Assembly: GCA_019358915.1 (NCBI GenBank)
Contig: JAHHIM010000012.1
Location: 32,001 to 96,000, forward strand
Direction of reading: 5' to 3'
DNA: 64,000 bases
DNA from: Trichormus sp. ATA11-4-KO1
Lineage (GTDB): Bacteria; Cyanobacteriota; Cyanobacteriia; Cyanobacteriales; Nostocaceae
Positions 1-64,000 of the stretch are shown here, piece by piece (the stretch's first letter is position 1; each line of letters begins with the position of its first letter). Both the position numbers and the translations under genes were made by a program. The notes beneath the pieces are model-generated. The model saw only the letters and a program-made list of their open reading frames with translations. It was not told the DNA's origin and searched no databases.

Positions 1-119
1 AAGTAATGAAGCGGGATGCTCAAAAAATGCGCGGTGATAAGCCTTTTATTTTTACTAATTTAAAAACTCAAGCAGGGCTAACAGATGTGATTGAATTTGT
101 TGCTAAAAATATTTGTTAA
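1..119 (+). CDS. ureG: Urease accessory GTPase UreG, C-terminal end (runs off the window)
   Basis: Frame from nt 3 reads VMKRDAQKMRGDKPFIFTNLKTQAGLTDVIEFVAKNIC*, matching the UreG C-terminus; not in the ORF track. Confidence 0.85.
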   Translation, partial: VMKRDAQKMRGDKPFIFTNLKTQAGLTDVIEFVAKNIC

Positions 120-149
120 TTAACAAAATACTTGATTTTAATTAAAAGT

Positions 150-256
150 TTGTAGTGAGGACTTTAGTCCTCTCTATCTCCCATAATCACAGCTAGGAAG
201 TAAGCACAGCTATACTTGTAGCTTCTGATAAAAAAGGGCTGAAGCCCTGACTACAA
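150..256. repeat. Inverted pair of short dispersed repeats (SDR-like); a related copy lies at about 7991-8013
   Basis: TGTAGTGAGGACTTTAGTCCT and AGGGCTGAAGCCCTGACTACAA are approximate reverse complements. Confidence 0.55.
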
Positions 257-307
257 GCTTATTAAATTTTATTTATATTAAACTTCTTGTATATAATCAC
301 AAAGGCA

Positions 308-1273
308 ATGACTCACCACATTTTAAAAGCCACCAAGAAAACTGTGCATCTAGGTGGGTTCTCTCATCTATTAGAACCAGCACTCACTATTGAATCTGGC
401 GACACAATTGATGTGGAAACCTACACTGGTTATTACGTTTACGACAAAGCACCATCAGAGTTTCTCACCCCAGAATTTATTGATATCTGCCAAAATCTTC
501 CTTTAGAACGGAAAGTTGCTGGCGGGCCACATTTACTCACAGGGCCAATTTACGTCCAGGATGCAGAACCAGGAGACGTTTTAGAAGTAAAATTAGAAGC
601 GATCGCACCTAGTTTACCTGTTGGTTTTAATGCGATTCGTCCAGGCTGGGGCGCATTACCAAACCAATTTACTCAACCTGCACTGAGATTTATTCCCCTC
701 GATTTAGTCAGCAATATTGCGGAGTTTCCTGTTAATAGTGGAATTAAAATTCCCCTCAAACCCTTTTTTGGTATCCTTGGTGTCGCTACCCCAGAAAACT
801 CCCGAACATCAGTTCCACCTGGTTGTTATGGTGGTAACATCGATAACCGAGAACTCCAAGCAGGTTCTCGCATATTTTTACCTGTTTTTGTCCCAGGTGC
901 ATTATTCTCTCTTGGTGATGGACATTCCGCACAAGGCGATGGCGAAGTAAATGTCACCGCCATTGAAACTTCTATGAACGGTAAAATTATACTCAAACTT
1001 CGCCAGGACTTACACCTAACAACACCCATAGCTGAAACACCAACTGATATTATCACCATGGGGTTTGCTCAAACTTTAGATGCAGCTTTGGAAATAGCTG
1101 TCAAAAACATGATAGATTTTTTGGAACGTTTTACAAATTTGTCAGCAGAAGACGCTTATGTATTGTGTAGTTTAGCGGTAAATTTTCGCATCACTCAAGT
1201 TGTCAATAGTCCTCAAAAAGGTGTTCATGGGATGCTGCCCAAAGCGATCCTTTCACATAAAATAAGTTTATAG
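308..1273 (+). CDS. Acetamidase/formamidase family protein
   Basis: HLLTGPIYV-AEPGD, GGNIDNREL and GDGHSAQGDGEV motifs; ATG at 308 preferred over TTG at 287. Confidence 0.9.
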   Translation: MTHHILKATKKTVHLGGFSHLLEPALTIESGDTIDVETYTGYYVYDKAPSEFLTPEFIDICQNLPLERKVAGGPHLLTGPIYVQDAEPGDVLEVKLEAIAPSLPVGFNAIRPGWGALPNQFTQPALRFIPLDLVSNIAEFPVNSGIKIPLKPFFGILGVATPENSRTSVPPGCYGGNIDNRELQAGSRIFLPVFVPGALFSLGDGHSAQGDGEVNVTAIETSMNGKIILKLRQDLHLTTPIAETPTDIITMGFAQTLDAALEIAVKNMIDFLERFTNLSAEDAYVLCSLAVNFRITQVVNSPQKGVHGMLPKAILSHKISL

Positions 1274-1293
1274 TTAACAATAAATAATCTTGT

Positions 1294-1665
1294 ATGTCTA
1301 ATATCTTCATCCAAATGTTAATTATTGGTCTAATTGCCGGCATTGCTGGTGGTATGTTTGGTATCGGTGGTGGTGCAATTATGGTACCAGCAATGGTTCT
1401 GCTAGCTGGTTTGGATCAGAAATTTGCTACAGGTACTTCAATTGCTGCCCAAATTTTACCAATTGGTATTTTAGGAGCAGCAGTATATTATCGTAATGGC
1501 AATATTAATATCAAATATGCTGCCATCATTGCTATTGGGCTAGTTGTTGGTAATTTATTTGGCGCATTATTTGCTAATCAGCCATTTATTAGCAGTGAAA
1601 TGATGAAAAAGCTGTATGGCGTTTTTTTATTACTCATTGGTCTGCGGTATTTAGTAGGACGTTAA
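1294..1665 (+). CDS. TauE/SafE-family (sulfite exporter-like) small membrane protein, half-size
   Basis: GMFGIGGGAIMVP and ATGTS motifs; hydrophobic. Confidence 0.85.
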   Translation: MSNIFIQMLIIGLIAGIAGGMFGIGGGAIMVPAMVLLAGLDQKFATGTSIAAQILPIGILGAAVYYRNGNINIKYAAIIAIGLVVGNLFGALFANQPFISSEMMKKLYGVFLLLIGLRYLVGR

Positions 1666-1686
1666 GAGTAGGGAATTTGAGGAAAA

Positions 1687-1785
1687 ATGCCAAAGGATTC
1701 ATTATTTACTAACCGTATAGCTGTGCTGGCGACAATGCACCAAAAAGAAAAAGTTACCGCTCCATGTCTACACATTGACAGCTAA
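1687..1785 (+). pseudogene. Truncated N-terminus of a conserved hypothetical gene (DUF6671-like)
   Basis: SD GAGGA then MPKDSLFTNRIAVLATMHQKEKVTAP, stopping after 32 codons at the end of the convergent gene. Confidence 0.55.
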
Positions 1786-2789
1786 AATCTGACAACTACT
1801 TTGCCGCAATTTTGACCACTCAGCAAATATTCAACAGCAGTAGGTATGGATTCTACACCTAGAAATTGCCTTTGATCAACAAAGACTTTGAGTTTACCTG
1901 TGTAGAAAAGATTTAACAAGCGATCGCGTGCCTCTGTCATATATTCTTGATAATGAGGCATGAGAAAGCCACGCACAGAAGCAGCTTGCCAAAATAGCTG
2001 GTGATAAATCCGGGGTTGGGTAATTTCCGCCAAATTTTTCCCATACTCAGAGATAAAGCCAAGCACCACCAAACGTCCCCGCACCGCTAAGTTATCAACA
2101 CAGGTATCGAAAACCTGTTTACCCACACACTCAAAAATCAAATTAATGCCATTGAGGTACTCTTGTTGCAAGACTTGACCAAGGTTTTCTGTACGATAAT
2201 TAATAATGCGATCGCATCCTAATTCCTTTAATAACTGCACCTTTGCTTCAGAACCACAAATACCAATTACATGATTACCTGCTAACTTCGCCAACTGCAC
2301 AGCAATATGACCTGTTCCACCCGCCGCAGCCGTCACCAAAACAACTTCATTACTTTTCATCTCCCCAACTTGTTCTAATGCCACCAAAGCTGATACACCA
2401 GTAGGCATCAAAGTTAACACTTCCGGGGTAACTTCCCGCACCTTAGTTACTAAATTCGCATCGATAATTTGGTACTCACGATAACCACCACCACGGTTAG
2501 TAGTTACCACAGCCTCACCAACTTGGAAATTTTTGACATCCTCACCCATAGCAACAACTTCTCCCACCGCTTCCACACCCAAATCAAAGGGAGGAATTAA
2601 GCTAACATAGGGAACATCACCACGACAAAGTAAAGTATCAAAACCACCATTAATCCCAGCAAATTTATTTTTAATTAACAGTTGCTTAGTAGTAGGTTGA
2701 GGAATAGGAATTTCCACAACTTCCACAGCAGATTTAAAATCTTGCTCAAATTGCTTTGCTATTAACTTTCTGTAGATTTTTGCCTTCAT
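1782..2789 (-). CDS. Zinc-independent MDR-family NADPH oxidoreductase (prostaglandin reductase/ZADH2-like ene-reductase)
   Basis: VLVTAAAGGTGHIAVQLAKLAG nucleotide-binding motif, GVEAVGEV, C-terminal GKVVV. Confidence 0.85.
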   Translation of the reverse strand: MKAKIYRKLIAKQFEQDFKSAVEVVEIPIPQPTTKQLLIKNKFAGINGGFDTLLCRGDVPYVSLIPPFDLGVEAVGEVVAMGEDVKNFQVGEAVVTTNRGGGYREYQIIDANLVTKVREVTPEVLTLMPTGVSALVALEQVGEMKSNEVVLVTAAAGGTGHIAVQLAKLAGNHVIGICGSEAKVQLLKELGCDRIINYRTENLGQVLQQEYLNGINLIFECVGKQVFDTCVDNLAVRGRLVVLGFISEYGKNLAEITQPRIYHQLFWQAASVRGFLMPHYQEYMTEARDRLLNLFYTGKLKVFVDQRQFLGVESIPTAVEYLLSGQNCGKVVVRF

Positions 2790-2978
2790 TTTTAATCTTA
2801 ATTTTACCTTACTCCTTAATTATTAGTTTTAACGTATGTAGCAGTCCTAACTCATAAGTCCTGCGGACACGTTACGAGAACGTAAAAAATTTTATTAAAT
2901 TTCTCTGCGTTCTCTGCGTCTCTGCGGTTCGTTTTCCAAAATTATCACTAATTCAGCAAAAGTAGACTCTTGGTTCTC

Positions 2979-3027
2979 AACCCGCGTAGGCGGGTTTTGA
3001 TTGTGTAGCAGCGACTTTTAGTCGCCC
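2979..3027. repeat. Composite dispersed repeat; related copy at 58742-58813
   Basis: Reverse complement GGGCGACTAAAAGTCGCTGCTACACAATCAAAACCCGCCTACGCGGGTT aligns to the 58742 copy. Confidence 0.6.
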
Positions 3028-3030
3028 TTC

Positions 3031-3831
3031 TTAGGCTTCTAAGGCTTTATCCCACTCTAACTGATGAGCTAAACCATACGTGATAAAATCTTCTACTTTA
3101 GCTTGATCACTTTTACCAAAAACGCCTAAACTGTAAGGATTATCTTGCATTCGTTGTGTAACTTGCTCTTTTTCAAATACTATCACTTCCTCTCTAGACT
3201 TATCGGGTTTAAAAAAGTCTACAACCAAAACAGTTCTGTCATAATTAGTGTAATTATGTGGACAATGTGGATAGCTGTGATCTAAAACCATAAATTTTCC
3301 TTCATACCAATAAAGCTGCTCATGGCATATTTTCATAGCCACATCCCCCTCAGGTACAATCAATCCTAGATAGCCACGATTCATATGAGGGTTATAGTTC
3401 ACATGTAGTTTAATATCTAATCCTGGACGAAAGGTACCAAAATAAACATTTCTGATGATATTATCATCGCTCAAGTTTACTTTTGCTATCACCTCAGTCA
3501 AATTAGGAAAATATTTCTCTCTCAAAGCAAGTGCTTTTTCTGATGCCTCTTCTGCTCCATAATCAGGATATTCTATTTGATACAAGCGAATATATTCTTC
3601 AATAAATAAACCTTTAAATAAAATCCCAAAAGCACTATATTTCGCATTACCCCTAGTTTTAATCGTCTTACTTTTAGGTCCCAGAACATCAAAAGTGAAC
3701 GCTAATTCCTCAGCAGACGCATGATTAAAAAAACTTGTAAACTCATCTCTAATCACTGACCAGTTATCTTGAAAACTGTTGAGAAAAGTAAACTGCTTTG
3801 GATCTAAATGATACTCATTAAACCTTACCAT
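3031..3831 (-). CDS. Aspartyl/asparaginyl beta-hydroxylase-family Fe(II)/2OG dioxygenase
   Basis: NWSVIRDEF, PGLDIKLHVN, WYEGKFMVLDHSYPH and RTVLVVDF patterns. Confidence 0.8.
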   Translation of the reverse strand: MVRFNEYHLDPKQFTFLNSFQDNWSVIRDEFTSFFNHASAEELAFTFDVLGPKSKTIKTRGNAKYSAFGILFKGLFIEEYIRLYQIEYPDYGAEEASEKALALREKYFPNLTEVIAKVNLSDDNIIRNVYFGTFRPGLDIKLHVNYNPHMNRGYLGLIVPEGDVAMKICHEQLYWYEGKFMVLDHSYPHCPHNYTNYDRTVLVVDFFKPDKSREEVIVFEKEQVTQRMQDNPYSLGVFGKSDQAKVEDFITYGLAHQLEWDKALEA

Positions 3832-3910
3832 AATCTTTCTCCTCCAAATGATTGAATAAAGATTTTTGACGTATTAATATCAGCAATTCTATCTAAACTT
3901 GTAAAATAGT

Positions 3911-4050
3911 TATAGCGTTTCCTAATGCGCTGAAGGACTGAATACACCGCTAATAAAATTTGACAATCTTTGCGTAACTCTGCGCTACCTTAGCGTTCCT
4001 CTGCGTTAAAAAATATTAGTTCTGTACTCACTTAGTTGGGAATCGCTATA
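3911..4050. mobile_element. MITE with TATAGCG ends (IS630/Tc1-like, TA target)
   Basis: TATAGCGTTTCCT ... GGGAATCGCTATA terminal inverted repeats, non-coding interior. Confidence 0.55.
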
Positions 4051-4148
4051 AATTCTTTTTCAGTCACAAATTTCCTTTTTAACTTCTTAGCTCTGTGCCT
4101 CTGTGGTTTAAAACTAGGTTATGTAGTCATTTTAGTGTGAGGTCTACC

Positions 4149-5618
4149 ATGTCCGAAGCCCCCTTATTAGATAAAATAATTAAAAACGTCAGAGTAGTTC
4201 GTCCCCATCAAGATACAGTCGAACTACTTGACTTGGGAATTAAGGATGGAAAATTTGTCCAGATTGCTCCTTATATTAGCCCAGACCAAGGTCAAGAGAT
4301 ATTTGATGCCAAAAACCTCCTAGGCTTTCCAGGTGTCGTAGATGCCCATATGCACATCGGTATTTATCAACCTCTTGACCAAGATGCAGTGACTGAAAGC
4401 AAAGCAGCCGCCATGGGGGGAGTCACAACTAGTCTCAACTACATTCGTACAGGACAGTATTATTTAAACAAAGGCGGTGCTTATCGAGACTTTTTCCCAG
4501 AAGTATTAGCCTTATCCAGAGGTAATTTTTTTGTTGATTATAGCTATCACGTCGCCCCCATAGCTAGCCAACATCTTGACGAAATCCCACTATTGTTTAC
4601 AGAACATGGAGTATCTTCCTTTAAAATCTTTATGTTTTATGGAGGTTACGGTTTGCATGGTTTATCAGACCAACAAAACCTCTTTTTGATGATTAATAAA
4701 GAAGAACGCTATGACTTCGCCCACTTTGAATTTATTATGCGCCGTCTCACTTCCTTGATGGCAGATTATCCAGAATCGCGAGATAGTATCAGCTTAAGTT
4801 TGCACTGCGAAATTGCCGAAATTCTCAACGCATACACCAAAATAGTCGAAAATGATTCCAGCCTCAGTGGACTACACGCTTATAGTGCAGCACGTCCCCC
4901 CCATTCCGAAGGTTTAGCAATTTGTATTGCTTCTTATTTGGCACATGAAACCAACTGTGCAAACATCAATTTATTACATCTCAGTTCGCGTAAAGCAATG
5001 GAAGCAGCCTTGACAATGCAAACTGCTTTTCCCCATATTAATTTCCGACGAGAAGTCACTGTTGGACATTTACTATTAGATGTCGATACCCCTACAACTA
5101 CTTGGGCCAAAGTCAACCCACCTATCCGTCCCCGTGCCGATGTGGAATACTTATGGCAAGCAGTACTTAATCATCAAGTAGATTGGATAGTTAGTGACCA
5201 TGCTTGTTGTTCTGCCGAACAAAAAAGAAGCGCAAAATACCCAAATAATATATGGTTAGCAAAATCTGGTTTTGGTGGTACAGAATATTTACTTTCTGGT
5301 GTATTTAGTGAAGGTAGCAAGCGGGGAATGTCTTACAGCCACATGGCTAAGTTGCTATCTTGGAACCCATCCCGGCGGTTTGGTGTACTCACAAAAGGTG
5401 ATATTGCTATTGGCTACGATGCTGATTTGGTGTTATTAGACCCCCGTGAAACCTTCGTAGTACGTGCGGCTGAATCAGAGTCACAACAAGGTTACACACC
5501 CTTTGAAGGAGTAGAATTAACTGGAAGGGTGAAAACTACCTTTTTGCGCGGAAACAAAATTTACGACCAAGGACAAGTGCTTGGTGTACCAACTGGACGT
5601 TATTTAAAAAGATGTTAG
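4149..5618 (+). CDS. Cyclic amidohydrolase (allantoinase/hydantoinase/dihydroorotase family)
   Basis: DAHMH metal motif, SFKIFM (carboxylated Lys), SLHCE, LHLSS, SDHA, KVNPPIR; ATG at 4149 follows GAGG. Confidence 0.85.
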   Translation: MSEAPLLDKIIKNVRVVRPHQDTVELLDLGIKDGKFVQIAPYISPDQGQEIFDAKNLLGFPGVVDAHMHIGIYQPLDQDAVTESKAAAMGGVTTSLNYIRTGQYYLNKGGAYRDFFPEVLALSRGNFFVDYSYHVAPIASQHLDEIPLLFTEHGVSSFKIFMFYGGYGLHGLSDQQNLFLMINKEERYDFAHFEFIMRRLTSLMADYPESRDSISLSLHCEIAEILNAYTKIVENDSSLSGLHAYSAARPPHSEGLAICIASYLAHETNCANINLLHLSSRKAMEAALTMQTAFPHINFRREVTVGHLLLDVDTPTTTWAKVNPPIRPRADVEYLWQAVLNHQVDWIVSDHACCSAEQKRSAKYPNNIWLAKSGFGGTEYLLSGVFSEGSKRGMSYSHMAKLLSWNPSRRFGVLTKGDIAIGYDADLVLLDPRETFVVRAAESESQQGYTPFEGVELTGRVKTTFLRGNKIYDQGQVLGVPTGRYLKRC

Positions 5619-5628
5619 CTTAAAAAGC

Positions 5629-6531
5629 TTATGCGTCTTTAGCTGCATATGACAAGACTGTTCCCAGTTGTGATAAATCCCTATCAACTCGAACAAAAAA
5701 TAAGCAACCATCATCTGTTCTGTGCCAAGGAGAGGTGGTAAAGCTGGGAATGTAACCAAAGCAATCCTTGACAAATCGAAAATCTCCAATATCACAGTAT
5801 CCAGCTAGACAATACGCCTCTTCGTTATAAGATTGTATTTCTGTGTACCTGCCGTCATAATGTGGCAAGATGGCAAGGAGCCATACTCCACCTCCGTTGG
5901 CATCTTTCCTCAAGTACTTCTTTTTTGCTACCTCAAATTGAACTGTATCTGTCTTGCCCCACGATAGCAATTTACTATCCAATGCTGGGATGAACTCATC
6001 CATCCTCGCGTTTGGGTGGTTATTTTGTGCGTCCTTATACTTGAGAATACCGTTCTCCATCCAAAGGATTTCCACTTCATCATCACCAAGCACTTTCCAA
6101 GGGCCTACCCTCACTCCTGCCGGTATAAATGAGTATCCATGCTTGTTTAGTTGCCATTCACCTAATTGAATAACACCTTTAAGCACAAAAATTTCTAAAT
6201 CGGCAGTAAATATACCAGAGGGTGCTGCAAACTGGGGTGGTAACACAACTTTGGAAGTAGATGCACCACTATCATGCCAAGTCAGCAATTGATAGTTTCC
6301 AGGTGCTACATATTCTGGCATTCCCCGCACTCGCCACCCATGTTCTACTGATACAGCATTTGTGTCAAAGTACTGATACTGTCGAGGTGCATATTCTGGG
6401 GAAATAGCCGTGTGTCTTCCTGATAAATTCATGCGCCCTCTACCATCTCCACCCCAATCTTCCTTCACAGGCGCTACATTCAAAAAATCATTAGTCTCTT
6501 CATCGGGGACAGTCTTATAATTATTTTCCAT
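5629..6531 (-). CDS. Tandem cupin-like protein (DUF4437-like)
   Basis: LEIFVLKG...YSFIPAG and NEEAYCLAG...PWH repeated cupin-like halves. Confidence 0.65.
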   Translation of the reverse strand: MENNYKTVPDEETNDFLNVAPVKEDWGGDGRGRMNLSGRHTAISPEYAPRQYQYFDTNAVSVEHGWRVRGMPEYVAPGNYQLLTWHDSGASTSKVVLPPQFAAPSGIFTADLEIFVLKGVIQLGEWQLNKHGYSFIPAGVRVGPWKVLGDDEVEILWMENGILKYKDAQNNHPNARMDEFIPALDSKLLSWGKTDTVQFEVAKKKYLRKDANGGGVWLLAILPHYDGRYTEIQSYNEEAYCLAGYCDIGDFRFVKDCFGYIPSFTTSPWHRTDDGCLFFVRVDRDLSQLGTVLSYAAKDA

Positions 6532-6561
6532 CTATTTAGAACTCATACAATACTCCAAATA

Positions 6562-7950
6562 TTACGCCAGTCTTTGTTTAACTTCTTCAGCTAAATTTTC
6601 TAGTGATACTTCTACTTGTTCACCTGTTTTTAAATCTTTAAGAGAAGACTTTTGCAATGCTGCTTCTTCGGAACCAATAATTACACAGAATTGAATTCCT
6701 TGTTTATCAGCTAGCTGGAATTGTTTTCCCAAACCTTTTTTTTCAAAGTTAGTGATAACATTAATTCCAGCTTTACGCAGGTTTTGGGACACCTGTAAAT
6801 AAATAGGCATCAAATCTTCCTGCATATTCACTACCATGACCTGCGCTGGTGTAGCAGCTAAGGTACTCAAAATACCAGCTTTTAGTAATCGGCTAATTAA
6901 ACGAGTTAAACCAATAGAAATACCCACACCAGGCATTTTTTCGCCTAAAAATGTGCCTACTAACTCTTCATATCTACCGCCAGAACAAATACTACCTAAA
7001 GCTTCATGTCCTAATAAAGTTGTTTCATAAACAGTACCTGTATAATAATCAAGACCACGAGCGATCGCTAAATCAATACAAAAGCGATTTTCAGAAACTC
7101 CAAGGTTACGAACACCTGTAATCACTGTTTCTAATTCAGTGACTCCCAAGCTAAATTGTTCAGCTTCAGGCAAATTTTGTGCAAGATGCTTAAGCTTATC
7201 TAATACCTCATCAACACTGCCGTTAATTTTAATAAAGTCAATAATTTTTTGAGTTTGTTCTGCTAAAATATCTTCTTTTTCTAATTGTTGTTTGACTTTA
7301 GCCTCACCGATTTTTTCCAAGTTATCAATAATACTGATACAAGATTTAATTTTATTTTCAGCAATTCCTAACGACTGAAAAAACCCTGTAAGAATTTTAC
7401 GGTTATTAATGCGAATCAGAAAATCACCAATATTAACAGCCTCAAATATCTCGGTGATAATTGCAGGCATTTGAGCATCATAAAGTAAACTGAGTTCACG
7501 CCGAGCAATTACATCAATATCACACTGGCGGAACTGGCGGAAACGCCCATCTTTTGCTCGTTCACCCCGAAAAACAACATCCATTTGGTAACGAGCAAAG
7601 GGAAAGGTTAATTCATTGAGGTGACGAGCAATATAAGCTGCTAAAGGAACTGTTTGGTCAAACTTTAAAGCTCTAGCTTCTGAACCTGTTTCTCCTGCTT
7701 TTTCTTTTTCGGCTTGCCGATTTGGTGGCAGGATAGGGTCAATACCATAAATAATATTGTCACCTTGATTTCCCTTGGCTTGCAGCACTTCTAAACGTTC
7801 TACAGCCGGAGTTTCTATAGGTGTAAATCCATAACTTTCAAAAACTCTCCGGATGGTATCTAGTAAATATAATTCCAAGCGTTTTTCGCTGGGAAGAAAT
7901 TCGGGAAACCCGCTAGGAGTTGAGAAGTTGATTTTGTCGCTTTTTGCCAT
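6562..7950 (-). CDS. hisS: Histidine--tRNA ligase
   Basis: LKFDQTVPLA, FRGERAKDGRFRQFRQCDID, ARGLDYYTG, SGGRY and an anticodon-binding C-domain. Confidence 0.95.
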   Translation of the reverse strand: MAKSDKINFSTPSGFPEFLPSEKRLELYLLDTIRRVFESYGFTPIETPAVERLEVLQAKGNQGDNIIYGIDPILPPNRQAEKEKAGETGSEARALKFDQTVPLAAYIARHLNELTFPFARYQMDVVFRGERAKDGRFRQFRQCDIDVIARRELSLLYDAQMPAIITEIFEAVNIGDFLIRINNRKILTGFFQSLGIAENKIKSCISIIDNLEKIGEAKVKQQLEKEDILAEQTQKIIDFIKINGSVDEVLDKLKHLAQNLPEAEQFSLGVTELETVITGVRNLGVSENRFCIDLAIARGLDYYTGTVYETTLLGHEALGSICSGGRYEELVGTFLGEKMPGVGISIGLTRLISRLLKAGILSTLAATPAQVMVVNMQEDLMPIYLQVSQNLRKAGINVITNFEKKGLGKQFQLADKQGIQFCVIIGSEEAALQKSSLKDLKTGEQVEVSLENLAEEVKQRLA

Positions 7951-8018
7951 GCTGATACCTGGAAAATCGTAAATTATGCAAACACAAAGTAAGGCTAGAG
8001 CCTCTGACTACAAACTTT

Positions 8019-8465
8019 CTACTGTAGTCGTTCTTCTTGGATAATGGTGCGTTGGTAAATTTGATGGTTTTTAAACCAGTGCCAAGTACGGGCACGATGG
8101 TTATTGTCAGGGCTAAGTAAGATCATTTCATATAAATACATTTCTGGTACTGTCTTATAAGCAAACCACAAAATAAGGGTAGAATCATCAACTTCCCAAG
8201 CTTTTCCTTGAATACGTTCTGTGTCAAACCAGAGCATTTTATCGCGATAGGTTCCTGGAAATTTATGCTCTTCTTGTTTTCCATCAGACCATTTGTAGCG
8301 ATTGATTTGATAGTAGGAATAAATGTCGTTTTCTGGAAACTGGCAGGTTAAATGAGATTGATGTTGATCAATAATTTTACCTTCTATATCTATCAAAGTA
8401 TACGTACCTACCCAATCACCCTCATGGCGGGCTAGCACTGGCATTTCTTCTCGAATATTAGACAT
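8019..8465 (-). CDS. DUF3598-like calycin/beta-barrel protein
   Basis: HEGDWVGTY (calycin GxW) start, alternating beta-strand pattern, NHRARTWHWF. Confidence 0.65.
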   Translation of the reverse strand: MSNIREEMPVLARHEGDWVGTYTLIDIEGKIIDQHQSHLTCQFPENDIYSYYQINRYKWSDGKQEEHKFPGTYRDKMLWFDTERIQGKAWEVDDSTLILWFAYKTVPEMYLYEMILLSPDNNHRARTWHWFKNHQIYQRTIIQEERLQ

Positions 8466-8500
8466 TACACAATTCCTTGAAATAAGATTTTAGGCTTCTA

Positions 8501-9919
8501 TTAACCATTATCAAACCACCAAGGGTCGCTACTAGAGTTAGTTTTAATCAAAAATGCTTTTTTTCGTAAAAATCGTTTTAGTGATGCTGGCCCCATACGT
8601 GAACCACCAAGACCGGAGAATTTGAAAGAATTCTTCTCTCCTTCGTACATAATGGCAGTGAGAGCAGCATCATTAATACTAATGGCTCCTGCATCTATTT
8701 GTTGGGCAACGGCTAAAGCTTCTGCTTCTGACTCGGCAAATACTGCTGCACTTAGTCCATAAATAGAGTCGTTGGCTAAATACACTGCTTCCTCAACTGT
8801 GGAAAACGGCATCACTGGCATGATAGGGCCAAAAGTCTCTTTGGTCATCACTTTCATTGAATGGTTTACCTGGGTAATCACAGTTGGACGACACCACCAA
8901 CCTCCGCCTAATTCCTCAACTTTACCGCCACAATGAATTAATGCTCCTTTTTCGACTGCATCTAGAAGATGGTCGTTAATAATTGCGGCTTGTCTTTCGG
9001 CAATAATGGGGCCAATTTCTCCATTTTCCACTTTGGGATATGCTAACTGGAGGCGATGGGCTTTGGCTATCAGTTGATGGTAAAACTCTTCAAATATCGC
9101 TTCTGCAACGTAAATTCGCTCAATTGAGAGACATGATTGTCCGGTGTTGACTACTGAACCCCACAAAATCGCTGAAGTTGCTAATTCTAAATTGGCTGAC
9201 TCCAAAACGATCGCGGGGTCTTTTCCTCCCAATTCTAAAAAAGCTGGAATAAAGCGTCTAGCTGCGGCTTCTGCTACTTTGCGCCCTGTCGCTACACTAC
9301 CTGTAAAGCAGACTAAATCTACATATTCAATTAAAGCTGCTCCGGTGTCACCGGCTCCTTCCACAAAACTTAATACGTCACGTAAATTGGGCACAGTATT
9401 AATGGCTGTAATCAGTGGTGCTACGAAGCGGGGAGCAATTTCACTGGGTTTAACAATCACTGCACAACCCGCCAACAATGCGGGAATTGTATCAATCGTC
9501 GATAGCAACAATGGAAAATTCCACGGGCTAATCACCCCAACTAAGGGATAAGGGACTGATGTTTGTTGTAGGGCGATAAATGGAATGGCTGTATTTTTGG
9601 CTGAGTCTTGCAGTAACTCTGGTGCTAACCCACACCAACGGTCAATACTAGCCAGGAAGGAGTCTATTTCTAGTACAGAGGTGGACAATCTACCTGTATC
9701 ATTTACCAGCGCTTCTGTGAGCCGTTCTCGCCCAGATAATATGGCTTGCTTCCATTGCTGTAAGGCATCAATTCTAGCTTCTAGACCTAACTGCTGCCAA
9801 TGAATTTGCGCTCTCCGGGCGCGGTTGCATTGATGTATCAACAGCCTCGGCGGCGGCGGGAGAATTACATAGTCAAATTTTCCAGTCCGGGGATTGCGAA
9901 CTTCTATTGGTTTGGTCAT
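8501..9919 (-). CDS. NAD(P)-dependent aldehyde dehydrogenase
   Basis: ISPWNFP, FTGSVATG, LELGGKDP (Glu), GQSC (Cys), ETFGP; ATG at 9919 preferred because the upstream codons are STRR-like repeats. Confidence 0.95.
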   Translation of the reverse strand: MTKPIEVRNPRTGKFDYVILPPPPRLLIHQCNRARRAQIHWQQLGLEARIDALQQWKQAILSGRERLTEALVNDTGRLSTSVLEIDSFLASIDRWCGLAPELLQDSAKNTAIPFIALQQTSVPYPLVGVISPWNFPLLLSTIDTIPALLAGCAVIVKPSEIAPRFVAPLITAINTVPNLRDVLSFVEGAGDTGAALIEYVDLVCFTGSVATGRKVAEAAARRFIPAFLELGGKDPAIVLESANLELATSAILWGSVVNTGQSCLSIERIYVAEAIFEEFYHQLIAKAHRLQLAYPKVENGEIGPIIAERQAAIINDHLLDAVEKGALIHCGGKVEELGGGWWCRPTVITQVNHSMKVMTKETFGPIMPVMPFSTVEEAVYLANDSIYGLSAAVFAESEAEALAVAQQIDAGAISINDAALTAIMYEGEKNSFKFSGLGGSRMGPASLKRFLRKKAFLIKTNSSSDPWWFDNG

Positions 9920-10058
9920 TGGACATGGGGCATTGAGCATTGGGCATTGAGCTTAATCAGGGTAGAAAGCCCAAAACTACGCCCAGATATAGCACGTAGA
10001 ACAGCAATGTGACACATCGGTGCAGTTAGGGAAAGTTTCCAGCTTAATTTTCTACAGG

Positions 10059-11099
10059 TTAAATTATCCCCAATTTGGCTAAACGTTCAATAGTTATTTG
10101 TTGTGTTTGCGTGAAGTGTTGACGGTTTACTTCTTTGTCCAGCATAGTATTTGCTGGGTAAAACTGTGACTGGTTGTAACTTTGAGCGTATAGTTCAAAG
10201 CGCTGGCGTGAAAGTAAATTATTTAACCCTGGACGGCGGCGATCGCGGCGTAAAGCAGCTAGGTCAATCTCGGCAAATGCTGCCATGCTTTCGCCTGTAC
10301 TGGTTTGGGCTAGGACTATTCCGCGATGGTCAATGATTTTAGAACCACCATCGGCTGAAGCGTTGGGGATGGGATTATTAACGATACCTGCTGTATTCGC
10401 TGAAACTACGTAAGCCATATTTTCGACAGCGCGGGTAATTTTGGCTGCATCCTTCGGTGTGAGGTTCTTACCATACACTTCTGATGTGGAGTGTAAAAAA
10501 ATTTCGGCTCCCCGCATTGCCAGACACCGCGCCACCTCTGGATATAAAATTTCTTCTGATGCCAAAGTAGCCAAGTTACCAATTGCTGTCTTAGCTACGG
10601 GAAAAACGCCTTCTAAACCATAGCAATCGAGATACTTATCCCAAACATCATGAGGTGTAGGGGCAAACATAGAATTTAGCCGCCGATACCTTAAGACAAT
10701 AGCTCCAGCAGGATCAATCACAAAGCAGCTTTGAAAGTACAACCCTGGAAAGTTGGGGTCGAGTTCGTAGGCGTTACCAGCTAAAAATATTTGATGTTTT
10801 TGGGCAATTTTACCAAGTGCTTCATACTCAGCACCATCCATTTCTAGACAAGCTCTTTCTCCCCAAACAGCCAAGGATTCTCCCATAGGGAAACCTGTCA
10901 GAAAATATTCTGGTAAAACAATTAAGCGACAGTCAAAGCCAATAAAAGCAATACTAGCTGCAATTTGTTGCGCCAAGCGATTGATAGAGTTTTGCATCAA
11001 CAACCGGGCTGCTTGGCGATCGCTTGCTTGATTGACGGCATGGCAAGTAACTTGCAGTGCCAAAGCTCGAAATGAATCTATATTATCAGTGTTTGCCAT
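10059..11099 (-). CDS. Nitrilase-superfamily carbon-nitrogen hydrolase fold protein with an atypical triad
   Basis: LIVLPEYFLTG, RAVENMAYVVSAN and GGSKIID motifs; YRR and ASEE stand where YRK and ICYD are expected. Confidence 0.85.
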   Translation of the reverse strand: MANTDNIDSFRALALQVTCHAVNQASDRQAARLLMQNSINRLAQQIAASIAFIGFDCRLIVLPEYFLTGFPMGESLAVWGERACLEMDGAEYEALGKIAQKHQIFLAGNAYELDPNFPGLYFQSCFVIDPAGAIVLRYRRLNSMFAPTPHDVWDKYLDCYGLEGVFPVAKTAIGNLATLASEEILYPEVARCLAMRGAEIFLHSTSEVYGKNLTPKDAAKITRAVENMAYVVSANTAGIVNNPIPNASADGGSKIIDHRGIVLAQTSTGESMAAFAEIDLAALRRDRRRPGLNNLLSRQRFELYAQSYNQSQFYPANTMLDKEVNRQHFTQTQQITIERLAKLGII

Positions 11100-11159
11100 G
11101 CTGGGGAAATGGGGAGTGTACTTCGACTGCGCTCAGTAACCGGGGAATGGGGAGTGTCA

Positions 11160-11924
11160 TTAATGAATAATTCGATCACCACCCCAAAGCGATCGCACTA
11201 GTTTATCTGTCATCTCTTGACCAAACAACCGCACAGCTATTTTATTATCTGGATCACGTTCTGCGATCGCTCGACGGACAATGAAGTCACGCTCAGATAA
11301 AGCAGCACGCTCTGATTCTGCTACTGATTCAGCTTCATCTACCCAAGTCAACCACCGATCCATCATCTCATGAGCCACGTTTCTCAGTATACTTAGTGTC
11401 TCTTCCATGACTGGGCTGGTGAAACACAAACTCGTATGAGATTGGGCTTGACGAATGTAGAGAGTTTTGCTGTGATACTGCTGGAAACGTTCATCTGCAA
11501 GTAAATTCAGATATGTTTGATTCATTGGCTCGTAGTAGCGATCTAAATATTCTAGGTCAATGAATAGATCAGTACGAGGAATATAATCCATGTAAAAGAA
11601 TAGGTGTGGTACTGTAGCAAATGCATAAGCCAGATGCGGCACACGGATATGCGGTTTTAGCCAATTAGTCAGGTGCATATTACAAAAACCTGAATTAGGT
11701 TCCCGCAACCATGAATGTACTAGCCAATCCAATTCGGAACCCGAAAAAGCAGTGAGTGAACCTTGTGCATCTCCCGTCTGGGCAAAATAGCTTTGTAAGT
11801 CTTGGGTAGACGGATCTGGCTGTACCTGAAAACGATTGTCTAGTTTTTGGCGGAGTTCTTTGGTAATCCCCCATAACTGCTCAAATACGGCTGAACTGTC
11901 TAGTTGGAGTTGCTGTTCTGGCAT
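11160..11924 (-). CDS. Red chlorophyll catabolite reductase (RCCR)-like ferredoxin-dependent bilin reductase family protein
   Basis: LDWLVHSW, YMDYIPRTDL..DLEYLDRYY and ERD...R...ERDP...RLFG patterns resemble RCCR; ATG at 11924 follows AGGTG. Confidence 0.75.
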   Translation of the reverse strand: MPEQQLQLDSSAVFEQLWGITKELRQKLDNRFQVQPDPSTQDLQSYFAQTGDAQGSLTAFSGSELDWLVHSWLREPNSGFCNMHLTNWLKPHIRVPHLAYAFATVPHLFFYMDYIPRTDLFIDLEYLDRYYEPMNQTYLNLLADERFQQYHSKTLYIRQAQSHTSLCFTSPVMEETLSILRNVAHEMMDRWLTWVDEAESVAESERAALSERDFIVRRAIAERDPDNKIAVRLFGQEMTDKLVRSLWGGDRIIH

Positions 11925-12261
11925 GTTTGCACCTAATCTTGATTGGGTCACGAATGCCACCCAAATTAATCTAAACTCCAAATTTAATCATCTAACTTCT
12001 GTTAGAATTCACCAACTCTCGCCAGCATTTTTTGGAGTGCTGAGTGCTGAGTATAAACCCAGTTGCTTCATTGCTCTCTTGCATCAATACTGTCCTAACC
12101 TATGTGACTACGGCTATAAATGAAATTTTGTTTCGGACTAAGTGAAATGTCCCCAAAGTCCCATAGTCTCTAATGTGAACCAATCAGGATAAATCCTTCA
12201 AAATGGGCGTGATCTGTATGAGTAGGGAAAAATTGTTTCACGTTTGAAGTAGCAAAAATAT

Positions 12262-13341
12262 ATGGGAAAACATCAGCGTATTGGCATTCTTACTAGTGGA
12301 GGAGATTGCTCTGGTTTAAATGCGGTCATCAGGTCTGTTGTCCATTGTGCTTGTGGCAAAGGTTGGGAAGTACTAGGAATTCGTCAAGCAACTCTGGGAT
12401 TAATGGCACGTCCACCGCAATTCACAAAACTGGAAATCGACTTAGTTGACCCGTTGTTAACTTCTGGGGGAACAATGTTAGGAACCACCAACAAAGGTGA
12501 TCCTTTTGCTTTTCCTATGCCTGATGGTAGTGTATGCGATCGCTCCCAAGAAATTATTGCAGGCTATCATCAACTCAATTTAGATGCTTTGATTGGCATT
12601 GGTGGCGATGGTAGTTTGGCTATTCTCCGTCGCCTAGCCCAACAAGGCGGGATTAATTTAGTAGGGATTCCCAAAACGATTGATAATGATATTGGCATTA
12701 CTGAACATGCTATCGGTTTTGATACGGCAGTTAATATTGCCACAGAAGCACTTGATCGCTTACACTTCACGGCTGCTTCTCACAGTCGAGTCATGATTTT
12801 AGAAGTGATGGGTCGTGATGCTGGACATATTGCCATTGCTGCGGGAATTGCTGGGGGAGCAGATGTGATTTTAATCCCAGAAATTCTCTACACAATTGAA
12901 GACATTTGCTACAAAATCAAACAACGCCAAGAAAAAGGCAAAAACTATTGTCTAGTTATTGTTTCCGAGGCTGTTCGTACCCAAGAAGGTGAAACTGTCA
13001 CCATGACAAATCGTTTGGGTCAATCTCGATATGGTGGTATTGGTGAATACTTAGCCGACCAAATTAGCGATCGCATTGGTGCAGAAACGCGAGTCACTGT
13101 TTTAGGACACATCCAACGCGGTGGAACTGCTTCACCACTAGATAGATTAGTAGCAGCAGCCTTTGGTGTAGCAGCAGTAAATCTCATCGCTGAAGGTAAA
13201 TATGACTACATGGTTTCCTGGCAAAATCGTCAGGTGCTCACAGTACCCATTGCTGAGGCGATCGCTCAATATAGAACTGTTAATCCAGAGGATACTTTAG
13301 TAAAAACTGCTCGTGGTTTGGGTATTTATTTGGGTGATTGA
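12262..13341 (+). CDS. pfkA: ATP-dependent 6-phosphofructokinase
   Basis: TSGGDCSGLN, IGGDGS, PKTIDND, EVMGRDAG, LGHIQRGG. Confidence 0.95.
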   Translation: MGKHQRIGILTSGGDCSGLNAVIRSVVHCACGKGWEVLGIRQATLGLMARPPQFTKLEIDLVDPLLTSGGTMLGTTNKGDPFAFPMPDGSVCDRSQEIIAGYHQLNLDALIGIGGDGSLAILRRLAQQGGINLVGIPKTIDNDIGITEHAIGFDTAVNIATEALDRLHFTAASHSRVMILEVMGRDAGHIAIAAGIAGGADVILIPEILYTIEDICYKIKQRQEKGKNYCLVIVSEAVRTQEGETVTMTNRLGQSRYGGIGEYLADQISDRIGAETRVTVLGHIQRGGTASPLDRLVAAAFGVAAVNLIAEGKYDYMVSWQNRQVLTVPIAEAIAQYRTVNPEDTLVKTARGLGIYLGD

Positions 13342-13486
13342 CATTTGTCAAAACCTGGTACTGAAAGTTCAGGATAAATTTCTAGCTATAAAACCATCCA
13401 TGAGCCTCACAGGAACAAAACTACCATTCACGATGGCGTTAACGTCTACCGATAAAAAGATTAATGATAACTAGCTAGCTAGGGTA

Positions 13487-13559
13487 TGGAGCTAAGCGGA
13501 TTCGAACCGCTGACCCCCTCAATGCCATTGAGATGCGCTACCAACTGCGCTATAGCCCC
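13487..13559 (-). tRNA. tRNA-Ala(GGC)
   Basis: Reverse complement GGGGCTATAGCGCAGTTGGTAGCGCATCTCAATGGCATTGAGGGGGTCAGCGGTTCGAATCCGCTTAGCTCCA forms a cloverleaf with a G3:U70 pair and anticodon GGC. Confidence 0.97.
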
Positions 13560-13651
13560 TTGTAATTCGTTCTTAATAATCCCTGAATCTTAGTTTTTTG
13601 TCAAGCCTGACTGATGAAATGTCAAGTATCTCCTCCACCATTCGGTATTTT

Positions 13652-13843
13652 CTAGGACACTTGTAACAAATAGCTCATACAGTGTCCCATGAGGAAGTAA
13701 ACTACCAACATGGCAGCAGCCGCAAGGGCAACTAATGTTCCAGCCAGCATTAAAGAAAATTCTTTATGCTCAACGGCTTTCTCCATTAGGTGGAGCGACC
13801 ACGCTACCAGCGCTACATCAAATAGTAAAATAGGAATCAACAT
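13652..13843 (-). CDS. Small two-helix membrane protein, hypothetical
   Basis: 63-aa ATG ORF with two hydrophobic segments, downstream of hisF. Confidence 0.65.
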   Translation of the reverse strand: MLIPILLFDVALVAWSLHLMEKAVEHKEFSLMLAGTLVALAAAAMLVVYFLMGHCMSYLLQVS

Positions 13844-13954
13844 ATTTCTTAATATTTATTCATACTTATAAAGTAATCTTAACACCCTTTTAGAGAACTG
13901 TATCTAACTTGAGATAGATGTGGTTAGATTTTGATAATGTATTTTAGTTCAAGA

Positions 13955-14722
13955 TTACAAGCGTACTGGTACTGAATGACCGTGCAAATAGTTTTTAATT
14001 TCTGCCACGCTTAATTGCCCGTAATGCAGTAGTGATGCTAGTAACGCCGCTTCGGCTTTGCCCTCAGTTAGTGCCGTGTAGATATGTTCACAGTTGCCTG
14101 CACCACCAGAAGCAATCACTGGAACTTGTACAGATTCGGCGATCGCTCTTGTCAATCCTAAGTCGTAGCCGGCTTGAGTACCGTCAGCATCCATACTCGT
14201 GACTAGGAGTTCTCCAGCTCCTCGTCTTTCGGCTTCTTGTGCCCAACGTAAAGCATCTAAGCCGGTGTTTTCCCTACCACCTCGCACGTACACATCCCAG
14301 CCTGGGTTATCAGAATCAACTCTGCGTCTAGCATCAATAGCAACGACTATGCACTGATTACCAAAGCGATCGCTTGCCCGATTAATCAAGTCTGGTTCAC
14401 GTACTGCCGCAGAATTAATACTAACCTTGTCTGCACCTGCTCGTAACAAAGCTTTAACATTTTCTAAGGATTGAATCCCACCACCCACAGTCAAGGGAAT
14501 AAAGACCTGTTCAGCCGTGCGGTACACCACATCAATAATTGTATCTCGGTCTTCATGAGTGGCTGTAATATCCAGAAATACTAACTCATCAGCACCAGCT
14601 TCGTTGTAAACCTTTGCCAGTTCTACCGGATCGCCTGCATCCTTAAGGTCTACAAAGTTAACTCCTTTGACAACACGTCCCGCCTTCACATCTAAGCACG
14701 GTAAGATTCTTTTAGATAACAT
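13955..14722 (-). CDS. hisF: Imidazole glycerol phosphate synthase cyclase subunit
   Basis: [34 protein letters not shown]. Confidence 0.97.
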
Positions 14723-14876
14723 AATAACTTTTTCACTCCTGGGTAATCGTCCGGAATTTAAATTCTAAATTGGCGCGCGCAGTTCCAACAGAAAATTTTT
14801 GCCCCGTGTTTACTCGCAGCCATTACAGCGTAGATGGCGCACAAACAGTCCTCAAGTCAAAGTTGATAGCTGAATT

Positions 14877-15977
14877 ATGGCGATAATCTCCTCGAAAAAA
14901 CAGCCTCAAGAACCCAACGGACAACCACAGCAGCGTCTGGAGTCAGCGCCAGCACCTGCCAATGAGAACATTTTGCAACCGGAAGCTGCTGCTGACGAAC
15001 AAGGTAAACAAGAAGAGAGTATCAGACCACAGCGATTTGCCGATTACATTGGGCAAAAAGACTTAAAGGATGTGCTAGACATTGCCATCAAAGCAGCTAA
15101 GTCACGCGGTGAGGTGTTGGATCACTTGCTGCTATATGGGCCTCCGGGATTGGGTAAAACAACAATGGCAATGATTTTAGCATCGGAGATGGGAGTAAAC
15201 TACAAAATTACCAGTGCGCCAGCGCTAGAACGTCCCAGGGATATTGTAGGGCTACTAGTAAACCTTAAACCCGGAGATATTTTATTTGTAGATGAAATTC
15301 ACCGTCTTTCGCGGATGACCGAAGAAATTCTCTATCCGGCTATGGAAGATTATCGTTTAGATATTACTATCGGCAAAGGTTCCAGCGCCCGGATTCGGAG
15401 TTTACCATTATCTAAATTTACTCTAGTAGGAGCCACAACCCGTGTGGGTGCGCTAACATCACCATTACGCGATCGCTTCGGGTTAGTGCAAAAATTGCGC
15501 TTTTACGAAGTAGACGAACTTAGCAAAATTGTCTTACGCAGTGCCGAATTTCTCAAAACCCCCATTGCCGAAGATGGTGCCACAGAAATTGCTAGACGAT
15601 CGCGTGGCACACCAAGAATTGCTAATAGATTACTCAAGCGTGTCCGTGATTATGCGGAAGTAAAATCATCAGGTGAAATTACCGAAAGCGTTGCCGCCGA
15701 AGCATTGCAACTATTTCAAGTAGATCCCTGTGGTTTAGATTGGACAGACCGCCGAATGCTGAGTGTGATTATTGAACAATTTAACGGCGGGCCAGTGGGA
15801 TTAGAAACAATTGCCGCCGCTACAGGTGAAGACACCCAAACAATCGAAGAAGTGTATGAACCTTACCTGATGCAAATTGGCTATTTAAGCCGCACTCCCC
15901 GTGGTAGAACAGCCACAACCGCAGCCTATAAACATTTGGGATTTAAACCGCCTAATGAACAGTTGTCGTTGTTGTAA
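14877..15977 (+). CDS. ruvB: Holliday junction branch migration helicase
   Basis: [31 protein letters not shown]. Confidence 0.97.
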
Positions 15978-15979
15978 TT

Positions 15980-16309
15980 AACGTGAGTTCGACAACTATC
16001 AAAAACCCCTCTCCAAACCTCTCCCCTGCCAGGAGAGCTACCGTGTACACACAAGTGTAAACCGCAAGGGTTTCAACTCTTTTAGCCCCATAAATACCCT
16101 AATTTTGGGCAACTGGAAACTCCATTTATCCCGCTAATTTTGGCGCTAGGGCAACGAAACCAAGTTTCAGGTGGGATTTTAAGACTTGTGTGTACACCGT
16201 AGGCCAGGAGAGAGGCTTTGAAACCTTGATTTTTAGTTCAAAACTAGGGAGATTTTTGCCCCTCTCCGTGTCGGAGAGGGGTTGGGGTGAGGTTCATCGA
16301 ATTCACGTT
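15980..16309. mobile_element. 155-bp MITE (AACGTGAGTTCGA TIRs) carrying a nested MITE
   Basis: TIRs AACGTGAGTTCGA / TCGAATTCACGTT, AATT on both flanks; uninterrupted copy at 35794-35948. Confidence 0.85.
16038..16202. mobile_element. 165-bp MITE with 19-bp TIRs and a 10-bp target duplication (IS4-like, possibly Nezha-type)
   Basis: CTACCGTGTACACACAAGT ... ACTTGTGTGTACACCGTAG flanked by GCCAGGAGAG direct repeats (16028-37, 16203-12). Confidence 0.9.
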
Positions 16310-16441
16310 AATTAGGGGAAGATGGAAGGACAAGGGGAAAAAGGGACAAGAGGACAAGGAGAGATTACTAATATTAAGTTCTTCCCCCCATCCCCCTATC
16401 CCCCTACTCCCTACTGCCAATTTTCTTAAGGTAAATTTTAG

Positions 16442-17248
16442 ATGATGAAGTTAATTAGTATTGTTCTCACTCTGTTGCTTGTGTTTGGTTGGAGTACACC
16501 AGTTATGGCAGTATCCCAACCACCAAGTATTACTCAAGAACAGTTACAACAAGGCGATGAGTTAGCAAATAAAGCTTTTGCAGCTACGAATAAAGGTGAT
16601 TTTGCTACAGCTGAAACTTACTGGACACAGATTATTGAACAGTTTCCCACGAATGCGGGAGCATGGAGTAATCGGGGCAATTCGCGGGTGAGTCAGAATA
16701 AATTACAAGCAGCCCTAAAAGATTACAACAAAGCCATTGAACTAGTCCCTAATGCCACAGATCCTTATTTAAATCGCGGTACAGCGTTGGAAGGATTGGG
16801 CAAATGGGAAGAGGCGATCGCCGATTATAATCATGTCCTGGAACTTGATCCGAATGATGCGATGGCGTACAACAATCGCGGGAATGCCAAATCAGGATTA
16901 GGGAAATGGGAAGAGGCGATCGCCGATTATCAAAAATCAGTGGAAATTGCCCCGAATTTTGCCTTTGCCCGTGCCAACTACGCCCTCGCCCTTTATGAAA
17001 CTGGTAAAACCGACCAAGCTATCCGCGAGATGAAGAATATTGTCCGCAAATATCCTCAATTTGCTGATATGCGTGCCGCCCTCACAGCCGCTTACTGGGT
17101 AAGTGGAAACAAAGGCGAAGCAGAGAGTAACTGGGTAGCAGCTTATGGACTAGATAACCGCTACAAAGATATGAACTGGGTAAAAAATATCCGCCGTTGG
17201 CCTCCCAGTATGGTGACAGCTTTAGATAAGTTCTTAAAAATTCAGTAG
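16442..17248 (+). CDS. Exported TPR-repeat protein
   Basis: Signal peptide and AYNNRG-type TPR repeats. Confidence 0.85.
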   Translation: MMKLISIVLTLLLVFGWSTPVMAVSQPPSITQEQLQQGDELANKAFAATNKGDFATAETYWTQIIEQFPTNAGAWSNRGNSRVSQNKLQAALKDYNKAIELVPNATDPYLNRGTALEGLGKWEEAIADYNHVLELDPNDAMAYNNRGNAKSGLGKWEEAIADYQKSVEIAPNFAFARANYALALYETGKTDQAIREMKNIVRKYPQFADMRAALTAAYWVSGNKGEAESNWVAAYGLDNRYKDMNWVKNIRRWPPSMVTALDKFLKIQ

Positions 17249-17261
17249 AGACGCGAGTTTT

Positions 17262-17351
17262 AGACATCTCCGCAAAAGCATGTAGAGACTTTGTATGCAA
17301 AGTCTCTACAAAAGATTATGGAAGATGCATATTTAATTTCTGGAGATGTCT
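17262..17351. mobile_element. 90-bp MITE (AGACATCTCC TIRs) containing a REP-like palindrome
   Basis: AGACATCTCC ... GGAGATGTCT with TTT on both sides; internal TGTAGAGACTTTG-TATG-CAAAGTCTCTACA hairpin. Confidence 0.6.
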
Positions 17352-18034
17352 TTTGTATTCTGGATATGCAACCGGGTGTAGTTCTTTACTTCTCCAGGTA
17401 TATTAATCGTTGACGGTACACGAGCATCAGCGATCGCTTCCCCCGCCACTAATTTTAATGGCACAACACCCGCCCACACTGGCAAGGTATAGTCTGCTTC
17501 ATCATCTAAGGGTGGGCCTGTCCGCACTTTAGCTGATGCTTCTGTTAAAGGTAGGGAAAGCACCAAAGTTCCTTGTAACTCCTGGCGATTAGGCGGGCGT
17601 ACTTCTGCCCATCTTTTTGGTACTACATGCTCAGTAAATGCTCGGAGGGCTTCTAGCTTTTGTTCTGCATCTTTTACTATGGTTGCTGTTCCAAATATCA
17701 CTACTGAACGGTAGTTCATCGAATGATGGAACGCAGACCGCGCCAATACTAACCCATCTAGGAGAGTTACAGTCAAGCAAACTTCAATCCCAGTTTGTAG
17801 ACTTCGCAACATCCGACTGGCTGGTGAACCATGAATATATAAACTGTCTTCCACACGACCATAAGCAGTAGGAATTACATAAGGTTGGCTATCTACAGCA
17901 AATCCCACATGACAGATTAAACCTTCATCTAAAATCTGATAAATCACTTCACGTTCATAATTTCCCCTTTGAGGTACGCGCTTAATTTGACTGCGTTGTG
18001 TTGGGGTTAACTGTTCCTGATTAATTTCATTCAT
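17333..18034 (-). CDS. Pyridoxamine 5'-phosphate oxidase-like flavin-binding protein
   Basis: YIHGSPASRM, LDGLVLARSAFHHSMNYRSVV, ASAKVRTGPP. Confidence 0.9.
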   Translation of the reverse strand: MNEINQEQLTPTQRSQIKRVPQRGNYEREVIYQILDEGLICHVGFAVDSQPYVIPTAYGRVEDSLYIHGSPASRMLRSLQTGIEVCLTVTLLDGLVLARSAFHHSMNYRSVVIFGTATIVKDAEQKLEALRAFTEHVVPKRWAEVRPPNRQELQGTLVLSLPLTEASAKVRTGPPLDDEADYTLPVWAGVVPLKLVAGEAIADARVPSTINIPGEVKNYTRLHIQNTKDISRN

Positions 18035-18641
18035 GATTGTATTTCCAATAAATCCAGTTGCATGGCGTTACTCTCAGAAAAACCCAAGCTGGAGTAAACT
18101 GGTTTACCTGATGGCGAAGCATTCAGAACGACTCGCGTGCAACCGATCGCTTTCAAATGAGCGATCGCACTATGAGTTAATTTCTTAGCAATGCCTTGTC
18201 TGCGGTAAGCTGGTTCTACATAAACGCCCCAGATATACCCGTATTTTCGATACTCGGCTGTGAATACATTCGGGTATAAACCGGAAAATAATTGACAACT
18301 TACAGAACCCACGATGACATTGTCTATCTCTGCGACAAAAGCTTGGTAAAACAATTCTTGACGAGCTTGTTCGGTAAACTGGAGGGTAATATCTAGCCAG
18401 TTGGGGTTAATTGCTTCATCAGGAACGCCAATATCTTGCCACAGTTGATAAAAGTGCTGTGCAATCAATGCGTCTTCTTGGGGAATTGCTTCTCTAATAG
18501 TGATTTGTCGGCGTTGCTGATTGAAAATATGAATTTATCTCGCGCAAAGGCGCAAAGGCGCAAAGGTACAAAGAAAAATCAGGGTGATTTTAGCATTTCA
18601 TATTCTGATTCAGCAACGCCGATTTGTCGTTCTGTCAGCAT
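18031..18641 (-). pseudogene. GNAT acetyltransferase interrupted near its start by a MITE
   Basis: Motif A VYVEPAYRRQGIAK; removing the MITE and one TSD copy restores MLTERQITIREAIPQEDALIAQHF from the ATG at 18641. Confidence 0.8.
18510..18620. mobile_element. 111-bp MITE with GGCGTTGCTGA TIRs and an 8-bp TSD
   Basis: GGCGTTGCTGATT ... ATTCAGCAACGCC flanked by a GATTTGTC duplication (18502-09, 18621-28). Confidence 0.9.
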
Positions 18642-18660
18642 CGTTAGAGACGTTTATTTG

Positions 18661-18732
18661 AACCACTGTTAGCGTAATTTCCCAAGTGGTATTAGACAAT
18701 AGCCACTTTTGTGATTTAATAGCAGTCCACTT
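18661..18732. promoter_or_regulatory. Probable MocR/GabR operator (repeated CCACT/AGTGG boxes) in the divergent promoter
   Basis: AACCACT, AAGTGG, AGCCACTT and GTCCACTT in direct and inverted arrangement, as is typical of MocR sites. Confidence 0.45.
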
Positions 18733-18745
18733 TCATTGCTGGATT

Positions 18746-20212
18746 ATGGATTTAGCGATCGCCCTTGATAGTAATTCCCCTCTACCTCTGCATCAGCAGC
18801 TATATCAAGAACTGCGTCAAGCCATTTTCAATGGGCGATTGTCGCCTGGAGTGCGGATTCCTTCCACGCGATCACTAGCCAAATCTTTGAGTATTTCTCG
18901 CACTACTGTCACCCAAAGCTATGAACAACTCTTGAGTGAGGGTTATTTAACAACTGTTTTGGGTTCCGGGACGTTTGTCTGCGCTCAACTTCCTGATGAC
19001 TTGCTGCATTCTACACCGATAGCATCGAGCCAAATAATTACTCGTCCGCCAGTTAAATTAAATCGATATGGTCAGGTTTTGTCCAAGACAGAGGATTTAC
19101 CGAGAATTCCCGCACCTAATACCCCAATTAACTTTCGCTACGGACAACCAGCTATAGACCAATTTCCTTTGAAGTTGTGGCGCAGATTACTATCACGTTA
19201 CTTTTACAAAGATTTGAGTTGGCTGGATTATTCCACACAACCCTTGGGTTATCAACCTTTGCGGGAGGCGATCGCTCGTTATCTATCCAGTTCCCGTGCT
19301 GTTAAGTGTGAGGCGGATCAAGTACTGATTGTCAATGGTACTCAGCAAGCACTTGATTTAATTGTCCGATTGTTAATTGAGCCTGGGGATATCATTGCAA
19401 TGGAAGACCCTGGTTATATGAGCGCACGTTTAATATTTCAGACTCAAGGCGCTGAACTCTTACCCATTACCGTTGATGAATCAGGTTTGATGGTGAAAGA
19501 ACTGGTAAACTCTACCAAAAAACCCATTTTGCTTGTCTATGTAACACCTTCCCACCAATTCCCCACAGGAGCAATTTTATCTTTACCTCGCCGTTTAGAA
19601 CTACTAGCTTGGGCGCAGCAAACCGGAGGATTGATTATTGAAGATGACTATGATAGTGAATATCGCTATGGTGACAGACCAATTCCGGCTCTACAAGGCT
19701 TGGATCGCAGTGATTCAGTGCTGTATATTGGGACTTTTTCCAAAGTGCTGTTTCCCGGATTACGGATTGGTTATTTAGTATTACCTAAGAATTTAGTTGC
19801 TTTATTTGCCCGTGCTAAATGGTTAAGCGATCGCCACCTGCCTATACTAGAACAGCAAGCACTTGCAGACTTCATCACCGAAGGACACTTAGAACGTCAT
19901 ATTAGAAAAATGCGATCGCTTTATGAACGGCGTTGTCAAGTCCTGGTTCAGGCGTTAAATGTTTACCTTGGAAAAAAAGCCACCATTTTAGGAGAAAAGG
20001 CGGGAATTCATTTAATGGTAAAATTGCACAGCCATCTCAGTGATGAAGAAATCATACAATATGCTACCCAAATGGGTGTGGGGATTATGTCTGCCAAACC
20101 ACAGTATCTGCAACCCCACAGCACAGGTGAGTTTATTTTCGGCTACGGCGAACTAACAGAACAGCAATTAGTGGAAGGTATTCGCAGATTAGCACCAATC
20201 TTCACCGCATGA
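18746..20212 (+). CDS. MocR/GabR-family GntR regulator with PLP aminotransferase domain
   Basis: wHTH (PSTRSLA...SRTTV), VTPSHQFPTG, IEDDYDSE, GTFSK. Confidence 0.93.
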   Translation: MDLAIALDSNSPLPLHQQLYQELRQAIFNGRLSPGVRIPSTRSLAKSLSISRTTVTQSYEQLLSEGYLTTVLGSGTFVCAQLPDDLLHSTPIASSQIITRPPVKLNRYGQVLSKTEDLPRIPAPNTPINFRYGQPAIDQFPLKLWRRLLSRYFYKDLSWLDYSTQPLGYQPLREAIARYLSSSRAVKCEADQVLIVNGTQQALDLIVRLLIEPGDIIAMEDPGYMSARLIFQTQGAELLPITVDESGLMVKELVNSTKKPILLVYVTPSHQFPTGAILSLPRRLELLAWAQQTGGLIIEDDYDSEYRYGDRPIPALQGLDRSDSVLYIGTFSKVLFPGLRIGYLVLPKNLVALFARAKWLSDRHLPILEQQALADFITEGHLERHIRKMRSLYERRCQVLVQALNVYLGKKATILGEKAGIHLMVKLHSHLSDEEIIQYATQMGVGIMSAKPQYLQPHSTGEFIFGYGELTEQQLVEGIRRLAPIFTA

Positions 20213-20636
20213 GATCAGGGGAGGCGATTTCCTAACTTAAGCATCCACCAAAGAACTACAGCAAGAAATAAAGCGTTTAAAAGTCAGCAGAGATTTAGAT
20301 AGCACTAATTCATCGAAACCTCCGTCTGGAGACATCCTGAAATTCCTCCTGGTCGGTCTGTCATTGATTTTTTTTGCACAGGCTCTAATTGCTAATTCTA
20401 ATAAATGTTAGTCTGTCTCGTCCTTCTTTGCTTCCCCAATATTAGAACTGAATCCTTACGTTTAGCCCTTTTCGCTTTCTGATTAAGATAGAATCATAAA
20501 ATGTACCGATAGCCTTTAAAGATATTCAAGTTTAAGCTTTGGTAATTGCTAAGAATTTAGCAAAATTTTGTATTCTATCTTACATATATTATAACAATAC
20601 ATACTTGCTTTGTTCATTTAGCTTTATTTACCAACA

Positions 20637-22718
20637 ATGGCATCAAACTTACTAACTGACAGTCCTATTATTGCATTTACAATTCTCCTGACAGTAATTT
20701 TTACTGTCCCCCCTATATTTGAGCGGCTGCGAGTACCTGGATTAGTAGGTTTGCTGGTAGCTGGTGTGGTGCTTGGGCAAAATGGGTTAAAGCTTTTAGA
20801 CTCTAACTCTGAAACTGTCAGACTACTCTCAGATATTGGCAAAGTTTATTTAATGTTTGTAGCAGGTCTAGAAATTGACCTAGGACAGTTCCGTAAAACT
20901 AAGAATCGCTCAATTGGGTTCGGTATTCTAACATTCTTAGTTCCCTTAATTACTGGTATTCTTGTAGGGCAATTCTTTAATTTCGGTTGGAATACTTCCG
21001 TTCTAATTGGTTCTTTACTAGCCTCACATACTCTCCTGGCATATCCTATTGTCAGCCGTCTGGGAGTTGTGATGAACGAAGCTGTAACAGTTACGGTTGG
21101 TGCCACAATTTTTACTGACACAGGTGCTTTGTTAGTCTTAGCAATTTGTGTGGGTATTCATGAAGGCGAATTCTCTGTCTTGAGTTTAGTAACTTTGTTA
21201 GGTGGATTAGCGATTTACTCTGTTGCTGTGTTATTTGGCTTTGACTGGGCAGGTAAAGAGTTTTTTCGACGTTCTGGGGATGAACAAAGTAACCAATTTT
21301 TATTCATATTATTAGCATTATTTTTGGCATCTGTAGGAGCGCAGATAGTTGGAGTCGAAAAAATTGTTGGCGCATTTTTAGCAGGTTTGGCAGTCAACGA
21401 TGTTCTGGGGCGTAGCCCAGTCAAAGAAAAAATTGAATTTATTGGTAGTGTTTTATTTATCCCTTGTTTTTTTGTAGACATGGGACTGTTGATTAATATT
21501 CCTGCATTTATCAAAACCCTCAGTTCAATTTGGCTAACTGTCGTAATTGTAGTAGCTTTGATTAGCAGCAAATTTATCGCGGCATTTTTAGCAAAACTCC
21601 TGTACCGCTACAACACGGCGGAAATGCTGACGATGTGGTCATTATCACTACCACAAGTAGCAGCCACTCTAGCAGCATCATTGGTCGCCTATCAAACTGT
21701 AAATTCTGCTGGTGAAAGGCTAATCAATGAAGGTGTCTTAAACAGTGTAATTGTTCTCATGTTAGTGACTTCAATTTTGGGTCCATTAATTACAGCCCGA
21801 TTTGCTGCATTGTTACAGCTTCCTCAAACAGATTTTGAAACAGAAAATCTTTCAACTTGGTGGGAAAGTTCTGAGGGTCAGCCATTAGAGCAAATCCACC
21901 ATCCATTCACTGTAGTAGTACCAATATATAACCCGCAAACCCAGCGTTATTTGCTAGAAATAGCAGCACTAATAGCTCATCATGAATCTGGAAAAATTGT
22001 GCCATTAGCTATTACTAAAGCCCATATTCATATGGACGATCCACAATTAATAACAGCACTTGAGCAAAGTCAGCAAAGATTGAAGTTAGCCAAAGAAATA
22101 AGTCAAGAATTTGATGTAGAAGTGTCAACAGCAATTCGGATTGATGATGATATAGCTTTGGCAATTAGTCGCGCCAGTCGAGAACAAAATGCCAGTTTAG
22201 TAGTAATGGGTTGGTCGCGCACAACAGGCTTGCGTGCCCGTTTATTTGGCAATGTAATTGATAGTGTTTTTTGGTCTTCTCATTGTCCAGTGGCAGTAAC
22301 ACGTCTGGTTAGTAGTCCTACCACAATCAAAAGAATTCTTGTACCAATTGGAGATTTAAGACCACAAACTATCAGCGCTTGGCGATTTGCCCAAATGTTG
22401 GCTGATGTTAATCAAGCAGAAGTGGTGTTATTGCATGTATCGGATCGCAACACTCCTGCTAATCTGGTAGAACAATTTACTCATCAATTGTCTGATATTG
22501 TTTCTAAAAGTCATTTACAAGTAAGTCCACATATCCAAATAATTACAGACGATGATGTTGCTAAAGTCATTATTCGGGAAGCTCAGGCATTTGATTTAGC
22601 AGTATTACGTTCTGTCCGTTATCGCACAACAGGTGGATTAGCTGTCAGCCAAGTAACAACGCAGGTAATTGCAGAGTTAACATGCTCTATTGTGTTGCTG
22701 GGAGAGGCTCATCTTTAA
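20637..22718 (+). CDS. CPA2 Na+/H+ antiporter with C-terminal USP-like domains
   Basis: LMFVAGLEID, ASHT and GAFLAG membrane domain plus a USP-like tail. Confidence 0.9.
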   Translation: MASNLLTDSPIIAFTILLTVIFTVPPIFERLRVPGLVGLLVAGVVLGQNGLKLLDSNSETVRLLSDIGKVYLMFVAGLEIDLGQFRKTKNRSIGFGILTFLVPLITGILVGQFFNFGWNTSVLIGSLLASHTLLAYPIVSRLGVVMNEAVTVTVGATIFTDTGALLVLAICVGIHEGEFSVLSLVTLLGGLAIYSVAVLFGFDWAGKEFFRRSGDEQSNQFLFILLALFLASVGAQIVGVEKIVGAFLAGLAVNDVLGRSPVKEKIEFIGSVLFIPCFFVDMGLLINIPAFIKTLSSIWLTVVIVVALISSKFIAAFLAKLLYRYNTAEMLTMWSLSLPQVAATLAASLVAYQTVNSAGERLINEGVLNSVIVLMLVTSILGPLITARFAALLQLPQTDFETENLSTWWESSEGQPLEQIHHPFTVVVPIYNPQTQRYLLEIAALIAHHESGKIVPLAITKAHIHMDDPQLITALEQSQQRLKLAKEISQEFDVEVSTAIRIDDDIALAISRASREQNASLVVMGWSRTTGLRARLFGNVIDSVFWSSHCPVAVTRLVSSPTTIKRILVPIGDLRPQTISAWRFAQMLADVNQAEVVLLHVSDRNTPANLVEQFTHQLSDIVSKSHLQVSPHIQIITDDDVAKVIIREAQAFDLAVLRSVRYRTTGGLAVSQVTTQVIAELTCSIVLLGEAHL

Positions 22719-22769
22719 AAGTGCTTTCTTCGTGAGTGCTGAGTATTATAAACCGCCATAGGTGAGAAA

Positions 22770-23930
22770 CTAACCAAATAATCGCTGCCAAGTTAACTGT
22801 TTCCTACCTTCATCCCAATGCCAGCGTAATAAATTGGCACATTGACTGGCAATAATTCCCGGTAAATTAATCGCTTGTCTAGGTGCATTGGTAGCTAAGG
22901 TGATGGCACTTTCTACGTCACAAATTCCCCACTTTACTAAATTTTGTACTCCCACCAATAAAGGTAAAGTCGTACCTGATAAAGTGCCATCTGATAATCT
23001 TGCAGTGCCATTTTTGACTTCAATTTGCCGGCTGTCCCAAGGGTAAACCCCATCGGGTAGCCCTAGGGGGGCGAGGGCATCGCTCACCAGAAACAGCCCT
23101 TGTGTTTGATTGCTAACGCAAAGTAGAATTTGCAGCATCGTGGGTGCAACGTGTTCCCCGTCAGCAATCAAACCACACATCACATGAGGATGGATAATTG
23201 CTGCCCCTAATAGCCCTGGTTCGCGGTGATGTAATGGGGGCATGGCGTTAAAAGCATGAGTTACCATTGTTGCACCTAGTTCAAAAGCACGTTGTGCTTG
23301 CGCTGTTGTTGCCTGGGAATGCCCTAAACTAACAGTAATGCCCAAAGAACGCAAATATGGAATTACTTTGTCAGTGGGGTCTAACTCTGGTGCTAAGGTA
23401 ATAACTTTGACAATGTGGGCATAATCACCTAAAACTATATTTACTTTGTCGATTGTGAGGGGTAATAAGTACTCGGCTGGGTGAGCGCCACGCTTTTGGT
23501 AATTCAAAAATGGCCCTTCTAGATGTACTCCCAGGATTTTGCTACCGGCTGTTTGATTAGCTAGAAAATCAGCAATTGTGGCAAGCGATCGCTGGATATT
23601 TTCTACGGAAGTAGTGACAATAGTTGGTAAAAAGCCATCAACTCCGACATCCCATAGAAATTGCGATACTTTTGCCAGTAGATGAGCATTTTTAGGTTGC
23701 AAATCGGGGAATGCTAATCCTAATGCCCCGTTAATCTGCAAATCAACTCCACCCAAAGAAATCCAGTCACCAGCTACATCTAAAAGGGGTGCATAACCTT
23801 GGGATCGCGTAGTCATGGGCCAAATTTGCTCAACTATACCCTCATGATTAACTGAGAGCCTCTGCAAATCTTGATAACCAGGTACTCGCGCATTGATGAT
23901 ATCTATGGGGTTTTGTGTTGCTTTGATCAT
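22770..23930 (-). CDS. nagA: N-acetylglucosamine-6-phosphate deacetylase
   Basis: HLEGPF, KRGAH, TLAPE, THAFNAM, IADGEH. Confidence 0.93.
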   Translation of the reverse strand: MIKATQNPIDIINARVPGYQDLQRLSVNHEGIVEQIWPMTTRSQGYAPLLDVAGDWISLGGVDLQINGALGLAFPDLQPKNAHLLAKVSQFLWDVGVDGFLPTIVTTSVENIQRSLATIADFLANQTAGSKILGVHLEGPFLNYQKRGAHPAEYLLPLTIDKVNIVLGDYAHIVKVITLAPELDPTDKVIPYLRSLGITVSLGHSQATTAQAQRAFELGATMVTHAFNAMPPLHHREPGLLGAAIIHPHVMCGLIADGEHVAPTMLQILLCVSNQTQGLFLVSDALAPLGLPDGVYPWDSRQIEVKNGTARLSDGTLSGTTLPLLVGVQNLVKWGICDVESAITLATNAPRQAINLPGIIASQCANLLRWHWDEGRKQLTWQRLFG

Positions 23931-23962
23931 GACATTAGTTAGAAAATTAAGTATAGCCGTAG

Positions 23963-24108
23963 TAGTCTGTCAATAAATCATGGAGGGATAAAGGAACGAA
24001 CCACAAAGGGCACAAAGAGCGCGTTCGCGTCAGCGTCTCGCAGAGAAGAAAGAGGAAAAAACAAGAATCAAAAATTGATTTATCCACCAAAATTACTTTG
24101 ACAGATTA
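23963..24108. mobile_element. 146-bp MITE with a 4-bp TSD, containing an SDR-like insert
   Basis: TAGTCTGTCAA ... TTGACAGATTA inverted ends, GTAG on both flanks. Confidence 0.55.
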
Positions 24109-24167
24109 GTAGTCACATAGGTGAGAACAGTGTTAATTGCTTAGAGTAATGAAGCAACTAGTTTTAT

Positions 24168-24198
24168 ACTCAGCACTCAGCACTCAGCACTCAGCACT
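24168..24198. repeat. STRR heptamer tandem (ACTCAGC)x4
   Basis: Read directly; same unit at 41554-41584 and 61603-61619. Confidence 0.9.
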
Positions 24199-24249
24199 TT
24201 GCTATAAATCTGACGGCAATTCACCCAAAATCTAAAATCCCAAATTAAC

Positions 24250-24774
24250 ATGGCTCCCCTTATCGGTATTATCATGGGCAGCGATTCAGACTTGCCCACC
24301 ATGAAAGACGCGATCGCAGTTTGTCAAGAGTTTGGCGTAGAAAGTGAAGTAGCGATCGTTTCTGCCCATCGTACTCCAGAACGCATGGTGCAATATGCCC
24401 AACAAGCTCACCAACGTGGTATTAAAGTGATTATCGCTGGTGCGGGTGGTGCAGCACATCTTCCCGGAATGGTGGCATCTTTAACCCCACTTCCTGTCAT
24501 CGGTGTTCCCATAGCTACCCGCAACTTACAAGGAATTGATTCTTTGTATTCAATTGTACAGATGCCAGGGGGTATCCCAGTGGCCACAGTTGCAATAGGT
24601 AACGCTAAGAATGCTGGGCTTTTGGCGGTGCAAATTCTGGCTACTCAGCAACCAGAATTACTAGAAAGAGTGCAACAATACCGCCAAAGTCTATCTGAAT
24701 CGGTAATTGCCAAGCAAGCAAAACTAGAACAACTTGGCTATGAAAAATATTTGCAACAAGAAGGTGACAGGTGA
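24250..24774 (+). CDS. purE: N5-CAIR mutase
   Basis: [22 protein letters not shown]. Confidence 0.97.
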
Positions 24775-24788
24775 GAAGGGGGTAGAGG

Positions 24789-24919
24789 TAAGTAGGTAGG
24801 CACAAATAAAATCAACTATGTAAAGAAAAATGAATCAGCTTAAAACCCTCTTCCCTTCTGCCTCCTGCCTTCTGCCTTATGCCTTATCCTAGCGATAAAT
24901 TTTCCCACCCACCTACTTA
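24789..24919. mobile_element. MITE with TAAGTAGGT ends and internal TCTGCC(T) repeats
   Basis: TAAGTAGGTAGG ... CCCACCTACTTA inverted ends. Confidence 0.55.
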
Positions 24920-25290
24920 TCGTTTTTTTAGCTATCAAATAAAGTCTCTAGATGTTAATCAGAACTAACCAGCCAATATGAACTGCGTACATCAAAACTG
25001 ACGAAAATGTTTTTCCTTGGGACTTTTCACACAGCACTCAGGAAGGAAGCACTCAAGAAGCACTTTTCAGTCAGGGTGAGATGTATTTGGCGATTTTTGC
25101 CGTTTTTACTAGCAGTAAGTCAATATTGAAACATTGACTTGGAAGTAACAATTAATTCACCTTTTTTATATAAATTTAATAAACTTCTTGACTTTTCTAT
25201 CCTGAAATCAGAAAATGCTGACACTGTAAAGAATACAGTTGGTTGCTGCCAATACTTTAAGCCTCCTAAAAGAGTCAAAAAAATAAAATT

Positions 25291-25304
25291 GTATCCAATA
25301 ATAC
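25291..25304 (+). promoter_or_regulatory. NtcA binding site upstream of amt
   Basis: tGTA-TCCAATAA-TACa, a perfect GTA-N8-TAC; a second imperfect GTT-N8-TAC at 25539-25552. Confidence 0.7.
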
Positions 25305-25757
25305 AGAATTACATCATGTGTAAATAGAGAATCAGTCAAATTTATTCGCGATTCTACCAAGGTTGATCGAGGAAATCACTGTCATGATGCTGGTTTTTGG
25401 TAGCTCACAGTAGTAAAGTTGCTGTATTTTTAGCAACCCTATAATGTGAATTTTACGTAAATATTGGCAATTTTGGGCATTTCTCGTCCCAAAGCATGAT
25501 TATTTTCAAATTAAAGTTGAAGTAAAGGAGGTTTGATTGTTTCAGAAACTACAAAATAATTTCTTAAAAATATCCTCAAAATGTTTACAAATGTACCAAT
25601 AGTTTTCTAAACTCCTATTTGGGTTATTTAAATTTCGGCTTGGCAAACCAGTGGTATAAATGATTAATATCAAAAACCATTGGTTAAGATTTGGGCGTTA
25701 GGTTTTTTGGCTGAACTTGTTTTTCTATATCAAGGTTGGAGGATGTTATTCAAACCC

Positions 25758-27332
25758 ATGCACACACAAAAATCAAAAATCAAAAATAGGCGTTTATCTG
25801 CAAGAAACTACGCTAAAAGCAGTAAATTTAACTCAAAATTCCAAGAATTTAATCTAGGAATTAAAAGACTTTCTCCTAGTTGGCAAGCTTGTTTACCTTT
25901 AGCTTGTTTGATTGTTTTGGGTTGGGGTTATGTGGCAGTTGCCCAAACACCAGATGCGGGGCCAACAACAGCAGAACTCAAAGTTGCGCTTGATACTCTG
26001 TGGGTGGCGATCGCGGCATTTTTAGTATTCTTCATGAATGCTGGTTTTGGCATGTTAGAAACCGGTTTTTGTCGCCAGAAAAACGCTGTCAATGTTCTCT
26101 CAAAAAACTTGATTGTCTTTGCTTTAGCTAGCATTGCCTTTTGGGCAATTGGTTTTGGCTTAATGTTTGGTGATGGTAATAACTTCTTAGGAACCTCTGG
26201 GTTTTTCCTCACAGGAGCAGATAACAGTCCAGCAACAGGCGACGCTTATAAAGGTGTCTTCAGTGCCTTGAATTGGGCTGGTGTACCTTTAGCTGCCAAG
26301 TTTTTATTTCAATTGGCGTTTGCTGGAACAGCTGCCACAATTGTTTCCGGTGCAGTTGCCGAAAGAATTAAATTTGTTGACTTTTTAATCTTCAGCGTCC
26401 TACTTGTAGGTATTGCCTACCCTATAACCGGACATTGGATTTGGGGTGGTGGTTGGCTAAGTGAATTTGGATTCTGGGATTTTGCAGGTTCTACCGTTGT
26501 CCACTCAGTCGGTGGTTGGGCAGCCTTAATGGGAGCAGCTTTTCTTGGGCCACGTATTGGTAAATATCAAGATCGGCAAGTTGTGGCTTTACCCGGTCAC
26601 AATATGAGTATTGCCACATTAGGCTGTTTGATTCTGTGGTTGGGTTGGTTTGGTTTTAACCCTGGTTCCACAATGGCTGCTGATGCCGAGGCGATCGCCC
26701 ACATTGCTGTCACAACTAACATGGCAGCTGCTGCGGGTGGAATTGCCGCTACAGGTACAGCTTGGATTTACTTAGGTAAGCCAGACTTGTCAATGATTAT
26801 CAACGGTATTTTGGCTGGCTTGGTAGGGATTACAGCCCCCTGTGCTTTTGTCAATATTCCTGGTTCCTTAATAATTGGTTTCATTGCCGGAGTCATAGTA
26901 GTTTTTTCAGTAACACTGTTTGACAAAATCCGCATTGATGATCCAGTAGGAGCAACCTCAGTTCACCTAGTTTGTGGTATTTGGGGAACTCTGGCAGTTG
27001 GTCTATGGTCTGTTGGGCCTGGTGTTTATTCCTGGTATGGTGACGGTGCTGGCCCATCTGCGGGTTTATTTGCTGGTGGTGGCTTAGGACAATTCTTCAT
27101 TCAACTGGTTGGCGTTCTCGCTGTAGGTGGAATGACAGTTCTTCTCAGCAGTATCTTCTGGCTGATACTCAAGGCTCTCTTAGGTATCCGAGTCACGCGG
27201 GAAGAGGAATTAGAAGGTTTGGATATCGGCGAACATGGCATGGAAGCCTACAGTGGATTCCTCAAAGAGGCTACCCCTGGCGGATTTCCTGAAGGACATA
27301 GCTCAGCCGAAATAGCACCAGATAAATATTGA
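25758..27332 (+). CDS. amt: Ammonium transporter (Amt family)
   Basis: [40 protein letters not shown]; start codon uncertain. Confidence 0.95.
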
Positions 27333-27352
27333 TTTTGTTTGATTCAAGTTTT

Positions 27353-27476
27353 GGCGTTGCTGAATCAGAGTATGAAATTTCAAAATTACATTTCTGCAAC
27401 TCTTATTCTTTGCGCCTCTGCGTGTTAGCAAAGCGGGGCGTAGCTCGGCTACTTCATACATTCAATCAGCAACGCC
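27353..27476. mobile_element. Second MITE of the GGCGTTGCTGA-TIR family
   Basis: GGCGTTGCTGAATCAGAGTATGAA ... TTCATACATTCAATCAGCAACGCC; TSD degenerate. Confidence 0.8.
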
Positions 27477-27753
27477 AAATATTTTAATAATTCGTCCAAA
27501 ATGCATTACATCTTGGGCTGTTTTTATAGGCTTTTTCTTAACATTCAACAATTTCTGGGTAAATACTTTTGCTATGTCACAAATTATCGATTGAGTTCAA
27601 AAAGCAAAACTACCACCCACATAAATTTTAGCTTAGGCGTAAATGCTTTTTAGCGGCTTGCCGCAGGCGCAGGCATCGCGTTGCAAAAAATGTATAAAGT
27701 TGCTCTGAGAATTCATTCTTAGGCGTTTGTTGGGACTAGTGCAAGACAGAAGT

Positions 27754-28797
27754 TTACTTAAGTCTTTCGTAAGCAGCCAAGATAATTTTTTCAGTTTCAT
27801 CCCAACTAATACATTTATCAGTTACAGAGACACCATACTTTAATTCTTCTCGTTTACCAGTAATAGGTTGATTACCTTCATACAAATGTGATTCCAGCAT
27901 CATACCGACAATTGATGTATTACCATCAACTATTTGTTGAATTACATTTTCCAACACAGTAGATTGTAATTTGTAGTCTTTGTTGGTATTTCCGTGGCTA
28001 CAATCAATGACAATTCTTGGTGATAAATTTGCCTGTTTTAATTTTTCTTCGACCAATTGGACATTAGCTGCATCAAAGTTGGGCTGATTGCCACCTCTTA
28101 AAATAACATGACCATAGGTATTTCCTTTAGTTTGAAATACACTGACCTGTCCCTTATGATTAATTCCCAGAAAATTATGCGGGCTTTTCGCTGATTGTAG
28201 AGCATTTAATGCTACTTGAATATTACCATCAGTCCCATTTTTGAACCCTACAGGCATTGAAAGACCGCTTGCCATTTCACGATGGGTTTGTGATTCGGTC
28301 GTACGAGCGCCAATGGCAGACCATGTAATCAGTTCACTAATATATTGAGGTATAATTGGATCTAGTGCTTCTGTCCCAGCAGGTAACCCCATCTCGGCAA
28401 TTTTTAATAATAGGCTACGCGCAATTAATAAACCATTTTCTACATGGAAAGAATCATCCATATCTGGGTCATTAATCAATCCCTTCCATCCTACTGTTGT
28501 TCTAGGTTTTTCAAAGTATACCCTCATTATCAGTAGCAGTTTATCCTTAACTTGTTCAGACAAAACTTTCAGCTTTTGGGAATATTCCATTGCTGCTTGT
28601 GTATCATGAATTGAGCATGGGCCAACTACTATAAATTTCCTACGATCCTGAAAATCTAGTATGTTTTTTATTTCCTGTCTATGTTTCAAGACAGTTTGTT
28701 CAGCCAATTTTGTTAAAGGTAACCTTGATTTTACTTCGTTGGGGGTTAATAATACGTGAGAATTCTTGATGTTAGTGTTAAATAATTTATTGTGCAT
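27754..28797 (-). CDS. DAHP synthase, class I-alpha (AroF/AroG type)
   Basis: GPCSIHD, RVYFEKPRTTVGWKG, IGARTTESQ, DCSHGN. Confidence 0.95.
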   Translation of the reverse strand: MHNKLFNTNIKNSHVLLTPNEVKSRLPLTKLAEQTVLKHRQEIKNILDFQDRRKFIVVGPCSIHDTQAAMEYSQKLKVLSEQVKDKLLLIMRVYFEKPRTTVGWKGLINDPDMDDSFHVENGLLIARSLLLKIAEMGLPAGTEALDPIIPQYISELITWSAIGARTTESQTHREMASGLSMPVGFKNGTDGNIQVALNALQSAKSPHNFLGINHKGQVSVFQTKGNTYGHVILRGGNQPNFDAANVQLVEEKLKQANLSPRIVIDCSHGNTNKDYKLQSTVLENVIQQIVDGNTSIVGMMLESHLYEGNQPITGKREELKYGVSVTDKCISWDETEKIILAAYERLK

Positions 28798-29044
28798 AGA
28801 GCAGAACACGAGATTTTTGCTATTTTATTGATGAGTGAAAAATCAATATACATATTTTAAATCAAAAGTACAACATCAACTCAGGTAATTTTAAAATAGC
28901 AAGTTGTCTGCCTAACTAATTTATATTTTGACTGTTAGGTTAATAACTACGGATAACTAATTGTTTTCTTTTCATAACTTAAAAAGGGGAAATATACCCC
29001 TTTTCTAAGTTACTAGACTATAGTCACAGTACTAGTGTATTTTA

Positions 29045-30703
29045 CTACTGCCATACAAACACTTTGGCTTCATATGGACCTAAGTCAGTAATGATGCCAT
29101 CATCACCAGCTTCAACATCGTAATTACCTGTCCATTCATGCCATGTACCACCACAAGGGAAGTTGGGAACGTGGTAGCCAGCTAAAAAGTTTTCTGAAAA
29201 ATTCGCTACAACCACAACACGAGAGCCTTCTTCATTCCAACGGCTATAGGCCAGCACCTTTACCTCTGGATTCTCGTGGATAAAATCGATATTTTCTGTA
29301 TAAAGGGCATGACTAGTTTTACGCAGATTTATTAACCCCTTGTAGTAATCAAATAAGCTACGATTTAGCTCATTACTTAGCAGTGACCATTCGATTTTAG
29401 ATGACTCAGGTTGTTTGGGTTTGTATTCACCAAATTCTTCTCCCATCCAAATTAAGGGTACGCCAACAGAAGTCATGAGAATAGCTGCTCCCAATTTAGC
29501 CCGTTTAAAACCTTCTTCATCAAAAAGATTTCGATTAGCCAGTTCTCGCATAGTACGTTCATGGTCGTGGTTAGTCAGGTAATTTACCACATTCGTAGCT
29601 CCCATGAAGCCTTGACGTTTACCGTCAATCACATCTTTGAGGTTGTCTAAATTAAAAGTATCACCACAAATATGCACCATAATTGTATGGCGGAAACTGT
29701 CGTGCCAACAACCATCCATTGGGCCATCTATATTGGTAATGCTAGTGGTTTCAGGAATGTGTTCGGCAATGTTATAAAAAGGCTTATTACCAGCAGTTTT
29801 TTTCGCTTCTTGAACAATCCAGTGCATGAAATCGTAATTGCCAATTTGCCTGGCTGCATCATAGCGAATACCATCTACATGATATTCTTCAATCCAAAAC
29901 CGGATTGTATCACCGATAAATCTGCGTGCTGGGTAAGTATCTAAATCTTCGTCATAGTGTTCGTAATTAAACTCAGGTCCCCAATTATTATCAGGGTCAC
30001 GGGGAGAATGATGATACCAATAATCGTGGTCAATTTGAGTTAAAGGACTAGATGCTTCTGAGTGATTATAAATCCCATCCATAATGATGCGGATACCTCT
30101 ACAGTGACACTCATCAATCAGCTGCTTTAATTCAGCAGTAGAACCATAACTAGATTCTGTGGCAAAGAAATAGCGGGGATTATAACCCCAACTATAATCA
30201 CCAGGGTATTCTTTGATGGGCATCAACTCAATAGCGTTGATTCCTAATTCACACAAATAATCTAACTTTTCAATGACGTGTTTATACTTTCCTCTAGCAT
30301 ATGGATCATCTTCACCACCAGAAAAATCTCCAACGTGCAATTCATAAATTACTAATTCATGGTCAGCAGGTAAAGGTTTATCATCATGTTTCCAAACATA
30401 AGTGTCAACTATTCTCTCTCCATCTTTTATTCGCAGAATACTGTTATCCTTGCCACTCAATTCATCAATATCAGTAGCATAAGGATCTGTGACATCAACC
30501 CACTGTTCTGGTTCAAAAAACCACGAATTTGACTGAACCCGAAATTTATATTGATAAACGCCATCTTCTAGTTCCACACTTGTGCGAAAATAGCCATCAT
30601 CGCCCTTTTTCATGGGGATTTCTTGCCAATCTGAAAAAGAACCAATTAATGCGGCTCCTTTATTATGAGGCGCAAATAAATTAAATTCGATGGGCTGTGC
30701 CAT
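29045..30703 (-). CDS. GH13 alpha-glucan enzyme with N-terminal CBM48 (branching enzyme/TreZ-like)
   Basis: IYELHVGDF, WGYNP, DGIRYDAA, IAEH, NHD. Confidence 0.85.
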   Translation of the reverse strand: MAQPIEFNLFAPHNKGAALIGSFSDWQEIPMKKGDDGYFRTSVELEDGVYQYKFRVQSNSWFFEPEQWVDVTDPYATDIDELSGKDNSILRIKDGERIVDTYVWKHDDKPLPADHELVIYELHVGDFSGGEDDPYARGKYKHVIEKLDYLCELGINAIELMPIKEYPGDYSWGYNPRYFFATESSYGSTAELKQLIDECHCRGIRIIMDGIYNHSEASSPLTQIDHDYWYHHSPRDPDNNWGPEFNYEHYDEDLDTYPARRFIGDTIRFWIEEYHVDGIRYDAARQIGNYDFMHWIVQEAKKTAGNKPFYNIAEHIPETTSITNIDGPMDGCWHDSFRHTIMVHICGDTFNLDNLKDVIDGKRQGFMGATNVVNYLTNHDHERTMRELANRNLFDEEGFKRAKLGAAILMTSVGVPLIWMGEEFGEYKPKQPESSKIEWSLLSNELNRSLFDYYKGLINLRKTSHALYTENIDFIHENPEVKVLAYSRWNEEGSRVVVVANFSENFLAGYHVPNFPCGGTWHEWTGNYDVEAGDDGIITDLGPYEAKVFVWQ

Positions 30704-30919
30704 AAAATTGTTTGCTATAGAAAATGTAGGTATGAGTATTTTCTATATTATCAATCAATTTGCAAATCAGTCTATAGAGATAATTAGATAAGTACTTCCT
30801 CTATCTGGGGTCAGACTATTCAATATTTCAAAGGATTGTTTCTTAACAGTTAAGTTATAATATTATTTATTTTCAGGTTATCGTCAATTGTCAACCATCA
30901 TAGGGTATAATGAATTTTT

Positions 30920-30962
30920 CAAATATTCGGTGTCAGCGCTAGTATTAGCGACCGAATATTTG
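30920..30962. terminator. Stem-loop downstream of the DUF1823-like gene
   Basis: CAAATATTCGGT ... ACCGAATATTTG inverted repeat. Confidence 0.5.
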
Positions 30963-30971
30963 CTATTAAAA

Positions 30972-31349
30972 TTACTCCAGTTTATTGTGATTATCTTGCC
31001 AATAACTTAATAACCAATTTGCTGCCGTTGCTCTACGAGTCTGTCGAGGTCCAAATTCACCAATTTTATAACCTTTGAAACCCAGTTTTTCTTTGACGAT
31101 TTGTTTGTTTTCTGTAGGAATAGAACGGGTTAACTTGACTGTTGCTGGGCGACTTGCAATAAAATCAGGTGGTTGTGGGTATTCATCTCGCCAATCAGAT
31201 ACAACTTCGCTATTGTGCCATTTTTCAGTTGTAGAGTCATAGCGATAGCCCAAGTAGTACCATACCAATTGGTTGACTGTGGCATCATCAATTTGATCAT
31301 TGAGAATTGCCCAAATAGTTTCTGTATTGAGTGGTGGCAAGTTACACAT
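30972..31349 (-). CDS. DUF1823-like conserved cyanobacterial protein
   Basis: RPATVKLTRSIP...KEKLGFKGY...TRRATAANW. Confidence 0.75.
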   Translation of the reverse strand: MCNLPPLNTETIWAILNDQIDDATVNQLVWYYLGYRYDSTTEKWHNSEVVSDWRDEYPQPPDFIASRPATVKLTRSIPTENKQIVKEKLGFKGYKIGEFGPRQTRRATAANWLLSYWQDNHNKLE

Positions 31350-31617
31350 AAGTAATCAAGAATTTACAATTCACGTGCTAGGAAATCGGTAATCTAATAA
31401 TTAAAGATAGCAACATTCAGAGTGCTGCGGTGTGTAGTTAGTAATAGTAAAAATAATCTATCACTACTTTGGTTGACTTCTCAAGATAGAAATGATTTTA
31501 TCTCTATCTACGCCTACTGAATGAGTTATCCGCCAAAACCAAAAGTGTTTGACTTAAAAAAGCGATTGTGCATCCACAAAGCAGTTAGACTGGAAATCGT
31601 AAATTATAGACCAGTCA

Positions 31618-31914
31618 ATGCAAAATCCTACATCACAGCCCAAGATAGTGCGCGCCCATGTATTCATTTCCGGTCGAGTTCAAGGGGTAGGCTATCGCTA
31701 TGCTACTGTCGATACAGCTAGCCAGTTGGGATTAACTGGTTGGGTGCGGAATCTTCCTGATAATTGTGTGGAGGCAGTTTTTGAAGGAGCACGGGTGATT
31801 GTGGAAGAGATGGTTCGCTGGTGTCACACTGGCCCACCTGCGGCTGTAGTGAAAGATGTTGTAGTTGAGTATGAACAACCGGAAGGCTTGCGGGGATTTG
31901 AGGTAAAGCGGTAA
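31618..31914 (+). CDS. Acylphosphatase
   Basis: SGRVQGVGYR, GWVRN. Confidence 0.93.
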   Translation: MQNPTSQPKIVRAHVFISGRVQGVGYRYATVDTASQLGLTGWVRNLPDNCVEAVFEGARVIVEEMVRWCHTGPPAAVVKDVVVEYEQPEGLRGFEVKR

Positions 31915-31938
31915 GTAATGTAGTATGAAGCGATAATA

Positions 31939-32925
31939 TTAATCAACTACCAAAACCGCAGAGCCTGCAATTTTGCCACTACGCAAGGCATCCAAAGCTT
32001 CATTTGCCTGAGTTAGCAAAAAAGAATTTACTTCAGTCCGAATGGGAACTTGGGGAGCTAAAGCCAGAAACTCATCTCCATCTTGACGAGTCAAATTAGC
32101 CACAGACCGCAAAACTCTTTCTTCCCAAAGAATGTCATAGGGAAATTCGGGAATATCACTCATGTGAATGCCAGCACAAACAACTACGCCACCTTTGGCA
32201 ACTGCACGCAAAGCAGTAGGTACTAACCTGCCTACAGGAGCAAAAATAATTGCTGCATCCAAAGGTTTTGGGGGTAATACATCTGAATCACCGGCCCAAG
32301 TTGCACCCAATTGCCGGGCAAAATTTTGTCCCTCAATATCCCCAGGACGGGTAAAGGCAAAGACCTGACGCCCTTGATAACAAGCTAGTTGAATTAAGAT
32401 ATGGGCAGATGAACCAAAGCCATAAAAACCGAGTTTTTCAGCATCACCAGTCATAGTGTAAGCACGATAGCCTATTAAGCCACCACACAACAAAGGTGCA
32501 GCTTGCAAGTCAGGATAGCTTGGGTCTAGGGGAAAGCAAAAGCGATGGTCGGCGACAGTGTACTCTGCATAGCCACCATCTAGGTTATAACCTGTGAACT
32601 CAGCATAGTCGCACAGATTTTCACGACCAGAGAGACAATAGCGACAGCGATCGCAAGTATGACCTAACCAAGGAACACCAACCCGTTCACCTATCCTAAA
32701 CTGATCAACTCGTTCACCCATCGCCTCCACAGTACCCACAATTTGATGCCCCAGTACCAGAGGTAGTTTTGGATGAGTCAATTCTCCATCGACTATATGC
32801 AAATCTGTGCGGCAGACAGCGCAAGCATGAACACGAATCAGCACTTGCTCAGAATTGGGTTTTGGTACTGGCAATTCGGCTAGGCGTAGAGGTTGACGCG
32901 GTGCCTCCAAAATCATTGCACGCAT
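31939..32925 (-). CDS. Zinc-dependent alcohol dehydrogenase family protein
   Basis: CRTDLH, GHQIVG, CDRCRYC...C structural Zn motif. Confidence 0.93.
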   Translation of the reverse strand: MRAMILEAPRQPLRLAELPVPKPNSEQVLIRVHACAVCRTDLHIVDGELTHPKLPLVLGHQIVGTVEAMGERVDQFRIGERVGVPWLGHTCDRCRYCLSGRENLCDYAEFTGYNLDGGYAEYTVADHRFCFPLDPSYPDLQAAPLLCGGLIGYRAYTMTGDAEKLGFYGFGSSAHILIQLACYQGRQVFAFTRPGDIEGQNFARQLGATWAGDSDVLPPKPLDAAIIFAPVGRLVPTALRAVAKGGVVVCAGIHMSDIPEFPYDILWEERVLRSVANLTRQDGDEFLALAPQVPIRTEVNSFLLTQANEALDALRSGKIAGSAVLVVD

Positions 32926-33453
32926 AAGCAATTCTAAGTTGACAAATATCTCAACAAATAGAGGCAAGCATCCTGTAATCGCTTACTGTATCGAAATTCA
33001 CAGTTATCTATGCCGCCACTTCTATACTAACTAGCCTGAATGCTGAGTATGGTAAAAATTATTCAGGCTAATTTTTTGTAAATTATATTGACTTATTGTA
33101 ACAATATTGTTAAATTTATTTATATAAATTAGCAAATACCTCAAACAAACTACGTATATCAACTACTCGTAAAATTGCCTTGGGCTTAAGCTAAGATTTC
33201 GCTCTTCTGTATCAATGTATCTAAATCGTCATTCTTACTTCTCCTAATCAAAAACCTCGACTTGGTAATCGAGGTTTTTTCTGTAATTGTGATTTTTGCG
33301 AAAAAATTAATTCCTGTGGCAGTTTGTCATAATTTAGTGCTTAAAGTTGGCTTTTCTGGAACTTGTGGCATTCTGGCAAGGCTAAATGACGCAGCGATCG
33401 CTACATTAGAAGATACATACATAAATATATTTATAGGCGACTTACACAAAACT

Positions 33454-35562
33454 ATGAGTACAAATATCACTATTTCTCAAAATCCTTTACTCAAAGGTTC
33501 TGGCTTGCCCCCCTTCCAGGAGATTCAGCCAGAGCAAGTAGTACCAGCCTTTACCGAGCTATTAGCTGAACTTGACCAGAAATTGACCATTTTGGAAGCT
33601 ACAATCCAGCCTACTTGGAGTGGTTTAGTAGAACCACTAGAAAAGCTCGCAGAACGGCTGAACTGGAGTTGGGGTATGGTGAGCCATTTAATGGGTGTGA
33701 AGAATAGCCCAGAATTGCGCGAAGCTTATGAAAGCGTACAACCACAAGTAGTGCAATTCATCAACAAGCTGGGTCAAAGCCAACCCATCTACAATGCCCT
33801 TAAGGAACTCCGTGCTAGTGATAGCTGGAATACCTTAGAGTCAGCCCAACAGCGCATTGTGGATGCTGCCATTAGAGATGCTGAACTGTCTGGAGTTGGT
33901 TTACAAGGAGATGCACGAGAACGTTTCAACGCCATCCAAATGGAGTTGGCAGAAATTTCCACTAAGTTTTCTAACCATGTCTTAGATGCTACTAAAGCCT
34001 TTAGCTTAACCCTGACAACCAAAGCAGAAATTGACGGCTTACCCGATAGCTTACTCAGTCTAGCAGCACAGGCTGCCCGTGCTGCGGGAGCAGAAAACGC
34101 CACCCCAGAAAATGGCCCTTGGCGCATTACTTTAGACTTTCCTAGCTATAGCCCATTCATGCAGCACAGCACCCGCCGTGATTTGCGTGAACAGCTCTAT
34201 AAAGCTTACATAACCCGTGCTTCATCCGGTGAGTTGGATAATCAGCCATTAATTGAGCGGACTTTAGAATTACGGCAAGAACTAGCCCAATTACTAGGCT
34301 TTGAAAATTATGCTGAATTGAGCCTAGCCAGTAAAATGGCTCCCAATGTTAGAGCAGTTGCAGCATTATTAGAAGAACTCCGTAGTGCTAGTTATGACGC
34401 TGCTGTCAAAGACTTGGAAGCACTCAAAACCTTTGCCACTAATAAAGGCGCAGCAGAAGCCGAGGACTTACAACACTGGGATACCAGCTTTTGGGCAGAA
34501 CGCCAACGAGAAGAAAAATTTGCCTTCACCGCCGAAGAATTACGTCCTTACTTTCCCTTACCGCAAGTCTTAGATGGATTATTTGGACTCGTACAGCGAC
34601 TATTTGGTGTAACTGTCACCCCAGCTGATGGTCAAGCTCCAGTTTGGCATGAAGATGTGCGTTATTTCCAGATTGCCGATGAAACTGGTGTTCCTCTAGC
34701 TTACTTCTACTTAGACCCTTACAGCCGTCCAGCCGAAAAGCGCGGTGGTGCTTGGATGGATGTGTGTATTAATCGCAGCAAAATTACTGATAATGGTGTG
34801 ACGGCTATTCGTTTACCAGTGGCATATCTGGTATGTAACCAAACTCCTCCAGTAGATGGTAAGCCGAGTTTGATGACTTTCTATGAAGTAGAAACTTTAT
34901 TTCATGAGTTCGGTCATGGCTTGCATCACATGCTGACCAAAGTAGACTACACCGGGGCAGCAGGTATCAACAACGTAGAATGGGATGCCGTGGAACTACC
35001 CAGTCAGTTTATGGAAAACTGGTGCTATGAGCGACCAACTTTGTTTGGCATGGCGAAGCATTATGAAACTGGTGAACCCCTACCGGAGCATTATTATCAA
35101 AAACTCCTAGCGGCACGCAACTATATGAGTGGTAGTGTCACCTTGCGGCAAATCCACTTTAGCAGTGTTGATTTGGAACTACACTATCGTTATCGCCCTG
35201 GTCATGGTGAAACTGCCGCAGATGTGCGTCATCGCATTGCCAAGACTACCACTGTTTTGCCACCCCTACCAGAAGACGCTTTTTTATGTGCTTTTGGACA
35301 TATTTTTGGTGGTGGTTATGCCGCAGGTTACTACAGTTATAAGTGGGCTGAAGTACTAAGCGCTGATGCTTTTGCTGCTTTTGAAGAAGCTGGTTTAGAT
35401 AACGAAGAAGCAATAAAAGCTACAGGTAGACGCTATCGAGATACAGTACTAGCGCTTGGTGGTAGCAAGCATCCTATGGAGGTGTTTCAATCTTTCCGAG
35501 GTCGTGAACCTAGTACAGTTTCGTTACTCAAGCACACCGGATTATTATCAACTGCGGCTTAA
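33454..35562 (+). CDS. prlC: Oligopeptidase A (M3 family)
   Basis: HEFGHGLHH, WDAVELPSQ, YAAGYYSYKWAE; ATG at 33454 preferred. Confidence 0.93.
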   Translation: MSTNITISQNPLLKGSGLPPFQEIQPEQVVPAFTELLAELDQKLTILEATIQPTWSGLVEPLEKLAERLNWSWGMVSHLMGVKNSPELREAYESVQPQVVQFINKLGQSQPIYNALKELRASDSWNTLESAQQRIVDAAIRDAELSGVGLQGDARERFNAIQMELAEISTKFSNHVLDATKAFSLTLTTKAEIDGLPDSLLSLAAQAARAAGAENATPENGPWRITLDFPSYSPFMQHSTRRDLREQLYKAYITRASSGELDNQPLIERTLELRQELAQLLGFENYAELSLASKMAPNVRAVAALLEELRSASYDAAVKDLEALKTFATNKGAAEAEDLQHWDTSFWAERQREEKFAFTAEELRPYFPLPQVLDGLFGLVQRLFGVTVTPADGQAPVWHEDVRYFQIADETGVPLAYFYLDPYSRPAEKRGGAWMDVCINRSKITDNGVTAIRLPVAYLVCNQTPPVDGKPSLMTFYEVETLFHEFGHGLHHMLTKVDYTGAAGINNVEWDAVELPSQFMENWCYERPTLFGMAKHYETGEPLPEHYYQKLLAARNYMSGSVTLRQIHFSSVDLELHYRYRPGHGETAADVRHRIAKTTTVLPPLPEDAFLCAFGHIFGGGYAAGYYSYKWAEVLSADAFAAFEEAGLDNEEAIKATGRRYRDTVLALGGSKHPMEVFQSFRGREPSTVSLLKHTGLLSTAA

Positions 35563-35659
35563 CAATTTCAGGTTAATCGACCATGCTGTAATGGTAGTGG
35601 ACTGACACAGACGGAATCTAGATTCAAGGTAAATTCTTAGAGCCTTTACACTTACTTTG

Positions 35660-35765
35660 CGTATCGCTAAAGCGTAAAGCCCTGACGGGCATGGCTACGC
35701 TTACCACGAAGTGTGCCGGAGGCATAAGCTCCGCTAACGCGTAGCGTGTCGAAGACAGAAGCCGC
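35660..35765. repeat. Cluster of short dispersed palindromic repeats (SDR-like)
   Basis: GCGTAGCGTGTCGAAGACAGAA resembles GCGTCAGCGTCTCGCAGAGAAG at about 24027-24048; several short hairpins. Confidence 0.45.
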
Positions 35766-35793
35766 TTTGCGTCCATAAATCATCCCATTAATT

Positions 35794-35948
35794 AACGTGA
35801 GTTCGACAAGTTGAAAAAACCCCTCTCCAAACCTCTCCCCTGCAAGGAGAGAGGCTTCAAAATCTTAATTTCTCGTTGAGCTTTAAAGATATTTAAGCCC
35901 CTCTCCGTGTCGGAGAGGGGTTGGGGTGAGGTTCATCGAACTCACGTT
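35794..35948. mobile_element. 155-bp MITE, empty version of the 15980-16309 element
   Basis: AACGTGAGTTCGA ... TCGAACTCACGTT with TAATT on both flanks. Confidence 0.85.
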
Positions 35949-35983
35949 TAATTAGCAATGTCAATTCAGAAAGTAGAAAAGGG

Positions 35984-36015
35984 TTGACTCTCTAGTCGAC
36001 TGGAGGCTTCAGAAT
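35984..36015 (+). promoter_or_regulatory. MerR-family-type promoter/operator
   Basis: -35 TTGACT, 20-bp spacer containing the dyad CTCTAGT-CG-ACTGGAG, -10 CAGAAT. Confidence 0.7.
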
Positions 36016-36046
36016 GAATGAGTAAGAAAAATTCCCGGTGAATATC

Positions 36047-36298
36047 ATGACAAAACGTCAAGTAGAGATTTTCATAGCTGACTGTCCTTTGTGCGATGAG
36101 ACAGTACAAATGGTGCAAGAACTAACTTGTCCTGACTGTGAAGTATCTGTCTATAAACTGCGACAAGAGCAGGAAAAAGCCCAGCAGTATGGAGTGAATG
36201 CAGTGCCTGCGATCGCTATCAATGGCAAACTTGTTTTAACTGGTAAACCAAGTCGAGAGCAACTCCAAGCTGTTGGTGTAGGTCAGCCTCTGAGTTAA
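36047..36298 (+). CDS. Small thioredoxin/glutaredoxin-like protein
   Basis: CPLC and CPDC motifs, YGVNAVPAIAING. Confidence 0.85.
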   Translation: MTKRQVEIFIADCPLCDETVQMVQELTCPDCEVSVYKLRQEQEKAQQYGVNAVPAIAINGKLVLTGKPSREQLQAVGVGQPLS

Positions 36299-36738
36299 AC
36301 AAGAAGGAAGAAGGAGGATCATGCTTCTTCTTTCTTCAAATCTGTTGAAGAAAAGACTTTTGCTATCGTAGTACATTTAACATTAAAGACTGCCATAATT
36401 TAACTCTTTTATCACAAGCCTTTGCAATACTTAACTTTTATCTAAATTAAAAAAAATCAATATAGATTAAAAATAATAACTAACATAATAATTTATGAAG
36501 TTTATTACGCTAAATTGAGAGTATGCTTAATCATTGAAGCCTAGTTCAAAGTTTGGCTACATAAATGCAAAAAACTAAATAATCATTAATTATTTGTCAT
36601 GTGTTTGAGTGCGAATAGCTAATGATTAAAAGTTTGTACCGACTTACTTACTAGGCAATTGAGCCAGGCATTGAAATATTCAACTGAGCCAAGTAATAAG
36701 AGTAAACACCAAAGCAACCTTATCTACAAGAAGTAACA

Positions 36739-37590
36739 ATGATTGAAAAAATTTTGCTAGCGGTTTCTGGCTTGGGGCACGCAGAAGAAATGCTCAAAAC
36801 CTTAAAAGAAGTGCCATCTATCCAGTCTGCAAAAGTGACAGTTTTGCATGTTGTATCTGCCCAAAGTACTGCGGCAGCGATGACAGAAAAATGGGAAGAG
36901 GGGGGCAAAATCCTGGCTAATGCTATTCAGTCTCTGAATTTAGATCCTAGTCAGGTTTCATCAATTTTGCGGCAAGGTGATCCCAAAGATGTGGTTTGTC
37001 AAGTAGCAGATGAAATTGATGCTGACTTAATTATTATGGGTTCACGCGGACTCAAGCGTCTACAATCCATTTTATCTAATTCAGTTAGTCAGTATGTTTT
37101 CCAACTGTCTTCTCGCCCCATGTTGCTAGTAAAAGATGACATTTATGTCAAGAGAATTAAGCGTGTGATGGTGGCGATGGATAACTCTGATTCTGCAAAA
37201 TACTGCTTGAGTTTGGCTTTATTCTTGTTACGAGATATTCCGGGTGGTCAATTAATTTTGACTAATGTGACTACAGATTTGCGTGGTAAAGTATCTGAAG
37301 TTACTGAAATCATCCCCGACAAAAATACAGTTTTGGCAGCAGCAGTTGCGGAAGCACAAAAGTATGGTGTACAAACTCGTTGTGTTACCAGTAGTGGCAA
37401 ACCTGGAGAAGAAATTTGCCGTCTAGCAGAAGAGTTAAACATAGACTTATTATTGCTCGGATCTCCAGATCGTCGCCCATCAGTAGCTAAGAGTTTTGTG
37501 GATATAGACCGACTAATAGGTGCTTCTTTGTCTGATTATGTTCGAGTTAATGCCACTTGTCCAGTGTTGTTGGCGCGAACACTCGCTTAA
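36739..37590 (+). CDS. Tandem universal stress protein
   Basis: Two USP domains (GDPKDVVC...IIMGSRG; GKPGEEIC). Confidence 0.9.
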   Translation: MIEKILLAVSGLGHAEEMLKTLKEVPSIQSAKVTVLHVVSAQSTAAAMTEKWEEGGKILANAIQSLNLDPSQVSSILRQGDPKDVVCQVADEIDADLIIMGSRGLKRLQSILSNSVSQYVFQLSSRPMLLVKDDIYVKRIKRVMVAMDNSDSAKYCLSLALFLLRDIPGGQLILTNVTTDLRGKVSEVTEIIPDKNTVLAAAVAEAQKYGVQTRCVTSSGKPGEEICRLAEELNIDLLLLGSPDRRPSVAKSFVDIDRLIGASLSDYVRVNATCPVLLARTLA

Positions 37591-37622
37591 CATCACACTA
37601 AATTTAGTGATTGATAAACAAA

Positions 37623-37658
37623 AACCCCTGCACCAAAGGTGTTGGGGTTGTTTGTTTT
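37623..37658. terminator. Bidirectional terminator between usp and psbM
   Basis: AACCCC-TGCACC...GGTGTT-GGGGTT hairpin with A and T tracts. Confidence 0.55.
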
Positions 37659-37670
37659 ATACAAAAAGTA

Positions 37671-37787
37671 TCAAGAATCTTTTCCACCTTCGCGGCTAGC
37701 AGTTTGGATGTAAAGAACTATTAAAAACACTGCGGGAACTAGTACGAACAGAATGCTCGCTACGAACCCTAGGTCATTAACTTGCAT
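37671..37787 (-). CDS. psbM: Photosystem II protein M
   Basis: Hand translation [38 protein letters not shown]; below the ORF-track size cutoff. Confidence 0.97.
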
Positions 37788-37922
37788 AGCAAGAAAGCCT
37801 CTCTTTGATTGTAGTTTCCAGTCAACAATTTTAGAATAGCATTATCAATGCCAGTGTTAGCTCAAATTTTTTACTTTCGATTTTGCCAGAGCTAAGGTCA
37901 GATTCATCCCATATGTGAGAAG

Positions 37923-38219
37923 TTAGGGTTTGGTTATTATACTGACTGGCCCATTTACTAAAGTTTGACAGGCGAGGCGGTAATTGTCGGGCTTTTTCCT
38001 AAATTTTCGTTGTTCTACATCTGTACGAGGGGAAAGATTTTCTATGCCTTCAACTATCTCCACAATGCAAGTACCACATTGACCATTGCCACCGCAATTC
38101 GTCATCTTGCCAAGTAACTTATATATATCAATGCCATTTTGCATGGCTTTGAGCCGAAGATTAGCCCCATCCGCCGCTATGACTTCTTTGTTTTCTTTGA
38201 CAAATTTGATGTTACCCAT
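37923..38219 (-). CDS. 2Fe-2S ferredoxin-like protein
   Basis: [11 protein letters not shown] ... RLACQ. Confidence 0.9.
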
Positions 38220-38408
38220 AGCTGATTGATACCTCGTTAACTGTAGCGTAGCTGGAAAAGCTGAGTTTAGATATATTCTGTAAACTATCCTACTTAATTT
38301 ATGGCAATTTATTACAAAATATAAAGAAATATCAAGTTTAAAAATAAGAGATAGCCAAAAAAATAGGACAGGTAAGATACCTGTCCCATCAATCGGTAAT
38401 GAGTTAAC

Positions 38409-38546
38409 TTACCTGAAACCAACAGCTGCTTGCCATACAAAAGCCAGCAACAAGAAGAAGACGGGAATAATTGGGAGAACATCTACCAAGGGGTCGAAAA
38501 TTTGGTAAGCTTCAGGTAATTTTGCTAACAACAATGCTGCTTCCAT
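38409..38546 (-). CDS. psbK: Photosystem II protein K
   Basis: Hand translation [45 protein letters not shown]. Confidence 0.97.
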
Positions 38547-38650
38547 GTTCGTTTAAATCCACCTAATCCAACACAGTTTTCATAATTGAGATGTATCTTA
38601 ACATGGTTTAGTCAGTCCTGAATCCTGAGTAAAGTTGAGATTATTAATAC

Positions 38651-39793
<1,143 letters not shown>

Positions 39794-39901
39794 CTAACAT
39801 ATGGACAAATGTAAAAACTGGTAATTGATTTTTAGTGAGATTTAACTACTCATCACTAAACCCTTACCAACTTTTTGAGTATAAGCTCTCTCAGTTGCTA
39901 T

Positions 39902-40354
39902 TTAAAATGAATCAGAACAGTCATCGTCAATTTCCGCATCCCACTTGGCTGAGAAAACTTGCTCCATCATCGCTTCAATGGCACTCATATTCAAGTTTCG
40001 CTCTTTGCGCTCTTGTATGGGAGTCGAGAGGGGAATCAACCGTAAACACATACCTTCTTGCGTCAAATCAAAGTAGGTTTCTTGTTGTGGTGATTGTTTT
40101 AGTTCCAGGTAATCAAAACTATAAACATTTAAGTAAAGCGCACAGTTAGCAACTAAAGTAGACCGTTGCGGATTGACAAACACTTCCATTACATCCCCTT
40201 CACCCTCACTCTGTATTTTGCCTTCTTGGGTGTAGATGTAGTGTACTCGACCTAAATCACACAGCAATCGCCGCATGTCGAGCTTATTCACAATTATTCC
40301 CGTGTTAACAATGCACGGAGCTGGTATCCTGGTGTCGGGTAGATGTTGACTCAT
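39902..40354 (-). CDS. Conserved hypothetical protein
   Basis: Open frame with normal composition; ATG at 40354. Confidence 0.7.
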   Translation of the reverse strand: MSQHLPDTRIPAPCIVNTGIIVNKLDMRRLLCDLGRVHYIYTQEGKIQSEGEGDVMEVFVNPQRSTLVANCALYLNVYSFDYLELKQSPQQETYFDLTQEGMCLRLIPLSTPIQERKERNLNMSAIEAMMEQVFSAKWDAEIDDDCSDSF

Positions 40355-40712
40355 AGGAAAATAGGAGATAAGCAAAGGTGAGGTACAACATAGCTAAATA
40401 GTCAATTTAACAGCTTGTTGGCCCCCTACATTTTAAAAAATATCAACTTTGGAGGGCGATCGTCTAATAAATCCAGAGTAAGTTATTAATTGAAGAATGC
40501 AAAACCCAATTCTCTGATGAAACTTTAGCTTGCTTACTTTGCGGCATTATGTTACAATCAGCACTCTATAAATAATATATTACTGAGACCAGCATAACAA
40601 ACTTTTTTCCATGAGTCTCTAGTCAAAAGTAATCTTATCTAAAGCTTTAAAATCTCCTACGACTGCTTGGGCGGGAATTGTTAACCACATTCCGCCAGCC
40701 ATTTTAAGTATT

Positions 40713-41504
40713 GTGACTAACATGACGAATCAGCCTCAATGGTGGAAGTGGTGGAAACAACTATTATTTAATTTATTAGCTAGTATAATATTTTACAGTG
40801 TAATTCCTTTGCCTGATATAAATGGGCTGGAATTTCGTCAGGTAGCACATTTTGCCCCACTAGTAGGGTTACTGATTGGGGGAATTTTAGGGCTATGTGA
40901 TGCAGGAATGAATTATCTGGGAATGCCAGTACTAACTCGTAGCGCGTTGATAGTGTGCGTTTGGATAGCTTTGACTGGAGGATTGCACTTAGATGGGGCA
41001 ATGGATACTGCTGATGGTTTGGCAGTAGGTGACCCAGAAAGACGACTGGAAGTGATGGCAGATAGTGCTACAGGTGCATTTGGGGCAATGACAGCGATTG
41101 CCCTAATATTACTAAAAACCACAGCTTTAACAGATATCGAACAAAACCGTTGGCTAGTACTGATGGCAGCTTGCGGGTGGGGACGTTGGGGACAACAACT
41201 AGCGATCGCCCGATATCCTTACCTCAAACCTACTGGTAAAGGCGCATTTCACAAAGAAGCTATTCGTTCCTACAAGGATTTATTACCAGGACTGTTGTTA
41301 CTATTGAGTTTAAGTGCCTTACTTTGGCTATTAAATGCTAAGTACTTATTTTTCGCCCTCAGCATGATTTTAGCTGGCAGCGCGATCGCTACACTCACCG
41401 GCGCGTGGTTCCATCACAAATTAGGCGGACACACAGGTGATACCTATGGCGCAGTTGTTGAGTGGACTGAAGCCTTATTTCTCTGTGTTTTGACCATTTT
41501 TTAG
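40713..41504 (+). CDS. cobS: Adenosylcobinamide-GDP ribazoletransferase
   Basis: [28 protein letters not shown]. Confidence 0.93.
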
Positions 41505-41553
41505 AAACTTGGGGAGTAGGGAGTAGAGGAAGATAGATAACCTTTAACTCCAC

Positions 41554-41584
41554 ACTCAGCACTCAGCACTCAGCACTCAGCACT
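41554..41584. repeat. STRR (ACTCAGC)x4
   Basis: Tandem repeat read directly. Confidence 0.9.
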
Positions 41585-42061
41585 TCATTTAACTGGTTGC
41601 AGCTTTGTCACCTTGAGTTTGAAAGCCCCAACTCCAGTTTCCCCAAAAGACCGCACACGAATAATATACGTTCCTGTCTCTACGATGCGGGTAAATAGTA
41701 GGGAATTGCTGGTACCATCGGGGCCATCATCATTTTCTGCTACTGTCGATCCATTAGGAGCTAACAGTGTGATGATGGTATCAAAGTTATCAGAAGATAA
41801 ATCAATTACTAAATTATCACCCTTACTCAATTGCACAGTATAATCACGAGCGAAACCACCCTGACCTGTGGGAATGTCTTTATCTGAGAGTGTGTCGGAA
41901 AATTCAATACTGGGAGATAAAGGAATTGGACTATACAATTTATTTTGAGCAAATGTTGCTCTTGGATTGATATTAATTGCCAGCAAAGTGGCAGGAACAA
42001 TAATTATTTGTCTTAAACTCGTCGCAAAAGCTTTACTGATCATTTCCAGCAGTATTCCCAC
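41585..42061 (-). CDS. Exported PPC (pre-peptidase C-terminal) domain protein
   Basis: FDTIITL...ENDDG...GTYIIRV. Confidence 0.8.
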   Translation of the reverse strand: MGILLEMISKAFATSLRQIIIVPATLLAININPRATFAQNKLYSPIPLSPSIEFSDTLSDKDIPTGQGGFARDYTVQLSKGDNLVIDLSSDNFDTIITLLAPNGSTVAENDDGPDGTSNSLLFTRIVETGTYIIRVRSFGETGVGAFKLKVTKLQPVK

Positions 42062-42108
42062 AAAAACAGGGTAGTCGGTTAATTATAGTTTTCTTCGCTA
42101 TGGCTTGC

Positions 42109-42807
42109 CTATGAATTCTTAATGTGTCGGTTTTTTACGGCTGTAGCCACGGCTGCTAAACCTAAAACAGCAATTCCCTGCTGACGAAGTGTTTGCACAG
42201 CAGACTTAGCTGTAGCACCGGTAGTGTAAATGTCGTCAATTAACAACACTGGGATATTTAGATAATGAGTGCGTAATTCTTGCCCCACAGCAAAAGCTTC
42301 AGTCAAATTGTTTTCTCGCTCAGACACTGATAAACCAAACTGGGCTTTAGTTTCTCGCACTCTTTCTAAACCGTTAATTTTTAATTTTAACCCTGTTGTG
42401 CAACAGAAACTTTGGGCTATTAGTGCAGCTTGGTTATAACCGCGTTGTTTTTGCTTGCTGCTATGGAGTGGGATGGGGATTACTAAAGGCTGTTGTTTGC
42501 CCTTGCAGGCATTTGATAACCATGCTTCTCCTAACCATTGACCCAAAGGGCGGGCTATTTGGGGCTGATTTTCGTATTTCATGACAGCGATCGCCCGTTT
42601 AAGCAGTCCACCATACACCCCCCAGCCTAATACTGGTATTGGTGCTTGCCACAAAGACATGGGGTCTTTTTGATGGCAGTTTTGTAATTGCCTAGCACAG
42701 TATGGACAAAATTCACCAGATGTATGTCTTTGACATAGAGGACAATTGGATTGCAGAAAAAGATTGAGAAAACCTTTGAGATTTTTAGTCCAAGTGTTGC
42801 GTGTCAC
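42109..42807 (-). CDS. comF: ComF family competence/phosphoribosyltransferase protein
   Basis: CPLC...CPYC zinc ribbon, RGYNQ, LIDDIYTTGAT. Confidence 0.9.
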   Translation of the reverse strand: MTRNTWTKNLKGFLNLFLQSNCPLCQRHTSGEFCPYCARQLQNCHQKDPMSLWQAPIPVLGWGVYGGLLKRAIAVMKYENQPQIARPLGQWLGEAWLSNACKGKQQPLVIPIPLHSSKQKQRGYNQAALIAQSFCCTTGLKLKINGLERVRETKAQFGLSVSERENNLTEAFAVGQELRTHYLNIPVLLIDDIYTTGATAKSAVQTLRQQGIAVLGLAAVATAVKNRHIKNS

Positions 42808-42939
42808 GTTGTTTGTTGTTGTGCCAGATCATAGCCAGCCAAAATAAAAAGCTGATAATGCTTGTATAAATAGCATCATAGCCTCTTTTTTTTCTCAGAG
42901 CATAGACCAAAAGGTTACCACTTGCAAAAGAGCGATCGC

Positions 42940-43398
42940 CTACAACACACTGAGATAAGTTTGTTCAGAATCCATCGGCAAAACCCGTAATTTGCGATTT
43001 TTGAGGTCTGGTTCTAACCCTAAAACTTCCATTGGTGTCACACCCAAAAGGGCATAAGGTACTTCTGTCAGTTCCAAACAGTCAAAAGTCCCTTGCCGTT
43101 CTCCAATACTTAGTTCAACGTCTCGAAAAATTCTCCCTTGTTGCACTCCGGCCGCAGTCTCTACCTTGGCTTCTCCACCTTGAACCAAACCTAGTTGATT
43201 AATGATGTTAGCAGGTAAGCACAACAACGTTGCACCAGTATCAACTAAGGCATCACTCAGTATACAAGTGCGAACTTCTTCTGGAGAAATAAAGCCTCGC
43301 TGGGCTAAAACTTGATCTATTCGATTCGTGACAGTGAGGGTAACTATTACTTGCCTCATGTGCTTACCCTCAAGATTCGGCAGTACCAACCTACCCAT
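42940..43398 (-). CDS. Clan AA retropepsin-like aspartic protease
   Basis: ALVDTGA and ALLG motifs. Confidence 0.8.
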   Translation of the reverse strand: MGRLVLPNLEGKHMRQVIVTLTVTNRIDQVLAQRGFISPEEVRTCILSDALVDTGATLLCLPANIINQLGLVQGGEAKVETAAGVQQGRIFRDVELSIGERQGTFDCLELTEVPYALLGVTPMEVLGLEPDLKNRKLRVLPMDSEQTYLSVL

Positions 43399-43541
43399 TT
43401 CAGCTACCCCTGAAAATATAGTATTTTGCAGAAAAACGCAAAGGCACTCAAAAAACTCTCCGCGCCTTTGCGCGGCAGTCGCTATAAGTCGGGGAACCCA
43501 CCCAACGCGCTGCCTTGTCTTTGCGTGAAATATTTTCTCTT

Positions 43542-46334
43542 TTACACCATCTCAGATGAAGTTTGTACCATCGGCTGAGGCTGCGGCTGGAACATGAACA
43601 ACGAGTAAACCACATCTCGGCGGATGTTGACCATCATATCCAAGAACAGTTCATAACCCTCGCTCTTGTATTCAATCAACGGATCTTTTTGTCCATAACC
43701 ACGTAATCCTACGGATTCGCGTAAGGCATCCATTTGTTGCAGGTGTTCCCGCCACAGGGTATCAATGCGTTGCAAAATAAAGAAGCGTTCAGCTTGTCGC
43801 ATCAGTCCGGGCTGAATTTGGTCAATTTGTGCTTCCTTGAGGTCGTAGGCAATTCGCACCTGTTCGTGGAGGAAAGCCTTAATCTCACTCACAGACATAT
43901 CTTCTAATTGACTTGCTTGCATATCTGCTAGCAGATAGACAAACTCCTTCACTTTCTCTACCAACTTTTCTAATTCCCACTCTTCCGAGGGCAAGTCTGG
44001 GTTGATATAGAAATCAACGATGTCATCCATCGTTTTTTCGGCGTACTTAATTACCTGTTCTTTCAAGTCGTGACCTTCTAACACCCGACGACGTTCGGCG
44101 TAGATGGCGCGACGTTGGTTGTTCATTACCTCGTCGTACTCAAACACCTGTTTACGGATGTCGTAGTAGTAGGTTTCAACTTTTTTCTGTGCGCCTTCCA
44201 AACTGCGAGTCAGCATTCCCGATTCGATGGGCATATCTTCTTCCACTTGGAAGGCATTCATCAACCCAGCAACGCGATCGCCGCCAAAGATTCGCAGTAA
44301 GTTATCTTCTAAACTGAGGAAAAATCGTGTGGAACCAGGGTCACCTTGTCGTCCCGCACGTCCCCGTAATTGGTTGTCAATTCGGCGTGATTCGTGGCGT
44401 TCTGTACCAATTACGTGCAAACCGCCCAATTCTATGACTTCGTTGTGTTCTCGTTCGGTGAATTCTTCGTACTCTTGCTTCACACGGTTGTACGCTTCCC
44501 GCAATCTCTGAATCACGGGGTCGTTGGTGGGAGCTTTTTCTGCCGCCACAGCTATCTTATCTTCTGCTTCTAGTTCCGGTAAGCTGCGTTCACCATACTC
44601 CCGTACTGCCACTTCTACGGCTGCTTTCAATAACTGTTCTGTTTCTTTGGAGAGTTGGGTGGGGAAAATTTCCGGGGAAGCGCGCCAAGTTTTGACTTTT
44701 TTACCAGGTACAAAACCTTGACCGCCACCGTGTCCTGTGGGCAAACCAGCCGCCCTTTGCACGCCGAATACATCTTCATCTTCTGGCATAACAATTCGCG
44801 GCATGATATATTCCCGCAGCTTCAGACGCGCCATGTATTCGGAGTTACCACCAAGGATGATATCTGTACCCCGACCAGCCATGTTGGTGGCAATGGTCAC
44901 AGCACCCCTGCGACCTGCTTGGGCAACAATTTCTGCTTCCCGTTCCACGTTCTCTGGTCTGGCGTTCAGCAATTCGTGGGGAATCTCCATCTGCTGAAGC
45001 AGATGGCTGAGATATTCGGATTTTTCTACACTAGTGGTTCCTACCAGGACTGGTCTGCCGAGTTGGTGCATTTCGGCACATTCTCCTGCGATCGCTCGCC
45101 ACTTTCCTGCCTCGGTCTTAAATACCATGTCGGCCAAGTCTTGGCGTTTTCTCGTGCGGTTGGTAGGAATTACCGCGACTTCCAACTTATAGATTTTTTC
45201 AAATTCTGGTTCTTCTGTCTTCGCCGTTCCCGTCATTCCTCCAAGTTTGGGATAAAGTAAGAACAAATTTTGATAAGTAATTGTCGCTAGTGTTTGAGTT
45301 TCCGGTTGAATATCTACGTGTTCTTTGGCTTCAATTGCTTGGTGTAGACCATCACTCCAACGCCTTCCTGGTAGCACCCGTCCGGTAAATTCATCCACAA
45401 TTACCACTTCACCGTTGCGGACGATATAATTTACGTCCTTTAGGAACAATTCCTTAGCTTTAATGGCGTTGAACATGAAATGCGCCCACGGATCGTCTGG
45501 GTCAAATAAATCTGTAACTCCCAAAAGATTTTCTGATTCCGCAAAGCCATCATCAGTTAACAGCACGTTACGAGCTTTTTCATCCACTTCGTAGTGCTCA
45601 TCTTTTTTGAGAGTAAATGCAATTTCGGCTGCTCGGAGATATTTTTCTGTGGGTCTTTCGACTTGACCGGAAATAATGAGCGGTGTCCGCGCCTCATCAA
45701 TTAAAATCGAATCTACTTCGTCAATTACACAATAATTAAACGGGCGTTGCACTACATCAGCCATTGATGTTGCCATGTTATCCCGCAGGTAGTCAAAGCC
45801 TACTTCACTGTTGGTAACATAGGTGATGTCGCACTCATAGTTTTTCTGGCGTTCACTGGGAGTCATACTCGCCTGAATTAGCCCCACACTCAACCCCAGG
45901 AAGCGATGCACCTGCCCCATCCATTCCGCGTCCCGACGAGCTAGGTAATCGTTCACGGTAACTACGTGTACACCTTTGCCATTTAGGGCATTTAAATAAC
46001 TTGGTAAGGTGGCAACCAGGGTTTTTCCTTCCCCAGTTTTCATTTCCGCAATTTGCCCTGAGTGGAGAATGATACCGCCTAACAGCTGGACATCAAAATG
46101 CCGCAACCCCAAGACTCGCCTTCCTGCCTCTCTGACCACAGCAAAAGCTTCCGGCAGGATATCTTCTAGGGTTTCGCCATTAGCAAGTCGCTGTTTAAAC
46201 TCTGCTGTTTTGCCTTTTAGATCCTCATCGGAAAGGGCGTTAATGTCTTCCTCTAAGAGGTTAATTTCTGTAATGTAAGGTTGGTATTTTTTCAGCTTAC
46301 GAGCGTTGGGATCGCCCAACAAGAGTTTTAGCAT
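43542..46334 (-). CDS. secA: Preprotein translocase ATPase
   Basis: [31 protein letters not shown]. Confidence 0.98.
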
Positions 46335-46638
46335 GGCAGGTTATGGAACTAAATCAAGGGGGACTGGGATTAAAGTTTTGGTATTGATTATAAGAATTTA
46401 ACCCAACCCAGGACTTTAGGTTATGGATGGGTTGAAAGCGAGATTAACTCAAAAACCGCAAAAGGCAGATCCAATCATTTAATGAACTGATTGGTTTTAT
46501 TTCATAGTTTAAATTTACAACTCCTTTAATAGTATCATTTCGCCTTCAACTGAGTCAGAGAAGGCCAAGCATGTTGGAGCAGGGGAGGCAGAGGGTTAGG
46601 GGAAGCAATATTGATCATTATTCCCCTTCTTCCCTTGT

Positions 46639-47181
46639 CTACTTCGCTTCCCACTCTGGGTCGAGGCGGCGGAAATTGTATTCACTCGCACTGGGATGAC
46701 AACTGACGCAACTACTAACTTGAACAGGGCGCGGGAGTTCGACTTGGGGATGTAATGCTTTGAAATAACGGGATTGGTTGACGCGATAGGGTGTTGCTTC
46801 GTCTTTTAGACGTACACGAGAGAAAGTTGCAAGATATCTCCAAACAAGCATCCGGGGCGGATCAATTAAAGGTTTGAGTTGTACACCGTAGTGCTGTGAA
46901 TCTTGGAGAAGATTTTTCCAAGTTTGGGAGGGGAAAACCTCTGGAGGAATAGCAATGTGACAGGTAGAGCAATTATCGAGATACAGTTGTTTCCCTAACT
47001 GGTACTGCACAGGTACTATGTCAACCGTGCCAATTTCTGTAGGAGTAGCACTGTGGGCGCTAGTTCCCCAGGAAAGAAGCCAGCCCATAGCTAGACTCCA
47101 AGCTAAAATTACCATAAGTAAACCGATGGGACGGCGTTTGAGTTGACGATCGCGGGATTTACGCTTCACAAGATTTGACAT
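46639..47181 (-). CDS. Diheme cytochrome c
   Basis: Two CxxCH motifs (CSTCH, CVSCH) and an N-terminal membrane anchor. Confidence 0.85.
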   Translation of the reverse strand: MSNLVKRKSRDRQLKRRPIGLLMVILAWSLAMGWLLSWGTSAHSATPTEIGTVDIVPVQYQLGKQLYLDNCSTCHIAIPPEVFPSQTWKNLLQDSQHYGVQLKPLIDPPRMLVWRYLATFSRVRLKDEATPYRVNQSRYFKALHPQVELPRPVQVSSCVSCHPSASEYNFRRLDPEWEAK

Positions 47182-47348
47182 TCCTCACATTCCCAGATTT
47201 TATGTAGCGCTGGTAACTAAATCATAGGACTTACACAGGCTTGGTGGTGTTTCGGATTTTAGGTAAATAATGTAACAGGTTTAATCAATCACGGTTAGGG
47301 TCGGGAGTGGGAGTGATGTAGTTTAACGAAGTCAGAGGGAGGATCATT

Positions 47349-47683
47349 TCTGGAAATCATGGACAAGCGATCGCTCTTGCTGGACACATACTAAATATTC
47401 CCACGACGATTGTGATGCCAAAAGATGCTCCTGCTGCGAAACAGACAGCTACTCGTGGTTATGGTGCTGAGGTGATTTTGTACAATCGACAAACAACAAA
47501 TCGAGAAGACTTAACCCAAACCTTAGCCAGCGATCGCCAACTCACACTGATTCCCCCTTACGACCATCACCAAGTTATTGCTGGACAAGGAACAACAGCT
47601 TTAGAACTGATTGCAGAAATAGGTCAACTAGACGTGCTACTAGTTTGTTGTGGTGGTGGATTAATTTCTGGTTGTGCGATCGC
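47349..47683 (+). pseudogene. Internal fragment of a PLP-dependent serine/threonine dehydratase-family gene
   Basis: SGNHGQAIA...PPYDHHQVIAGQGT...GGGLISG; the N-terminal PLP-Lys region and the C-terminus are missing. Confidence 0.85.
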
Positions 47684-47935
47684 ATTACAGGTGGTGGTGT
47701 GACGGCTGGTATTGATTTTGGATTAGTGGTTGCAGCTCAATTGTGTGGTGAGGAGACAGCCAAGCTGATTCAATTGTTGTTGGAATATAATCCCGCACTA
47801 CCTTTTAATGCTGGTTCTCCAGAAAATGCAGGAGAGGCTGTCGTGAAGCAGGTCAGGAGATTTGGGGGGGAGCTGATTAAGGCATCCCTTATACAGACAC
47901 AGGAAACTGCTAAGTTGTTGGGTACTATTCAATAG
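47676..47935 (+). pseudogene. C-terminal fragment of a DJ-1/PfpI (isocyanide hydratase-like) gene
   Basis: DRITGGGVTAGIDFGL...IQLLLEYNPALPFNAGSPE; no N-terminus. Confidence 0.8.
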
Positions 47936-48049
47936 GCCAATTTTGATGGTTAAAATAATGAACCACAGAGACGCGGAGGGCACAGAGTCAGAGAAAAAGA
48001 GTAGATGTTGAAGGAGTTTCGTATTTAACACAGTTGATGCGGTTAACTC

Positions 48050-48724
48050 TTAATGAGGAGAGATTAAATGTAGCTTTGCTACCATCTCGGTACGAGCTGA
48101 AACTCCTAGTTTGCGAAACATTCTTTTTAGGGCTTGCTTGACAGAATTTTGGGTAATCCACAGTTTGCCACCAATTTCGGCATTAGTTAACCCTTGAGCT
48201 ACTAACTCGGCAATTTCTAACTCCCGCGCTGTCAGAGGACTTGCTAACAAGGAGTTAGATATATTTGGTGGTTTTGCTCGTAGAGTTGCTAGTTTTGCTG
48301 ACAAATGAAGGCATAAAGCACTTAAATCAGCTAGGTCATCAGCATCAAAGGGCGGATTACCTTGATCCCGTGCTAAATTTAACGTGCCTACAAGACGTCC
48401 ATCACAAACAATTGGCCCAGTCATCACATGTTCATGGTCATGTCGTGAGCAAAAATTCTTCCAATCTCCTGGGGATAATATTAACTGTTCATGGGCAGGA
48501 GCGTGACGTTCAACCACATAGCGCCCGACTGGATTGCTTTCCATACAGACTGCGGGAATCGCCTGGGGATTAATTTCAGCCGTTGGTTGTTCATCTAGGA
48601 GATAAATTCCCCAATGTTGCACGCCAAAATGCTCACTAATTTTATCCGTCAGAGCTAATCTTAATTCTGGCTCGTTGGTGACATTAGCGATCGCTTGAAA
48701 TACGGCGTGAAGAGAATTAGGCAT
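48050..48724 (-). CDS. GAF-LuxR transcriptional regulator
   Basis: GPIVCDGRLVGTLNLAR GAF strand and LTARELEIAELVAQGLTNAEI HTH. Confidence 0.9.
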   Translation of the reverse strand: MPNSLHAVFQAIANVTNEPELRLALTDKISEHFGVQHWGIYLLDEQPTAEINPQAIPAVCMESNPVGRYVVERHAPAHEQLILSPGDWKNFCSRHDHEHVMTGPIVCDGRLVGTLNLARDQGNPPFDADDLADLSALCLHLSAKLATLRAKPPNISNSLLASPLTARELEIAELVAQGLTNAEIGGKLWITQNSVKQALKRMFRKLGVSARTEMVAKLHLISPH

Positions 48725-48826
48725 AAGTGTACCCACTTGGGGACTATGCGGAGCTTCATAATTACTCTTATGCTAATACCAGCCAAGATAAAAAGCTAAT
48801 AGAACTAGTCACGCTAGGAGAAGCAC

Positions 48827-49483
48827 ATGACAGTTACACAACTCTCTGCTCAGGAACTTTTCCGGGCTGCTTATGAGAACCGCTACACTTGGGATCAGAA
48901 TTTCCCAGGTTATACCGCAGATATTACCTATAAATATGACGACAAGGTATTTACTGGTCAAGTTGTCATCGACGCTAACCTGAAAGCGGAAGTGTCAGGT
49001 GTAGATAACGAGCAAGCAAAAAAAGCCATCCACGGACAAGCTTGGGAAATTGCCATTCACCGCGTCCGTCGCAGCTTTGAAGATACCCATAGCACCAATA
49101 CTTTTAGCTATGGCGCAACTGACGAAACTGGTGCAACTGAAATTTTAGTTGGTGGTAAATCTGAAGGCGATAAATACAAAGTCCGTAATAATGAAGTTTG
49201 CCACGTTCACCGTTTAATTCACGGTACTTTTGTGACAATTAACACTTTCAGCAGTCACGACACAGGGTCAGGTTATCTATCCCATACTTATGACTCTGTG
49301 TATCATGACCCCAAAACTGGGGAGCAAAAAGGTGGTAGAAGTGAATTCACCGATGAATATGAAAAAGTTGGTGAATATTTCATTTTGAATCGCCGGGAAA
49401 TTCGCACTGAAACAGCAGGACAAACATCTGTTCAGGAATTTGTGTTCTCGAACATTAAATTGTTGGCACCTGTTGCTGCTTAA
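48827..49483 (+). CDS. DUF3386-like protein
   Basis: FRAAYENRYTWD..FPGY, IHRVRRSFE; SD AGGAG. Confidence 0.8.
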   Translation: MTVTQLSAQELFRAAYENRYTWDQNFPGYTADITYKYDDKVFTGQVVIDANLKAEVSGVDNEQAKKAIHGQAWEIAIHRVRRSFEDTHSTNTFSYGATDETGATEILVGGKSEGDKYKVRNNEVCHVHRLIHGTFVTINTFSSHDTGSGYLSHTYDSVYHDPKTGEQKGGRSEFTDEYEKVGEYFILNRREIRTETAGQTSVQEFVFSNIKLLAPVAA

Positions 49484-49840
49484 GCTGAATTAGAAATAGG
49501 AAAAACAAGCGATCGCACTTCATTTATGGAAGGCGATCGCTTTTATTTATCAGCTAAAAAAGCTCAAATAAAAATTATGTTGTGTAAGTATTATCTAGGT
49601 TATTCTGATAAAACTAACTTAAAATTATAGGAATTATACGCAGTACAGACCCACGGAAAATATTAGCAGCAAACTATATTACTGAAGAGAGGGTTGCAAA
49701 ATCCAAAGTTGAAATAACAATAAAATTTTCTACCAAGTATATTTTATTTACCTAAGTAGATATACTTGAATCATGAGCTTACCAAGACCCTTGTGAGTGA
49801 TGCCTCCGGCACGCCATGATGCGAGTTATGGGAACCTGGA

Positions 49841-50683
49841 CTACTGTCCAAGCTCTCTAATATTGTTCATCACTTGTTGATACAAGTCATTATTATTTTG
49901 CTCTTGAAAGATGGCTGCCGCTTGTTGTAAGTCTTTGAGCGCACCTTGTCTGTCTCCCTGAGCTGCGCGGGCATTTCCCCGGTTATTGTAAGCAGGCCCA
50001 AAATTAGAATTGAGGCGAATGGCTTGATTATAATCGGCGATCGCACCTTGTCTGTCTCCCTGCGCCGCGCGGACATTTCCTCGGTTATTGTAGGCAATGG
50101 CATATCGAGAATCGAGGAGAATAGCTTGGTTGAAATCATCTAACGCCCCGTCATTGTCTCCTTGGGCTGCGCGGGCATTTCCTCGGTTATTGTAAGCTTC
50201 GGCGTAGCCGGGCGAGAGGCGAATAGCTTCGTTGTAATCGGCGATCGCGCGTTGATGATCTCCCATTGAGGCTAGGGCATTTCCCCGACTATTATAAGCT
50301 TCGGCATCATTAGGAGAGATGTTAATCGCTTGATTGTAATCGGCGATCGCTTTTTGCTTGTCCCCCAAATCAAAGTAGGCTAGTCCCCGGCTTTTATAAG
50401 CTGGACTATATTCAGAATCTACATCAATTGCTTGGCTATAAGTAGCGATCGCTGCTTGTAAGTCGCCTTTGACGTGCTGATCCTTTCCTTGAACAAAAAG
50501 ACTACCAGCTGGGGATGTTTGCGCTACACGACGGCTAGGAGGGCTAATTCCTATTTCTGTTACCAAAACATCTTTGTTCTGATTGCAGGAAACACTAGTA
50601 ATTGCACTCAATCCAGTAACCACAGCTATGGTCAATATTCTTTTAACTTTCACCTGCTCTTGCTCAAATAACCGCAGTTTCAT
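49841..50683 (-). CDS. TPR-repeat lipoprotein
   Basis: SVSC lipobox-like motif and several AYNNRGNARAAQGD repeats. Confidence 0.85.
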   Translation of the reverse strand: MKLRLFEQEQVKVKRILTIAVVTGLSAITSVSCNQNKDVLVTEIGISPPSRRVAQTSPAGSLFVQGKDQHVKGDLQAAIATYSQAIDVDSEYSPAYKSRGLAYFDLGDKQKAIADYNQAINISPNDAEAYNSRGNALASMGDHQRAIADYNEAIRLSPGYAEAYNNRGNARAAQGDNDGALDDFNQAILLDSRYAIAYNNRGNVRAAQGDRQGAIADYNQAIRLNSNFGPAYNNRGNARAAQGDRQGALKDLQQAAAIFQEQNNNDLYQQVMNNIRELGQ

Positions 50684-51100
50684 AAGTTACCCTAAACCGT
50701 CATTACACCTGGATTACAATTAGCACCAACTTTCACTAAAGATTGTTTCTAGCTTTTTATACCTGTGTCAAGTCAAGTGACATCCTGACTTGATATTTTC
50801 TATGGTTAATTAACGGTTATATGCTTGATCAAGCATGAAGCATAAAAATTTTATTTTGGATGATTTATCTATTTGTTATGTGAACTCTATTCTAGACAAC
50901 TCGCGCTGCTTTTTATGTTTTTCCTGATACTTTATGAATGATTTTCTGTTTTCACCAAAAGTTTAATTAATATTAAATTTTTTTGGCAAATTAGCATCCT
51001 GATATTTTCATAATACCGGGATTATGGTTGATCACAAATGATAGAAAAATACTATATAGGACTCCAACCTAGTAAAATCTTGACTGTCACCTGTCACCTA

Positions 51101-52012
51101 TCAATCGTCACTTTCCTGGTTTTTAGGAGACAGTCGCCAAGATGTAGTTGTGTCAATATCTACAGATAATTGTTCTAGGTTTTGACCTAAATCTTTTTGC
51201 AGTTTCTGAGTCAGTGTCACCGGAAAATCTAAACTAACACTTTGATTTTGTACCAATTTGACTAATTCTGCAAATGACACTTTGACAGTTTTACGTTCGT
51301 AACTAGTCAACTTACAAAATGAGGTTTCCGAGACATTTTGAGCTTGCATGGCTTTTTTTATCCGCTCTTGCAAATGCTCAAATTCTGAATTCAACAGCTT
51401 CCACTGCTCTTCTATTTCTGTATATCTAGCACTAATCCCTGTTAAATCTTCTTTGGTAGGATCTGGGTTACTTGCTACTTGTAATTCTAACAACTGTAAG
51501 TGTACTTGGGCAAGATAAATACAATCTAAATAAGCATATTCTATCTGTCCTTCAGTCAGGGGACGCTTTCCCCAATCACTATTTTGTTCCTGTTTATCAA
51601 TATAGTTAAATCTACACAATGCTGTAGCTAAAGTTTTAAGTTGGTAGTTAGGTAATGGTAAGAGATAGTAGGGAATTTTTTTGGCTATTTCTAAAGTGCA
51701 AGTGATATTTTTGGCTTGCTTGCTGCCTAAAAACTTTATATCATAATTTGCATTATGAAAAACCTTTTCAATAGCCGGATTCATCATAATTTGCTCAACA
51801 AAACCAACAACCATATCAGGGTGATTCAGGACATCTAAAAGGTAAACGCGATCGCCGCTCATATCTGTTGGGTCATCCAACACCTGAATCAGTGATAGTC
51901 TGGGATTGCGACTTTTATAGTCAGCAACTTCTGTATCAATCCACAGAGTTTTGACTTTGGTATATTCAGCTACTATAGAACTAATTTCGCTAGCGGCAGT
52001 CAAGTATGGCAT
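51101..52012 (-). CDS. RNase D-like 3'-5' exonuclease
   Basis: IDTE, FHNANYD, SDWGKRPL..QIEYAYLD (DEDDy). Confidence 0.85.
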   Translation of the reverse strand: MPYLTAASEISSIVAEYTKVKTLWIDTEVADYKSRNPRLSLIQVLDDPTDMSGDRVYLLDVLNHPDMVVGFVEQIMMNPAIEKVFHNANYDIKFLGSKQAKNITCTLEIAKKIPYYLLPLPNYQLKTLATALCRFNYIDKQEQNSDWGKRPLTEGQIEYAYLDCIYLAQVHLQLLELQVASNPDPTKEDLTGISARYTEIEEQWKLLNSEFEHLQERIKKAMQAQNVSETSFCKLTSYERKTVKVSFAELVKLVQNQSVSLDFPVTLTQKLQKDLGQNLEQLSVDIDTTTSWRLSPKNQESDD

Positions 52013-52174
52013 TGGCTAATATTCCCTGATAGGCAAAAGCAAATATACTGGTATCGGCTCTCTCCTGAGAGAGAAGTCAACTTTGCGGTAAAATACACAA
52101 AATCAATCACAAGCATAAAAGTATTTTCAGTTTGCAACTGACAAGTCAGTGCAAGCGATCGCGGGAGGTAAAAA

Positions 52175-52915
52175 ATGGGATTAGCTGGGTTAAAAATTGT
52201 ATTGGTGGAACCAGCTGGGCCAATTAACCTAGGGTCGATCGCTAGGGTAATGAAAAATTTTGGACTACATCATCTGGTATTAGTCAACCCCCAATGCGAT
52301 CCATTGTCGGCGGAAGCTGTGAAAATGGCAGTTCATGCCAAAGAAGTTTTAGAATCTGCGGTATTAGTCACCACATTACCAGAAGCACTGCAAGGATGTG
52401 TCCGCGCGATCGCTACTACTGCGCGTGTGCGTGATTGGGAAACACCTTTAGAAAATCCTCGCACAGCACTACCTTGGTTACTAGAAGACCCAGACACACC
52501 CGCAGCACTGATTTTTGGTAGGGAAGACCGGGGTTTAAGCAATGAAGAATTAAATTATGCCCAGCGATTTGTCCGCATTCCCACACATCAAAGTTATTCA
52601 TCTCTCAATTTGGCTACGGCTGTGGCTATCTGCTGTTATGAACTAGCCCAATATACAGCACCACCGATAACGCCGGCCCCAAGCCAAACTGAACTGGCAC
52701 CATTGGATCTTGTGGAAACCTACTACGAGCAATTAGAATCACTACTACTAGATATTGGTTACTTGTATCCGCACACAGCAGCTAGTCGCATGGAAAAATT
52801 CCGGCAACTGTACAATCGCGCTCATCTCCAAACTAAAGAGGTCGCTATGCTGCGAGGAATTCTGCGACAGATAGAATGGGCACTTAAAACCAAGGGTGAT
52901 GATGAAAACTTGTAA
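52175..52915 (+). CDS. TrmJ/LasT SPOUT RNA methyltransferase
   Basis: NLGSIARVMKNFG, FGREDRGL, SLNLA. Confidence 0.9.
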   Translation: MGLAGLKIVLVEPAGPINLGSIARVMKNFGLHHLVLVNPQCDPLSAEAVKMAVHAKEVLESAVLVTTLPEALQGCVRAIATTARVRDWETPLENPRTALPWLLEDPDTPAALIFGREDRGLSNEELNYAQRFVRIPTHQSYSSLNLATAVAICCYELAQYTAPPITPAPSQTELAPLDLVETYYEQLESLLLDIGYLYPHTAASRMEKFRQLYNRAHLQTKEVAMLRGILRQIEWALKTKGDDENL

Positions 52916-53088
52916 TTAATCGTTTAATATGTACGGAATCATCCCCCCAAAATAGTTAATATGCCTTAAACTAAACGCAAAAATGTGACTGATTAGCCAA
53001 GGATGATTTCCACATCCAGCTGTTTCAGGAGTGAGTTTTGGGTCGGGAGTCTGCAAGAAAACATTCCAGTGGGTCACCAGGAGTAATC

Positions 53089-54591
53089 ATGTCAGAGTCA
53101 AGTGACAAACTAAAAGCTTTCTCGCGGCGTCAACCCATGAACCGCCGCCAGAATCAGCGCCAAGACCAAAAAAAGCCACAGAAAAAAGTCAAAGTTCCCA
53201 GTCAGCCACAGCGTGTTGTCAAAAAAGAAGTGGCGCTGACGCGCTTTGATCATCAGATGATTCCTCCCCGCATCGCTACTGGGGCGCGTAAGTCAAAAAC
53301 TGCGGTAGTTATGCCAGCAGCAGTGAAACCTATTCCCCATGTACAGGGAACGATACCATCTGTTAACCCCAGCACTATGAAGTTAAAAACAGTGCGGGTA
53401 CAAAAGCAGCCATTGCCAAAGATAGGTAGACGCGTGTCACGCAAGACCCGCTTAAAACCAATGGCACGAACTATGTTGTATGCTCTACGGTTATTGATTG
53501 TAGGGGTTGGCATTGGTGCGATCGTGGGCACAATGTTGTCAATCTTAGACCCTGCTACTCGTGTACCCACAAATCCCTCAGTACAATCAAGTACGAATCA
53601 TGCGGGGCGAAATCAGCCACAACCTACACCAAATGCGGCCGCCAGCTTATATTTATCCCAAGAAATTATTCCCTTGAAAGATGCTGTGCAAAATTTGGCA
53701 GCGACATACGCCAATCTCACACCTGGAGTTTTCTTAGTAGATTTAGATACTGGTGGTTACGTAGATGTGAATAGCTCTGCCAGTTTCTCGGCGGCTAGTA
53801 CAATTAAAATTCCCATTTTGATGGCTTTTTTCCAAGATGTGGATACTGGGAAAATCCGCCTGGATGAAATGCTAAGCCTGGAAAAAGATATGGTAGCGGG
53901 TGGTTCTGGAAGTCTGCAATACCAAAAAGTGGGCACCCAGTACGCGGCATTGGAAGTTGCCACTAAAATGATTACAATCAGCGACAACACGGCTACAAAT
54001 ATGCTGATTACCCGACTAGGAGGGATAGAGGCGCTGAATCAACGTTTTCAAAGTTGGGGATTGACAGCTACAACAATTCGCAATCCACTTCCAGATTTGC
54101 CAGGGACAAACACCACAAGTCCCAGAGAATTGGGGAATTTGATGGCTATGGTCAATCAGGGAAATTTTATCAGTATGCGATCGCGCGATCTCATGCTCGA
54201 TATCATGCGCCGCACCGAAAGAAACAATCTGCTACCTTCTGGTTTAGGAGCAGGTGCTAGAACTTATCATAAAACGGGCGATATTGGTGCCATGCTCGCT
54301 GATGTGGGTTTAATTGATACCCCAACTGGCAAACGCTACATTGCCTCTGTGATGGTACAACGCCCTAATAATGATCCTCGGGCTGAAAAGCTGATTAGCT
54401 CTATTTCTAGCACTGCTTACCAACACTTAAGCCAAAATACTGCACCTAGTAATACAACAAATACTGTACCCCCAGTTGGTTATCAGACTCCGGTTATAAC
54501 TCCGCCTACACGCAACAATATAGAAAATACTGTACCCCCAACTAGTAATCAAGCCCCATTTTCGACTCCACATTATTTCCCCTCCAGATAA
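53089..54591 (+). CDS. Membrane-anchored serine hydrolase, class A beta-lactamase-like
   Basis: ASTIK, SDN and KTG motifs after a basic N-terminal region and TM helix. Confidence 0.85.
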   Translation: MSESSDKLKAFSRRQPMNRRQNQRQDQKKPQKKVKVPSQPQRVVKKEVALTRFDHQMIPPRIATGARKSKTAVVMPAAVKPIPHVQGTIPSVNPSTMKLKTVRVQKQPLPKIGRRVSRKTRLKPMARTMLYALRLLIVGVGIGAIVGTMLSILDPATRVPTNPSVQSSTNHAGRNQPQPTPNAAASLYLSQEIIPLKDAVQNLAATYANLTPGVFLVDLDTGGYVDVNSSASFSAASTIKIPILMAFFQDVDTGKIRLDEMLSLEKDMVAGGSGSLQYQKVGTQYAALEVATKMITISDNTATNMLITRLGGIEALNQRFQSWGLTATTIRNPLPDLPGTNTTSPRELGNLMAMVNQGNFISMRSRDLMLDIMRRTERNNLLPSGLGAGARTYHKTGDIGAMLADVGLIDTPTGKRYIASVMVQRPNNDPRAEKLISSISSTAYQHLSQNTAPSNTTNTVPPVGYQTPVITPPTRNNIENTVPPTSNQAPFSTPHYFPSR

Positions 54592-54643
54592 ATTCTTATC
54601 GGGACTTAGACATTTTTGAGGCAGAAATAAGCCTTGAAACCAA

Positions 54644-54682
54644 AAGCCCACACTTACTCTTCGCGTAAGTATGGGTAGTTCA
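54644..54682 (+). mobile_element. IS200/IS605-type right-end hairpin remnant
   Basis: AAGCCCACACTTAC-TCTTCGC-GTAAGTATGGGTAGTTCA: a subterminal hairpin ending in TTCA. Confidence 0.4.
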
Positions 54683-54717
54683 TAATGATTATTTTCTTGT
54701 GATGTGGTGGAGGGTAT

Positions 54718-55341
54718 TCAAGCTTGAGCTATAACAGCATCAATTTCGTTTTTCGTCTGGTCAATGTTAGCAGCTACTGTAGCGTCATCGGCAGTCGTGG
54801 CTTCAACACTAAAGAACCGGATATCTTGGATGCCCAAGAAGCTCAGCAGGAGCTTAAGATAAGGTTCGAGGAAGTTGAAAGATGACAGAGGTCTGTCACC
54901 AGTGTATCCGCCTGCGCCATAAACACAGATCACATAGGCACGCTTATTGTTAACTAGCCCAGTAAAATTGGTACCATCGTAGGAAAAAGTGTACCCAATC
55001 CGCACAATTTGGTCAATCCAAGCTTTGAGAGCCGATGGCACAGAGAAGTTGTACATTGGCACTGTTATGAGCAAGACGTTAGCAGATTGCAGCTCCTTGA
55101 TTAAGTGATCCGACAGTGCTGTGGCGCTACGTAGTTCATCGGTAAATTGGTCAGCCGAAGTATAGTAGCCTGTGATTGTTTGAGCATCAATATGCTCGAT
55201 AGGCTCAGCTACCACGTCACGCCGCACAATATGATCACCTGGGTTGCGCTCAAGCCAAGCCTTCTCGAAGTAGTCTCCAAGTGCTCGTGAGTGAGATCCT
55301 GCAATTCGTGAACTCGAATCAATCCGCAGGATAGTATTCAT
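54718..55341 (-). CDS. azoR: FMN-dependent NADH-azoreductase
   Basis: ILRIDSS, PMYNFSVPSALKAWID, GYTFSY; ATG at 55341. Confidence 0.88.
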   Translation of the reverse strand: MNTILRIDSSSRIAGSHSRALGDYFEKAWLERNPGDHIVRRDVVAEPIEHIDAQTITGYYTSADQFTDELRSATALSDHLIKELQSANVLLITVPMYNFSVPSALKAWIDQIVRIGYTFSYDGTNFTGLVNNKRAYVICVYGAGGYTGDRPLSSFNFLEPYLKLLLSFLGIQDIRFFSVEATTADDATVAANIDQTKNEIDAVIAQA

Positions 55342-55543
55342 GGAATTACCTCTTGATACTTTTCTTGAGGTCAGCCTACTTGATATATAAACTGCTATCA
55401 ATAGTTGCTAATGCATTATATTCGTGCATACTATACAAGAATGGGTTTAAATAACCTACGTATTTTTATTTTCTTGCAGTAATAGACAATAAATATTTAG
55501 CGATCGCCACCTCAAAGTGTTCTCACAACTACATTTTTATCCT

Positions 55544-56659
55544 TTAACTTTTCTGATATCGCATTCCTGGAAGTTGGGCAACTAAACCCATCAATTCCAA
55601 CTGTAATAATGCACTAGAAACTGAGCCAGCATTCATCCCTGTTTGTTGGACAATAAAATCAAAAGGCAACACATCACAGGCGATCGCATCTATTACTCGT
55701 TGCAGTTCTGGTGATAAATCAGGCAAATTTAATTTTTCTGAAATTGGCAATGTTTCCACTGCGTCAAGTTGTGGTATGGCTCCCAACATCCTTAAAAGTT
55801 CATCTAGTTCCTGGAGAATTAAAGCAGCGCCTTGGCTAAGTAATTTTAAACACCCTTGGGATGGATGATCATCTATTCTTCCCGGTAATGCATAGACATC
55901 TCTACCAAACTCGTTTGCATAAGTGGCTGTAATCAATGCGCCCGATTTTACTGGTGCTTCCATTACCAAAATGGCACGACTTAAACCTGCGATTATTCGA
56001 TTGCGTCGGGGAAAGTGAGTGCGATCAGGTGCGGTTTTGCTGGGATATTCACTCATGACTAACCCTTGACTCAAAATCTGCTTGTACAAATCTCGATTTT
56101 TTTGGGGATAAATCACATCTACACCAGTCCCTAAAACTGCGATCGTGCGTCCACCAGCTTTCATCGTGGCGATATGGCTTTCTGTATCAATTCCCTCTGC
56201 CATACCAGATACAACTGTAAAGCCATTTTTAGCTAAAGCTGTGCTAATTTGGCGCGTCCACCGAATGCCATAATCGGAAGGTCGGCGTGTGCCGACAATC
56301 CCTACTAAAGGTTTTTGTCCGAGATTTTCTAGTAGTTCAACTTCGCCGCGATAGTACAACATTGGCGGGGGACTGGGAGTTTCCAGCAGCAAGCGAGGAT
56401 AATCTGTATCTGCTGGTGTCCAAAAATACGGGTTTTCTTGTTGGTGCTGGGTGAGTAACTGTTCTGGATGTAAACGCGATCGCTGTTGAACTACTTTCTC
56501 TAATGTCTGAAAACCAAAACCTTCAACTTCGGCTAATTGGGCTTTGGGAGCATTCCAAGCTGTTGTTAGGGTGCCAAAATGCTGTTGTAACCGTCGCAGT
56601 AACACTGGGCCAATCCCGGAAATTTGTGTCCAAGCTAGCCAATATGCCCGTTCTTCCAC
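55544..56659 (-). CDS. dprA: DNA-processing protein A
   Basis: IVGTR, VSGMAEGID, FPRRNRIIAGL, SGALIT. Confidence 0.95.
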   Translation of the reverse strand: MEERAYWLAWTQISGIGPVLLRRLQQHFGTLTTAWNAPKAQLAEVEGFGFQTLEKVVQQRSRLHPEQLLTQHQQENPYFWTPADTDYPRLLLETPSPPPMLYYRGEVELLENLGQKPLVGIVGTRRPSDYGIRWTRQISTALAKNGFTVVSGMAEGIDTESHIATMKAGGRTIAVLGTGVDVIYPQKNRDLYKQILSQGLVMSEYPSKTAPDRTHFPRRNRIIAGLSRAILVMEAPVKSGALITATYANEFGRDVYALPGRIDDHPSQGCLKLLSQGAALILQELDELLRMLGAIPQLDAVETLPISEKLNLPDLSPELQRVIDAIACDVLPFDFIVQQTGMNAGSVSSALLQLELMGLVAQLPGMRYQKS

Positions 56660-56865
56660 TACCTTCCTATCCTCACACCTACTGGATTGAGTATTCCCAA
56701 ATTAGGTTTGTCTGTTGACCTAACTTAGCAACGCCAGATGCTCTACTTGGGGGCTAAACTGTTTTTTCTTTAACTGAAACTACTACAATTACTATTGATG
56801 CTAGATAATGGGAAAGCTTTGACATTTATTCACCCATCTAGCCAGACAGAATCAAACTAACACCT

Positions 56866-58653
56866 ATGCGAACTCACTATTGCGGCGAACTCCGAAAAAA
56901 AGATATTGGAGAAATTGTTACCTTGTACGGATGGGTAGACCGTCGCCGCGATCATGGGGGCGTGATATTTTTAGATTTACGCGATCGCTCTGGCATTGTC
57001 CAAATTGTTAGCGATCCACAACGCACCCCAGATTCCTACGAGCAGGCGAATACCCTGCGTAATGAATACGTTGTCGTCATCATCGGTAGGGTGACGCAAC
57101 GTCCCGATGAATCTCTCAATCCCCGCATCCCCACGGGTGAGGTGGAAATCTACGCCGATAAAATTGAATTGCTCAACGGCGTTCGTAAACAATTGCCATT
57201 TCAAGTTTCCACGGCTGACACGGAAACTGTACGAGAAGACTTGCGGCTGAAGTATCGTTATTTGGATTTGCGACGAGAACGCATGGCGCAAAATATGCAA
57301 TTGCGTCATCAAGTCGTCAAAGCCATGCGTCGTTACTTGGAAGACATAGAAGGTTTCATTGAAATCGAAACCCCCATCCTTACCCGTTCCACTCCAGAAG
57401 GTGCGAGGGATTACATTTTACCCAGTCGTGTAAATGCTGGTGAGTGGTTTGCTCTACCGCAATCACCCCAGTTATTCAAACAGATACTCATGGTATCGGG
57501 CATGGATCGATATTATCAAATTGCCCGTTGCTTCCGTGATGAAGATTTACGCGCCGACAGACAACCAGAATTTACTCAGTTGGACATGGAAATGAGCTTC
57601 ATGTCCCAAGAAGAAATTATTGAACTGAATGAGAAGTTAGTTGCTCATATCTTCAAAACAGTAAAAGGTATTGAGTTAAACTTGCCATTCCCCCGCCTTA
57701 CTTACACCGAGGCGATGGAACGTTACGGTAGTGATAAACCAGATACCCGCTATAGTTTGGAATTAGTCAATGTTTCCGATGTCTTGAAAGACTCTGGTTT
57801 TAAAGTTTTTCGAGATGCTGTTGCTCATGGTGGTATTGTCAAAATCCTGCCCATCCCCAACGGTAACGATGTCATTTCTAATGTCCGCATTAAACCAGGT
57901 GGTGACTTATTCAAAGAAGCCAGCGAAGCCGGTGCTAAAGGTCTAGCTTATATCCGGGTAAGGGAAGATGGTGAAATTGACACCATTGGCGCGATTAAAG
58001 ACAATCTAACAGAAGCACAAAAACAGGAAATTTTACAACGTACAGGTGCAAAACCAGGTCATTTGCTATTATTTGGTGCTGGTGACACTGCTACAGTTAA
58101 TAAAACTTTAGACAGATTGCGCCAAGTTGTGGCTAGAGAGTTTGGGTTAATTAATCCAGAAAAAATCAATTTGCTCTGGATTACAGATTTCCCCATGTTT
58201 GAGTGGAATGCTAACGAAAAACGCCTAGAAGCACTGCACAACCCCTTTACTGCACCTCATCCTGAAGATGTGAGTGATTTAAAAACTGCACGCGCCCAAG
58301 CTTACGATTTGGTGTTAAATGGTTTGGAAGTTGGTGGCGGAAGTCTGCGGATTTATCAAGGGGATATTCAACAACAGGTGTTTGAAGCAATTGGTTTATC
58401 ACCTGAAGAAGCACAGAATAAATTTGGCTTTCTCTTGGAGGCGTTTGAATATGGTACACCACCTCATGGTGGCATTGCCTACGGTTTAGATCGTTTGGTA
58501 ATGTTGCTAGCTGGCGAAGAATCCATTCGGGATGTGATTGCCTTTCCGAAGACACAGCAAGCTCGTTGTTTGTTGACGGATGCGCCTTCAGGGGTAGATG
58601 TCAAGCAATTGAAAGAGTTGTATGTTGCTTCGACTTTTAAGCCAAAGTCTTAA
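56866..58653 (+). CDS. aspS: Aspartate--tRNA ligase
   Basis: [43 protein letters not shown]. Confidence 0.98.
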
Positions 58654-58741
58654 GCCACTCCCTCATAAACAAGCCTGCTTTTGCAGGCTTTGTTGCGTCC
58701 GTTATGACAGAGAAGCGATCGCTCTTTTCACTTCTTGCACC

Positions 58742-58813
58742 AAGCGACTGAAGTCGCGGCTACACGAACAAAACCCGCACTTCGACAAGCTCAATAACCA
58801 CCTGCGCGGATTC
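58742..58813. repeat. Composite dispersed repeat with an inserted SDR of about 22 nt
   Basis: Matches 2979-3027 (reverse complement) plus an insert GCACTTCGACAAGCTCAATAACC. Confidence 0.6.
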
Positions 58814-59352
58814 CAAATCCTTGATTTTACATTAAGATGCACTTAATGGTAGAAATTGAGATGAACTAGACATCTTAAAAAAATACCTCCATTATGTTAA
58901 ATTGTTTAGTCTTATATTTTTTATAGCAATCTTATTCGGTTTTATTTTATTTAAGAAAAGTGGGAGGCTTTAGATCCCCGACTTCTTAAATATTTTTATT
59001 ATTTATATATATGGTAAATTTCCTATTTTACATAGTTATCTATCTGTCGATTCAAAGAATTATATCTAAAGGAATAAATCAAATTATTGAAGTAAGGGTT
59101 AAATTAATTAGCAAATATAACTTGAGATTAATTAACTTTTTAATTTGAGTATAAATACTCAAGTTTTGTTAGATAGAACTATAATTTCAGAAAAATATTA
59201 AAATGTTTTACTAAGTTTTCGTATCTCATACTTAAATAGTACATCTCCTATAAGGATTAATTATTTTATAGTCAGTTTCAATCGGCAGAAAGAAGGAATA
59301 ATAGCACAAAATTTATAAAATCATAGGTGTAGAATTTTGGCAAAGACTAAGT

Positions 59353-60282
59353 ATGGCTCTTTATAAGCTAGAAGATTTCGCTGCTGAGTATAAAGACGCT
59401 GATTTTGATAACTATGAAATCAGAAATTTTGATGTCTATTCAGACATAGATAATGACAAGGTAGGCACAGTCAAACATATTTTAGTGGATGATTCAGTCC
59501 GTTTTCGCTACCTAGTTGTTGATACAGGCTTTTGGATTTTTGGGAAGCAAGTATTGTTACCAATTGGGCGTTCTCGCATTAACTATGCTGACCGACGAGT
59601 GTATGCTACAGGATTTACTCGTGAGCAAGTAGAAAGCTTACCTGACTTCAATAACCTGGAACGAGTTGATTACGATTATGAAGAACGGGTGCGCAAAGTT
59701 TATCGTACACCATTTGCAGAATCATCCTTAGAAACTTCGACACCTGTGGAAACTACAGCACCTTTAGATACTCCCACAGCCTATAGAGAGGATACAGCAA
59801 GAGTAACTACACCCCCATCCAGAGAGACATATGATCGCGATAGCTATACTTACGAACGGGAACCAGATTTGTACGAAATGAGCGATCGCAATCATCAAAA
59901 CCTCAAACTCTACGAAGAACGGTTAGTTGCTAATAAATCCCGTGTGAAAACAGGGGAGGTAGCTATTGGAAAACATGTTGAAACTGATAGAGCAGAAGTA
60001 GCAGTACCAGTGGAAAAAGAGCGAGTAGTTATTGAACGCACTACTCCCACAGATGCTGGACGCACAGCTTCTCCTGGTGAGGTAAACTTCCGTGAAGGTG
60101 AAGTTGCGCGGATGGATATTTACGAAGAAACGCCGGAGATTCGGAAGGAAGCTGTTGTACGCGAGGAAGTTAAAGTTAAGAAGGTTGTAGAAGAAGATAC
60201 CATTGAGGCTCAAGAAACTCTCCGCCGTGAAGAATTAGATATTAGTAAGGATGATGAGCGATTAGAGGGAAGAAGGAGTTGA
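59353..60282 (+). CDS. PRC-barrel + DUF2382 domain protein
   Basis: KVGTVKHILVD...RYLVVDTG..FGKQVLLPIG, then LYEERLVANK...GEV repeats. Confidence 0.9.
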   Translation: MALYKLEDFAAEYKDADFDNYEIRNFDVYSDIDNDKVGTVKHILVDDSVRFRYLVVDTGFWIFGKQVLLPIGRSRINYADRRVYATGFTREQVESLPDFNNLERVDYDYEERVRKVYRTPFAESSLETSTPVETTAPLDTPTAYREDTARVTTPPSRETYDRDSYTYEREPDLYEMSDRNHQNLKLYEERLVANKSRVKTGEVAIGKHVETDRAEVAVPVEKERVVIERTTPTDAGRTASPGEVNFREGEVARMDIYEETPEIRKEAVVREEVKVKKVVEEDTIEAQETLRREELDISKDDERLEGRRS

Positions 60283-60784
60283 GCAATTTTTATAGATTAT
60301 CCTCTTGTTGAAATTGCCAATATCTTGGGGTTGTCAATTTACTTGATAACCCTTTATATTTTTACTCCATGAACAAAAACATCCCCAACTTTTATCCTCC
60401 GGGAAGCCACCCTACGACTGTCTACAAGAAGTCGGGGATATGAGCCTCTGTTGTTGGCAAAAATAAAACCCGCTTTAGCGGGCTTTTACACAACAAAACT
60501 ATGAACAATAGATTTTTGATTTAGCTGAAATATTTGATTTCCGCCTCTAGTTGGCTAATTAGCCTGTCGTCGCCCTTAGCTTTAGCTACTTGCAGGCGAT
60601 GTTCCAGGCTTTTTTGAATATTCATTCTGTGATTTTCTTGCGCTTTACTAGCATTTTGTAGTCTATATTGGCTCATAGTGATTACCCTCTATAAGTTTCT
60701 TATGTCTTGTATTGTTAACATAGCATAAAGTTTGTAGCTGTCGATACAGAAAATTATGTCTTAATATATTTTTACTATCAAACT

Positions 60785-61588
60785 ATGTCTGAGAACCAGA
60801 TAAGTCAATCACTTCTGGTATTACTGAGCGATTTCGGCGATCGCGATGTCTATGTGGGTGTGATGAAAGGTGTTATTGCCCAAATCAATCCCCTGTTAAG
60901 GGTGATAGACTTGACGCACCAGATTCCACCGCAAAACATCACCGCAGCTAGGTTTTGCTTGATGAATGCTTATCCCTATTTCCCGGATGGTACAGTGTAT
61001 GTAGCGGTGGTAGACCCGGGCGTAGGAAGTAGGCGACGGGCGATCGCAGTAGAATTTGCTCAAGGGTTTTTGGTAGGTCCAGATAATGGTATATTTAGTG
61101 GTGTACTCAGTCAAACTCCAGCAATTACAGCCGTTGAACTGACAAATCCCAATTATTGGCGAACTCCTGAACCCAGTAAAACTTTTCACGGTAGAGATAT
61201 ATTTGCACCAGTGGGAGCTAATCTGGCTAACGGTGTTCCCCTCAAACAGCTAGGACAGGAAATTGATCCAGGCACTTTGGTACAGCTAGATATAGGTGAC
61301 TGTCAACAAATAAATACTGGTGTAACAGGTTGTATTCAATATATTGATTACTTTGGCAATTTAGTGAGCAACATTCCTGGAAGATATGTGCAAGGAAAAA
61401 CTTGGTGTGTGCAAGCTGCTGGATTAACCATACCAGGATGTGAAACCTACAGTGATGTAGCAGTGGGAGAGATAGCCGCTTTAGTGGGGAGTCATGGCTG
61501 GGTGGAAATTGCCATCAATAGTGGTAATGCACATTTACAGTTACAGATAAATTTGCAAGATAGTTTACAAATCTTATTTATGGAGTAG
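60785..61588 (+). CDS. SAM hydrolase / SAM-dependent halogenase family (DUF62)
   Basis: LLSDFG, VVDPGVGS, GPDNG, TFHGRDIF, IDYFGN. Confidence 0.9.
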   Translation: MSENQISQSLLVLLSDFGDRDVYVGVMKGVIAQINPLLRVIDLTHQIPPQNITAARFCLMNAYPYFPDGTVYVAVVDPGVGSRRRAIAVEFAQGFLVGPDNGIFSGVLSQTPAITAVELTNPNYWRTPEPSKTFHGRDIFAPVGANLANGVPLKQLGQEIDPGTLVQLDIGDCQQINTGVTGCIQYIDYFGNLVSNIPGRYVQGKTWCVQAAGLTIPGCETYSDVAVGEIAALVGSHGWVEIAINSGNAHLQLQINLQDSLQILFME

Positions 61589-61762
61589 GGACTAATATTT
61601 TTACTCAGCACTCAGCACTGAGAAAGGCACTTTCAAGCTAGTCTGGAAGAGAAGATGAGGCTAGCGACATCAAGTTGATTCAATTGCTGATAATAGTAAG
61701 AGTAAGCTGTCAGCATATTTTTGTGGCATTTTACTAAGTAATCCCAACTAGAGTTTTTTCAT

Positions 61763-62419
61763 ATGACTACACAAACACTATCTCCACCAGAAGTTTATCA
61801 AGGTCAGTTTGGTGAGTTTACAATAACTCAGAGCGATCGCACTGGTGTGATTATCTACCGTGCTGGCTTAATGGTAGCTGCACTCAGCTTTGCTATTGGC
61901 AGCGCTTTGGTTTTGTTTAACAATAATCCCACTACTATCGCTGCACTAACGCCTTTATACGCTTGTTTTAGCCTAGCTCTCGGTATCAGCTTATTAACCA
62001 TTCACATCTACATGGCACTACTGCACCGACTATTGCAAGTGTTTTGGGTAATTGGCAGTATAGCAGCAGTAGGACTGGCATTGTCTAGTAGTGAACCTTT
62101 GGCGATCGCTGTTTACAACCAACCTTTAACATTATTTGGAGTAGGTTTTACCTTTGTGGCATTAACAGGGATTTATTTTAAAGAAGCTTTTTGTTTTAAT
62201 CGTCTAGAAACTAAGGTGTTAACTTTAACAGTACCTTTACTTTTATTAGGGCATTTAGTAGGAATCTTGCCAACTCAATGGGAACAAATTCTATTAGGAA
62301 GTTGGGCAATTTTGTTTCTAATATTTGCTTTGCGTAAGACAGTACAAGCAATTCCTCAAGATATCGGCGATAAATCTGTATTTGCTTATTTGCAAAACCA
62401 AAAATCAACTAAGGCTTAA
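61763..62419 (+). CDS. DUF2301-like membrane protein
   Basis: IHIY, FKEAFCF, DIGDKSVF. Confidence 0.8.
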   Translation: MTTQTLSPPEVYQGQFGEFTITQSDRTGVIIYRAGLMVAALSFAIGSALVLFNNNPTTIAALTPLYACFSLALGISLLTIHIYMALLHRLLQVFWVIGSIAAVGLALSSSEPLAIAVYNQPLTLFGVGFTFVALTGIYFKEAFCFNRLETKVLTLTVPLLLLGHLVGILPTQWEQILLGSWAILFLIFALRKTVQAIPQDIGDKSVFAYLQNQKSTKA

Positions 62420-63108
62420 TGCGAAAAAAAAATCGCCAAAATCCAAAACTCCCCAAGATTAGGCTCATAAAACGCCAAGAAATGTGGATACTTACGGCTC
62501 AGGGATGGGTAATATTTCTCGCAATCATGGCAGCGATCATGTTTTTTAGCATCACTCATTTATACCCATTTCTCGCCGTAACTTCCCGCATCAAAGCAGC
62601 AGATGCATTGGTGGTTGAGGGATGGATATCAGACTACGCGATCGCCCAAGCATTTGCTGAATTTAAAAGCGGCTCTTATAAATCTATATTCACTCTAGGA
62701 AGTTCAGTAGAACAAGGATCATATCTAGTTGAATATCAAAACTTTGCCGAAATTGCCGCAGCTACATTAAACAAGATGGGTGTGCCGCAAGATAAGCTAG
62801 TAACTATTCCCACTCCTGACGTGATTAAGGATCGGACTAATGCATCTGCTGTGGCATTGCTTCAGAAAATATCAGATGCCAATTTACCGATAAAATCAAT
62901 AAATTTGGTGACTAGTGATGCTCACGCTCATAGAAGCTGGCTCATATTTAAAAATGTACTTGCTCCTAAAATTCAAGTAGGGATCATTGCGGCTGAACCA
63001 TCAAATTATGACCCTAATAACTGGTGGAATTCTAGTGAAGGAGTGCGAACAATTATATCTGAAACTATTGCTTATGTTTATGCCCTGCTTTGCACTTGGA
63101 AAACTTAA
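62419..63108 (+). CDS. YdcF/ElyC (DUF218)-like protein
   Basis: LVVEGW, DRT, VTSDAHAHRS. Confidence 0.75.
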   Translation: MRKKNRQNPKLPKIRLIKRQEMWILTAQGWVIFLAIMAAIMFFSITHLYPFLAVTSRIKAADALVVEGWISDYAIAQAFAEFKSGSYKSIFTLGSSVEQGSYLVEYQNFAEIAAATLNKMGVPQDKLVTIPTPDVIKDRTNASAVALLQKISDANLPIKSINLVTSDAHAHRSWLIFKNVLAPKIQVGIIAAEPSNYDPNNWWNSSEGVRTIISETIAYVYALLCTWKT

Positions 63109-63385
63109 ACTGGATTTTAGCTGTTATGTTATATAATTACTAAAGAAGATTGCAGCAATATATTTTTACTACTCAGCCGTGAGCCACTGTCGCCCTACCA
63201 AAATTTATTTAAATAACCTGAGAATTGGCAATCAGTGCCCACCGTAGGATAGCTCTATGAATATGGGTGTCTGGCATGATAGTGCAGTTTTATCGATGCT
63301 AGACAGACTCCCTCTACATAAATGAGTTCCAACTTTGACAGTCAAAGTTGACCAAAAATAGAGCAATTATCCAAATTTTAGGCTT

Positions 63386-64000
63386 ATGCAGACACAATTA
63401 CAACCGGCGATTGCCCAAGCAGAAATAGATCGTCGTCGTAACTTTGCCATCATTTCTCACCCAGACGCAGGTAAAACTACACTCACTGAAAAATTGCTCC
63501 TCTACGGTGGAGCCATCCAAGAAGCAGGATCGGTGAAAGCTCGTCGCGCTCAACGTCACGCCACCTCAGACTGGATGGCAATGGAACAGCAAAGAGGAAT
63601 TTCTATCACCTCTACAGTGTTGCAGTTCGAGTATCAAGACTGTCTGGTTAACTTACTGGATACACCTGGACACCAAGACTTCAGTGAAGATACTTACAGA
63701 ACACTAGCAGCTGCGGATAACGCCGTAATGTTGATTGATGCTGCGAAAGGATTGGAAACCCAAACCCGCAAGTTATTTGAAGTTTGCCGATTGCGTTGTT
63801 TGCCGATTTTCACCTTTATCAACAAGTTAGACCGTCCCAGCATGTCGCCTTTGGAACTCATTGATGAGATTGAGCAAGAATTGGGACTGTCAACTTACGC
63901 CATCAACTGGCCTATCGGTACAGGAGACCAGTTCCGGGGTGTTTTTGACCGTCATCATCAGCGAATTCATTTATTCCAGAAGACGGCGGCTCATGGTAGC
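63386..64000 (+). CDS. prfC: Peptide chain release factor 3, 5' part (runs off the window)
   Basis: [50 protein letters not shown]. Confidence 0.97.

Follow-up and report, generated by a model that had tools for sequence, protein, structure and literature searches.

Results

The window, a 64,000-nucleotide stretch of the genome of Trichormus sp. ATA11-4-KO1, a cyanobacterium of nitrogen-fixing type, contains at positions 1782-11924 a real gene unit that is conserved in Nostocaceae, in which eight enzyme genes are arranged around hisS. This block has about an even chance of being a route for the breakdown of pyrrole, pyrrolinone or imide fragments with alkyl substituents. The most likely source of such fragments would be linear tetrapyrroles, either bilins or chlorophyll catabolites. 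Six genes follow one another in one orientation, as an earlier note on this DNA had claimed; they lie on the minus strand with gaps of 60, 118, 35, 68 and 30 bp. They encode an RCCR-like protein of 254 aa (11160..11924), a nitrilase-superfamily C-N hydrolase (Nit; 10059..11099; Pfam CN_hydrolase PF00795), an aldehyde dehydrogenase (ALDH; 8501..9940; Pfam Aldedh PF00171, E 7.5e-103), a DUF3598_N barrel protein (8019..8465; Pfam PF12204), HisS (6562..7950; TIGR00442 above cut-off) and a DUF4437 cupin (5629..6531; Pfam PF14499, E 2.8e-69). The convergent cyclic amidohydrolase described earlier is an allantoinase/hydantoinase-type gene (AllB-like; 4149..5618, plus strand; best NCBIfam match allantoinase), which ends 10 bp from the DUF4437 gene. 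Divergent from it is an AspH-family (2-oxoglutarate/Fe-type) oxygenase-like gene (3031..3831, minus strand; Pfam PF05118), and a medium-chain NAD(P)H reductase of the quinone/ene-reductase type (MDR; 1782..2789, minus strand; Pfam ADH_zinc_N) lies next to it. All genes named in the earlier note are present in the orientations given there. Not all of them are supported as members. AspH and MDR do belong to the block, and MDR follows AspH or AllB in 16/68 loci. Acetamidase (308..1273, plus strand) and TauE (1294..1665, plus strand; 123 aa spanning 2-109 of a 237-position model) are chance neighbours, each in 0/68 cyanobacterial loci. The ureG gene, most of which lies beyond the left edge of the window and whose end is at position 119, was rated a neighbour gene like the other ure genes. 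The pfk and hisF genes are also chance neighbours (1/68 loci, that one being a 98% identical sister). For the eight enzyme genes a chance neighbourhood was rejected because their arrangement is conserved across loci. The hisS gene is probably a housekeeping anchor within the block and not a pathway enzyme. It encodes the genome's sole histidyl-tRNA synthetase, with one other match in the genome at 24% identity, and no hisS match was found in 57 distant Nit loci.

The recurrence of RCCR partners, raised earlier as a check, was found in gene neighbourhoods. Nit lies directly after RCCR in 15/18 cyanobacterial loci and ALDH within about 3 kb of it in 16/18. Throughout the locus and genome counts, kin genomes and near-duplicate loci are not independent of one another. 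In an even sample of genomes, RCCR and Nit were adjacent for 9/17 full-length matches, and RCCR stood alone in 5/17. Among 37 Nostocaceae, AllB is present in 16 and AspH in 15, all of them Nit-positive, and every AspH carrier is AllB-positive. The DUF4437 family occurs in 13/37, 12 of which are Nit-positive. The same 37 genomes divide into ten with RCCR and AllB, five with RCCR only, six with AllB only and 16 with neither. Nit, AllB and DUF3598 were found in none of 43 cyanobacteria outside Nostocaceae. A profile search found no RCCR in five Nit-positive Nostocaceae that are 99-100% complete (G020, G095, G101, G107, G149), and the RCCR matches in G032 and G059 are weak (E~1e-7). Conversely, RCCR occurs without an intact Nit in five Nostocaceae, G011 and G141. 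RCCR is thus a non-obligatory partner of the block. The block itself is patchy and leaves broken remnants (L050, L055, G147, G059). A Rieske gene is inserted into it in two Nostocaceae loci (L046, with a PaO domain by Pfam, and L051). The Trichormus genome has two PaO-domain genes elsewhere and none within the block. No RCCR match was found in a plasmid collection.

The earlier placement of 11160-11924 in the ferredoxin-dependent bilin reductase fold (alpha/beta/alpha, nearest RCCR) is agreed on by Pfam, phmmer and Foldseek. The structure model falls inside the fold, and Pfam RCC_reductase PF06405 matches above its cut-off (E 4e-24; 85.5 bits vs 24.9). The phmmer E value against Arabidopsis RCCR (3agb) is 1.6e-12. 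With the AF2 model (pLDDT 91.6), Foldseek ranks 1-9 were RCCR (E about 1e-15), followed by HY2, PebB, PebA and PcyA. The active site is of a His84/Ala101 type with Asp224 kept. Ala101 replaces the plant Glu at 3agb chain position 111, which we take to be the catalytic RCCR Glu154. Asp224 aligns with the distal Asp at chain position 248, presumably RCCR Asp291. Across 120 RCCR-like homologues, position 101 is Glu in 62 and Ala/Val/Gly in 58, and the Asp224 position is Asp in 118 and Glu in two. No acidic residue stands where PcyA has Asp105, given a register to PcyA that comes from a weak profile match without gaps (E 0.02). Asp105 is the usual acidic proton-donor position (PMC13446030). His84 and Asp224 could supply protons in the protein of the window. 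Two co-varying RCCR active-site types, the His84/Ala101 type and one with Arg84/Glu101, are of note whatever the substrate.

Nit does not have the canonical Glu-Lys-Cys triad of nitrilases and amidases. Alignment to solved amidases gave Glu64-Arg140-Ser181 in its place. AmiE, AmiF and Nit2 (PDB 2uxy, 2dyu, 2w1v) share the fold family and the catalytic Glu with Nit, whereas Lys is replaced by Arg and Cys by Ser in 120/120 close homologues, all of which have Glu/Arg/Ser. A sister clade has Glu-Arg-Cys. Regardless of substrate, a branch of nitrilases in which Glu-Arg-Ser has become fixed also deserves attention. Nit (80-90% identity) and AllB (83-92%) are the most conserved block members. The AllB-like protein scored 228 bits with the NCBIfam allantoinase model (cut-off 358) and 184 bits with dihydropyrimidinase (cut-off 393), both below, and alignment to 1nfg and 3e74 showed the binuclear metal-site motifs HxH, Lys, His, His and Asp. 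ALDH carries the ELGGKDP and GQSC motifs and reached no NCBIfam model at its cut-off. The DUF4437 cupin is a close relative of PDB 2QDR (E 4e-153). DUF3598_N is a single 10-stranded calycin-type beta-barrel (AF2 pLDDT 95). Its VIA Z values were 18.1 for BFA1, 16.1 for Npun_R4044, 14.8 for nitrobindin, 14.1 for OlmO and 12.7 for the CpeS lyase, a comparison at the level of the fold. CpeS (rmsd 3.1) and nitrobindin (rmsd 3.0) aligned over 139 residues each, while BFA1 and DUF3598 give higher scores and OlmO ranks level with nitrobindin. The fold is equally like the non-tetrapyrrole binders BFA1 and OlmO.

Nitrogen recovery, suggested earlier as the purpose of the cluster, is unsupported because NtcA boxes are not enriched. 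No perfect box (GTA-N8-TAC) is present in the intergenic regions of the window. Across loci, perfect boxes lie upstream of RCCR in 1/39, Nit in 2/46, AllB in 0/19 and AspH in 0/20, at or below shuffles. A relaxed pattern was raised only upstream of ALDH (36/51 vs 16.7 in shuffles), where the regions may overlap the end of Nit.

In support of the earlier interpretation, independent islands in heterotrophs connect RCCR-like genes with an AllB orthologue and, by way of lower genes that the islands have in common, with Nit-ALDH-DUF3598. Alongside the RCCR-like genes, islands of this kind carry a Rieske oxygenase as well as alpha/beta hydrolases. The Rieske proteins match VanA_C rather than PaO, and their nearest relatives in the Trichormus genome (44%, 40%) lie directly before hemF. 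In Chloroflexota, RCCR-like genes occur in 4/301 genomes and AllB at 53% identity or more in 4/301. The AllB orthologues, 53-72% identical to that of the window, lie 5-7 kb from the RCCR-like gene in 3/4 RCCR-positive genomes. Such islands also hold LeuCD, CoA-transferase and HMG-CoA-lyase-like genes, for which NCBIfam named LeuD/DmdB and HMG-CoA-lyase subfamilies. Nit, DUF3598 and DUF4437 of this type are absent from the four Chloroflexota RCCR genomes. A fourth Chloroflexota island (G754) carries DUF4437-like, DUF3598 (46%), ALDH (61%), Nit (67%) and SnoaL genes, joined to the GntR, barrel, DUF3891, HMGL, LeuC/D, CoA-transferase and AllB genes of the RCCR-Rieske islands. No RCCR was found in this genome by profile search. 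Homology of the Chloroflexota barrel proteins to DUF3598 is not claimed, since the comparison with the DUF3598 alignment was not significant. Similarly, the name chlorophyllase was not supportable for the island alpha/beta hydrolase.

Among the 57 distant Nit loci, LeuC (60-64%) in six and LeuD (55-63%) in five match those of the RCCR islands. The RCCR profile matched 0/57 (551 kb of locus sequence, with only 25 loci of at least 10 kb), and tblastn found no RCCR in 37 kb around a Nonomuraea ALDH-DUF3598-Nit operon. Hydantoinase/oxoprolinase A/B, isochorismatase-type amidases, maleate-isomerase-family enzymes and alpha/beta hydrolases recur beside distant Nit genes. These loci also carry importers (TonB-dependent receptors, TRAP, MFS, ABC), GntR/MarR repressors and carbon-skeleton lyases, and no recurrent scaffold-building enzyme was found in them. 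Three RCCR-like genes and a Rieske oxygenase occur in G405, a deltaproteobacterial MAG. Its Nit (50%) is found on that contig at a distance of about 23-35 kb and adjoins a gene of the CpeT/CpcT family of bilin lyases (PF06206, E 6e-35) and DUF3598 (52%). Among 151 genomes of its phylum, Nit was found in this genome only. CpcT-family genes also lie near Nit in L181 and L124. A CpcT-resembling family from four loci was not counted (no Pfam hit; pairwise E 8e-4 only).

Discussion

Folds, gene families, conserved association and the connection with heterotroph islands are observed; the order of reactions given here is a possible one that we infer. An open-chain tetrapyrrole would arise elsewhere, by bilin release or through the unlinked PaO/Rieske oxygenases of the genome. 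The RCCR-like protein with ferredoxin would reduce a methine bridge and break the conjugation, as an optional upper step. The AspH-type oxygenase, the DUF4437 cupin or both may then attack at the bridge by cleavage or hydroxylation, which would leave formyl-pyrrole or pyrrolinone fragments for the barrel to bind. ALDH would convert formyl to carboxyl, MDR would reduce a maleimide-type C=C, the AllB-like enzyme would open the cyclic imide or lactam, and Nit with its Glu-Arg-Ser site would hydrolyse the amide to acid and ammonia. In heterotrophs, the added LeuCD-type hydratase, CoA-transferase III and HMG-CoA-lyase-like enzyme would split the substituted maleate or malate. No LeuCD, HMGL or CoA-transferase orthologues were found in the Trichormus genome; therefore the pathway there would dispose of the material or salvage part of it, and not supply carbon for growth.

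In plants, breakdown stops at linear phyllobilins. The RCCR-like protein has the same fold as Arabidopsis RCCR of the PAO/RCCR pathway (PDB 2zxk/3aga; 24-25% identity, TM 0.76-0.78). In contrast to that pathway the block has no PaO gene and adds oxidation, ring-opening and amide-hydrolysis families. The maleamate pathway of pyridine catabolism (NicX/D/F/E) and the dimethylmaleate hydratase/lyase (DmdAB, Dml) of nicotinate fermentation first open the ring, then deformylate or deamidate the product, and end with maleate isomerase or with hydration of the LeuCD type and an aldol-type cleavage. The proposed steps follow the same logic, and these families are found in the heterotroph islands. However, no window gene is orthologous to any named nic/dmd gene, and the candidate amide cleavers of the block are the AllB-like enzyme and the atypical nitrilase. 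RCCR homologues in cyanobacteria have been on record since at least 2009, without function (PMC2716323). Prokaryotic 'SH-RCCR' gene sets for chlorophyll degradation were reported with homologues of RCCR in Nostocaceae, Actinomycetota, Pseudomonadota and Chloroflexota, including an about 11 kb cluster of Shewanella acanthi with partial in vivo evidence as far as pheophorbide (bioRxiv 10.64898/2026.03.19.712979). The main text of that preprint treats CLH/PPH/PAO/RCCR/SGR only, does not show RCCR activity, and does not include Nit, ALDH, barrel, AllB, AspH, MDR or the LeuCD/HMGL lower set. The openly accessible literature searched contains no account of the present gene set.

Enzyme families like those of the lower steps are common to N-heterocycle catabolism in general, which counts against the tetrapyrrole reading. 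So do the genomes that have Nit without RCCR or RCCR without Nit, the Ala at position 101 and the likeness of the barrel to non-tetrapyrrole binders. It is possible, if somewhat doubtful, that the Nit-ALDH-barrel-AllB-AspH-MDR-cupin module follows a maleamate-like route to degrade a different compound, be it an N-heterocycle or a cyclic amide (pyridine, pyrrole, hydantoin, modified purine or pyrimidine), and that the RCCR-like protein is a separately acting neighbour fixed upstream in Nostocaceae. The lack of RCCR in the distant Nit loci, their recurrent hydrolase and isomerase neighbours, the solitary RCCR genes and the far better tracking of Nit with AllB than of either with RCCR favour such a module. 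What argues against it is that RCCR-Rieske islands of another phylum contain both the AllB orthologue and this LeuCD/HMGL/CoA-transferase set, and that CpcT-family genes lie near Nit. Detoxification alone is improbable. There, phototoxic open-chain tetrapyrroles would be bound or reduced and reactive maleimides and aldehydes removed with no useful nitrogen gain, and the His84/Ala101 protein might be a binder or have other chemistry. The missing lower set of this genome, the unenriched NtcA boxes, the change of the acidic residue to Ala and the patchy presence with broken remnants fit this picture, but the two would-be ammonia-releasing hydrolases are the most conserved members and His84 and Asp224 could still donate protons. 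It is very improbable that the block is not catabolic and instead makes or tailors a small metabolite that contains nitrogen. SnoaL-like proteins, OlmO-like barrels, AspH hydroxylases and MDR are common tailoring families and a Ser/Arg nitrilase could be a transferase, yet the distant loci carry importers, GntR/MarR repressors and carbon-skeleton lyases instead of a recurrent scaffold builder.

Returning to tetrapyrrole breakdown, we tentatively propose that the block may represent, in cyanobacteria, a bacterial pathway that has so far not been described. In it, a His/Asp-type RCCR would reduce the bridge, oxidation would fragment the molecule, the imide ring would be opened, and a nitrilase with a serine nucleophile would release ammonia. 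Linear tetrapyrroles would thereby be taken past the end point of plants, and heterotrophs would complete the mineralisation via LeuCD, CoA-transferase and lyase. The literature found gives no answer on the final breakage of the pyrrole rings of bilins and chlorophyll and the fate of their nitrogen. The block points to specific, testable enzymes and substrates for this breakdown. PCC 7120 and N. punctiforme are among the listed carriers of homologues.

Extent and conservation of the gene block

The genome carrying the window is cyanobacterial, 5.97 Mb in size and 99.9% complete. ORF listing and Pfam/NCBIfam scans confirmed all of the genes named in the earlier note. The RCCR-like gene (RCCR, 11160–11924), the nitrilase-fold gene Nit (10059–11099), ALDH (8501–9940), a DUF3598 barrel gene (8019–8465), hisS and a DUF4437 cupin gene (5629–6531) form a minus-strand run with gaps of 60, 118, 35, 68 and 30 bp. 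The allantoinase-like cyclic amidohydrolase gene AllB (4149–5618, plus strand) converges on this run with a 10 bp gap, and is followed by the AspH-type oxygenase gene AspH (3031–3831) and the reductase gene MDR (1782–2789), both on the minus strand. Among 11 genes scanned, only hisS, the sole copy in the genome, reached a curated NCBIfam cut-off.

The co-occurrence of RCCR with its partners proved to be conserved. RCCR was used to fetch 18 cyanobacterial loci: Nit stands directly after it in 15, ALDH follows in 16, and a full DUF3598 and hisS are found in 10 and 8, respectively. Acetamidase and TauE, previously listed with the cluster, recurred in none of 68 non-independent cyanobacterial loci. 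Therefore, the conserved unit is 1782–11924.

In 401 evenly sampled cyanobacterial genomes, 46 of them Nostocaceae, RCCR matches were found in 20 (own genome and two fragments counted) and in 17 of the 46. With the own genome excluded, 17 matches are full-length: an intact Nit adjoins RCCR in nine, three have ALDH while Nit is a remnant or absent, and RCCR stands alone in five. The presence search covered 37 Nostocaceae genomes (every RCCR-positive one and 20 of 29 negatives) and 43 others. Nit, AllB and DUF3598 were found in 19, 16 and 24 of the 37, respectively, and in none of the 43. AspH occurs in 15 of the 37, precisely the AllB set minus G059, a genome with a broken AllB and no AspH. DUF4437 was found in 13, of which 12 are Nit-positive. 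In split blocks, AllB retains AspH, MDR and SnoaL on one flank, and its other flank carries DUF4437 or an alpha/beta hydrolase. The occurrence of broken remnants suggests that the block was ancestral in Nostocaceae and was repeatedly lost.

Most relatives, among them the sister locus L001 (98% identical), have SnoaL after MDR. In the window this place is taken by TauE and acetamidase, and SnoaL lies on a different contig (C3:126056–126445). The TauE/SafE protein is half-length (123 aa, 1294–1665), 20 bp past the acetamidase gene and downstream of ureE-F-G. An NmrA-family gene adjoins RCCR or Nit in 20 of the 68 loci (L010, L011, L016, L017, L023, L046, L051, L053, L055–L057 and others) and an isocitrate-lyase/PEP-mutase-family lyase does so in seven; both are absent from the window. 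At 17333–20212, a pyridoxamine-phosphate-oxidase-like gene and a GNAT gene are divergent from a GntR/MocR-type regulator.

The RCCR-like protein and the other enzymes

The AF2 model of the RCCR-like protein (pLDDT 91.6) matched Arabidopsis RCCR best (TM 0.76–0.78), followed by HY2, PebB, PebA and PcyA, which places it within the RCCR/bilin reductase fold as had been proposed. Two co-varying active-site types appeared among 120 homologues: Arg84/Glu101 in 60, and His84/Ala101 in 42 with a further 8 His/Val. The protein in the window belongs to the His/Ala type, as do the closest copies from heterotrophs. In the alignment to plant RCCR, position 101 corresponds to a Glu and position 224 to an Asp, which we take to be Glu154 and Asp291. 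By a weak ungapped match, positions 84 and 101 correspond to His88 and Asp105 of the genome's own PcyA, residues whose roles are stated in PMC13446030. From the structure matches and the residue comparison, the fold is therefore certain and a canonical proton donor is absent. A different residue may replace it.

Nit keeps Glu64-Arg140-Ser181 in 120 of 120 close homologues; its sister clade has Glu-Arg-Cys. The metal-site motifs of the AllB-like protein are kept in the alignment, and the DUF4437 protein is closely related to PDB 2QDR. Structure comparison matched the 148 aa barrel to BFA1/DUF3598, nitrobindin, OlmO and CpeS. This likeness would be compatible with tetrapyrrole binding.

Related loci outside cyanobacteria

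RCCR-like genes at 52–56% identity were found in four Chloroflexota loci and one deltaproteobacterial locus, and four of the five also hold a Rieske oxygenase. These heterotroph islands variously carry alpha/beta hydrolases, a maleate-isomerase-family gene, LeuC/D, CoA-transferase III, an HMGL-like lyase and AllB. Of 301 Chloroflexota genomes, four have RCCR-like genes (centre genome counted) and four have AllB at 53% or above; three hold both, 5–7 kb apart. Nit occurs in one, G754. There, window-type Nit, ALDH, DUF3598, DUF4437-like and SnoaL genes share an island with the lower genes found in the RCCR islands. Neither RCCR nor Rieske is in the G754 island. In the deltaproteobacterial genome G405, the contig with three RCCR-like genes also carries Nit, which lies directly next to a CpcT-family gene.

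The best 80 of 580 metagenome loci matching Nit were kept. Excluding 23 close and probably cyanobacterial ones left 57 distant loci (Nit 55–68% identity, several near-duplicates). The RCCR profile matched 9 of these 23 and 0 of these 57. The neighbours of Nit in the 57 are ALDH (19), alpha/beta hydrolase (14), MDR-family (11), DUF3598 (8), DUF1838 (7), AllB (6), hydantoinase A (6) and DUF4437-like (3). LeuC/D, HMGL and CoA-transferase, at 47–64% to the RCCR-island copies, are present in 4–6 of the 57.

In L119, L121, L161 and G405, the genes flanking Nit include DUF1838 and a VOC-like gene. Non-phototrophic G405 also has DUF2499 and DUF3593 genes within its RCCR island (L022:286–999, L097:2637–3068), and an apparent NAD(P)-binding domain followed by the third RCCR-like domain (L097:3271–5021). 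An ALDH-DUF3598-Nit operon of Nonomuraea gerenzanensis (L084:16189–18936) is flanked by ABC uptake systems and has an FAD monooxygenase close by.

Possible function

By gene content, two upper modules (RCCR-Rieske-hydrolase and Nit-ALDH-barrel-cupin) share one lower module, which centres on AllB and the LeuCD/CoA-transferase/lyase set. In Nostocaceae, RCCR is placed directly ahead of Nit. The chemistry of the lower module suits maleimides or maleamates with substituents, and such compounds are known to arise when tetrapyrroles are oxidised. According to PMC10151467, characterised members of the RCCR/FDBR/CPOX fold all act on tetrapyrroles. On these grounds, tetrapyrrole-fragment catabolism is the single most likely function of the block, with an even chance of being right. 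It is not compelled, because the same lower chemistry serves pyridine and hydantoin catabolism, and because five near-complete Nostocaceae genomes retain Nit without RCCR by profile search, and AllB and AspH are also kept in three of the five. A function in pyridine or hydantoin catabolism is less likely. Nitrogen recovery during chlorosis was not supported, since orthologues of the carbon-skeleton genes (LeuC/D, HMGL, CoA-transferase) are absent from the window's genome and no NtcA signal was found upstream of block genes in the cyanobacterial loci. The gene unit is real and conserved; its link to tetrapyrroles is plausible and testable, though unproven.

RCCR homologues in Nostoc and Anabaena, and opposite expression of Npun_R3277 and R3279 in hormogonia, are reported in PMC2716323. 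In its main text, bioRxiv 10.64898/2026.03.19.712979 surveys RCCR homologues of prokaryotes and a cluster in Shewanella, and the genes studied here are not covered there; its supplements could bear on gene neighbourhoods. The literature search found no description of the window's gene set, and the unit 1782–11924 is undescribed. The present analysis adds the whole block extent (AllB-AspH-MDR-DUF4437), the bridge island in G754, both active-site types of RCCR and the negative counts.

Elsewhere in the window's genome, DUF1838 and a VOC-like gene are unlinked to the block (C5:173879–174739 and C3:28652–29680). An alpha/beta hydrolase (C36:462399–463397) is 48% identical to the Chloroflexota island copy between RCCR and Rieske. 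Immediately upstream of hemF (PF01218) stand two tandem Rieske/VanA_C oxygenases (C5:88071–91432, L193:1071–4432), which share 44% and 40% identity with the Rieske of the Chloroflexota RCCR islands; an FAD oxidase and an exporter come after hemF.
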